A stretch of DNA of 59,865 nucleotides, filler included, from Sphacelaria rigidula (GCA_964200075.2; 6 parts of 6 records of this genome joined end to end with filler, not necessarily neighbours in it); one strand, 5' to 3'; shown: positions 1-59,865, numbered from the whole stretch's first letter. Notes: generated from the letters alone by a model not told the origin. A program made the numbers and translations.

Positions 1-2781
1 TGTTGGAAGGATTCCCGACATCAATCTGACTGGGTTAACGCCCACCTTCATGAGACACCCAGGAGGCAGTGCGGCACCCGTCTCCGTGTGTGGAAGTAGC
101 AAGACCAGGGAATGAAGCACCATCGTGGTCTATGCCATTTGGAAAATAGTTGGTGCGCTTTCCGGCTATCAATACTTCGAGGATGCGGCTTACTCTCGAC
201 GCGACTCGCCGAACAGTTTTGCACGGTTCGCGCTTGGTGATTAATCGTGACCGTCGTCCAGCGAAAACTCGGAATGTTCCGCCCCGGGTTGGCGGTGATC
301 CTACGTCAATGATGTCAATTGTAGGGCATAAAAGGTCGTGGATACACCCTGTGCAATGCAAAGCTTGCTTGGGCAAATTGCGTACAAAGGCGCTCGCGTC
401 ACGACCGTCGTAAACGGTTTTAATCCCTCTTTTTTCTACCGTGGATATATATACTTTCCTATACTTTCTATTTCTCGGGAAAGAATCAGGTGTTTATTTC
501 TACGTCACAGCGATGAAAGTGGGGGAACCTGCTGCCCTTCTGTATCGTGACGGTTGTCTTCTTCCTCCCATTTTCTGGCCGTGTGTTTTCATGTTGAGCT
601 GTTCGGGAGTCTGTGAATAAACACTTGGAACCTCATCTCTTGTCAGGGATGGTCAGGACATGATTAGAAGGACCGGCGTACGCCTGTGACCACTGGTTTG
701 AGACACGTGCCTTATGCGCGAAAAATAGTTTCAGTGACAACGATAACACACACATAATTACTGTAGTGGTAATTATTTCACAATCATAGTATTGATAGCA
801 ATACAAATAACGCATGCTTCGTCAGCATACGAAAGTCCTACTGTACGGTCGACAGGTATTCCAAGAAGAAGCAGGTGCTGCACAGGACACGACGTTATAC
901 CGGGTAATACGGACTCGGCGTCTCGTTTATCGGGGGACGTTCTGTGCCGTCTCTGTTCCATCATATGCATTCATTCCATTCTAGCGCAGTGTACATCTTG
1001 CGAAAATCAGACACCACCGGATGCTCACCACCACGGGGCATGCCGCTGCACGTGGGTGCTCCAATCCGCTCAAACGTTCCCGGGCTCCAGCAAGTTGTCA
1101 GCATCCGACTCCTCCTCCCTGTCCGCCGCGCTACTACCTGGTAACACCGACAACATGGTGAACAAAGTGGGAGGAAAGTCGGCTGGCGATGATGCCCACG
1201 CCAGACCCCATCGACGGTGTTGTCGTACGCGCCTCGGAAAGTAGAGAAGCGCCGCCACCTTCCTCTCTCGAGGAATAAGTCTTGAAATCTGGCACAGCTA
1301 ACGAGCATGCGGGAAGCGTACGTCAAGCCTCAATGAATATCGGGCGATGTGGAGGCTGACCAGCGATAGTTTTGACCCACCTTGTAATTCAGACACGCCC
1401 GAGAACCACCACAGCGTTCCCAATATCGATCACAACCTCGCCCTCACCGCGCAAATCATGCGCCATTTCCACGTCATCGCGACCCCAATCGATGAGGCAT
1501 GAAAAATCGGTATTTACCGTTAGTGTTGCACGCCCATATCGCCGCACCCCTTTCCCACATAACCCGCATGCCTACCGACCCTGACAGCGGAGGACACTTG
1601 GTCGAAGGTTGTGGTGGCGTCGTCGCTCAAAGTCCTGTCGCCGACATCGTATAATCCCGCTCGGCGAGGCGCCAGCCGTATGATAGTTATGCCCTCGCCC
1701 TCATCGACGAAGCGCCCGGCGGCAATCTCCGCAACCACGCTTCACGTAGCAATGTGAAAGGCAACGGCAACCGCCCCTGTCCAAGGGGCGTGAGGTTATC
1801 GAGGCGCAGGAGATACTGGTCAGCCGTCCAGTTGCCGTTCTCTCCTGTGTGCTCTCGACTTCCTTGCGAAAGGTACAGAGGCAGCTGTCCAGAGGCGACT
1901 GTCTGCGTTTAGATTGACGCTCTCCTCACCCAGGTGCATCGTGCTAGCATCCCTCGCTCGAAATAATTCTTCCACGAACCGAACTTTCCCCTCGGCTCTC
2001 CTCGACGCCGTCTTTGGCGCCCGTACGCATGCAACGCACCTCTCTGCCGCCCGCTGCTCCTTTCGCTTCTCCATCCTGTGGAGAGAATAGAAATAGTCAG
2101 GGGCGGAACACAGATATCCGCGGCTTGACACCCAGCCCTCCACAACTGCCGTCTGTGCCGCTGCGCTCGTGGCTGACATCCCATACCACGATTCCGCCGC
2201 GGCGGGGACCGCTTCGTCATCGACAAGACGCCGAAATGGGGGTTCGGGGCCTGGTGTGTCCGGCGGCCGCCAGTGGCACGCGCAGCACAAGAACTCGCCG
2301 GAGTGCACGGGACTACCGGTGCACATCGGACAAGGCGTCGGCCACTCCTCTGTCGAATCACCCGCCGCCTTTCCGTGTGGCAGCGAGATACGTGTCTGCC
2401 TTTTCGGGGGATGCACGTCGGCTTGCTCAGCACGCGGTTCTTCTCTTGAGGTGGGTGTCGTCGGCCGTTGCGCCCCCAAGAAGAAACCCGTCAGCATTCC
2501 GGCGCTACCTTCCCTTTCGATGCAGACGGCGTGTGCCACCCGCCCCCGATAGTAGGCTCTGGTCGTCGGTGATGGCTGTGCCGTCGCTGGTGCTACCCAG
2601 CGATGATTCATGGCCGGGAGCGGTATCACGCTTAGACCGCGCCTACTCGGGCATACTCCCGACCGCGGCGTCCCTGCTCTCATCCGCCGCCATACAGCCG
2701 GGTTCGCACGTGGATTGTACCACTCCTGCCAGTGAAGCTGGCGGCTCCTCTTCGCTGACGCACATCTTATTCTAACCTTAA

Positions 2782-2878
2782 CCCTTAGACCGCGAGATTA
2801 GTCTTTCTGGACCATGCATACATTTTTTCACTTGAAATTGATGCCGATTCAACAGGAGACTAACCTCGCGGTCTAAGG
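2782..2878. mobile_element. 97-bp piggyBac-like MITE
   Basis: TTAA|CCCTTAGACCGCGAGATTAGTCT ... AGACTAACCTCGCGGTCTAAGG|TTAA: TIRs starting CCC and a TTAA target duplication. Confidence 0.75.
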
Positions 2879-4573
2879 TTAATTAAGCCCTAGGCAGCAA
2901 CGGTCACCTCGGAACAGTTTCACAGACTGACAGTCCGGAGACATGCGAGGGTTTTCGGTGGACCAGAGGGGGGTTGAGGGAGGGGAGGGGGGTGTCTGTC
3001 CGCAGAGCAGCCGCGAAGCTCACCAAGTCAACCATGTGTGTCTGGAAGTTTCCCGCGGAAGATTCCAAGCCAGGAACGAGGCCCGAGAGACGCGGAATGA
3101 CCACCCTGACCGATCACGGCCGTCAAAATGAGCGCGTAGTTCCCCTACAGGTGGACAACAGGTTGACGAATTTTCTGTCTGGCGGTATTTTTCATTTGAG
3201 TCATGGCAAATCAACCATAGAGAGGACATGGACATAAATAACCCGTTTGTACGCTGCTCGTAGTCTTGGACGCCTTGCTGACACCTCATGTGTTGCCAGC
3301 ATAGCTTCACACTGTCTGTCGTGTTGTTGAACACTAAGCAGAGGCATGCAGTAAATTATGTTCAGTGGAGAGTGATGGCACGCTGATTGTTTATTGCCGT
3401 TGTATCCAGAGAAGACATGCTGCACACATACTGACTGTGCGCGCTAAAGAATGCACGGTCAACACGGGCCAGGGGTCCTCCGGAACTATTTTCGTTCAGG
3501 TACCCAGAATCCACATGGTGTGAAAAAAAGTGTTTTGTGCAGCTTGAAAAGAGTCGTTCCAACCCCCAACTGTGGCACAGTTCATCTCAATCCACCGGCG
3601 GGGGGGGTCCCCGTCCACGGGGTAATCGTCTAGTCAAGGAAAATATGTTCCTCTGTTGAAAAAACTGGGTTATTTTTCTTGTTGATTGAACGCCATATCG
3701 ATTTCCTACACCGTATATGGAGGTAGGGTCTTTTCTAGAGTCTATATTAAACCCCGAATGATATGTACAGCGGATGGTGACGTTCTTGGTGCGAACGTTT
3801 CCTGAAGCACGGGGAAACGACTGATCCCCTTACCTTCACCTGATTTGTTATCTATCTAAAGATATTTCGCGCATAAGATTCCATACTGAACTTGATATAT
3901 TACGAGCAGAGACGGAGTGTACCAAATCTGGATTTTCTCCTTCCAGTTTTGAGAGTTGTGCTTTGATATTTGGTCGGGAGTGTCGCTGAGAAAAAATGGA
4001 AAATTCACTTTCAGGATCTCGTTTTTTTTTCACGAATCAAGGACGATTTTGTGGAAAATGGTCATTATTCTCAGCCCTTAGCTCAATATGTCTAATCACT
4101 TTTGAGAAGGGAGATTTTAAATTGCTCCTGGAGAGTTGCAGAGCATGCTGCAAACGAAACAAGAGTGGGCCTTCTTATGCAATCCGTATCGCTCGTTCGT
4201 GAGAAACAGACGCTCAGCGCCAGCCTGACTTTCGTTTGTCTCATGAGTACTTGGAGCATCACCAGTTGACTATTGAAAACGCCCTCGCCTTCCGAACCCT
4301 AAGCATGAGTCTCTTGGAAATATTTCATTGTAAGAGAGCCGACACTATATTCATATGTTAAAAATTACTACTGAGAAGTGTGGAATATGTTGCGATGTCA
4401 TAGCTTTGTGTCGCAAGCGACGCTTGGTAGGCCACATTACTTCTCACGAAACGTCGTTCAAGGGAAATATACCCCATCGTTGTCTACCTCGACGCGAATC
4501 AGGTTTGAGCTAGATCATAACTTGATAGTTTCCCCTCCCCACCGTTTACGTGGTACGTCATGATCTCCACAAG

Positions 4574-4698
4574 GGCAAACATGGCGAAGCTGAGCACTTT
4601 TTCAGAAGCGCCGTTTCGCTATGGGAAGAAGCATAGGGCGCGACACTCCTGAAGTGTCTACAGGATTGGACAATCTTGCGAGGTGCTTGGCGGAACAG
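4574..4698 (+). pseudogene. Frameshifted TPR cassette exon (125 nt)
   Basis: AG|GKHGEAEHFFRSAVSLWEEA[-1 nt]GRDTPEVSTGLDNLARCLAEQ|GT; one base shorter than its three 126-nt sister exons. Confidence 0.75.
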
Positions 4699-5286
4699 GT
4701 GACGCGTCACGACCCTTCCGCTGAGAATATGTAACGACACTTCGAACTTCCAGACGCTCTGGATATACCGTTGACAATGTACAGCTCCGCTGCGTGGTAT
4801 CACAGCCAACTCAAAAGCTGAATCAAGGTATCGTTACGCAGACCCATAGTGTCACTTTCATTTGCTCCTTCACTCCCAACTCAAGTGTGTAGAGGCCAGG
4901 TCATTCCACGTGAGACCTGTTGTGCCTCTGGATATTTCAACAGCGGAGCAGTAACATTGTGCAACAGCATAACCCCGCATGATTGCATCCTTCCGTCGTT
5001 GAGCGCTTTCACCTCGGTGTGACGTGTACAGTAGTTCATTTTGTGGTCTACGAGACGGAACGTGCCGATACAGGTTGAAACGCGTTCACGCGATTGGTCA
5101 TATATACACCAAAGGGCGTAGGATTTCCTGCCGTGACGTGATCTTCCAACACTTGGCCACATCAGGCTTTTCTTGAGACGACGGAGGATAGCCATGTCCA
5201 GTTGTCGCGTGTCGTTCTCGATCGATAATAGTGTAACTTCTGTACTGAATATTGCAGTCCAAAGCCACGCCAACCGTGCCCCACAG

Positions 5287-5412
5287 GGCAAACATCATGA
5301 GGCTGACTTGCTCTATCTTCGCTGCATCGGGATTATGGAGAGCACCCTAGGCCCTGCACACCCATATGTTGCTACGGGGCTCAACAACCGTGGAGCACTG
5401 CTGGACTCTCAG
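5287..5412 (+). CDS. TPR (kinesin-light-chain-like) exon, 126 nt, phase 0-0; probably from an NB-ARC-TPR-type gene
   Basis: CAG|GKHHEADLLYLRCIGIMESTLGPAHPYVATGLNNRGALLDSQ|GT. Confidence 0.85.
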
Positions 5413-5532
5413 GTCATAATAGTTTTTGTTTCCAATTGTCTCGACGTTGACGTTGCCCTCTTGACAAAAAAAAAAAACTTCCCGTTCCTGTGGCAACTTC
5501 AGCGATGTCCGCCGTTTATACTCGCCCTGCAG

Positions 5533-5658
5533 GGTAAATATGCCGAGAGTGGGGACATGTACATCAGAGCTCAGGAAGTATTCGAGAATGCTGTCGGCCG
5601 CGATGGTGTCGAAGTAGTGGAAACTCTCAAAAATCGGGCGATGTGGTGCAAGAATCAG
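5533..5658 (+). CDS. TPR exon, 126 nt, phase 0-0
   Basis: CAG|GKYAESGDMYIRAQEVFENAVGRDGVEVVETLKNRAMWCKNQ|GTGAG. Confidence 0.8.
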
Positions 5659-5927
5659 GTGAGGGCCATTCGCAGTTTGTGGCACTTCAGGTGTGGACCA
5701 AGCGATGTCAATGTTTCAAGAACAGGTCGAGTAGAGTGTTGGGAGTCGTACCCAAAAAATAACTGGGAAGCGATTCCTGAAATTCTACCCCCATTTTGTG
5801 TACGTTGAGTACGACTTTCGAAATACCCCACAATTGAGTATATACTCTACTCGACCTACCCTTGCAATCTTTCACAATGTCGAGGATTGCACTGACAGGC
5901 AAGCGAACGGATCCTTGCGTCTGACAG

Positions 5928-6053
5928 GGACGCTGCGAAGAGGCCGACTTATTCTTTGCTCATGCCGTCGCGATTGGAGAAAGGATTTTAGGCCCTGACC
6001 ACCCGAGTCATGTTTTAACGCTGAACAACCAGGCCAATTCATTCAACGACCAG
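5928..6053 (+). CDS. TPR exon, 126 nt, phase 0-0
   Basis: CAG|GRCEEADLFFAHAVAIGERILGPDHPSHVLTLNNQANSFNDQ|GTGAG; absent from the ORF track. Confidence 0.85.
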
Positions 6054-6357
6054 GTGAGCGCCGGTAGGTGGCACATGTAGCTTTTACGCTGAGAATGACG
6101 CGCACCGATTTCATGCTATCCGGGTATGTCGCTGATAGGTACCTTCGTATTGCCAGCAGTACGCGAGGCGAATGTGGGGGTACAAATAGTCTCGACCATA
6201 CGTGGTCCCAAACGTTAACAGGAGTCCGCAGGTTGTTGTCGTTGTTATCATGGTACATATCGAACATTCGGATGTTGCGTTTTTGTCGTTTGCTCATGAT
6301 CACGTGGGGCAAGTTAACGGAGGCGAATGGAGCGGCCTGGTTACTAAAACGCCCCGC

Positions 6358-6610
6358 CTAGGCTTAATTCTGGGAATTGGATTTTCAAACTCGATAGGGA
6401 GAATGAACAGGGGCGGAGATTAGTAAAGAAAATATGTCGGGGCGGAGATTTTGTTTTCGTGAGTTGACGTCATTTCCCTGAAAACTGGGTAGTGGTTATT
6501 GCCACTGACTCAAGGAGGAACAAACAAAATGTGTCCGTCCCGATTTGTTTTCATTCCCTAGTCATTCTCCGTACCAAATTGGACAATCCAACTCTGAAAA
6601 TTGAGCCTAG
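6358..6610. mobile_element. MITE with ~26-bp imperfect TIRs
   Basis: CTAGGCTTAATTCTGGGAATTGGATT ... AATCCAACTCTGAAAATTGAGCCTAG; no clear TSD. Confidence 0.55.
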
Positions 6611-9137
6611 ACGAGGTATGTGTGCGTGTGTGTTGTCGAGGTATGCAAACCACAAATTCGCGTCTAGGCCGGCCCAGCTCGTACATATTTCGCGTTTTTT
6701 TTTCAAAACGCAACTATGTTTCTTGAGATGTCAAATTTGAGGAGTTTTAAATGCCACACTGATCAGCAGATAAGACTCCACACACACTCACATGCTCCAG
6801 CTCTCCAGCGGACGCACGAGTGTCCTCGAGACCACAATTGTTTAGCGCGAAATGATTCCTTTGACTCACATGTCTATATCGCTATAGTAAGGTGTTATTG
6901 TCTTGGAAAATATGCTACAGTACTCAAACAGACCCGACAAGATATTTCTACAGCCAACGAACTCGGCTCAACATATATGTATCTCGAAAGTAATTTCTCA
7001 ACACAAGATAGTTGAACACGTTTCATCTGAAAGTCATATTTTCCGAGTTAGTAACTGTTCGAGAGGCAGCAACTCGACCAAGAACGGTCAGAGTTTGTGG
7101 CAACGGGTATGACTCTAGCATAGGGTGTGTACTTGTTTCTCCCATACGTATACTTGGATGAAAAATAATAAGAAATGTCAGGGCCGTGATTGCACCTACT
7201 CGCGTTTTTGGAGTTAGAGCATGACAAATGGTACGGGGCATGAGCAACAGTTTGGCCGATGGGTGTGACCCACAGTAGCTGCCAGCACAGTAATTACAGC
7301 CGACAAAGGACCACAAGGAGTGAGGAGAGCCAACTTCACCACGTGTGTAAGCATCTGAGTAAGTGGAATCTCCTCGTTTGATCCGGCGAGTGGCAAGGTC
7401 GATGTTCCTAGTGGCAGGTGTGCACTTTACAGGCAGCAGTCGGCACCCGCATGCCCTCGCCAAGAAGCGAGTGCGTCCGAGACCCGTTGATGTATCCCCT
7501 GCAGCGCCTGCGCCGTCGCGTCTATCATGTAGCTGTCCGGCGCTATTCAAAATTTGGGGTCAATCGACCCGTGTAATGTCGAGAACGGCGTGTAACCTTG
7601 GGCCTCAACCCCTCCAGGATCTTGCCGCATGATCCACGACCCTCACAGACGGTGAAACGAGACCCCGTTTTCTCTTGTTCGCGCATGAGAGAAGTGCCGC
7701 CCCTTCGCGGTGTACAATCGTGCTAAATAGTGACGGCATTATTTTTTCACACTTGATGGGCTCGTGGACTGAATATCGCCAAGTATGTATGCTTGCTGTA
7801 TCGTGCATCATTTGTATTTGTTGGGGCCCACATGTCCGTTTATATAGTACTGTATTGTACTGTACTGTACTGTTGTTCGTTGTTCTCAAGCATCCCTGGA
7901 TGGGCACAAAATTGGGACCAAGGCTTCGCCAACTGTGCGCGACATCACCTGCACTTTCCTACTATTGTAAAACTTATCCGCACGGAGGACAGCAACACCC
8001 CACGGTAGACGGCTCACTTTCCCGTTCGGATTAAACTCCATGCACCGCACCTCTCCTCTCGGCCGGTTGACACAGGGAGCATAGGTTGCACTCCGATTGG
8101 CATATCGCGCATGGATTCTGAGGACGTTCATGCGGCTGACACCGCCGCTGTAAACTCCGTTCGTTTGGAGGTGAGGTGATGAAAAGTTCAAGCGAGTGCG
8201 TGGCTCGTGCTTCCGATCATCACATGTCCTGTCGTCGTATTTTCGACATCGATAAAGCAGCGATAATAAAGAGTCGTGTCGCCGCAGATGAATGGCGTCG
8301 TGACTTCCCTTCACCCTCCCCGCCGGCCCCGGCAGGCGGATGAAACGTGCAAAGAAAATGTGTACACAAGGAATAAGTCGACTCATATGCGTTTGATAAC
8401 GCTCGTTGTGGGATAACTGATTTGAATAGTATATTGCCGCACTTCAGCAGGCGCCCCTGGGATCCAACCGTGGTCACGTGATGAGCGTGCCGAAGACAAA
8501 ACAAAATTGATACACTTGCTGAAGAAAAACGAGCGACAGAAAAAGTCGAATAGATCGACATAGTAGACTGAGACAAGAAAATAACGAATAACATGTCTAG
8601 TAAAGCAATGCATAGATATAAGCGGGTGATATAAAACAACAAAATTAAATGAAGAAAACGGCAGGAAAAACAAGGAAGGATCAGAAAAGAGCTACGAGGG
8701 AGAAGATTCAAGGAAAAAGAAAAAAGCACACGGGATACAGGGCAGCAGAGTGGATGCAGACACACACGTGAGGTGTTCATTTTACGGTTTCGGCCGGCGG
8801 CACCAGTATCGGCTTCGTAGCTTGAACGGGATAGTAGATATATTTTCCAACGACCTGAGGTAGACGGCACAACGCTGTCGATAACGTTCCATTATCTGAG
8901 GTACACGGCGGAACTCGGCTGTACTTCTTTCCTCAGTATCAGATATAACGCGAAAACTGTCTGTGTCAACTCTCAAGGTATTTGAAACGTGACAGAGGTG
9001 TGAAGAATCCGTTTTTTTGCAACACGGAAGATGGCTACATTTTTTGAAGAACTTGGCAGTGGGTACCGTCTGCAAGTGTTTTTTTTTGGAATCTCACCGC
9101 CAACCCCAACACTGGAGAACATAAGGACAGCATACAG

Positions 9138-9277
9138 GTCCTCTCATTTTGGCGCTTCGGATACCCCGGCATCGACGGGGGGGAACAAGCTACGGAGACA
9201 CGCACGACCTCATATTTGGCGGTCGTTTCCTGCCTCATGCTTGTTTACTTGCCGAGACTGGGGTTCATGTCGGTGAT
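9138..9277 (+). CDS. Candidate exon of an unknown membrane protein
   Basis: CAG|VLSFWRFGYPGIDGGEQATETRTTSYLAVVSCLMLVYLPRLGFMSV..|GTATGG; phase-compatible with 9533-9672. Confidence 0.45.
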
Positions 9278-9532
9278 GTATGGTTCAGTGAGGAGATAAC
9301 GAATTGCAGAGTGCGTGTACTGTTATGAAACAGCCACTTATCGCATGTACGGACGACACAGTACTATTGGCCCAACAAATCTCTCCAGAAGTGTAGCCGG
9401 CAGTGGGAGAAATGACCTTCGCGGCAGGATCATTACGTGAATATTTCTCGCTGCCACCCACTCACGAAGCCCACCACTAAGCAATCGGGATTCCACCCCC
9501 CTTCGTGTTTCCGCTGCATATGCGATCGCCAG

Positions 9533-9672
9533 TATCTCGTGGACAGTGGCACCGCCGAAGACTGTGGAAGATTTGAGCGCCACTGCCCGCGAGCCCTACC
9601 TTACGGGAGAGTCGGCGGGCGGTAAACCCCCTGCACCGAAGGTTGTCGCACCATTCGCGGGGGGTGCATCAG
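9533..9672 (+). CDS. Candidate exon continuing 9138-9277
   Basis: CAG|ISWTVAPPKTVEDLSATAREPYLTGESAGGKPPAPKVVAPFAGGAS|GTAAG (strong donor). Confidence 0.5.
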
Positions 9673-9895
9673 GTAAGATCGCAGCACGCGGAAAGGTGCT
9701 GTGTTTCACGTGGTATCGTTGCCGCCGTTGTCTCATACAGTGAACAATAGAATATTTTATACTCTTCACATTGCGCTGTACAGCATCGAGGAGGGGACAC
9801 GGATTGGTCCGTCTTACCCCCCCCCCCCCCCCCCCCGACCCCACCCCCCACCCACGCCACCCAAACCCAAACCCACACTCCCACTCATCCAGACC

Positions 9896-9995
9896 NNNNN
9901 NNNNNNNNNNNNNNNNNNNNNNNNNNNNNNNNNNNNNNNTTAATTAATTAANNNNNNNNNNNNNNNNNNNNNNNNNNNNNNNNNNNNNNNNNNNN
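9896..9995. other. Artificial contig-joining spacer (N-run + TTAATTAATTAA + N-run)
   Basis: 100-bp spacer with stops in all six frames; identical copies recur every ~10 kb. Confidence 0.97.
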
Positions 9996-12900
9996 CATTA
10001 CACAGACCTTGGACCTGTAAAAAGGGGATTGTGAAAAAGGGGATTATCCCCTTCATTAAGACAGGCCCTAATCGTATCCGATAAGAACCCAGAATTCACC
10101 TCGACGCGGTTTCGAGGAAATAAACGCGCCGTGTTTTCGTCATCATACCGGGGTCAACCCTCTGACCGTAGAGTGGAAAATCTATTGAGTCGCCCTGATT
10201 TTCCTTGAAAACTGACTGCGGAACACAGGTGGCCAATCCTGACGACCAAAAGGGTCAACTGTTAACGGTCTCGTTTCGCGAAGATTAGGGTTGGGGTTAC
10301 CGTTTGGACGTCGTTGAGCAAGGCCATATAAGTGTTCGGATCTACATAGGAGGCGGTATCCTATTCTCCATTGCTCTTGACTATTTTCCAGCGTATTACC
10401 CGGATCTACCCCAATATGCAAGTCGCAGCCCTAGCAGATACTCGTATGCTCGCGTTCGTACTGGGGTCTGCAACCCCGTTAACTATTTAGTAGAGAAACT
10501 CTGGGTGGAGATCCAACCCTCGCGACACCCGCAAAAACAAAAACGAAAATCAAATCAAGGCCAATACTGTTACTAGTGTGGCGATCTGTGCACCCCTTTG
10601 CGTAGCCAGCAACTTGGCAATCTAGCTACTGTAGAGGGAATACGGGCGGGCGTACTTTGCTCACGGTACTGTGACTCAAGAGAGGGAGCTATCGCAAAAT
10701 GAGAGGCAACTGTACTCTACGCTCCTCGTTGCTGGAGACGGTTTTCGGGGTCAGATCGAGATTCATCCCCTGCTAATCAAACTGTCATTGTTATTTGGAA
10801 CAGCTGGGCGAGAAATGTCATGCTTGGTTTATGCAGGGTCATCACGTGGTCAAGGCATAACATTGATTCCCATGATGGCATTCTCTTCAACACAAAAAAC
10901 CTGCAGGTAGGGTGGACGCACGGGGACAGGGGGAAGGAGTGGAAGGGGAAAGGGGAGCAAGAGTGCGTTGTGTATGTACAGGGAGGGCGTTCTTGAGATA
11001 GGTGGCTGCTCCTCTGTCATCACGCGGGCCTTGCATCATACTGTACCCTACTCCGCCCCATCCCCGACTCAACGTCCAGGCAACTGCACTAGGAGGGCGC
11101 ACGCGAGGCACGGGGCACGTGTTGACCTCGCTAATTTATGAGCTGCTGTGCTATTGTCAGTAGTTCTCAATCGTCGCGGCTGCTCTTGCTGTTTCTGATT
11201 CGAGTGTACCATTACCTTTGACCCTTGCCCTCGTGCAGTCTACGGTCTTCGCTTCTCAGTTCCCCTCATTCCGATATCGCGTGCTCAACCACTTGGCGAA
11301 AGGTGGTTCCTAATGGCACGCTCTCTCGGTTGTTGCCGTATTCTTATCCCTCGTGAATGTTGGGTCCAGCGCACCCGGGGCTCAACGACCACCTATGACG
11401 CCGCCGTTTCCAGCGCTTCTCTGTGGTGTGTGCCCTCTCTATTGTACATATATCGACCGCATGACGCGTGATTCTCGAGTGCATATGAGCACAAATCGGT
11501 ACAATCAACACAGTAGTGAAGTCAGTGCCCATCACAGCATGCTGCATATTTTTTCGGGCTCCAAAGCGAGATGCATGCCATTTTGTACGGGTGGAAAACG
11601 GAAAGACTGGCGGCTGGTTTCATCAGTATCGCCACCGTTTAGAACAGGCCTCCCTGATTGTGTGATTGCATTGAGGCGATGCCTCACTCCTGGTGGCTAG
11701 ATATAATCTCAATCGCCGATGAGCACAAAAAGCACGGCTCGACAATTCAAAGCGGTGCCAGTACGAATGTACACCGTGGTGTTGCTCGCCGAAATAGGAA
11801 CTCGATGCTAGGGTAGTAGTGATGAGCCATCCGTTTTTACCGAGCTATTGATAATTGGCGTCACGTGCTCTCTGGGCAGCGGTGGCATTTTACTCATGTG
11901 CCGGGTTCACACCACGACGAACAACAACATAGCACCGCGAAATGCAGCGATCGATTCACTGTTACGAATCTTGGCTTGCTTTCTCATCCAAGTTCAGATT
12001 TGATGAAGCGCTTCTTTCAACAAGACTGCACACGAGAGGCAGTGTGCTCAAAATCTCCCCTCTTTCCTACCTCTTTTGTCACTCGCGAGCAAACTTTGAT
12101 GTATCAGATGAGCAGAATGAGGGTACCATAGACCTGACACAGTGCACGACTGCGCAGCTGAAGACACAGATGAGCATGCTGCATGTGCTGGGCGTCATGG
12201 ATGAGGTCAGCTTCCAGGACACTGTGCGGCCAAAGACACAAGTGACAGAGACAACGTCTCACCTGTCGAAGTAACCACTTATTTCGTGTTGCAAGACTCA
12301 ATTGAAAAAATTTTCGGGTCGTCGCCCTGGTCATATCCTGTGCTCATGTCATGTAGACCTCACCGTGAAGTTCACTTTGAGCAGCATATGCAGGGCAGGC
12401 TGGCAAGTCGTCCACCGACGATGCCACGTTATCCCGGATGTGACTATTCTTGTAGTTGGGCACCGACGCGCACCAACGATATGAATCATGACGAAACCCC
12501 ACACCAGTGTGCATGCGTATGTGTGGCCACAATCCATTGTGAATTGCGAGCGAACGCCCAAGTGCTGCATGGGATAGGCAGATACAGTGTACCATATGAG
12601 CTGCGTTGTTTTTTACACAGACAGACGGGACACCACACCGCAAGTTCGTGGACACCGCATGGGTGAAGCACTCACAAGCTGGCACATTATGGCCGCAATT
12701 GTTTTACTCCAAATCACTATACTCGAGATTGGGAGAGACTGATACCTGCCTCTCAGTAATGGTTAATGCAGACTGGCAAACACCGGAGGTCAACGCTCGC
12801 CGGAGGGGGCCTCCAGTCCTCAGAGTTCGACATTCAACCGCTTGGTCGGGAGGGTAGGTCGTCTGTTGAACGGACGACGTTTTCATTCCGAAGCTGATCG

Positions 12901-13063
12901 GAAAACCCTTGTTCCATGGCGCCGGTCATAGGGTTGGTCCTGGGGCCTCTAGGGTTTGAGACCTCGAATCTAGGAGCAATCGTGTGAAATCGATACACGC
13001 AGTGGGTGAGTAGGTGAAATGGGTTGCTTCGCAGTCGAACGATTGAGTTGCTCCGACGGAGTT

Positions 13064-13250
13064 CGTACTGTGTGAGAGGACCGCGTACTTAGAGGACCGC
13101 ATCGGAATTTGAACATCCCTATGATTGGGGTTATGGTCAGGGGCGTGGTACCTACAGAGACTGACCGGATTGGTTTTGAAAAACGTCGATCCCGAGGTGT
13201 TTTGAACTATGCCGCGGTCCTCTAAGCACGCGATCCTCTCACGCATTACA
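13064..13250. mobile_element. TGT...ACA MITE family, copy 1
   Basis: ~37-bp TIR (consensus TGTAATGCGTGAGAGGACCGCGTGCTTAGAGGACCGC); 5-bp flanks GAGTT/GATTT. Confidence 0.8.
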
Positions 13251-13849
13251 GATTTTACCCCATCTCGTCGCGACGAATCCGCGGCCGGAGCCTGGTTTTA
13301 GTGCAGACCATCATATTCTCATCACTGGGTGACTGGCAGTCACCAGGTGCTCGCTCAGCGTGCCAGCACTCGTGTCAGAGCCCAATCGGCACAGCAGGAG
13401 CTTTGCCAACGCACACCTTGTGCAGGGAACCCTCCTCAACCCCATTTCTAGAAGGCGCTCGATATACCTTGGGTTCGGGTTCGGGTTAACCTCAGAGTTT
13501 GTCAAACGCCGAGTATGTTCGACAATGGATTTGGAGCGGCGGGCGGACGGGGGTAGACTCGCGCGATGAACCCTATTGCTGAAGCTGGGGACCTCTCGTC
13601 TCTGTGCGACTCCCTCCCATCAAACTCACCCTATCGTCCTCGTCACGACAACACATCACTCCGCATTTCGGTGTTACCCGAGCCTTGACTTGGGTGATTT
13701 GCGTGTAGCCACGGGGGTTACTTTTTACTGATTTTCAATGCTTCACTCATGGTTGAGATTTAGCGCTCCGCGCTCGCGGGATCAGGGTCAACGCCACTTT
13801 CCCTCCACCAGCGTGTAGTATCCTAGCCGTTAGCGACAAGCATTATGAG

Positions 13850-14059
13850 TGTAATGCGTGACAGAATCGCGTGCTCGGGGACCGCATCGGAATTTCAACA
13901 CCCCTATGGTTAGGGTTAGGGTCAGGGTTAGTATTGGGGTTAGGGTCAGAGGCTTGGTTCTTGCAGGGACTACCCCGATTGTTTGTGAAAAACATCGATC
14001 CTGAGGTGTTTTGGAATACGATGCGGCTCTCTAAGCATGCGGTCGTCTCACGCATTACA
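13850..14059. mobile_element. TGT...ACA MITE family, copy 2, with internal TTAGGG tract
   Basis: Same TIRs; 5-bp flanks ATGAG/ATGGG; GGTTAGGGTTAGGGTCAGGGTTAG inside. Confidence 0.85.
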
Positions 14060-14465
14060 ATGGGGATTCAATTCGAGTTCGACTGTCAGTGGGGTGTCAC
14101 AGTGGTTCGACCAGTCACCACCGGACAATCAACATTCACAAGATGGAAGAAAGTATGATCGAAATCCTTACGAGACGTGGCGTTTTTGAAACTTCAATAT
14201 CAAATCTCACGATGTATTTGTTTTCAAATCGTCCATAATGTATTCTAATAGAAAATCGGCTCATGTTGAATTGACGAAGCTGCAGTGCTGGGGTATACTC
14301 TCATAAGATGTACGCGATTCGAGCATTTTCATGTTGAGTTTGAAGGCTTATTCCCTATGCACAACTCATGCGGTTTGTGCAGAGGTTGTATACTGTGTGT
14401 GGTTCTGGCATGCCGAGGTCGCGCAAGTACGGCAGCACATCATTGGTACCAACAATAGTATCGTC

Positions 14466-14890
14466 GTGCGTGGGAGGACCGTGTGCTTTTTGGACCGCAT
14501 CGGATATTCGAACACCCCACGATCGACGTTTTTTCAAGACCGCTCGGGCAAGTCCCTGCGGGGACCGCGCCCCTGGCCCTGACTCTAACACTAACCCTAA
14601 TCCTAACCCTAATCCTAACCCTATAACCGTGGGGGTGTTTCAACTCCGATGTGGTATAATGCGTGAGAGGACCGCGTGCTTGGAGGACCGCTTCGAAATT
14701 TGAACATCCCTATGGTTAGGGTTAGGGTTAGGGTTAGGATTAGAGGCGCAGTCCCTGCAGGGACTGGCCCGATTGGTTTTGAAAGACGTCGATCCTGAAG
14801 TATTTCGAACTACGACACGGTCCTCTAGGCACGCGGCCCTCCCACACATTACAGCGGTCCAAAAAGCCAGCGGTCCTCCCACGCATTGCA
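14466..14890. mobile_element. Related MITE subfamily (outer) with a family copy (14655-14853) nested in its right TIR
   Basis: Outer TIRs GCGTGGGAGGACCG..GCTTTTTGGACCGCATCGGA and TCCGAT[insert]GCGGTCCAAAAAGC..CGGTCCTCCCACGC; inner copy flanked by GTGG/GCGG. Confidence 0.75.
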
Positions 14891-17219
14891 GTATGACACA
14901 CTCGCACAACGAGGATATTAGAGCATGACAGTTTTGCCGGGGAATGAACAGGTGAGCTGGAATTGTCGCCACATGACTTTGCTCATGTCAGGTAACTTTA
15001 CATGATCAGTTGAACTGACGATCAGTTCTCAAGTTCTAGCACAGAACGTTCATTAATGTTCAATCAACAGCGAGCTACGCGATCCGATTGTATTGGGTCA
15101 AAGTATGGTGTCATCAGTCTCCCCTGGGCACGCTCTGCGCTGCGTCTGCGTAGCGACTAAATCATCTTGGAGAATGACTGGGGAGGTGACGGTGCTTGCG
15201 CACATCCTCTCCTATGTCGTGTGTTGAAACACCGTACTAATCGCTATGAAAGTTATCTACACAAAAGCGCTCAGTAGCCTCATGAGAGATGACCAAGATT
15301 GAGCATTGCGTGAGGGACCATTGTCCATTTCATGACCGGTCTTGTGGTAGCCCCGATTGTCTCCTGCGCCGCCCCACGTGTCCTCGAATGTCCTTGTCCT
15401 CAAATAGCTCAAGTAGACTTCATCCGTTCAGACCCCCTCCCTCTCCGCCCTCCTTTCTAACCGGGACTATCGGCGAAGGTACTTGCTACTGACGGGGCAT
15501 GCAACAAAAGGTGAAATTCTTTCAGCGATCGTGCTATTTCGTTCCGATATACGCCCAATGACAGTGATTTCAATGGCGTAGGCGTGAGCATTCGGCATTT
15601 CGAGGTGGGGCACTCAGACAATGTGCTCAATGAGTGTTAGTTTGTGACAAATAGGATCACAGCAACCTGATGCCATGGTTGAAGAGGGCGTGTGCCATGG
15701 TCCGCCCTTGTTGCATTTGTGTGACGTGTGTGCTCCCGGCTCAACTGTCAACATCATGGCTGCACCCGTCACACCTTCGTTGTACTCTAGTTGATGTCGA
15801 TGCGTAGGTATTATTCCGCTCCATACGTCGGCGTTGTCTCCCCGCCAGATATTCACCACTCAGACTCCCTCACATACTTGTCCAGGGGAGACGGTATCCA
15901 ACTAGACGCTCGTATGAGGAGTCTGCATGAACGCAGCACCGCAGAAAGTGCGGCATGTCGCCTGCTATGAGAAATGGGGCCTATGGGCGGAGCACAAAAT
16001 ATCTTATCGCATCAACAGGGGCCACGCATAGAGGACCCTGTTGCGTCCCGCGTATTTATTTGCGTAAGGGACTGAGTGTTTTCGGTGCTTACGATTTGAC
16101 CAAAGCATCCACTGCAAGTGCTGTATGCTCCTGAAACCAATATGTCTTTGTTCCCGTGACGAAATCTATCCCACAATCCAAGCAAATTTACTCTCGGCGC
16201 TTGACAAGATGACGAACATCCAAAATTCTTCCGAGGTGAAGCTTGTTTGTGTTGTTCCGTTTCTCCGATTGGTGGACCTCCGAAAATGCACCCGCTCCTG
16301 GAACGATCATGCTCGGACTTCGAGTGAAGGAAGCAATCGACCCGAGCCTCAATTTTCAAAATATCCGGCATCAAGGCCGGCTTGGTGTAGCCGGTGTCTC
16401 GTGTTCGCCGTTGCAGCATGCAGTGTTGCCCGTGCAACGTGATGTTTCGCCGGTGCAACCTGAGATTTACCGGAACAAGACGGGATTGGTGAATTTCCAT
16501 TCGAAAGTACGGACGACCAATGTCCTGGGTGATCGCTCTGACTATGGCGTTGTTTCCGACGTCAAATAACGCCTCATAGCCCGAGACCATCTATTTTGAA
16601 AGCGTTGGGAGTGAAGTGTGGCACATACACGCAAAACGTTCTGAACTGAGTGTTCGCTTTTATCGTTCTCACCCTGCTTCAGCCTTCGAGACGTGGCCCA
16701 AATGCTTATATACACATCTAGAACAGCATTGTGAAGATGTCGATTAAAGTAGGATGTTGATCGGAGTATCTAATTCCAGGCGGTTCAACATTTTAGAGAT
16801 AATGCCGAATCGCGGGGATCACCCATGGTTCGAGTTACTTGGAATGAGAGACCAGCGATAATTCAGGACGGTGATCATGCATGTGTATCGTTTATCAGTG
16901 TGATGAGGATTTTCGCACATTTGCCTCATCTTTCGAACCCGCGGTCACAGACGTAGGCTCGTCTTTCCAATGCCGTCCCTACTGTTCCTCACGAGAGATT
17001 GGGCTCTTATGCTTGCTTCTGAAACTCCAAAATAAAACTAAGTTCTGAAACGATAAGGGAGAGACGTCAAGAAAACAGAAGAGAAGTATTTACCAGGTCT
17101 GCTAAATACACCATGCAAAATAAGAGGGGAATGAAAGGGCGGGAGGGGTTAGGACGACGACCAAGTGAAGGTCAAAATCAAGAACCCGAGGTATCCTCAT
17201 AGACAAGTACCAAAGCTAT

Positions 17220-18520
17220 TCGGAAGACGGCAGATGGACTAGTGAGTGTACTGCGCGACGGTCTACACCTTTCGCTTCGGTGGTCATCGATCGACAGTGA
17301 GAGAACTCTAGAGGTAACACAACAAGCAGTTCCTCAGCATGGACTGCTTTGGTCCGGGCTGTCATGTACATCTTAGCCCCCTCTTGTACCATTCGAAAAT
17401 ATCCACGATACCTCATGACCGTGTTGGGGAGGCCGTCGTGCATGCGCACGACGTGACCGGCGTGTCGGACGATTGCCTCATCGCGGTAACCTCGATGCAC
17501 TCGTAGCCACTTCTCACGAGGACCTCGCGGTATGACAGCCTGTGTGGTAAAGAGCGCTGCGGCTTGGGGTATGCTCGTTGAGGCACCACAGTAGGCCCCG
17601 TTGGGCCTCCCGTAACGTGCTGAAATTGTGGTGCGCGATCGTCTAGGTCACGCAGCCGAATTGCATTACCTCGATCACTTCAGCCTTGAGGAGATGAACC
17701 TCGGTGGCCAGAGTGACGTACGGGTCGCATATTTCTCTGCTGTACTTACAGAAGCACGTCCAGGCCTGGTCGATGCGGCTGTGGAGCTCAGGAATGATGC
17801 CGATATTGCCGAGTGGGAAAAATACTCAAGCTGCTTGTATCTTTGGTCCGCCGGTTCCACCTCGACCGCATCCGCCTTCATGTTCGGGGAGCGCATGTGC
17901 ATGGTGACCATATTCTTCTCCGCCATGATGGAACCGAGTAACGCACAGGCGTCGGCGATCGCCGTTATCATCTTTGCCAGGCTTACTTGAGATCGCGGGA
18001 CTGTGCCAGCGTGGTCGACGTATAGCATGGTCCAAGCACTATGCTAAGCTCGTCCCTGGTCTTCCCTCCCCTTTCAACGATGCGGATAAAGTATTTCGCC
18101 CCCGTTTGATTGATCGAGAAGCGGTTGCACGTCACCGTTGGCACCGCCGCGAAGGAGATGCTGAGCGAACCGGGCGTAAACACACAGCCTTGACGGAGGC
18201 CCGGGTTAACGTTAAATAACTCGCCGCTGTGAAGGCGTGCACCTCGTCAATAATGACGATACGAAAGAGAAATGGATGAACAAATCAAGACTGCGACCGC
18301 AGCTCCACGTCATTTGATTTTTTTCCAGGGCATTTAATCTCAGCAGCTCTTCAACGGTGTTGTCTGAGCGAAAAACAACGTGATATGCCTTGCTAGAATG
18401 CCTGTGCGGCCTCCGTGAAGATGTGAGGAACTTTCGAGCCGCACACCGGCCGGCCACCACCTTGAAAACTTCGCGGGTTCTTCGTTGGTTTCGAAGAATC
18501 AAGTCGACCAGGCACAAATA
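17220..18520 (-). mobile_element. Degenerate non-LTR retrotransposon (RTE-like LINE) reverse-transcriptase fragment
   Basis: Minus-strand motifs GLRQGCVFTP (GLRQGC.L.P) and MLYVDHAG (decayed YADD); frameshifts and stops; limits approximate. Confidence 0.8.
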
Positions 18521-19890
18521 GGCACAAATCCGCCGTGCTGGTGTGCGCCATCGGCAAAGTTTGGCATTTCCCGTTGAAAAATCGCAAAGTTCGATCCGTA
18601 GTCAGCAGTTCTCATTTATTTTTCACCCACTTTCGTTTCAACGCAGGTGCTCCACATTCTGTTCCCTGTGTTGGCGTGTGTGAATTTCTGACTGATGCCA
18701 TAGCTGATGCTATCATTAGGCAACGTGTTTGCTGTACATACATCCTGTGGAATGCGGCGTGTTGCTTGATAACGTGGACATGTGCCAGCGATGTTCGAGT
18801 ACAAGAACAGACGGAATTGTGGTCGTCGCTGTGGCGATCGCGTGAAATGTAGTACTTTCAACCAATATCGTAAATGAAGCTTAGCGTACGTAGATATTGT
18901 GATGCTCGATGATGACAACAGGGTTGTGAAAGCTTGTATGTCGCCCGTACAAGTGATGTGGGCGGAACTGTTATGATGTTTCGTACGTGCAGCCCTGTTA
19001 ATAGCGACTTGAAGGAAATCTTGAAAATGTACAGGTGGAACGGACACTGTCTCATCAAGGGATAACTCCTTTGCCCTATCGTGCCCTTTTGGATCGTTCA
19101 CTTGACTGGGAGCTCACGAGCGATATGGAAGCTCTCACAAAGTTGAGGCGATGTACAACGCAACAAACATGTCTCGCGAGATGTTTTGCGGACTTTTACT
19201 GCTGTCATGCTGACATGCGCAGCTGTGTAGAGCACTCCCTGAACGTGAGAGCTCGTTGGCATGAAACGTTATCTCGCATGGTGTATCCGTAGATCGGGCT
19301 TGAGCCACAGTGCTACTGCACATGTTTGCGGAAAGTACTATAGGGTTTCGCGCTAAATGTCATCGTAACTTCTTCACGTGACGCATCGAAGCCAGGACAA
19401 GCATATCGCATGTAGTTGAATGATCTTTGTCGTGAAGTTTATCGAGCTGTGTTTGGGTCAAGCACAACTCCCTTCGTGGGGAGTTTTCTCCCTCGGATCG
19501 GCTGTGGTTTGGCAGCTGTTTGCTGTGATGGACCCGGATCCTATGCATATTAGAAGGCATATTCGCTGCTCGTGTCACACCCCTTTGCAACATCGATTTC
19601 GATTTCGATCCGAGGCTTTTGCTGACTATTTGACCGCGGAGTAGTACATGGAAGTCGACGTATGCCATGGCGCTGATTTCTGAAATGAGTTTTTTTTTGT
19701 GTGTGTAAAGTTGCTCCCGCAGCGTGATCCCGAACTCTTCGAGGTGGGAGGGTCAAGACAGAATCTTCCACACGTAGTACAGCTCATGAGCTAGCTCACC
19801 TGCGGGCGGTAGCTCACTTGTAGTCAAACATGTACATGTGAGCTACGTCCGATAGCTCAACACAAGGTAAACGTGCGCTGATGAGCTACG

Positions 19891-19990
19891 NNNNNNNNNN
19901 NNNNNNNNNNNNNNNNNNNNNNNNNNNNNNNNNNTTAATTAATTAANNNNNNNNNNNNNNNNNNNNNNNNNNNNNNNNNNNNNNNNNNNN
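19891..19990. other. Artificial contig-joining spacer
   Basis: Same 100-bp spacer. Confidence 0.97.
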
Positions 19991-20137
19991 TCTCTTGTTT
20001 TTGGTTTCTTTTCCAAAAGTATTCGACCCCCCCCCCTTTTTCTCTTTTTTTTTTCCTTCAATAATAATAAACGCTATTTCAAACACACACATTCTTATTT
20101 ATGTTCGTTACACCTGCGCCCGAAAATATACGTACAG

Positions 20138-20360
20138 GACGCGGACGCTATCGAAAAGGCGTTCTCTGAGCTGAGGGAAACCATCGGACCTCTCCCCTTC
20201 ACCGCCGCGGCTCAGACGGCCGCCAATGGCGCGGAAGCGGCCGACGGGACAGCCGCTGCCGCTACGGCAGGCGGTGATGGTGGCGGAGGTGGATCGACAA
20301 CCATCACAAAGAACGTGGTGCTTTCGGACGGGACATATGCCACTCAGACCACTGTTGTTG
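20138..20360 (+). CDS. COPB1: Coatomer subunit beta, exon (gene partial)
   Basis: AG|DADAIEKAFSELRETIGPLPF...VVLSDGTYATQTTVV|GT; conserved DGTYATQ motif. Confidence 0.92.
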
Positions 20361-21901
20361 GTACGTACTAGTGATTGTACCTTTTTTTTGTATTGGGGTT
20401 GGTGTGTGGAGTTGTTGGGTTTTTTTTTTTTATCGGGGTGATATGCAGTCTATTGATCGATTTGGTTCATTGATTGTTTAATAAACTCACTGACTCACTC
20501 ATTGATTAAGTGATTGATTGATGCATGCTGACTGTCCCCCCCCCCCGGGATCTATCCGTGGTCACATGATGAGCGTACCAGAGATGAATGAAGAAGAAGG
20601 AAACACTCGTGAAAGAGACGTGAAGGGAAGCAGAAATTTTACAACGTACAGACAGTTGACTATGGAAAGAAATATTATTAGGGAACATATATATATATTA
20701 GTACACCATAACGAAAAGCAAAAGGTGGGGGAAAAAAGGTTTCCAATACTGCGCACAAGCTAGTAGCACTCTGTGGCGGTTTATAATATAGATAAGACAC
20801 TGCAGCTGCTGGGGGTGCGCATATCATCATCCCGCAGATGGGATTTCGCAAACAGCGGGGAGTAATGCCCCTCCGCCGAGCCGTCGGCATAATTTATCGA
20901 CCCACCGCCACCTTGAAGGAGGACATGGCGGTGACCGCGGCTACGGCTGTTGTCATCGTGTACGCTGCGCTTAACTGACTTTCAAAGGATGGAGTTAGGA
21001 CCATCAAAGAATGACTTGGCTGTACGTATTGCAAGGCAGTTGTTGTTATTGTTGTTGTTGCTGTTGCTGCTGCTGCTGCTCTACTGATGATTTTTACCTT
21101 CTTTTTTTTTCAACTAGTTCCTTCGGTGTACGGTACGTCAGCATGGACGACACGATATACACATGGATGACTAGGGTATGAGCGGGGTTGACCAAGGATC
21201 TGCCGCCATAGGGTCATGGGCAAATGCGTGGCGCAATTTCACTTTTTTGGGGGCAAAATTTTGACACAAGAGAAGAAACATAAAGGCCGCCCGCGTCCCC
21301 GCCATACATTTTATTAGTTTTTCATATCCAAAGTTCGGGTGACGCAAGTTGTGGGCAGTCTTCAGTTGCCCCATCCCTTTCAAGTCCAGGTCTACACTAA
21401 CCAGCAGCGGTGAGGAGCTGGTCTACTCTCAAGAGTCCATTTGTGAACTGACGGCACGTTCAGTATTTTCAAGTGAAGAATAGTCCCGATTCACAACGGG
21501 CCCTCACCTCCTGTTAGCGCACTCCGGTCTCGAAAAATGAAGGTTTTGGGTAAGGGGGGAGGCGTACTCATCCGTTGCTTGCCTTAGTCGTTTGACCATT
21601 GACCACGCATCCCTTCGAGACTGAAAGTAGGGGGAAAACAAAATGATCCCGGGAAAAGGGTCAGGCTACTTCTTGTGTATCAAAAAATGAATTCTGTTGA
21701 AAAGTGCATTTTTGGCCTTTCTCCGTCGTTTTTCCCCCGAAAAGAGGGCTAGGCGGATGTTGACACCTTGGAATGACTTGCTCTACTCGCTGAGACGGTT
21801 CCAGAGTACCTTTGCGTTCCCGTAGGTCACAGTTTCGTTCTTGGCTAAAATAGGGCAAGGAATACATGAGTACTCCCCACCCACCCCTGGTCCGGTGAAA
21901 A

Positions 21902-21997
21902 CCCGGCGTGCTCCGTCCCAGCTTTGTAGGGATGCAAGGTCAATGGCCTTACTACTACAGCATGCAAGATCATGAGTACACTACCCCCCTCCCCCCC
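21902..21997 (+). repeat. Short dispersed repeat; other copies ~23470-23530, ~29338-29425, ~29637-29695 and inverted ~39805-39878
   Basis: Shared core CGGCGTGCTCCGTCCCGGCTTTGTAGGGATGCGAGGTCAATGGTC. Confidence 0.8.
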
Positions 21998-22078
21998 ATA
22001 TTATTACAATAATCGCTTTCGTACTCTGTTTCTGTTGATTTTTCATGCGCTGCTGTTGTATGCAAAAATTATTACTAG

Positions 22079-22248
22079 GTGGTGCGGCGGTAGCTGCGCC
22101 AATCGACAAGAGCATATCGATGCTCCGCAAGCTGCTCGTTGGGGGCGAAATCTTTTTAGGATCGGCATTGTCAGCCTCCCTCACCAAGATGACTCTCAGG
22201 GTTATGGATCTTTTGGGGGAGAGCTCTGCCGCCGCCAAAGACATGCAG
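22079..22248 (+). CDS. COPB1: Coatomer subunit beta, exon
   Basis: LRKLLVGGEIFLGSALSASLTKMTLR; phase 1-0, canonical sites. Confidence 0.92.
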
Positions 22249-22480
22249 GTGCTGTGATTTTTTTTGTTGTTGGATACATATCACACCCTAGACGAAATAT
22301 GGTCAGTAGTTGCAATATGGTCATACTCTACGCAGTACTCTTGATCGTCCAATACCACACTTTTGCGGAATAAGAAACCTCGGTACCTGTGACAAATTTC
22401 GAAATAAACATATTTCCGTCGGTAGTTGGAAACTTTCGGGTGAACTGGTCCTCGGGGATTCTCCGAATAGGCAACCCCAG

Positions 22481-22482
<2 letters not shown>

Positions 22483-22526
<44 letters not shown>
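22483..22526. repeat. (CT)n microsatellite
   Basis: Read directly. Confidence 0.95.
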
Positions 22527-22530
<4 letters not shown>

Positions 22531-22771
22531 GATTTATAATTTTTTGTACTACTCACCGCTTTTCTTGGCCGACGCAAAAGATGGACACGCAACTACCTGA
22601 CCAAACGAAGTGTTTCATCATGTCGTTGGCCGGGTTGGCCGGCCATCAACATGTTGAGATTGCCCTCTGTGTATATGAATATGTAGAGACGATGCTGTAA
22701 CATTCAATGTATTCAATGCTGTGCGTTTGATTACCCCCATACTCATTCCCAATACTGCGTGTCTGCTGCAG

Positions 22772-22864
22772 GTTACCACGCTGCAGATCCTGTGCGGTGT
22801 GGCGAAGGTTATTGAGACACGCAGCCTCACCCACCGCGGGGCGTTTGCTGACTGCCTCGAAAGG
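22772..22864 (+). CDS. COPB1: Coatomer subunit beta, exon
   Basis: VTTLQILCGVAKVIETRSLTHRGAFADCLER; 93 nt, phase 0-0. Confidence 0.85.
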
Positions 22865-23041
22865 GTGGGTGGGATATTATTCCTTTTATCATTATTATAA
22901 AAGGTTTCCCTCGTCTTCGTTGTCTCCTTTTCTGCTGCTGCTGCTGCTGCCGTTGTTGTTGTTGTTGTGCTTTTTTCAGTTGGTACTGTTTAGCTTGCCC
23001 TATTCATCGTGTTCAAAGTGATGGTTGTAAAATATGCGCAG

Positions 23042-23042
<1 letters not shown>

Positions 23043-23075
<33 letters not shown>
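23043..23075. repeat. (TG)n microsatellite
   Basis: Read directly. Confidence 0.95.
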
Positions 23076-23076
<1 letters not shown>

Positions 23077-23639
23077 CTCGACTTGCTTGTCGTGTACAGC
23101 GCAAGCATTACGGTGTGTGAGCTGTTGAAGCGTAGCACAGTAGGAGGTGATGAAGATATGCTGCTTGCCGTACTTGCAGCCCTTTCCCCTCTCGTTGGGG
23201 ACGGAATGAAAATAAAATGGAAAAATCGGACCGAGAAACATTTTAATTGTTTTTGTTCTATTTTTTCACGCTTCCACTTTTTTTCATGTTCGGTCTTCGT
23301 CTCATCATCGCCTCGTCGTCGTCGTCTTCACTACATGTGTTAACTGTTGGGCCCGTGCGCGCGTGTGCGTTTGTCCAGCTCGATGTCTGTGTGTTTTGGC
23401 GCTTTTATCGCTTGCTTGCCGTGTGCCTTTCTTCTATCATCGACCTGCCCCCCCCCGCCCGGCGAATTACCCGGCGTGTTCCGTGCCGGCTTTGTAGGGA
23501 TGCGAGGCCAATGGTCTCATCACTACGGCATACAGAATCGTAGATACATCCCCTGCCCCGAAGAAACAAGTCTGCCTGTTTGCTCGATTGCTTGGCTCAC
23601 GAAGACTCATCCCCCCTGCCCCCCGTCATCCCGCACCAG

Positions 23640-23768
23640 GTGACCATGTGCTGCAGGACGCTGCTTGACCCCCAGGCAAGGGAGGTACTGAAGCCGACGT
23701 TGTTGGAGCTGTGCCGCAAGAGCTTCAAGCAGCTCTTGGATAAGGAAAAGGCGGCGCAGGCTAAGCAG
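23640..23768 (+). CDS. COPB1: Coatomer subunit beta, exon
   Basis: VTMCCRTLLDPQAREVLKPTLLELCRKSFKQLLDKEKAAQAKQ; 129 nt, phase 0-0. Confidence 0.85.
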
Positions 23769-24570
23769 GTCCGGTTCGAGGCGAAGTAACGCCGAATTTG
23801 TTTTCCACGGGGGTACCGGTTGGGGGGAAGGGGAGGGGGGGGGGTTCGAATGATTTGTCGAATCTTGCTGTTATTCATTGTTTTTTTCGTACAAACTACG
23901 GAGTGAGATCGAGATGAGTGTGTAGATACGCACGCGCGTCAAGGGTAAAAATGGGAAGGCACCAAGAAATAAATGGCCAAGGGAAGTAACGCTCACGTTC
24001 ACACACGTCCCGATGAAGCGTGAAAGGATTATGCGCAAGCAGCTGTGTCATACTCCAGTATTTGTTTTTCCCTCTTGGTGGCCTTGTCGGGTTTAACGTG
24101 TCGTGTTGTTTAGAAAAACAGAAGAGAAGAAAAATACGGTCCGGTCCGGTTCGTCCTTTTGAAATATCGTTTCGTTCTGTGTCGCCGTCTTTTTCACCTT
24201 CCACTTTTCAGGGTCCGTCTTCTCCTTTTTGTGGCATTGTGACAAGTTGAGATCCGACCACAGCAGCAACCAGCCCAGTGCTATTGTTCCCCTCTCCAAA
24301 GCTCATACAAGTAGTCACTGTAACTGACTTGGACAGATGATGCGCGACTTTATAAATAAGGAAATATCGGGTATACTTGAGCCGACACGTCCTTGCTGGT
24401 CTGGTCTGGTCTGGTCTGGTCTTGTCTCGGAGCAATCTTGCGTCGTTCCCGCACAAGCCCGTTGTCGTCATTTAAATGTTGCAATGTGTCGTTCCGGTGC
24501 CTGTCATTTTCACTTGTGTGTGTGTTTTTTTGGGTGGGGGGGCGGGGGGGGGCGGGTCTGCTTGCCTCAG

Positions 24571-24689
24571 TCGGAGGAGCTTGAAGGACGACCTAGGAGT
24601 CAACCGGACGATCTCATCAACTTCCGACAACTGCGCAGCAATGCCTTGCAGGCCGCCGAGCTGGATATCTACGATGGGGACGACATCAG
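24571..24689 (+). CDS. COPB1: Coatomer subunit beta, exon
   Basis: SQPDDLINFRQLR motif; phase 0-2. Confidence 0.9.
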
Positions 24690-25290
24690 GTTTGTGGAAA
24701 TTAGTTAACCCCACTCGTTGAAAGCACGACCCTGATTCTGAAATGAGCCCGTCCATCCGTGCATGCCCCCCCCCCCCCGGTCGCTTCATGAGGATTTTGC
24801 CAAGAAGGCGTTGTTTTTTGCACATGTTGCTGCTTTTGATGTTGCGGCATTGCATCGTTTTTTTTCGTCCTTTTCCTTCGTTCCACGCACATTGAGAGAC
24901 TGGAGTATGAGGTATGTACTGTTTGAAGAGTGTGGACGTGCGGTAATCGCGGGTAAGGAGTCGAGCCTCGATTTTTCGAACCGTGGAGTGGGGTCTCCCA
25001 GGCGCAGGCTGTTGCTGAAATCACACTGGAAGTTATCAACGTACATGCAACGAAACACAATATTCGCCGTTCTGGCCTAAAGCGTGCGAATGACGACAGG
25101 ATCATGTGAAGGTTTCTTTGACATACTTGAAGTATAAGAAATGAATAGAAAACAGTTCACTACGTGAGGATTTAATGAATGCATGATCACCCAGGTGGTA
25201 TCTTCCGTTTTGGCTCAAATACACGAACGCATCGATAGAACATGTCTCACGATCGGGATGTGCGTTTTCAGTCCATATAAGTCAGTATTC

Positions 25291-26262
25291 CACAGGCACC
25301 GTAGGTAAGGTGCCGTACCGAGCGTACCCCCGGTATTTACCGGGGTATCCCATACCGTGGTATGCGTAGGTATCGTAGGTTTTACATTTCAAAATACCGG
25401 ATTTGGCAAGTACGGTAGGTGTTGAAATCTCGAAACACCGTGGTATCGTTCGAGCTGGGCCAGCCTAAAAACGGGGTACCGAGATAGCGCCAATACTAAA
25501 ATCCCTATGAAACTCCCGATCGATGTATTTAGCGGATGGCGACGAAGTTTGGTGTGGAGAACCTCAAAAGAGTGCCGAATAAAAAAACAAAATGGGCCTT
25601 AGTTTTTTTTTTTTTCATGGGGGTTGGGGCGTTCGTGAAGAAATGGTCTCTACTATAGTAGAACGCCCTAAACCAGTGAAAAAAAATTGAAAAAAATCAA
25701 CCTGACCCACTTTTTTTTTTGTTGATTATGCCTTAGAGAGCGCCCACACAAATTTTCAATACACGAAAACCAAACGTGGGCCGGTGAGTGGTCTGCGAAA
25801 TACTGTTCCGAATTTCTACTGACCCGGTTTTTGATAGCCCCCATCCTCTTTTATACATTTGGAGTTGGGCTCTGAAATTTGGTATAGACAGTGCATAGGG
25901 CATAAAGAAACGATTCACCTCAGTACCAGAAGGTTTTTTTCTTTTTCATGAGTTGAGGGCAATAATCAGTTTTCAGGTATCAGTAACATGCCTTCAACTC
26001 ATGAAGAAAAAAACTTTTTGGTACCGAGATATATATATATATATATATATTATGCCCTATGCATTGTCCATTCCAAATTTCAGGGACCAACTCTAAATGT
26101 ATAAAGGAGCATGGGCCTGCAAACTTCAAATCCGCCTCTACGCTGGCCCAGCTCGGAAGTATCGTAGGTATCGTGGGTATGATTTTCGAAAATACCGGAT
26201 TGGGTCCGTATCGATAGGATATGGGATGTCCCAAACACCGGTACCGGGTACCTGCCTTACCC
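25291..26262. mobile_element. CACAGG-MITE copy interrupted by a GAG...CTC element (25452-26154)
   Basis: Start identical to the 26341 copy; insert has TIRs GAGCTGGGCCAGC/GCTGGCCCAGCTC; host sequence resumes at ~26158. Confidence 0.75.
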
Positions 26263-26340
26263 TCTACACCGAATTTAAAACTTTCATCTGGCAGTGCGAA
26301 GCGTCTCAGAACAGGGTGCAAGTTGTGCAATCGAAGTTTT

Positions 26341-26608
26341 CACAGGCACCGTAGGTAAGGTGCCGTACCGAGCGTACCCCCGGTATTTACCAGGGTATCC
26401 CATACCGGGGTATGCGTAGGTATCGTGGGTATGACATTTCAAAATACCGGATTGGACGGGTACGGTAGGTACTGAAATCTCGAAATACCCTGGTATCGCA
26501 GGTATCGTAGGTATGAGTTTCGAAAATATCGGATTGAACCGGTATCGGTAGGGTATGAGATGTCCCAAATACCGGCACCGGGTACCTACCTTACCTACGG
26601 TGCCTGTG
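26341..26608. mobile_element. Complete 268-bp MITE with a perfect 21-bp TIR
   Basis: CACAGGCACCGTAGGTAAGGT ... ACCTTACCTACGGTGCCTGTG; internal GGTATCGTAGGTA repeats. Confidence 0.85.
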
Positions 26609-28064
26609 CAATATTGGACCTGCGAGACTTGGGCTGGACTATCTTGGAAGACAATTCTTACGACAGTCCCCCCCCCCCCTCCCCCCCCCCAAAAACCAGC
26701 CCCAAGAGTGTTACAAAAAAATGATCATGCAGCGCCTGATGTTTGGGTCCAGGTCGCATGAAGCGCCTCACATCGGTGACATTGGCGAGAACTAACGCAA
26801 GCGTGGGAATTCCCAGCTGCTCCTTGTGCTCGCCTTTTTCCATTTCGATATACGTGAACATTTTGCCTCCCTAAGCCAGGCACTTTGGGTGCACTGCATA
26901 TGTGCCATCCACCCTCGACTCAGCGGGACCAACAATTTATACAGGTTGAATCCTGTCATCTCACGGAGAGAGTCAACTCGTATGAACTCTAATTCGTCCT
27001 GACCGTGGTGGGCTTATACGTGATGCGGTACATTCTGTCTATTACAACTATTGAGCATATGTTGTCCTGGGTGCGGACTGTAATGTTCACCGAATACTCA
27101 AAAAGTAGGAGAGGCTCCCATGACATGGAAGACTGGGGTTCCATTTTTGCCATGTAGTGGGGATTAGACGAGGAGCCTTCTATTCCTCTGCTGTGTATGG
27201 GGATCTGCTTTTTATTCATTTGTTAACGGTTCGGACGAGTCATTGCCGGTTCCAATAGCCAAATCCACGATTTCTTAGGCCTGATTGCTCGAAAGAGGGA
27301 AGAAAATCAACCGCTGGTCAAACAGGTCTCCACGCAACTTTTGTGTCATTCCACGTGCCTGGGCTGCGCGTACCTGTCTTGCAACGCTGAAAACAAAGCC
27401 CAAGGATTGATTCGTATAGTACGAATCAATTACACTAGAATCGAGTAATTTCCAGACGAATCAATTCGTCCGATCCTTGGGATCTTGGAATCGATGTACT
27501 AAGCGTGGCGGCAGAAGCCGCCGAAAACCTTGTTGATACATGTTGTCGTTGAGGTTGGGAAATCGCAAAAGTATCGGTGGTTGCGCCTGTGTAGGCGCCA
27601 AGCCAGAGGGCAAGCCCAATCGTACCTGTCCGTGCATGGATAACGACTGACTCACATATACACGTACCTTGATAATATGTAACGGCAGGCTGATGATGTC
27701 GAATGCCAATCACCGATACCATTTGATGTATCTATGATACCGTTAATGATGCACAAATCTGTATCTTTCTACTGTACTTTTGCTGGTTTTGTTTTGTTCT
27801 TGTAATGTTTTTGCCATTCTTTCCCTCCGTCGTTCATCGGTCTCTCATCATCCATCATCATCATTATCACCACCGTCATCGTGAGTCTTGAGTACGTACG
27901 TATCTTTCGATGGGCATGTGCCAAAATAAAAATATCCTCATCTTCCCCTCATATCTTGTTTCTTGTTGGTGAAAAAAAAAAACGTTTCGGGTCGTGTTGG
28001 TCTTCTTCTCCTCTTCGTCTCTACTTTTTATTTGTCTCATGTAATCGGATTCTGCTGTTTTCAG

Positions 28065-28191
28065 CAAGGCGACGGGGATGGACGCGCCGGATGCGGGGAG
28101 GCTGAGCCACATATACCAACTCTCTGGCTTCGCTGACCCGGTGTATGCCGAGGCTTGCGTAACGGTTCACGACTACGATATCGTTCTTGAG
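28065..28191 (+). CDS. COPB1: Coatomer subunit beta, exon (appendage domain start)
   Basis: [30 protein letters not shown] matches the conserved QLTGFSDPVYAEAYV.V..YDIVL motif; phase 2-0. Confidence 0.95.
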
Positions 28192-29884
28192 GTGGGTGGG
28201 AGGGTTTTCGGCATTTCCCCTATTTTTTCAAAATGGAATTATTGCGGTCAGTTGCCGGGAGACGGCTTGGTGGTTAAATCCATTGCGACCACGGACTCGT
28301 CTCAAGGAAGGGGAGGGGTTGAAAGTGAAATATATGTATAAGCTAGGCCAGCAGTCAATCCCGCATTCGCTTTCCACACCACAACTTGTCAAGTTTCCCA
28401 AGTCAGCGCGACTTGAGCATATTGCTGTGAACTGCAGATCAATCTGGTTACACACGGCACCGCCGCTGAACGAAAATGATTAAAAGAAAAAATGTACCGC
28501 ATGATATATGACCTTGACGACGGAATGAAGAAGAAAAAATGGAGAACGTGTCAGGATTCGAACCATGGATCTTTATAACTGGAGTTTCCTGTCTCACTTG
28601 GATTACAGGGGCGCGGCCGCGTCACACGAAAAGTGCGATGCGGCGCCCAATTTCAGGTAGTTTGGGCCGAAACTTGAACCGGATGTCGTGGACGCGAGTG
28701 CCCACAACGCTGTTCGGGGTGCAGCTATATTTATCAACTTTTCACGGTGCTATGTAGCATTTTCCCTGTTTTTGCTGAAACTTCAACTCGCTCGAACTTC
28801 CCGTATTTTTTCTCCTCTGTACCCCCTCCCCCCCCCTTTCCTGTAATGTTGCGCCTGTTGATGGTGAAGACGTTGTGTCAAAAAATTTCAGCGCCGAATC
28901 CCTCGAATTATCAACCGCATCGCCAGGATACGTAGAGTAGTACTGTCAGCCGGTCCAGCTTGTAGAAGAAACAGAAGAAACGTGTGTGAATAGCTTGCTT
29001 GTAACGTTTGGATATACTCATCTCTGGCGCACCATGTTCGATTTACCGAGGTATAATGAAACACTTCATGGAACGTGTACTTCCCACGAGACCTCTCCTT
29101 GTTTTGAAGGAATAACTCATAATCTTGTCACGTACCAGCAGCATAAACTTGAAATTTGATTGCCATGTCTAGATATTCACAATGGACCGTTATTATTTTG
29201 GGAGGCGTTATTACAGTGTCAAGTTCGCTAGCCATCATTAACCGCTCTTAGCATGCCCCGCCTCTGTATTCGTCTCTAGACCTTGGAGCAGGCCGAGACT
29301 GAAGTTTTACAAAAGGCAAAGCCTGGTCCGGCGAAAATCCGGCGTGCTCTGTCCCGGCATTGTAGGGATGCGAGGTCGATGGTCGTATGACAACGACGTC
29401 CAATATTATGAGTACACCCCTCTCTGGTGAGACAGCCATGAGACAGTGTGTAAGCCGTGGCTGTGTCTAGAAGTGGCGATACCAGAAAGGATGAAGCAAC
29501 TCATTGTAGGCTGTCATCCATATGCAAAATGAAGCAATCTTAGCAGGATGCAGCTCACCCTTCATGCGACTCGCCAAACACATCATGGTGCTTCGCGCTT
29601 GGTGATTTTTTATTGCGAGCCTGGTTCGGCGAGAGCGCGGCGTGCTCCGTCCCGGCTTTGTAGGGATGCGAGATCAATGGTCTCATCGCTACAGGCTGGT
29701 TCACGCTGATCACCCAAAATTGTGTCATCAGCAAATGCCTTTCGCATTACCTACCCAATAGTCGCACACATGGTATCACTCTGACCGCCATGGGCAGCTG
29801 AAGAGCGTGACATAGCCGGATTTGAGTGTAAGGCGATAGTGGTAGCGCTAAGGGCGAAAAAGTATATCGACCAATCAGCGCCCG

Positions 29885-29984
29885 NNNNNNNNNNNNNNNN
29901 NNNNNNNNNNNNNNNNNNNNNNNNNNNNTTAATTAATTAANNNNNNNNNNNNNNNNNNNNNNNNNNNNNNNNNNNNNNNNNNNN
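29885..29984. other. Artificial contig-joining spacer
   Basis: Same 100-bp spacer. Confidence 0.97.
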
Positions 29985-30799
29985 GACCTAATTAAAAGCG
30001 TAAAGAAAATAAAGCGGGGTGGCGTTGGATATTATTTTGAATCGTTTTTCGGAAGACGTGAAAAGAAAAAATGGGACCCCCCCCCCCCCCCCGCAATCTC
30101 CATGCTATCAAAAGACGCAAGATTGCACGAAACCCGTTTGTGGAATCGTGCGTGTTGCATTCTGTCGGCTCTTCCTCTTGGCCGTTTGCTGACGTAATGG
30201 ATGTGGGTATGTTAGGAGGAGGAGGAAGGATATGACTTCATTTCTTCATGGAATCTTACACCATGGAGCGACCATCTTAGCCAGCAAGCTACGCCTAGTA
30301 TGGTTGCGTGATCGGCTTCACCCTGTATGCTCGAGCCCCGCTCTCAAGCTCACCCGCCGCTGCACATTGCAGCTTTTACGGGGCCAAGAATATCGGCCGG
30401 CACACGGAGACGGGAAAGTTAGGGGTTTGCTCTCGCGTCGTGTGGGTTCACAAGAGTAACCGATGTTCTAGATGTAGCCGGTAGGTCATCTCCGTTTTCT
30501 GTTAGTTTTAGACAAGAACGCTTTTCCGTCTCGGTACACAGACGGCGTGTCAACTGTGCCAAATTCGATTCTGTTCTCTTCAGCAGAAGCATCATCATCA
30601 TCATCATCATCGTCATCGAAGAAACGTAAGTGTACCGACAACGCTGGCCCACGAGGACAGGGAACACGAACCGAAATGCCAACCAGTCATGGGACACTTT
30701 CCTTGTATGCCCCACCCGCCGTTAAATTCACCAGAAAAATACATGGACAAATGCATGAGCAATGGCCTGCGCTATGACCATCGTTTCCCATGTCCACAG

Positions 30800-31007
30800 C
30801 AGTCGCCGCCGTTACCATCACTACCGCCGTATGTCGCACGTATGGGGGAACAGGTTGTTCGGGCAATCAGGACCTCCCTCTGTGAGAAGACGGCGTTTTT
30901 CCATCGCCTTCGGCAGCTATGTTTTGCTGGCGTGCCTCGTTCTTCGGGCCTTGGAGGGGTGGAAACTGCTGGAGTCTGCTTACTTTGTGGTGGCAACACT
31001 AACCACG
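30800..31007 (+). CDS. K+-channel-like protein, exon with TM helix and pore helix
   Basis: FSIAFGSYVLLACLVLRALEGWKLLESAYFVVATLTT|GTAGGT; EGW....YF...TLTT signature of two-pore/Ion_trans_2 channels; acceptor uncertain by a few nt. Confidence 0.85.
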
Positions 31008-31046
31008 GTAGGTTCGATTGCTGGTTTATTCTTTTTGAGGAGTAAC

Positions 31047-31353
31047 TGCCGCTCCCCGGTGGTGTAATGGTGCGACTGTCGCCATTAGAGTGGAGAGAGC
31101 GAGGGTTCGATTCCCGATGCGTTGGGGTATTTTTTTCGTAATATCTGATTTCCACCGTGAAAAGCATGAGAACGTGAGTAAACCAAGTAGTCTACTGAGT
31201 TTGTTCGACGTGAGTTGACGCAGTGCGGGAGTGCTGATAGTCATGACCCAATCTGCGAGACCAAAATGCAAGGAGTGTACCGGAGGAGATATGGGATGAT
31301 CCCTTGAGACCACGGACTCAACTCGAGGAAGGGGAGGAGTTCAATGTGCGACA
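31047..31353 (+). mobile_element. tRNA-derived SINE family A, copy 1
   Basis: A box TGGTGTAATGG, B box GGTTCGATTCC, ~230-bp body shared with the 41732 copy. Confidence 0.8.
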
Positions 31354-32671
31354 TGGAAAAAGAAGCAGTGACTGATAACATGATGTTGGTCCTTCAGCAA
31401 CCGGACCTGAAGAAACCCACCACGAAACTCGATGAACAGTGGCGAATCACGTGCCAATGAGCAAAGGAGTAGAACATGACACGAATTAGGCGCGACGCAG
31501 TGATGGTGATGCAGCGAAGCTACAGGCTTTGAACGGTACCTCTTTGGTGGAAGTACCTGTCATGAGTCTGTAATCAATCACCATGCCTCGGGGGTCAAAC
31601 TGGCCCATCCAACACTCGTTTGGTAGGGTATCGTAGGTTGGAATCCTGGCAGTGAGTACGTGAGCGTCGACCGTCGGCTCTCTCTGGTTCATGTCGTCCT
31701 TGAACATTGTGGATTTGAGTTTTGAAAAAATAGCAACTTCGACATAATCGTAGGACGGCGGCCGTGCTGATCTGTTTGGTGATGAATTGCAAGGCATTGC
31801 TGTTGCGAGATGAGTTGATCGCTTCGAGACTACGGGCTCCCCAATGGGCAGTAGCAGCAGGAGTACGTTAAGAGAAGCAATCCCCACAAAACCAGCCGAT
31901 TGTCATTCGAGATATTGAGTAGTCCTGCCCACCAGGTACTGACAACAGTCCCACTTTCGTAGAGAAATGCGTTAAACGCGACGACGGGTGGGCGCAACTG
32001 CTAGTCGCATCTAACACTGTATAGTATTAGGTATCAGCGTTGTGCTGCACATCGCAGCAGGAGCAGCAGCAGTCACGTAGTGTTTGCGTAAAACATTCAG
32101 CAGCACCTGTGTCGTGCTTGGCCTCCATGCCACGTAGTGTTTGCGTAAAACATTCAGCACTGCCGCCGTGCCACGAGTTGATTATATATTGTAGCTAGAG
32201 CCCCCCATTCTTACTTCTCGAGGACTGGACAAGGGTTGAAGCACTTGTGGCAAACTCAACACATGTATTCGGCGCCTGCAGCTTAGACAGGTGCTGCCAG
32301 TACTCTAGCACATGAATCAGTAGGTCCTAGAAAGAACATAGGATCCACTCCGCATCGTTTCTCTTGATTAATACATGATGTGCCGTGTTGAAAAGGCAGG
32401 AACGTTGTACACGGAGGCACTCCATAATCAGAGGCACTTTATCACTACAACATAGGCACACGTCAGCGGGGAAGGCACGACTGGTATCATTGTACGGCTG
32501 AGCATTGCCGCTATCCGACATTTTTTCCCCCTGCGATGCAGCAATGCTGACCGCACTTGCGGCAAATATAACGATAGACTGCTACAGGGTGTCCCCGTCA
32601 GCGATTTCGTCAAAAGCGAGTTTTGAAAACCAGCACACGGAAGCAGCCCGGCGCGCGCGGCAAGACATGAA

Positions 32672-34381
32672 ATATTTCACACCCTGGACAATACAACATG
32701 TTTCCAATATATATTGGTCGATCATGATGGAATTTTGCGATATATTGCCGGTGTAATATATATTGGTATATTGTACCCTTAGACTGCACATGTATTGCGC
32801 GCCCAATATATATTGATGCCGTGGGACTGCATACATATTGCCCGCCCAATATATATTGGAACTATTGGGTGGAACACACATTGTCCCATCAATATATATA
32901 TATTGGGGCAGCGTGGGCGACAGCATATTGCACGACCAATATATATTAGGGTCGCATTGGTTAGGACATTTTGACGGGTCAACATATATTGGGTCCGCGT
33001 GGGTGACAGTGTATTCGCCGGTCATTATATATTAGATATTATAAGTATCGTGTACGCTCTAGGAGAGATCCAGACGCGATGGATGCAGGAGCCCGTGCAG
33101 GTTGGGAAAAGCTCTAAAGGGAGCCGCAGAAGTTCGCGTGCATTACTCCGGAAAGTTGTCAAATGCGTTTGATATATATATATATATATATGTATACTGG
33201 TTAGACAATATGGTGACAGAAGAGGCGACCCGGTATATATGCCTCCTGATACCTATTTGGCCACCGGTGCGGGGCCACCCACCCCCTTTCCAGCATGTCA
33301 TATTAATATCTTGGCTAAACATCACGACGACAGAAAACGCGGGTCGATATGCGCCTTTTGGTACCCCTGTGGTCACCGGGGCTGTGTTGCTTATACCCTG
33401 GACAATTTAATATGTTCCAAGATGATACCAATACTTTGCATTGGAGCCAGCGCAAATATTGTCCTTTCAATGTATATTGTGTTGAGATCTCCTCGGAGAT
33501 ATTGAAGCAACAACATATATTGCTCTTGTCACGATCATGAAGTAATGTATGTCAATATATTGGACCTGCAGTTGCTCCGGGAAATAATGTATGTCAATAT
33601 ATATTGGACATGCAGTTACTCCGAGAATAAACCATTCAATATATATTGTGCATGCCGGTCGTGTATGTATTGAAGTTTCAATATATATATTGAGTCGAGG
33701 CGATGCGTAGCATATTGTTACCATAATATATATATTGATCGCAAACCATGCAGAAGTGCTGTTTTTCCAATATATATTGCGCACGCTGATCGGATAGCTA
33801 TTGTGTTGCCAATATATATTGAACGCGCTTGCGGAGGAGTATATTGAGCCTTTTCGGCATGTAAAATACGTCTTTGAATGGCGCCCGCGAACAAAGAACT
33901 TCCCACCATACTAATTCCAATACACTTTCCAATCTTTATGTTGAAAATCAATATATTTGGCTACATCAACATGTATTGTGACCGTCGGTTCCCTCGTGTA
34001 TTGTCTGCCCAACATATGTTGGACGCATTGACGCACGACATATTGGGGCGGCAATATATATTGGCGCCTCGGGTATCGAGTATATTGAATCGTCAATATA
34101 TATTGACCTCGGGTGGCAGCAACTATATCACTCGATGAATATATACTGGTGCCCTCTCGCACCAACATATTTCTCGGCCAATATATATTGAGGTGGCGCG
34201 TGTCGTGATATATTGTTCGGTCGATATATATTTGTTTGTCGCGAGCCTTGATGTGTTGATGGCACAATATATATTGACCCTCTCTCGTGTCATCATATTG
34301 CTCGCCCAACCCGACGCATCGATATATTGAGCGGGCAATATTATATATATTACATATTGTATTGTCCAGGGTGTGAAATAT
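32672..34381. repeat. Inverted-repeat-bounded element with a 42-43-bp-period interspaced array (yATATTG-N6-CAATATATATTG-N17/18), ~26 units
   Basis: Terminal IR ATATTTCACACCCTGGACAATACAA / TTGTATTGTCCAGGGTGTGAAATAT; third end-like copy ACCCTGGACAAT at ~33395; three array blocks. Confidence 0.85.
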
Positions 34382-35348
34382 GTCCAAGTTTCTTGAAGCA
34401 CCAAATGGCAAAAGTAGTGAACAAATACACATTCCCGCGACTCGAGAGCAACGAGCTTTTATCACGGGCTTTTCGTATGCACTCAACCTTCAATGTTAAT
34501 TCGAGCTATATTTCGTTGGCTGGGTCTCACAGATGTGCACAAAAAACGCCGGGAGAACTTTACTTACGGCCAAAAATTTGACTCTTTGCTGGACCAGTTG
34601 TTTCCTCATTGCTCAGATCGGTTCCACTTGTCCTTGTGGCCATTTACCGCAGTGTTTGATTGCGTGAGTGTGCATTTTTTTAGAGACTAGGGACAGTCCG
34701 CCACGGGTTGCCGCCGAAGAATTTGACCCCCTTGATGAAAAACTCACCATCATTGCCCGTCTTTCATCGCGAATTATCCTAGTTGATCCCATTTTCATTC
34801 GCAGTCGCTTCACGGGTAAGTTTGTGGAGTTGGTCCGTGGTTTGAAGAAGATGAGAGAATGTTTCTTACTTTGTATCGACGTCGCTTACGCGGTCTGTCG
34901 TGTTCCTTTTGTTGGCATACCGCGTTAGCAAGCCCTACGGTCGGTGCGGTACGGTACGATAGGATACGATACCGTACGGTACGGTACACCATCTCTGAAT
35001 ATGGAAGCAAAAGCAGCCCCAAGCTACAACCCCGTGTGCAAACGTGTAAGCGTGTTGAACTGCTGGCTGCGAACAACAGACGTCGCCAAACACCGCCAGT
35101 GGTGATACGTGAGAAGTGTGCGCGAAATGTGGTCTGTGCGGAATGCTGAGGCTACCGGGAGAATATCTGCCCATGAAACAAGTTTAATCTTGGCCGAACA
35201 ATCACTTCGTGCACCCTTAACAGCGGAGTTTGTATCTTGACGTCAATATGCGAGTGCTGCTGTATACAAAATTTCATACCTTGGACAAGGAAAATGTATT
35301 GCATTGTCACAAAGTAGTCTGCTTACAGTACCGACTATTGCGCCTATT

Positions 35349-35697
35349 GTGTGTGTTGTCATCCTATCTATTCTGGACGCCGGTCTACATTTTTCGGTAT
35401 ATGTAGGCGCACCAGCCGGGGTCACACAGGAGAAAGGTCAACACAGGAGTTTTTCTCTTTCGTTTGTTCTACTTCTCCGCCTTCCTTCTGCGGTGCTTGC
35501 CCTTATTTTTATCGCGACAGGGGTTCAGCGTTCCCTTTCCCTCGTCGACCGTGAAGTCAAATTTTGTGTACCCACGATATGATCGCTCTCCACAGTTGGG
35601 CATTGTGTGAGGGACAATCCCAGCTCGCTCCGAGATTTGAACCCACGCCCCTACCGCCAAAAGGTTTCGAGGTTACCAACGGAGCCAGCGGGGCGAT
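35349..35697 (-). mobile_element. tRNA-derived SINE family B, copy 1
   Basis: Minus-strand head TCGCCCCGCTGGCTCCGTTGG...GGTTCAAATC; (CA)n tail; homologous to the 37337 copy. Confidence 0.75.
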
Positions 35698-36104
35698 CGT
35701 TACTCTATTGCAATAGACATTGGATTCCATACTGTACGCATTACACTTTTGACATGTAGTCGGTTGAGGTGTAGAGGATTCCAAAATCTTTGCAATTCAG
35801 GGGTGAGGAGAGTTAATTCGTTGGTTATATGACACGACATGACATGAAAAGTTTGCTGGAGAGGTTGGTCACTTCACCCGTTTGCCTTTTTTTGCATCTC
35901 CATGGCATGAGCTATTCTGATTTTGACGTAACGGCAGGTGGTGTTTTCCGCTGAACAGCCCCGTCATCGCTTCACTTCGTGTGTAGAAGCACACCGTCCC
36001 CACGGGAAGGATATGAACATGTCGCGGTCGGAGTGCTTCGTCACTGTATGAAGAGGGCGATTATCTTACGACTGTGCATACCGCTCTGCAACTCGATTTT
36101 ACAG

Positions 36105-36242
36105 GTTGGGTGTGCGGAAATCGTGCCGCGATGTCTTGTTTGCAAAGCGCTGGCCAGCTCGCTCGCGTTGGTCGGCCCTCTCTGTACAGCTTTGTTCTGG
36201 AGGGACGCTCGGGACCGCGCGTGGACTGCCGCTGTACTGCAG
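36105..36242 (+). CDS. K+-channel-like protein, next exon (filter and inner helix)
   Basis: TTTTACAG|VGCAEIVPRCLVCKALASSLALVGPLCTALFWRDARDRAWTAAVLQ|GT; 138 nt, phase 0-0; aligns by eye to VGYGDIVP.....K.......L.G. Confidence 0.75.
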
Positions 36243-37336
36243 GTGATTGCACATAACGGTGCCACCAAGGGTTAGGTTGGGGATGGAGTCAGGTTCGAAT
36301 GTGGCCTTGTTGTAGTGGGGCTGTCTCGCTGTTGACCTTTCACGGTGCCCATCCATTCACAATCCCCGAAGAGTCCTCACCACCTTCACCAGCCCGCTGG
36401 ACGACATGTTGTCGATGCGGTTACCGTTAGAGCTACCTCACTCTCCTGTTTCACCACATGGCGTCGTGGTATCCGTTTTGCTCCGTGTGTGCACGCGTAT
36501 ACTGATGAGAAAAGCATCCATCACACCATTCACGCTCCGACTCGAGCGGTGCCTCACGCATGCCTGCTTTGTGCTGACCGTCCTTTTGTTTCTGTTGGGC
36601 GGGTAAGACAGTCATCCATGCCACCGCCCGAGCGGGCGCGCTCTCGCTCCCCCGTTATGTTTGAGTACGACGAGCCTATGGAGGAGAAGGAGGCGCGAGC
36701 TGCGAGGGTGGCTGATGCCGTCTGGGTGAGAGCGCAAGATTATATTGTATTTCTTGCGAGATTGTACGTTGCCGCCTGCGAGGGATGAGAATGAGCCCAC
36801 CCGAAGAGGGAGGGGTTGCGGGCGTGCGTTTTGCTACTTGACGCATATTACACGCTGCTTCCTCTGAAGTTTGACGGGTTGATGGGATTGTAGGTTTTGA
36901 GGATGACCTGGAAAGTTAGCACGCGTCCCGGCGGAGGGTTCGAGAAAGTTGCAGCAAAGCGTGTAACCTTTGGGGATCTCCAACTTCAAGGTTTGCTGAA
37001 TCTTTCAAAACTAGTCTGCACTCGATTTTCCCTTCATGACGAACTTCTTGGAATTCGAAATTACTCATCTCAACTGTTTTTTTTTCTCTGCTCTCAGTCC
37101 GAACGTGGGTGAGAGTTGGGCCTGAAGCCGGAACGCTGAGCCGGGGACAAGTGGAGGAAATAATCATGTGGATTTTTTTTTACTCCAAAAAACGTGTCAT
37201 GCTCCAAAACTGTAATTGTGTCTTTTACTGGGCGTTAAGGTTGGCCAGATCGGATGATTCACCGTGTTGTTTGCGACGTTCTTTGACGTATCCATGAGTG
37301 GTATGATATGACAATTCGCCAGTCTCATTTTACTCT

Positions 37337-37686
37337 GGTCGCCCCGGTGGCTCAATTTTTATCTTCGAAACCCTCTGACGGTTGGGTCGGGGGTCCCAAC
37401 GTTGGTGAAGTCACACGATCTTCGATTTTTTTTCACATCATGCCCAACGGTGGATTGCGATTGTGTCGTGGGTACACAAATTCGACTTCACGGTCGACGA
37501 GGGAAAGGGAACGCTGAACCCCTCTCGCGATAAAAAATGAGGCAAGCACCGTAGAGGGAAGGTGGAGTAATGAAGAAGAAAAACTCGCATGTTGGCCTTT
37601 CCCCTGTGTAGCCCCGGCTGATGCGCCCACACATGCCGGAACATGTAGACTTGCCTCCGGAATAGATGGGACAACACACACACACA
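37337..37686 (+). mobile_element. tRNA-derived SINE family B, copy 2
   Basis: Reverse complement of 35349-35697, including a perfect 38-bp core; (CA)n tail. Confidence 0.75.
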
Positions 37687-39878
37687 AACACAAACGCATA
37701 CTCCGTACCTTTCAAGAGTAAGGAAGTCATTCATAGGCGGTACTGTGCAGCACATATCAGCAGTACAGTACGTCTTGTAAATATGTAAGTAGATGCCATT
37801 TGCCGAGTGCCGCATTCATTTTTCACCAGGATTTGCCAACAGAGGGTTTGCGTGAGGTTCTGGCACGGCAGCAGAAGGCTGTGGCTCAGTGTAGTTCAAG
37901 CATTTACTGGTGGCATACACAGATTGGTGTATCCGGTGTCCTTCCAATCGTTCTGTGTGGGGAGTCATGGTATAGCGAATGGTCTGTGCCAATTGACACG
38001 CTGGTGGGGTGCTGCTGGTCGGAAAGAATTGCATATCTTGCCGACAACCTCTGAAACAAGGCACTCGTGACGGATTGCTGGGAACAACGAAAAGGTGCAC
38101 CTATCCACCGTTCACCTGCAGCTAAAATGACCTTGGTTCCTCGAGGACTATTTTTTATCAAGTTTCAAAAACAAAGATCGAAATGAAAAAACAGCGATGA
38201 GAACAACGTGTTCTCACCAAAGACCGGCGATCATGGTAATTGTGCTTCATGTTGTGGTAGTCGAGCCTTAGTCGGTAGATATTGTGTGGAGCACTCGGGA
38301 TACTTGGGCAAGCGAGAGATGCCCTTGTTGACAACAGGTCAGCCAGCGAGCTGTATGATTCTGGCGAAAAAGCCTTCGTGAAAATTCGTTCCGTAATAAA
38401 AGGCCGAAGGGCTCGGGGAAGACCACGAACATGCTCTTTAACCCAAAATTTACCTTGTTTCGTGAGTGCGCGCGCATGTGTACAAAATTGAGATTGGCAT
38501 ATCAACGCTGATCCCTACGAAACGGAGAGAGCTAAACAACGGCTGCAAACCGCTCAAGTGTATCATATTCAGCCTGTTCCGTGTTTCGGCATGGAGTAGT
38601 TTGCCAGTTCGGACCAGGGTGCTGTGTTCGTTTTGACCTCAGCAGCAGGTGGGGTATGTTCGAAGCTCAAGACCCTCCTTTTGGTGTTGAACAGTACTTG
38701 ACGAGGGTGATGTTTATTGGCGGACCCAGCGTGTAGGTGAAGTTCAGCGGGAGTAAAAATACAACTCAAGAGTGGTCTGTGTCCTCTGTCCTTGAAGTCT
38801 CGTAGTGTTTTCTGTTCCGGTTAAACGCAAGTATATCGACAACCCAAAAGACGTCGAAGTGCTCGTGGTCGAAAGAATGGTCAAAATGCTTTTTTTACCG
38901 CAGTCGAGAACATGTCTCACTTCCCATCCTCCTGACATGCTCGTGTTCTCGACGCGTTCCCCATCTACTCTCGAACCCATTCCGCGGCAACTCACGCTCC
39001 CGTACGACGTGAATATCCCAGGCCTGTGTGGGGCTCTTGATGTCGCTAATTACGTGCGCTGCAGTATTTAATCAACACCCCCCCAGAGACCACAACGTGG
39101 ATTGGTCGGGAGACGGCCGGGGAGAGCAAGGTGCATCTCTGGGGTCGGCTGGAAATGTGAATGCCTTCTATTCTGCTCTGCTCATGTTGTCCACCGTGGG
39201 GTGAGTTTCCGCCATGTTTTTGCCGAGGAAAACCATACTAGTCTGAAAGCGCGTGGTGCAGAGTTGGAGCCCCGAGCAGTCGGAAAAGTGTAGGAGACAA
39301 CGATGCCATGTGTACACTAAATGACACGCTCCCTCCTCGCGAAATAAATCATCGTCAACTTGTGATCGGGGACTGCGTGCCGCGAAGGTCACTTGAAGTT
39401 GCCTCAGTCGTGGCGTGGCGTTCGTCGTTGTGTTGATTCACCGTTTGTATCTTGATCGGTTTCCGAAAGTCTTCACGCCGTAGAAATCATGTCTCTGGAT
39501 GAGCACCGTGGAGCATACGCGATCAGCCATTTTGAGAAGTGATCGACCAGCAATTCGCACCCAACGTTTTCATGTGCTGGTCGCGCCGCGAGGGCTACTG
39601 GCTCTCTCTCGTCCAAGCGGCAAACCTCTTGAATACAGGATACTTGTGCTAGGGTATAACACCCCTACCGGAAGACATGAAGCTAGAGCGAACTCCTCGA
39701 ATCAGTACAGTAGGCACCCTTTCGAAAACGAACCAAGGGTGCAAAACATATCGCGACTGATATGCTCCCAAGCCTCGTGTTGCTCTTTCTACCAATAACC
39801 AGAGGGAGGGGGGGTGTACTCATGATCATGCATGCCATAGTCATACGACCATTGACCTCGCATCCCTACAAAGCCGGG

Positions 39879-39978
39879 NNNNNNNNNNNNNNNNNNNNNN
39901 NNNNNNNNNNNNNNNNNNNNNNTTAATTAATTAANNNNNNNNNNNNNNNNNNNNNNNNNNNNNNNNNNNNNNNNNNNN
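39879..39978. other. Artificial contig-joining spacer
   Basis: Same 100-bp spacer. Confidence 0.97.
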
Positions 39979-41731
39979 GGAAGGGCAGGTGGGGCGTTGG
40001 GGGGTGGGGAGAGATGCGACGTTGGTGCGAGGTGGGGGGGGGGGGTGAGAGAAGACAACCCAATACTGTACTGTACTGCGCTGTTCTCCATTGTACCGTA
40101 CTGTGTTGTGCGGTGTACTTCGCGACTTTGTCTATCTATACAGACAAAAGTCACCTCCAGGCTATGAGTCATTTGTTTTGCATTGGCGTAATATTTCAAG
40201 ATTGAAAGCAAGACAGAGGGCCCACGGTGGCGGTCCAAGATATTAATTTTGTAATTTACTGGCAGCAGGAAGAGGTGGCGCTCTCGAAGGTGTTTGTGTG
40301 ATCTGATCCTTGGTGGTACCCGTAGACAAACGGAACGAGCGCAGCGGAGGTGAGAGAGAAGACAAAACTGTACTGTACCATACAGCATTGTGCTGCAGTA
40401 TACTGCGCATTTTCAATCGGCCTTGTCTCGACCTATGCAGTCACCCCCAGGGTGGGTAATCTACGTCGCATTGGCACAGGTTGACCGTGAAAATGAAGGA
40501 CGAACAAAAAGTTCGGGTCATACAATGCGGCAGGGAGGCGTGCGTGTCACGACTGCAGAAGGCCTCTGCGCTTTTTTCCCGACCGATCGGGAAAATCCCT
40601 CGCATCTCATTGGCTTGCGCGATTTTTCCATCAGGAAGATCCGGAACATTTTTTAGAACATTTCCTACATATTCGGGGGCGGAATAGCATAGATATCTAT
40701 GTATCAGTACACTTGGACTGTTCAGCTGGATGCTGTGGATCCGTCACGCTGTGGACTGTCTTTGTATTGTACCGGTCATTAACTCAGAAGAAAGAAATGC
40801 TCCCTTGTACGGTACTACCGTATGGTGAGAAACCACGCTTGTCGTGGGTGCTTAGTTCAACAGTCGCGGATGGTTGGAACGAGTCGATCATGCGATTGAT
40901 TGAAAATCCGTGATACGTATAGTATGATCACTTCGTACATTTTCCCCACCGTCGATTCTTGCGGCATGGGTCTCTCCAACATTCTTGTCACTCGTGATTG
41001 TTGTGATTATTGCGAAATGACTATTTCCAACATTTTCCCCCATCCTTGACTCGTATGATACAACCCTTCCCAACATAATACTCTCACAGGATAAGACTCG
41101 CGTACGAGGCTAGTGCGAGGGGCCAGAGCTTAGATCACCACCTCACCCTTGATCCACATGGCATCACTCTTTCCGACCTGTCCCCCAATGGTTGTTCATA
41201 TCGTACGACTCTTTCCAGCAGTTTTCCTGCTTGAGGTTCGCGCGGCATAGTTTGGACGTACGGTACCTCCGCGCTTGATCCGGAAAGGATGAAGCAAATC
41301 TTCATGTTCCTCAACCATGATTCGTTCGGAAAGAATCGTATGCGTCATGCTTGGATCTTTATTGTCGTCAATGGTACAGGGGCAGTAGTCTGTTGACCCA
41401 CCACCGTCCAGACTCGGATGTGGCTCCCGGCCTGACGCGAGCGCAACAGCGTCTTGTTTTGACAAAGGTCGCGGTGGTCCTGAGGGAATATCAGCAAGAA
41501 GCAACACAATCAACGTATGCAAACACTTCCCGGTTGGGCAGTGTAGTACGGGGAGCAAATTTCAAATCCAAGAAAATCAACCACCTGCCGGCGTTTTGTT
41601 TCACGAAGTACTATATGTACAGCAAACAGGGAAAACGGTGGTCTCATTGGCTATCGCCCCATGTGCTGGCCGCAAAGGCGAAAATGACTGCGTGGGCAGA
41701 CAAAGCACGCTTCTTCTCTTCGGGCATGTAT

Positions 41732-42051
41732 TGCCGCGACGCCCCGGCGGTGTAATGGTACGCTTGTCGCCGGTAGAGTGGAGGGAACGAGGGTTCGATT
41801 CCCGATGCGTTGTATTTTGTATTGGTGATGTCTTATTTCCACCGTGGGAAGCATGAGAACGGGAGTAAACAAAGTAGTCGACTGAGTTTGTTTGGCGTGA
41901 GTTGACGCGGGAGTGTTGACTCAACCAGGGAGACCAAAATGCAAGGCGTGTACCGGGGAAGAGATGGGTTGATCCCTTGAGACCATGGACTCATCCCGAG
42001 AAAGGGAGGGGTTCAAAGTGCGACAAATAGACAAATAAGAAATAAAATAAA
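41732..42051 (+). mobile_element. tRNA-derived SINE family A, copy 2
   Basis: Same head and body, A-rich tail; a 3' fragment also lies at ~28285-28330. Confidence 0.8.
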
Positions 42052-44117
42052 TTCCAGTAACGGTTCCGTTACTTGATCCTCTTGAAGTTGCATACGGCGT
42101 AGTCCGCCGATCGCACCGCCAGCGGAAGAGACGAATTTTTGGGTCTATGTAGGGTGGTCACCACTGGTAACTTTTGTAAACGTAGGTGGCTAGTTGTCTC
42201 TAGCAACCCTTACGAACGTAGATGGCCGTCACGCCGCTTACTGCACGAGACTGATCGGAACATGGGGGTATACTGCATGATGTCATCGCTGCCAGCACGT
42301 GTTTGCGTTCTTGGCGAGCTCATTCTCCACTCGGTATGACTGTTGATTCGGTAGTGCATGGTGTTGTGTGTCGGGTAGCCTGCCTTCTGGGGGACTCAAG
42401 TTAGGGTCGGTGATTAGACAAATCCCCCTTGTATCCACATTCAATGATTCGACCTCAATGCAGACGAGCTAGTAACCACTGTACCCTCCTGAACGTCAGA
42501 TACTATGCAGTTGCATTACCTGGGTCGCACGCTTTCATTGGTTTATCCGTTGACGTTCCTTGTCGTCGTTCAAGTTTGACCGGTATGCAGTCCGGTCATG
42601 CAATTTGATGTGGTTCAGTCTACACGAGATACTAATGGATGGAGGGGGCCTCAAACATTGCCAAAAAGGTGCTATTTCCTTTGCGTAAAACTGCTTGCGC
42701 ATTCGTTGCTGGAAGGCCAACGTCATTTTTGTGTAGAGACCCGCACTATCCACTACGTAGTCTTCTCCCCGCATGATGTTGTTTCCTTTCGTATTTTCTC
42801 GGCTCATTCCTGAGACCTCCGTGTCCTATTTCAACGGTATATTTCAGGCTTAGCGTCACTGAAGCTTACCTGTAATAGGGCAAGCGCAGATTGCTTTCAT
42901 TGTCATCCGTCACTCCTCTGGGCAAAACCGCTTTCTCATCACGCTACCGCCAGGACATATCCATGACCAGCGGCGCAGGCACGATGAGATATCTGTTTTT
43001 CCTTCTGTATCCACGCATCACAAATCCGACACTCGAGCAATCCCCTTCCGAAATGCACTATAAACTGCGCTTGTCAACTGCACCAAGAAAAGGAATTTGT
43101 GGTGCAGCTATCCAAGTTTCTGTTGAATTTCACAGCTAGTCAAGGACCTGTTGATCCATAAGCAGCCGCAAGTTCACTGTGCCCATGACCAGCCGAGAGC
43201 ACCGAAGGAAAAATCAGCGAAAATGGAGCTTGAACAAAAAATGAGGATAAACCCCGAAACAGCGCTTTGCCCGATGGATGAAAGCTTTGGCCCATCATTT
43301 CTCGTCAACCTTACGCTCCTCGACCGCGTGGATGCTTTCTCAGCGGGTTTCACCAACTCTGTACGCCCACAACGCTGAGCGAGGATATCATTATGCTCGT
43401 TAATCCACTATCCCCAAATGTATCCCTTTTTACACTCTTCAGCCCGAGGACAGCGTAGTAGCACCACCTTCCAGGAAAGGTACGTTGCCGCCAACCTCCC
43501 GCGTTAAAACGTGCTGCATGTTTTTGGCACAGGTGGCGGCCGGGGCAACTGGCACGGGTACAGCTCCCCAATATCACGCCACCCTATGTAGTCCCTGCCA
43601 AGTGACGCCTTTGGAGTGCAGTATGACTCACAATGCCCCTGCCAGTCCATAATATCATCGCCCGCAGTACCGACCAGCCCCTACGTACCCGCACCGGGTT
43701 CATTGATCGTCTTACGCAAACGAAGTAGCATTTTCCAGAAGCGCATGGCAGCACGCTATGACGGGATGAATCGGCGTATGCCATCCACCTCTTGATAATC
43801 ACCCACCTGTTTTGTGCTGACGACGCCCACCGTTTTATTACTGAGGGATTGCGCACATGGGACTGATGGGACCAACTTACTTCCTTTGTCTCATGGGTTA
43901 GGACCGACTTTGTCACGGTCGCCCTCAATCGTGTCCGACGATTTTGTCATTTATTTTGTCAAATATTTGGCGGTTTTTATATGAATCCTATTTTGTTTTC
44001 TGTTCGCGCATCACTCGAGGTGGCCGAACGGTCACAAAAAAATCAGTCGGCCTAGAAGTGGCCCATTTTCGCTCCTTTTCCGGGGACAAGAACGTGTCGA
44101 AATAAAAAATAAAAACA

Positions 44118-44692
44118 CTCCGCAGCGCCGCGGCTTTCGTCGGAGTAAGATGCGAAGAGCGTCCACTCCTTGGGGTGATCGAAAGATCAAGCTCCCCAAA
44201 GGCTTCTATCTGCTCTCCGCACTTTTTCAACAGCCGTGTAGAAAACTGTTCGCCTACGCCGTACTTTTCGGCGAGAGGACCAAAAAAGCCCGCGGGCGCC
44301 CTCGACGTGCCTGGCGGAATGCCCGCGGCGATCTCGAACGCCATGGCATAACCTAGGCCCAAGGATAGTTCTCTACCGCTTTTACGAGGTGGAGGGGTAC
44401 TCACGGGCGAGTCCATGGTGTAGCGTGCAGGTGGATGGGTGTAAATGGTGTTTTTGCGGACTATTCTCGAAGAATTCTCAAAACATTTCTCAAATATTCT
44501 CAAAATAATTCCCGAAAATCGCCATTTTCGGGAACTTTCGACCCAAAATATAAGATACAAATAATCTTTTTTTTTTCACCAGCTAGCTGTGGGGAATATC
44601 TTTCTTATGATACCAACTACAACATCGTGAGCAACTCTGTTCGAGAGATACGACCTGTGCCCCAACTCGGTCCTGACTTATGAGACAGGAAG
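44118..44692 (-). mobile_element. 5' fragment of a Tc1/mariner-type transposon
   Basis: Minus-strand end TA|CTTCCTGTCTCATAAGT; ORF from ATG at 44416 with HTH-like LAEKYGVG and RSGR..LTP (GRP-like) motifs; truncated before any DDD domain. Confidence 0.65.
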
Positions 44693-46269
44693 TATATCAT
44701 GTGTGAGACGAGGAGCACCCAGTGCAGGGGTCACTCGAGAATTTCAGAAAATACTTTCTCGCATCATGAAGTCAGAGTGAAATAACTCCAGATTGGAAGC
44801 TCTTGGAAGCTCAGAGTGGACGCTGATAAGTTCACAGCGGAAGCTGATGTGACGTGTCTCGACTTTGATTTTTTTGTCACGGTGATTGGGCGCAGGTTGC
44901 GCCGCCAAGTGTGCAATCAACCAGCGTCCAGTTCGAAATTACATAGGTCAGCACAGCGTTGACTGTACCAGAAGAGTGACGAGTCTGTGTTGTACCGTAC
45001 CCTGCGGCACCGTACTGCGGCGTACACTACGCTTCACTGCACAGCACTACTTCACTGCACTACGGTGCACTACAGGGCACTGCGGTGCTGTAGTGCTGTG
45101 CAGTGTAAAGTACGACAGTGCAGTACAGACAGGGCGATGCAGAACCCTACAACAGTACATTGCGGTACGATGCACAACAGCGATACCGTAGAGTCAGTTG
45201 TACAGCTGTACAGTACAGCACGCAGCACTTCCAAACAACAGACAAAGTCGTATTGCAATGATTTTCCAGCATGCCACCAATAATGGTGGTGCAAGACTTC
45301 ACGACCTGTAAGGGAATGGCAATGTAGCCAGGTGTAGTACTGTCTGTGCGCTGTAGCTTACAAATCTTTCACAGTCTTCTTCTATCTGAGGCTGACAAGA
45401 GTGAGGAACTGCACCCTAAGCACGTCGTGTACCCGTCAAGCATTGATGTTTGACGCAACACGACTAAGCGAATGCTAGTGTCTTGATGGCGTCAGAGGGC
45501 TCCTCTGATAGCGATGCCAAGCGTTGCTACTTCGTGAATAGTCCACTGTGATAAGCATGACAGTTATGATGGATGTCCCACTTTGCTTGTTGGAGTGTAT
45601 TGATTATGGACTTGCTATGACCGTTGTGGTGAAGTTGCAGGCACATCGATTTTCAGAGTGAAGAGGTCCAAACGAAACTCTCACTTTAAAAAATACGCTT
45701 CGAAATACTTTTCACAGTGGAACTTGCACCATTACTGTCTATTTTTCCTTCCAATTTGACTATAAGATGCGAAAAAAGATTTTCCGAAACTTTTCATTGT
45801 CATTGTATATAGAGCCAATCGTATGAGCACAGACACATATATGTGTGACCTGAGCACGACAGTTGTGAGGACCTTCGGAGTTAAGCACTGCCCCCGTTGT
45901 ACACTCACCCCGCTGTCATGCAGTGAAGGTAGCAGCTCTCGACTTCTCACAAAAAATGACGCTGCCTCTTGGACCGCGTTTGGGTTGTAGGAACACCACA
46001 GTTCACGAATCTGTATGTGACCAAGAAACTGTGATAGCGGTCCATCCACTCTTCCATTTGACATGACTTTTCGTTTCGCTTGCTTGTCAATTATTCCAGG
46101 CTATTGCTGTACCGGTCAGCTGATACATGCGCTCAGGCCTGTGGTGGTGTAACTTGTACCAGCAGCAGGTCTCCCACGCCCTATGTTGTGCTCGTAGTAC
46201 AGCCGTGGAGGGATGCCTCCTCTGTGTGCCCGCAGGCATTTTCCGACGAGGGCAAATCGTGGCTGGTAG

Positions 46270-48594
46270 TTGAAAAGCGGAGTTTTTCGCCACACACGCT
46301 CGGGCTCGCATGGTCGATGTGAAAAACAGAAGTGCCGTGAGGTTGGCTGCTACACAAGGCCGTCATTCGGTGTAGCGGGTAGCGCGAAGGTCGAGTTCTG
46401 TGCCACGCACGCTCGGCCTGGCATGGTGAGTGTAAGAAACAAGAGGTGCGGCGAGGAGGGCTGCTCTACATGGCCATCGTTTGGTGTAGCGCGTGGCGGG
46501 AAGGCGGAGTTCTGCGCCACGCACGCTCGGGCTGGCATGGTCAGTGTAAAAAACAAGAGATGCGGCGAGGTTGGCTGCACCACGAGGGCGTCATTTGGTT
46601 TGGCGGACAATGGGAAGGCGGAGTTCTGCGTCAAACATGTTCGGGCTGGCATGGTCGATGTGAAAAACAAGAGGTGCAGCGCGGTTGGCTGCTTCACAGG
46701 CCGGTCATTTGGTGTAGCAGGTAGCGGGAAGGCGGAGTACTGCGCCACGCACGCTCGAGCTGGCATGGTCGATGTGAGAAACAAGAGGTGCGGCGAGGTT
46801 GGCTGCTTCACGAGGCCGTCATTTGGTGTGGTGGGCAGCGGGGAGGCGGAGTTCTGCGCCACACACGCTCAGGCTGGCATGGTCGATGTGAAAAGCAAGA
46901 GGTGCGGCGAGGTTGGCTGCTCTACATGGCCGTCATTTGGTGTAGAGGGTAGCGGGAAGGCGGAGTTCTGCGCCACACACGCTCGGGCCGGCATGGTTGA
47001 TCTGAAAAGCAAAAGATGTGGCGAGATTGGCTGCTCCACAAGACCGTCGTTTGGTGTGGCGGGTAGCGGGAAGGTCGACTTCTGCGCCACACACGCTCGA
47101 GCAGGAATGGTCGATGTGAAAAGCAAGAGGTGCGGCGAGATCGGCTGCTCCACATGGCCGTCATTTGGTGTGGCGGGTAGCAAGATGGCGGAGTTCTGCG
47201 CCACGCACGCTCGGGCTGGCATGGTTAAGCTGAAAAGCATGAGATGCGGCGAGGTTGGCTGCTCTACACGGCCGTCATATGGTGTGGCGGGTAGCGGGGA
47301 GGCGGAGTTCTGCGCCACACACGCTCGGGCTGGCATGGTCGATGTGAAAAGCATGAGATGCGGCGAGGTTGGCTGCTCTACATGGCCGTCATATGGTGTG
47401 GCGGGTAGCAAGAAGGCGGAGTTCTGCGCCACACACGCTCGGGCTGGCATGGTTACTGTGAAAAGCAAGAGATGCGGCGAGGTTGGCTGCTCCACAAGGC
47501 CGTCATATGGTGTGGCGGGTAGCGGGAAGGTAGAGTTCTGCGCCACACACGCTCGGGCTGGCATGGTCGATGTGAAAAGCATGAGATGCGGCGAGGTTGG
47601 CTGCTCTACAAGGCCGTCATATGGTGTGGCGGGTAGCGGGAAGGTGGAGTTCTGCGCCACACACGCTCGGGCTGGCATGGTCAGTGTGAGGAACAAGAGA
47701 TGCGGCGAGGTTGGCTACTCTACATGGCCGTCATATGGTGTGGCGGGTAGCGGGAAGGCGAGGTTCTGCGACACACACGCTCGCGCTGGCATAGTCGATG
47801 TGAAAACCAAGAGAAGCGGCGAGGTCGGCTGCTTCACCTTGCCGTCATTCGGTGTAGCGGGTAGTGGGAAGGCGGAGTTGTGCGCCACGAACGTTCTAGC
47901 AGGCATGATCGATGTGAAAAGCAAGAGGCGCGGTGAGGTTGGCTGCTTCACGAGGCCGTCGTTTGGTGCGGCGGGTAGCGGGGAGGCGGAGTTCTGCGCC
48001 ACACACGCTCGGGCTCGCGTGGTCAGGGCAAGAGCAACCACGCGCGGCAAGGAAGGTAGTAATAAGGCCAGCCATTCGTCGGGTGCCGGTCGCAACGCGA
48101 GCGACGGTGGTCGCAGCGTTGAGATGCATCGTAGCTCGCGCACCAGTCGTGGTAGGCGAGGCGGTATAGACTCAACGATCTCGCCGCCGGCCGCCACGAG
48201 ACAGCCCGTCAGCGCTGCGGCAGCGGACGGGGCTTCACCGAATAGGGCAGTGAGGTGCATGGAAATGAAAATGGAGATGACTCTCCACGTCACGCGTGTT
48301 CCTGAAGCGATAGCGAGCAATGAATTGGCTTCGGCACAATCGACCGTCCATTGCAGCGTGTCTGACGGCAATTCTAGCAGCATCAAGGACGCGAGCTGCG
48401 GTAGCGGCATCGCCAGTGGAAGGAGAAGCGCCAAGCGGCTACGTAGAGTAGCGCCGGTGAACGTGGCATTTCGTGTGGCAACGGCGGCTAATGTGATGTC
48501 TGTGCAAGAGGGCGACGATGTGAAGTCGGAGTTGGGGGTGTCTGCGCCTGATGGTCACGTGTCCGCGGTGATATCCATCGAGCGAAAGAAGTAG
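46270..48594 (+). CDS. EsV-1-7 family cysteine-rich repeat protein; 15 x 38-aa repeats plus a low-complexity tail (first in-frame ATG at 46423)
   Basis: Repeat C-X4-C-X16-C-X2-H-X12 (CGEVGCSTRPSFGVAGSGKAEFCATHARAGMVDVKSKR) on 114-nt tandem units, uninterrupted 774-codon ORF. Confidence 0.92.
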   Translation: MKSGVFRHTRSGSHGRCEKQKCREVGCYTRPSFGVAGSAKVEFCATHARPGMVSVRNKRCGEEGCSTWPSFGVARGGKAEFCATHARAGMVSVKNKRCGEVGCTTRASFGLADNGKAEFCVKHVRAGMVDVKNKRCSAVGCFTGRSFGVAGSGKAEYCATHARAGMVDVRNKRCGEVGCFTRPSFGVVGSGEAEFCATHAQAGMVDVKSKRCGEVGCSTWPSFGVEGSGKAEFCATHARAGMVDLKSKRCGEIGCSTRPSFGVAGSGKVDFCATHARAGMVDVKSKRCGEIGCSTWPSFGVAGSKMAEFCATHARAGMVKLKSMRCGEVGCSTRPSYGVAGSGEAEFCATHARAGMVDVKSMRCGEVGCSTWPSYGVAGSKKAEFCATHARAGMVTVKSKRCGEVGCSTRPSYGVAGSGKVEFCATHARAGMVDVKSMRCGEVGCSTRPSYGVAGSGKVEFCATHARAGMVSVRNKRCGEVGYSTWPSYGVAGSGKARFCDTHARAGIVDVKTKRSGEVGCFTLPSFGVAGSGKAELCATNVLAGMIDVKSKRRGEVGCFTRPSFGAAGSGEAEFCATHARARVVRARATTRGKEGSNKASHSSGAGRNASDGGRSVEMHRSSRTSRGRRGGIDSTISPPAATRQPVSAAAADGASPNRAVRCMEMKMEMTLHVTRVPEAIASNELASAQSTVHCSVSDGNSSSIKDASCGSGIASGRRSAKRLRRVAPVNVAFRVATAANVMSVQEGDDVKSELGVSAPDGHVSAVISIERKK

Positions 48595-49872
48595 TTTGAT
48601 GAGTACATCTATGCATGTGCGTTTTGCCAGCTGACATTGGCTTGGTGCTGTTGGCGACATTTTGTCGGGTTTGTGCGGGTTCATGCTACTAAGATACATG
48701 TAATTTTGGGTTGCTCTGGGCTGTGTGGTGCTGCTCTGTTGGGTGACGGGTGGGGGAGACGGGGGCGCCGAATAATGGCAATCATCGCGCAATGACGCAT
48801 CATCGTGTAATGGGATAATTCCAATTTCACAAAGTGAAGTTGGTTTCTGCTGCGGGTAAAAATTCGACTTGAGGGTTTTTTACAACTCCGTTTTTTCGTC
48901 GGAATTTTTGTGTCTTGATTCTCGCGATCGGATTCTTGCGATAATTTTAATGCGTCGGGGTTCTTGCGACCGGATCCTTGCGATGGCTTTTTTGCTAGAT
49001 TTTTCCAGTCTAAAACCCTTATCGATTTCGGTTTTTGGGAATAACTTCGTCAAACGCACACCAAACGCATCCTGCTCCAAGGGGCAGCTGGACACACAGC
49101 AGTTGCCGCTGTCTACCCAGTATCATCCTCCAAACCGAAGTCTTGAGTGATAAGCCCAGCGTTTGGTGCCCATGTACAAGGAAGGGTGATCTTCATCTGG
49201 TATCGTGCTCCAAAACGTACCTGACAAGGGGGCAACACCCCGTACAGACAGTAGCAATGCTAGCGGATCCTACGTCCTGAGACTCTGTGACAGTCTGGCA
49301 GCCGGCAAGGTGGTTATGATGGTGTCCATCTAGCAATGTCAACTTACTGTGCACAGGAGCAGAGTTTACAGGTGGGTATTTCGGCGATTGCGCCTCACCT
49401 ACAGTTCGCCCAGATGTTGTAGATTTTTCCTCGATATCACTGAGTGACATTATTCCAATTTTCGATCAGGCCACTCCAGATTCGGCATTGGATTTCTGTG
49501 ACAGAAAACTGTCTCGTTTTTTTCAGTTTACTTTGAGAAAAACAAGCAGAACTTGTCGGAAACTGCCCAAAACGTGACCCAATTTTATGGAGTACAGGGT
49601 ACTACACTGACCACGACACAATTCCGCAGTGTGTTTTAGAACCTGAACACGGACAGTATACAGTATGCATAAGCTTCACTTGTTGCAAAATTAATAGTGT
49701 CCAGCTGCTGCTACTGTACTACTACGGAAGCACACGCCCTCGAGGTGCCACCCCACTTTTACCGTCATTGCGAACATATCAAGACAAGAACACTAACTAC
49801 AGAAGTCGTGGCCGCCACTTCTCTTGTTGCAAAATTTCCAGCTGCTGCTGCTGCTGTACTACTACGGAAGCA

Positions 49873-49972
49873 NNNNNNNNNNNNNNNNNNNNNNNNNNNN
49901 NNNNNNNNNNNNNNNNTTAATTAATTAANNNNNNNNNNNNNNNNNNNNNNNNNNNNNNNNNNNNNNNNNNNN
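49873..49972. other. Artificial contig-joining spacer
   Basis: Same 100-bp spacer. Confidence 0.97.
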
Positions 49973-51305
49973 TGGGCCTGCTAGCCCCGGTGCCCACTGA
50001 ACTGGCATTTTCCTACCCAGGTGGTAAGTATCGTACCATGACATTTGCACAGCCTATGAGCGAAGCTTCAGCGCCTCGCAGCGGCTGCAGCTCGCGTAGG
50101 ACCGTGCGTCAGGAACTGCGCAGCTCTACAGACTTTATTCCGATCGGTACACTACAGATGTTTATGATCCAGAAAGGGCTGCAGTACAGACCGGTGCCAG
50201 TTTGCTATCGCATCGGCCGCCCATCCGCTCAACATGTCTAAGTATATGCTTCTGCGCGTGAATATATGCATCCGCCTGTAGGGCGCAAGATCTGGGCTGC
50301 TGTATAGCCGATTTGATGGCGTATGGGCGGTATTCCCCGAACTCGCTTCTGGCTATGTTGTAGGAACGTATCGGGCCCAATCGAGCCGATGCTGAGCGCA
50401 TATGCTGTCTGTATTGTCTACGACTAGTGTGAAAAGTTTCATCATGGAACGCGCAGTCGGAGCCGAGAAATCCACAAGCAAGGTTGCACTGGAAAATGGG
50501 ATTTTACCGTAGGAAAGTACCAAAATAAACATGAGATGCGGTTACGCCCTGGTTACGCCGCATATCAGATGCGGTTACGTACGCAGTTACGCCGTATTGC
50601 GGTACGGGTACTGTCTGTAGACCATACATTGCGTTAGCGTATTACAGATTATACTGCACTTATATTGGTCATGACGGAGTTTTCAAATTTTACATCCATC
50701 AGCTGTGCCGCCAGACGTGGATGCAAGCGATCGTGCCGTCCTCGGTTTCTCCGAAAAAGCGCAATTGAGATGCTTACTTTCAAGGCAGATTACACACTCC
50801 ATTTACAACGCCCTAGGCGTGCGATGATGTGCTGGAACGCGAAGCTTGGTCGCCACCTATCGTCGTACCATGGGGCCGGCAAGGCCCCTGTACCGAGCAA
50901 CATCATGCACACCACCGAACGCGGGACATAATGACGTTCTCAGCCTGCATTTTGTGCCGACAATCCAGCCTTGACCATAGCTGTTTAGATATGCCGCGTG
51001 TTTGGCTGTGGGTCCTCCCTCTGGGGCACCTCGCTTGTGTGGACTAGACCTACTTTACGGATGATTCCAGCTGATAAGTTTCGCGACGACTCTTGTATGC
51101 AGAAAACGGCACACATTTGACTTTTTTCTTCATTTGGCGCAACACTGAACAATGTTTTCGTGAGATTGAGAGCAGAGGATACGATTTAAAGCGAAAAGCG
51201 GTCAATCAGTGAATGAGTCGTTTCAGTTCCGAAATGCCTCTCCACGAGGCCCGATATTCCTTGTGTAGTAGCTTGCCACTCCGGCGCTTGATATCCCTGA
51301 TTAGG

Positions 51306-51561
51306 GAGTCATGCTACGATAGGGGGAGGGTGTTCGATTCCGGGGGGGGATGTTCGATTCCACGAAAACATTGGCTCATAGGTGCGTCAGATGACCTAAA
51401 ACACTCGCGATGCGCTTGTATTTGGGTAATAGCGATGTCACAGTATGAATGAGCGTTATTAATCGGAAGCAAGATGTTGCCATCAACGACGATTGAACGT
51501 AGAATTTCGAGGAAGAAAGCGGCCCAAAATACCCCCCCCCCCCTCTATCATAGCATGACTC
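51306..51561. mobile_element. MITE with GAG...CTC ends and a 4-bp TSD (Sola-like)
   Basis: TAGG|GAGTCATGCTACGATAGGGGG ... CCCTCTATCATAGCATGACTC|TAGG. Confidence 0.7.
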
Positions 51562-51719
51562 TAGGGTATCGACGAGTAGCTGTAAGCACACGGCATTGAT
51601 AGAGGCCAAGAAGAGCACACACGGAATTCAATATTGGCTAAGTTTAAACGAATGGTCGAAGCCACTCTCAATCTGCGCTCTACCCTCAATCTCACGAAAA
51701 CTACCAGTCTGGTAGACCT

Positions 51720-51938
51720 TGTAATGGGTGAGAGGACCGCGTGCTTAGAGGACCGCGCCGTAGTCCGAAACACCCCAGGATCGACGTTTTTCGAAACCAA
51801 TCGGGCCAGTCCCTGCAGGTACCACGCACCCAGCCCTAACCTCAACACTAACCCTAACCCCAACCCCAACACCCCAACCATAGGGATGTTCAAATTCCGA
51901 TGCGGTCCTCTAAGCACGCGGTCCTCTCACGCATTACA
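51720..51938. mobile_element. TGT...ACA MITE family, best-preserved copy
   Basis: Near-perfect 37-bp TIRs, exact 5-bp TSD GACCT, internal CCCTAA-like tract. Confidence 0.9.
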
Positions 51939-51943
51939 GACCT

Positions 51944-54900
51944 GAAGAAACGTACGCAAACAATGATTTGTACTCGATTGTATTTGATTCCAGATTGAAG
52001 AAAGTTCTGAGAAAAATCATGGTTTGGAGCAGGTGAGTAGCTGTGAGCAGTAGACCCAGCTCATCCAGAACGTGTCTTGGTTCAAAATCGGCTCAAAGGC
52101 GTCGATTTGAGCTCTCGCAACGCACGCCTGACTTCATAAACACTTTACACCCCCCTTACCTGGGTGTTCTCGGTATGCCTTGGTCGGTGTTAGCGCTAGG
52201 GTGAGCGTCAGGGTTGGCGGCATTTCCATAGTATCAACCATTGTTTACGTTCATTTCTTAAGGTCCCCTCTGTAAAGTACCTGCGTAGGGCTGCATCCCT
52301 GTCACAGGGGCAGCTCTGTCACCCCTGTCAAAAGGAAATCCCTTCGCCTGTACTTCACAGGTGCATCCTGTGAGGAAACTCTCTGTTACGGATTGCATGA
52401 TTACAGGGATTTCGGCATCCCGCTGCGCTGGTCCAACACAGGTGACCCCGAGTGGGGACGTTTGCCCACGTGTACGCCTTGTTCAACTCGCCAACGGCTC
52501 ATTGCACATTGTTGTGTTTGTCACTGACTAAGGCGAAGGCGATGTTCAATTACTTTCAACTGCTTTGCTTTCATGTTCTCATGACATTCGCTGCATGGCC
52601 GCTGTCTTCGTGCTCCCAAATCAATGAGAACGCAAAGAAATACCCCGCCACGAACAGGCTTTTGTGGTTCAGGTTCCTGTTTGAATTAATTCCATTCTCT
52701 TGAAGAGGCTTGTGTGGTTCGGGATCGACACCCCGCAAAAAATAGCGAGTTTCGCCAACTTTCGTTGGCCAGAACACGCGCCACAGGTATCAGATGAAGA
52801 TCAAACCTGAATGTTAAAGTACCGCAGCGCCTTGTTCGTGCGCTGGAAAAGGAAGCGCGAGATAAAATACCTTGCTGCCAGAGAAAACTCGGCAAAAGTG
52901 GTGGAAAATGTGAAATGATACATGTACATATATTATAGTATGTACAAGGTTCCCCTTCGGGAGGTTGATACTGGCGTCCCGGGGGTGACGCAAGTCGAAA
53001 ACGTACCAGTGTTACTCCTTTTTCATATTATGGAGGCAGTTGTGTCGGAGAATTTGTACCTTCCAGTAGATATTTGTACTGTCACATTTTGCAGTTTGGA
53101 ATATGTCAAACCAAGAGTGGCGGGAAGAGCGGTGGACACTCCCAGCATGATGAACTCGCTTCACGGGCGGTGTGCGGAGATGAAAAAAACACCATCACGC
53201 ACGAGACCCTTCACAGCGCACATCGCAAGTAATTGCTACTGAGATAAGGTCGCGTCCCGGTAGTACACAGCGAAATTGTACAGTATAAATGTATGATATT
53301 GCTTGCTGTCTGTGTGTACGTGGTGTACAACCCCTCGCTCTGCCACATCTAGTACAGCGGTCGGTCTTGCAGCTAAGTGTGGATTTACCGTAGATGGCGT
53401 ACGCAAGAGTAATAGGTCGCCTCTGCCGCTATAGTTCCTGCCTGTATCTCGAGCGGATGGTAACACAGCCGCTATGGCGCGCAAGACGCCTGTAACAATT
53501 CATACCGCGTGGAGATCTCTACACTGTCTTGAAGTCATACTGCGCGCAGTTCCCACTGTTGTACGAGTATCGTGCACGTCGCAGAAGGCAATAGCTTCTA
53601 TATTGTCCACAGTACATATTTTTAAATCGTATACTGACTGTAGAACGCTCTTGTCTAGGGTGTAATACATTCCCATACATATCAGGCGGGGAGATCGTGA
53701 AATAATCAAATAATCCGCAGCACATGGCCGAAGTGGGAGTGAGGCAGTCACCGAAATATTCGCGTGCAAAGCCGGTGCGGTCGTACTCTAAGTTGTTGAT
53801 GCTAGAAGAACACCAGTGTAACGGCCATTCCGGCTGCCGGCCTGTGCACGGCCGTCCCGGTAGTGATGGGGGCTGTCTGTACCGGGATGTCGCCCCGAGT
53901 GCCCGGTACGCCGGCAAGGGTCCGCATCACTACCCACTGGTCGCGCGACAGGAGCTCAATCTTCGACTGTCGAGATTTTTGAAGCGGAAATGTTCAGCTC
54001 CCAACCCTCACATATATAGCGGACCATAAACGATGCTCCATTGCTGGGTTTCTTCGAGCGTTCGTCCATAACTGGGTGAAGATTGATGAGGAGGCCGGCA
54101 GGATCCGTCGCAGCCTGCAGAATCAACTATCACTGTACCTACTTTATCTAGCCGTCATCAGACAGCAGGGTGTTGAAAAAACAAAATGCCACGCACAGTG
54201 GGTATTCACTGTATCAATGCACACCGGGCCATCAGCGACTTCCCCTGCTGCAGCTGTGACTGTTACCCCTTCCTCTAACACCAATCTACACATTCGTCAG
54301 TGTTCTTTACGATGCTTTGTTTTGTGGATTGTTTCGTTCGCATAATTGGGGCACATATTACGCAGATATGATCGCGTTAGAGGCTTCGCGTTAAAACCAA
54401 ATGATGAAGAATCTCAGATCATTCGACTTGTGGTTGCTACTGACTAAGGCGAAGGCAATGTTCCCAAACCATCGAGCACGCAAGTAAAATCGTGATGAAA
54501 AAATACCCCGCCATGAGCGGGCTTTTGTGGCTCTTGTTTAAAGTTTTCCACGATCTTGGAAAGGCTTTTGTGGTTCGGGATCGACACCACGCGAAAGAGA
54601 GCCAGTGTGGGCGACTTTCGATGGCAAAAACACGCGCCACGGGTATCAGATAGCACCCAAACCTGAACTACAATGTACCGCTAACCCTCCTTCGTGCACT
54701 ACAAAAGAAAGCGCGGGCTAAGATGCCTTGCAGCCAGAGAACACTCGGCAAAGGTGGTGAAAAGTGCAAAATGATACATGTAATAATGTAAAGTGCACGA
54801 AGAATGGTCAGCGGTACATTACTGTTCAGGTTTGGGTGTCATCTGATACCTGTGGCGCGTGTTCGGGCCATCGAATGTCGCTCACACTGGCTCTCTTTCG

Positions 54901-55701
54901 CGGGGTGTCGATTCCGAACCACATAAGCCTCATTCCGGAAAACTTCAAACAGGAACTTCAACAACAAAAGCCTTTTCATGGCGGGGTATTTCTTCGCGCT
55001 CTCGTTGATTCGGGAGCACAAAGACAGCGGTTATGCAGCAAATGTCACGAGAACACGAAAGCAAAGCAGTTGAAAACACTTGAACATCGCCTTCGCCTTA
55101 GTCAGCAGCAGAAACACGACCGTGCAATGAGCCGTTGGCGAGTTGAACAAGGCACACACGGGGGTATACGTCCTCACTGTGGATCAGCTGTGCTCGACAA
55201 GCGCAGGGGGGTGACGAAATTCCTGTGATCATGCAATCCGTATCATAGAGTTGCCTCAAAGGATGCTCCTGTGTGAAGTACCGGCGCAGGAATATCCTTG
55301 AGAGGGATGACAGAGATGTTCTTGTGACAAGGATGCATCCCTGCACAAGTAGTTCATAGAGGGGACCTGAAGAAATGTACGTCAACAATGGTTGGTACTG
55401 TGGAGATGCCACCAACCCTAACGCTAACCCTGGCACTAACATCGACCAAGGTATACCGAGAACTCTCGAGCAAGGGGGGTGCAGTTTCTTACGTAAAGCG
55501 TGCGTTGCGAGAGCTCAACTCGACACCTTTCGAGAGCTCAACTCGACGCCTTCGAGCCGATTATAGACCGAAACACGTTCTGGACGACCTGGTTCTACTG
55601 CTCACCACTGCTCACCTGCCCTAAATCATGAATTCTTTCAGAAATCTCTACAGTCTGACCAAGTCAAATCGAGTACCAATCGTTGTTCATGTACATTTCT
55701 T
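51944..55701. repeat. Pair of ~0.9-kb diverged inverted repeats (51944-52845 / 54792-55701) plus a partial direct copy (54438-54782)
   Basis: Collinear reverse-complement matches, e.g. GAGCTCTCGCAACGCACGC / GCGTGCGTTGCGAGAGCTC and CTGACTAAGGCGAAGGCGATGTTCAA / TTGAACATCGCCTTCGCCTTAGTCAG. Confidence 0.85.
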
Positions 55702-55898
55702 TACGTCTACCAGTGTCGCGCTGAACAAAAAAATCGAATGTGTGCGGGTTTTCGCATACAATAGTGATCGTAGAAATTATCAGCCGGAATCATCCGCAAA
55801 GTAGGTGTAGTCCATACGAGCGAGGCGCCCCAGGGGGAGGACCTACGACCCACGGCACACGCGCGAGGTGCCCCAGAGGAGGAGCCATCGGCCCAAAA

Positions 55899-56337
55899 CA
55901 CGGGATCTTACAAATTGGGGATCGATCTTTTGTTGGGGATGGGAATCCCCGAGAATTAAAATCTTCGTATCCACACCAAATCTTCGAAATATGGTTCCAT
56001 TTCTTCGCCTACCGATAGCTATTCACTGCTGCTACACGCCATTGAAATTTGGATTTCGATGACGGAAATGTTGGGGTCCTAGGGGAAAAATAATTCGGAA
56101 CCATTTTGGCGTCCGTTCGGACACCCAAAGTTCCTCAAAACTGGTTTTTCACCTAGGACCCAGACATTTCGGTGATCGAAATCCAAATTTCAATGGCGTG
56201 AAGCAGTTGTTAACAGCTATCGGTAGGTGAAGAAATGGAACCATATGTCGAAGATTTGGTGCGGATACAAAGGTTTTAATTCTCCGGGATTCCCATTCCC
56301 AATAAAAAGATCGATCCCCAATTTGTAAGATCCAGTG
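55899..56337. mobile_element. Foldback MITE with ~190-bp arms and CAC...GTG ends
   Basis: CACGGGATCTTACAAATTGGGGATCGATC ... GATCGATCCCCAATTTGTAAGATCCAGTG; ~55-bp loop. Confidence 0.85.
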
Positions 56338-57883
56338 TTCCAACATGCAGCATAACTAAAACGCTATGTTCAAGGCTGGATTGTCGGCACTTTTTGCAGG
56401 TTGAGAATGCCATTGTGTCGCGCGTTCGGTGGTGTGTATGGTGTTGCTCGGTACGGGTTACTTGCGGGCCCCACGGTACGACATACAGTCTGTAGAGCTG
56501 CGCAGTTCATGGCACACGGCCCTAAGCGCGCTGCAGCCGCTGCGGGGCGCTCAAACATCGCTCATAGGCTGTGCAAACCACAGTCAACAGTTCCAAGTCG
56601 CTATATCTGGTGCTGTGTGCTGTAGCAGTGCGCGCTAGAGGGCAAAACGGTCAGATTTGCTTCCGATTTGTCTTTTTCCTTTTGGCGCAACACTGACTTC
56701 ACAGGAACATCTCCACACCGGTACTTCACAGGTTGAGACCTGTAAGTCAGCCCGCTGGTTCGGTAAGCATACACATAGCAGTGCAACTGTAGAGTAAATG
56801 TGCAGGGATGTTTCTGGGGGCACTCAACGAGTATAGTCGCACACATGAACAATACCGTAGCTGGGATCAATACATCTGTGCAGTCTGGTTAAGGCACAAT
56901 ACATGGTGTGGTCCTATATGTATACATTATGCTGTATATTACAGACACTATATTGCGTTCCCATGCAGCGGCCTTCTATTGCAGCAGTTTAGATATTGTG
57001 TTCCAATTTCCCAAACAAAGAATAATCCACCCCCAACATCATACCAACCAATTCATGTTATGGTATTTGAAGGTACTATTTCCACACCCTGCAGGTGTGC
57101 GCCGCGCTTCCTGAGTTTGCGATTTTTTTTCACTTCGGAGGAAATTACACCTTGAAGCATGCGTCACCCAGCTCAGCCTGCTGGGGATGTGTAGCCGCTT
57201 GTATTCCGTAGTCTGTCCATCAAACATCTTTGTCCCAATCACGAATTGCGCTTCAAAGCAGCGCATACAAGTTGTGGTGCTTGGATCGATATCCTGACCG
57301 AGCCACTGGCTCTTCGGTTTGAAGTATCTCCGTTTCCATATACAATACACCAGCATGCAAACGTCCCGCTCTCCCACTTTCGTAGTGAGGGTGCCATTTG
57401 AGAGAGCGCTGGTGAAGTATGGGAAACTCGGTACTGACGACATCATGCGCACGGACACTGTCCGAACCAAACGCGTCGAATATTCCATTGCATCCCACCT
57501 CTACATCTATGCATCATACGGCCGGGGTTTTTCAATTTCGGGTTGTTCCTCCATGTGCCACTAGCTGTATACACCTCCTTGACATACCGCTCGAACTGCA
57601 TTGAACTTCCCCCCCAGCGTGACAAACATCCCTCCAGCGCATATGGGTAATGCAGTGGTACTTTGTTTCAAAACCACCACTCCGGTATTTCAAATCGATC
57701 CCTTTGGATGACTTGCATCGATGAACTTGTATCGTGATGCTTCTCTAAAGTGAGAGCCCCACAGGTTGCTTTGGTCAAGTTCCAAATGCCCTTACCAGCA
57801 GCCCCATGTGCTCCCATACACACCAGACTGTATCCAATACCACCGCAGTCAGCCCAGAAATTCGAGCCCTGCGCACCACCAAT

Positions 57884-58006
57884 AACGCTGTTCTGACAAC
57901 CGCGTGTACCACCCGACAATTTTCACTGAAACCTATCTGAGCTACAAAACGCTGTTCTGACAACTCCGTGCACCACCCGACAAATTTTCACTGGAACCTG
58001 TCTGGA
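57884..58006. repeat. Tandem duplication, 2 x ~63 bp
   Basis: AACGCTGTTCTGACAAC...ACCACCCGACAATTTTCACTG twice. Confidence 0.8.
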
Positions 58007-58188
58007 GTATAACATGGTGTTCACGTGGCTTCACGACGACACCCGAAATCACGGTGTCAGTCTCTGTACTTGCTAGCAGACCCGGTGCTGGTTACACAAA
58101 GAAAAAAAAATAGTAAGAAACTAGGAGTGAAAACCACAGCCTGAAAGAAATTTCCCCTCAGCCTCTGACCTATCGCTCCACGAGATAA

Positions 58189-58288
58189 ACCGAACACCAA
58201 GACGGTGCGGTCCCCATTATTGACCGAACATCAAGGCGGTGCGGTCCCCGTTAATGACCGAACATCAAGACGGTGCGGTCCCCGTTAG
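58189..58288. repeat. Minisatellite, 3 x 34 bp
   Basis: ACCGAACATCAAGACGGTGCGGTCCCCGTTAATG consensus. Confidence 0.9.
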
Positions 58289-58642
58289 TTCTACGCGGCC
58301 ACTGCCCCCACACCGCAAAACGGAGATATCGTCGGCCGGCGCCAGCTCAAGCTTGTGGTGTGGGTACAATGGGTTCGATCAGCCCTGGGTAAGGGTCCCA
58401 CTCAGGCACGATCCCGCGAAACCACACGTGGGTGTAGCCCTCACGATGATTTTTTGTGTTGTTTCATCATTAGAATGATCACTCTAGTGTACCACTTCAT
58501 AGTTGCAACTGTTGGTAGCTAGCTCCTCCTACCCGACCATCGGGATGGGAAACCACGTCTTCTGCAGGTGCCCACATGCCGAGAGAGGAGCTGTCTCGCG
58601 GTATTGTGTTGCTGCCCCTACAGCTATCCACTGTAGGATACA

Positions 58643-59274
58643 TGTTAGCCCAGACACCCACAGAGCGTCGGGCCCCTTAGTAGTCGAGCATAGTTATTCC
58701 ACTGTGGATCATGACCACAGGGAACCCTCGCTTTCCGTTGCTCCACGGGTTGGAGAAGGACCCTCGGCAGTGACCGGTCGGAAAGCCAAGAGCTCACACC
58801 GTCACGGATTCTCCCGCGAACTTACCAACAGTGCCAGGTCATGATGGTACGTCTCAGGTATGGGATGTGCCGCTACCGTCCTCTGCCCCCCGTTGCCCCT
58901 AAGCCAGCACCAACAAAGAGGTCGAGGCGGAACGTGTTGAGCCACAAGTCCACCCTACCTGCTGTCGAATCGTTGTTGCGTTGACGTGCGGGTCTGCCAC
59001 TGACGACCCCACATCACGACAGGCTCACGCGGGTAAAAGACGATTTGTCCCCTTAAGTTCCAAGTTGTTAGCCCACACGTCCACAGGGCGTCGGGCCCCT
59101 TCGTAGTCGAGCAAAGTTATTCCACTGTGGATCATGTCCGCAGGGAACCCTTGCTTTCCATTGCTCCACGGGTTGGAAAAGGGTCCCCGGCAGTGACCGG
59201 TCGGTAAGCCAAGAGCTCACACCGTCACGAATACTCCTGCGAACTTCCCAACAGCGCCAGATCATCAAGGTACG
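58643..59274 (+). repeat. Two ~210-bp direct repeats (58643-58851, 59066-59274), LTR/TRIM-like
   Basis: Both start TGTTAGCCCA and align throughout; ~210 bp of unrelated sequence between them. Confidence 0.7.
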
Positions 59275-59865
59275 CCTAGACCAGTGCCCACATCCCCAGT
59301 CCTCACAAGACCACCCCAGAGTTTATTTCAGTACTAAGTTCAGGAAGTACAGCGAACACATATCAATGCGTTGCCGAAAATTGGCCCGGATCTTACGCGT
59401 GGCGTTGTCACCTTAGACGATGCGTCTCTAACAACTAGAGTTGAACTGGATCACTACTTGAAAGTGGATCTTCTGCAAGCCATCAACTTGTGGCCCTGGT
59501 ATTACTGGACTCGGGCTCCCCTTGGACCTTACCCACCGTCAGTTGCTGGCAGGCCATGCCCCGCACCGGCGCGGCCGATGACCGATGTCCGTTCCCTGCT
59601 CCCCCCACCTACCTCCGGTGGCTCCGGGCAGGTTCTCCTCTTCAACGATTGAGTGTTAAGTTCATCAACGATAAGCACCTCATAGCAAACCTTCTGTTTC
59701 GGCTTTGATTGATATACGCAATGTCACGACATTCCATGTTTTGTGGGGGAAAATGTAGCGGGTTGCGTTTCGACATATATGTTCGGACATGAAGCTGTAT
59801 TTAACAGCCGATTTTAAATTTTGGGGTTCATACAAAATATGGGGTTGAAGTGGCATTTCTCTCTT

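Follow-up and report, generated by a model that had tools for sequence, protein, structure and literature searches.

The stretch from 32678 to 34375 is probably an old copy, with slight decay, of a DNA transposon of the class II cut-and-paste type that is non-coding (non-autonomous) and present in high copy number, and in which three arrays of one polarity form a phased, putative protein-binding lattice. The element measures 1698 bp and lies in a window (the whole stretch of DNA that was analysed) of 59,865 bp. It belongs to a repeat family, has terminal inverted repeats at its boundaries with one flanking duplication, and carries a short motif that is conserved between free spacers, the series of which is itself common to the family.

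Eight public sequencing runs, one of these runs labelled as an algae metagenome, matched part of the stretch; they come from three studies, and contigs of four of these runs (X1, X4, X5 and X6) were aligned to positions 32000-35000. Contig pieces with at least 90% identity numbered 6085 in X1, 5612 in X4, 2360 in X5 and 127 in X6, a run whose RNA origin is a guess and whose contig pieces are no measure of expression. Essentially all of these pieces lay on 32678-34375. Sorted by identity, the pieces of X1 comprised 934 at 99% or above, 1982 at 95-99% and 3169 at 90-95%. The left flank was represented by one contig per run at a depth of 64.5 (X1), 30.1 (X4) and 6.95 (X5) and is single-copy. Over the element, the summed depth ranged from 26,893 to 214,819 in X1, from 11,345 to 77,987 in X4 and from 464 to 6,103 in X5; at hundreds to thousands of times the flank, these sums are a sign of many copies and give no copy number. 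The right flank at 34424-34928 had no cover in X1 and X4.

At both 32678 and 34375, the aligned contigs diverged into unlike sequence. Behind 34375, 27 contigs of X1 left the element with an agreement of 0.4, which means many different flanks. Because the contig pile-up stops and the flanks diverge at both positions, we take 32678-34375 as the element and as a member of a dispersed, multi-copy family with different flanks. The initial annotation had proposed a search for further copies, and such copies were found in the form of thousands of contig pieces at 90-100% identity. Among the 15 contig joints listed out of 99, none skips the whole element as an empty or excised site would.

The two ends carry exact terminal inverted repeats of 19 bp with the tips CACAC...GTGTG, and these repeats coincide with the family boundaries (Table 1). 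The initial annotation had described an exact terminal inverted repeat of 25 bp; the inverted repeat itself was recovered, and its stated length resolved into 19 bp that form the terminal repeat and 6 bp that belong to the target-site duplication. With the flanks included, the inverted repeat extends over 33 nt at 94%. When flanks of 2-10 bp were compared, a direct repeat appeared at 8 bp only. This target-site duplication, AAATATTT/AAATATGT, is identical at 7 of 8 positions and has a single copy of the element as its basis. The 8-mer is nearly palindromic; the second letter of AAATATTT is A and the seventh is T. Within both terminal repeats, 11 bp from each tip, lies a variant of the half-site from which the arrays are built (CAATAC/GTATTG).

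Outside the family, the 19-mer of the terminal repeat was met at six loci in metagenome contigs. These loci are unrelated beyond the 19-mer and without the palindrome motif, and four of them share an apparent conserved gene; we regard them as chance matches.

Table 1. Features of the element and its immediate flanks, with positions counted from the first letter of the window.
Feature	Position	Strand	Description	Basis
Left target-site duplication copy	32670-32677	.	AAATATTT	Flank-length comparison; boundary 32678 from contig loose end
Left terminal inverted repeat	32678-32696	+	19 bp, exact, CACACCCTGGACAATACAA; half-site variant CAATAC at 32689-32694	Repeat search; contig boundary
Array block 1	32705-33034	+	8 units of ATATTG-N6-CAATATATATTG-N17-19, the first without the upstream half-site	
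Non-array internal region 1	33045-33391	.	(AT)12 microsatellite at 33172-33196; without coding signal	
Internal left-end-like copy	33394-33415	+	ACCCTGGACAAT..AA.ATGT, without CACAC tip	21 nt, 90%
Array block 2	33456-33821	+	9 units	
Non-array internal region 2	33850-33954	.		
Array block 3	33955-34347	+	8 regular units plus a ninth (~34306), its palindrome lost here and kept in the family	Contig loose ends 34309, 34343
Right terminal inverted repeat	34357-34375	-	19 bp, exact; half-site GTATTG at 34359-34364	Repeat search; 27 diverging X1 contigs
Right target-site duplication copy	34376-34383	.	AAATATGT	Flank-length comparison

Most of the element, about 64% of its length (1089 of 1698 bp), is taken up by the arrays, whose regular dual-repeat layout with a period of 42-43 bp, noticed in the initial annotation, proved real. 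The palindrome CAATATATATTG, with at most one mismatch, has 16 matches in the 59,865 bp, all of them within 32705-34276, against a mean expectation of 0.06; none of 100 dinucleotide-preserving shuffles reached 16. With at most two mismatches, there are 29 matches in the window, 27 of which lie inside 32672-34381. The density of ATATTG is 19.3 per kb inside and 0.28 per kb outside, a difference of about 70-fold. Each unit contains three ATATTG-type half-sites, namely ATATTG, 6 bp further on CAATAT and, directly adjoining it, a second ATATTG, and the three arrays together hold about 26-27 units and thus some 80 half-sites per copy.

The palindromes follow one another at 49, 50, 43, 43, 47, 43 and 43 bp in block 1, at 43, 42, 42, 42, 42, 45, 44 and 42 bp in block 2 and at 43, 42, 42, 43, 42, 43 and 43 bp in block 3, so that 17 of the 22 within-block spacings are 42 or 43 bp. 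Read directly, all three blocks have the same polarity, as had been described before, and the third end-like copy reported ahead of block 2 is present. The earlier list of palindrome starts held for 24 of 25 entries at up to two mismatches; the entry at 33553 is a shortened CAATATATTG variant, and the one at 33724 was found at 33726 and contains extra AT steps.

Conservation within the units is confined to the motif, and the spacers are free. In a logo anchored on the palindrome, the information content is 0.9-1.7 bits per position over the 12-mer and 0.65-0.98 bits over the upstream half-site (-12 to -7), compared with mostly less than 0.2 bits and a maximum of 0.46 bits in the spacers of 6 nt and 17-19 nt. 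The C at motif position 0 is kept in 22 of 25 units and the G at position 11 in 18 of 25. Pairs of 17-nt spacers are alike at a mean of 4.56 of 17 positions (4.39 +/- 0.10 when shuffled), and the GC content of the spacers is 0.57 and 0.53, compared with 0.42 for the whole element. The initial description of constant motifs between dissimilar, GC-rich spacers is thus accurate. It had also pointed to kinship among some spacers and to growth by duplication, and a few spacers are indeed related in this way: four spacer pairs have at least 10 positions alike (1.2 expected), and in block 2 three units at 33539-33655 were duplicated recently (a tandem repeat of 2.8 copies with 83% matches).

This signature of duplication would also suit a passenger. 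Under that explanation, the arrays are a minisatellite with units of 42-43 bp that was picked up by, or grew inside, the transposon and has no role in transposition, its AT core being kept for reasons unrelated to protein binding, such as slippage, gene conversion at (AT)n or mutation that hits mostly G/C positions. Transposons with internal tandem repeats are known, and AT steps have been gained and lost among the palindromes; the recently duplicated units and the few related spacer pairs point the same way. We nevertheless consider a passenger unlikely, given that the spacers have diverged to random level and yet 18 motif positions per unit are conserved over about 25 units. Neutral decay would erode the A/T positions too, and the terminal C and G of the motif are kept too. 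The same half-site recurs in the terminal repeats, outside any array, and where this copy has lost motifs, the family majority has them intact.

The comparison of this copy with the rest of the family, on which the last of these points draws, was made from the differences between the window and the family majority. Among the 40 differences listed out of 121, 34 lie inside the element, and at nearly all of these 34 it is the family majority that departs from this copy. We therefore regard the copy at 32678-34375 as old and diverged. Nine of the 34 listed differences fall on motif positions; the family majority moves toward the motif at eight of them, away from it at none and in neither direction at one. 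The examples include position 34010, where the family majority turns CAACATATGTTG into a perfect palindrome, and CATTATATATTA at 33023. At 33407, the family majority has an A that completes a perfect CAATAT half-site in the internal end-like copy. Consensuses of contig loose ends add a palindrome at ~34306 and an ATATTG at ~34250 that are missing from this copy, and 7 extra bases near 32770, which lie behind the spacings of 49-50 bp, are peculiar to it. From the lost motifs that the family consensuses restore, and from the 7-nt insertion that they lack, an ancestral array of about 27 units and of greater regularity follows. The motif was kept in the transposing lineage and is in decay in this copy.

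The same contigs reveal which parts of the layout are shared by the family. Individual contigs of other copies, 106-171 nt long, run through two to four units and their spacers with an identity of 90-100%. Because they align across the spacers in this way, the series of spacers belongs to the family and not to the locus. Other-copy contigs also bridge internal region 1 to block 2, and they bridge the end-like copy at 33394-33415 on both sides; for this last reason, the end-like copy is part of the family design and not a local nested insertion.

The direction of these changes also bears on a use of the lattice by the host, either instead of or in addition to its use by the transposon. The arrays would then be dispersed sites for a sequence-specific host protein, or a chromatin or replication element spread by the transposon. 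The very high number of copies, each with about 80 half-sites, and the regular period of about four helical turns would suit such a function, and the CAAT...ATTG form presumably recalls pseudo-palindromes of the homeodomain type. A role at this locus is, in contrast, hard to reconcile with changes that destroy the motif here relative to the family majority (eight of the nine listed), which argue against selection at this site. Further, a protein that binds the motif is not known, and no link between this copy and a gene next to it emerged. We consider host use improbable, and more so than a passenger array.

The element is without coding capacity. The open reading frames inside it are translations of the motif; one of them had no match in Pfam, and another, a 147-aa pseudo-ORF of block 2 that was compared with public proteomes so as to pick up mis-annotated copies, gave four candidates, none of them significant. 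In total, 30 ORFs of the window were scanned against Pfam, with a minimum length of 100 aa near the element and 150 aa elsewhere, thresholds that could pass over exons of less than 100 aa. EsV_1_7_cys and TPR were the only families above the cut-off; Cas, Nop, nuclease and transposase domains were absent from the 30 ORFs. The initial annotation had seen no effector gene next to the arrays, and the absence of Cas and Nop domains agrees with it. It had also suggested a search for an autonomous partner, and among the same ORFs none carried a transposase domain. Across the whole window, no Rfam family matched at the gathering threshold.

These scans also bear on a second idea put forward initially, namely that the arrays are processed into guide RNAs like a CRISPR or TIGR array. 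The likeness is real at the level of layout: as in both systems, short constant motifs alternate with variable segments of fixed length, two per unit, and block 3 folds better than its shuffles (z = -3.75). The opposite strand has a similar excess, however (z = -3.54), as palindromes in DNA would give. The stem-loop proposed for ATATTG-N6-CAATAT can form, but as RNA it is weak, with a mean MFE of -1.09 kcal/mol and no structure at all in 9 of 25 units. The initial annotation had itself held that an identical spacer series in other copies would speak against guides, and the series is indeed shared across the contigs of the family. A check for targets of the long spacers found no match elsewhere in the window at up to two mismatches, where 0.2 were expected, and no Cas, Nop or other effector domain is encoded in the 30 window ORFs. 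A search of 185,579 prokaryote genomes and of IMG/VR did not find the unit pattern either.

The dimensions of the units differ from both systems as well. TIGR arrays have two alternating repeats of 8-12 nt, spacers of 9-12 nt and units of 36 nt with box C (CCA) and box D (UG), next to a Nop gene (Tas) (PMC12045711). Here, in contrast, constant blocks of 6 and 12 nt enclose unequal spacers of 6 and 17-19 nt in a unit of 42-43 nt, which does not fit TIGR; the motifs are without a UG...CCA frame or boxes C and D, and none of the 30 ORFs is an adjacent Nop gene. CRISPR arrays have identical direct repeats of 25-36 nt, locus-specific spacers and cas genes nearby, whereas the present arrays have 12 and 6 constant nt, family-wide spacers and no cas domains among the 30 scanned ORFs, and unlike TIGR and CRISPR arrays they belong to a eukaryotic multi-copy element. 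A guide array is thus very improbable. We consider this attractive lead settled, in that the arrays are almost certainly not a eukaryotic counterpart of CRISPR or TIGR.

Descent of the element from an integrated giant virus (phaeovirus), as a remnant whose units are iterons of a viral replication origin, would be in keeping with the iteron-like arrays and with an ORF of 15 EsV-1-7 motifs (46270-48594, E = 1.8e-204) 12 kb from the element, but it is extremely improbable, considering that the EsV-1-7 family has multiplied within brown-algal genomes themselves (PMC12477816, section 5), that the unit pattern and the terminal 19-mer are absent from the viral contigs of IMG/VR, and that many dispersed copies with terminal inverted repeats and a flanking duplication are the signature of a transposon.

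The window probably stems from a brown alga or a close relative, to judge by the EsV-1-7 ORF and by the run labelled as an algae metagenome. Returning to the transposon, its superfamily is most likely KDZ/Zisupton-like or hAT-like. The literature gives 8-bp target-site duplications for Zisupton (PMC12730594) and for KDZ1 of Cryptococcus (PMC11343200), and CA..TG termini for Kyakuja and the CMCT clade (PMC12730594). The present element resembles the KDZ group in its 8-bp duplication, in its CA..TG tips, which are those of Kyakuja, and in the abundance of KDZ elements in one studied brown alga, Ectocarpus, where 6403 copies were counted along with 6366 of the EnSpm/CACTA group and 128 of hAT (PMC12477816, Table 1). 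It differs in that Kyakuja makes duplications of 7 bp instead of 8 bp. In the accessible portions of the literature, we found no description of the end architecture of KDZ elements.

hAT elements usually make duplications of 8 bp, with the tip consensus YARNG and the target nTnnnnAn. The CACAC tip of the present element departs from the former consensus as generally given, and AAATATTT, in the one copy analysed, departs from the latter. The 8-bp duplication, the short terminal repeats and the many subterminal repeats, which in hAT are bound by a multimeric transposase, do resemble that superfamily (PMC10368747), which is rare in Ectocarpus, with the 128 copies given above (PMC12477816).

For elements of the EnSpm/CACTA type within the CMCT clade, the literature lists CAC..GTG termini and duplications of 2-5 bp (PMC12730594). 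The element shares with them the CAC..GTG termini. It also shares many subterminal repeats, and the group is abundant in Ectocarpus. A duplication of 2-5 bp is not seen here, the 2-, 3-, 4- and 5-bp flanks sharing 0, 0, 2 and 2 positions. We infer from the 8-bp duplication together with the CA..TG tips that the element fits KDZ/Zisupton or hAT, and not EnSpm. The main text of the paper on the Ectocarpus transposon landscape names no family with these ends and keeps its consensus library in the supplements (PMC12477816). A literature search with the motif string gave no match. The family may already be catalogued in the Ectocarpus library or in Repbase.

As regards the use of the lattice, the motif is presumably bound by a protein, most probably by the transposase. 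We read the lattice as sites for the transposase or an accessory protein because the same half-site occurs in the terminal repeats, in the internal end-like copy and in the arrays. In the mechanism that we propose, the element would depend on a transposase from another locus, which would cleave at the tips CACAC...GTGTG and create a target-site duplication of 8 bp on insertion. The half-site would be recognised, near the cleavage point as well as in the arrays, by one DNA-binding domain that belongs either to the transposase or to an accessory protein. At a period of about four helical turns, the sites would all face the same side of the helix, an arrangement that would favour cooperative binding of a multimer that marks the ends and helps to bring them together. 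With blocks of one polarity, the ends would differ from each other beyond the terminal repeat, and asymmetric ends are known for other transposons.

EnSpm/CACTA elements have many subterminal repeats, and in Ac/Ds and En/Spm the subterminal repeats are also bound by transposase. More specific precedents come from two other systems: Lemi1 proteins bind the terminal repeats of Emigrant and, cooperatively, its subterminal repeated motifs (PMC1636448), and in the Hermes octamer multiple BED domains bind the left end of the transposon (PMC10368747). Of the two readings offered in the initial annotation, that of a non-autonomous mobile element with a lattice of protein-binding sites is the one that agrees with the terminal repeats, the 8-bp duplication, the lack of coding capacity, the many dispersed copies and the half-site within the terminal repeats, with binding itself as its predicted part.

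Two features of the arrays count against a lattice of transposase sites. All blocks have one polarity and are not mirrored at the two ends, which is less usual for subterminal repeats. Further, the number of sites, in 1.7 kb of which about 64% is array, is far above what a transposase apparently needs.

The roughly 80 strictly phased half-sites could, beyond being a collection of subterminal repeats, serve as a scaffold for a filament or large oligomer of a brown-alga transposase, possibly one of the giant KDZ group. We put this forward as a speculation that is unlikely to hold. If it did, it would amount to a new mode of marking transposon ends, in which the length of the array rather than that of the terminal repeat sets the efficiency of mobilisation, and array length would then explain the success of the family. 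In practical terms, CAATATATATTG with an ATATTG half-site at fixed spacing is a ready candidate binding site for a brown-alga transposase. Should the partner be a KDZ or another poorly studied transposase, the family would provide a defined cis-element for biochemistry and perhaps for building transposon tools for these algae.

MITEs are typically smaller than 1.7 kb, and the present element is larger. In other respects it resembles them, and in particular the Emigrant/Lemi1 elements, in its terminal inverted repeats, its flanking duplication, its lack of coding sequence, its high copy number and a short internal motif that is also found in the terminal repeat (PMC1636448). The array would thus belong to a known kind, that of non-autonomous DNA transposons with repeated internal putative binding motifs, within which its regularity is unusual, and it shows with great regularity how conservation within a transposon can be limited to a motif. 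Compared with MITEs, it is set apart by a strictly phased lattice of 42-43 bp over about 64% of the element and by an arrangement in three blocks of the same polarity rather than in irregular or mirrored clusters.

Summed depth of aligned contigs over the element, a 1698-bp non-coding DNA transposon copy, was highest at 33313-33413, immediately before and across the internal end-like copy of its left-end sequence. In X1, a single public sequencing run, this part reached a summed depth of 214,819 vs about 50,000-170,000 in the rest of the element. The aligned contigs also revealed numerous joints from internal deletions among the element copies. Taken together, the depth peak and the many deletion joints suggest shorter subfamilies that have the 33313-33413 part in common.

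We also compared the right flanks (behind position 34375) of 27 other copies of the element in the aligned contigs. With an agreement of only 0.4, the majority letters start with GAATATTC, an 8-bp palindrome resembling AAATATTT, the target-site duplication of the window's own copy, and continue, at the same low agreement of only 0.4, with CACACC, which is similar to an element tip. Such flanks may reflect a preference for AT-rich palindromic targets, or frequent insertion beside or into related elements.

Further features of the window
Feature	Position	Strand	Basis
Open frame with TPR_12 repeats	5137-5808	+	Pfam, E = 7.8e-11
Interstitial short array, CTAACCCTAATC x 2.8	14591-14623		similar to telomere repeats
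EsV-1-7 open frame, 774 aa	46270-48594	+	Pfam PF19114
44-N blocks, five pairs, ~10-kb intervals	9896-9995, 19891-19990, 29885-29984, 39879-39978, 49873-49972		

Outside brown algae, the EsV-1-7 family is known mostly from giant viruses. The EsV-1-7 frame in the window is built from 15.5 tandem units of 114 bp, each corresponding to one EsV-1-7 cysteine-rich motif, and its Pfam match extends over 15 stretches (E = 1.8e-204). The proliferation of this family in brown algal genomes is documented (PMC12477816), and the frame is the chief pointer to the organism from which the window comes.

The TPR_12 frame probably represents one exon of a gene for a TPR protein. The paired N blocks look like artefacts of masking or assembly rather than biology. 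Two more short tandem repeats were observed at 57884-58287: one has a 64-bp period (1.9 copies), the other a 34-bp period (2.9 copies).
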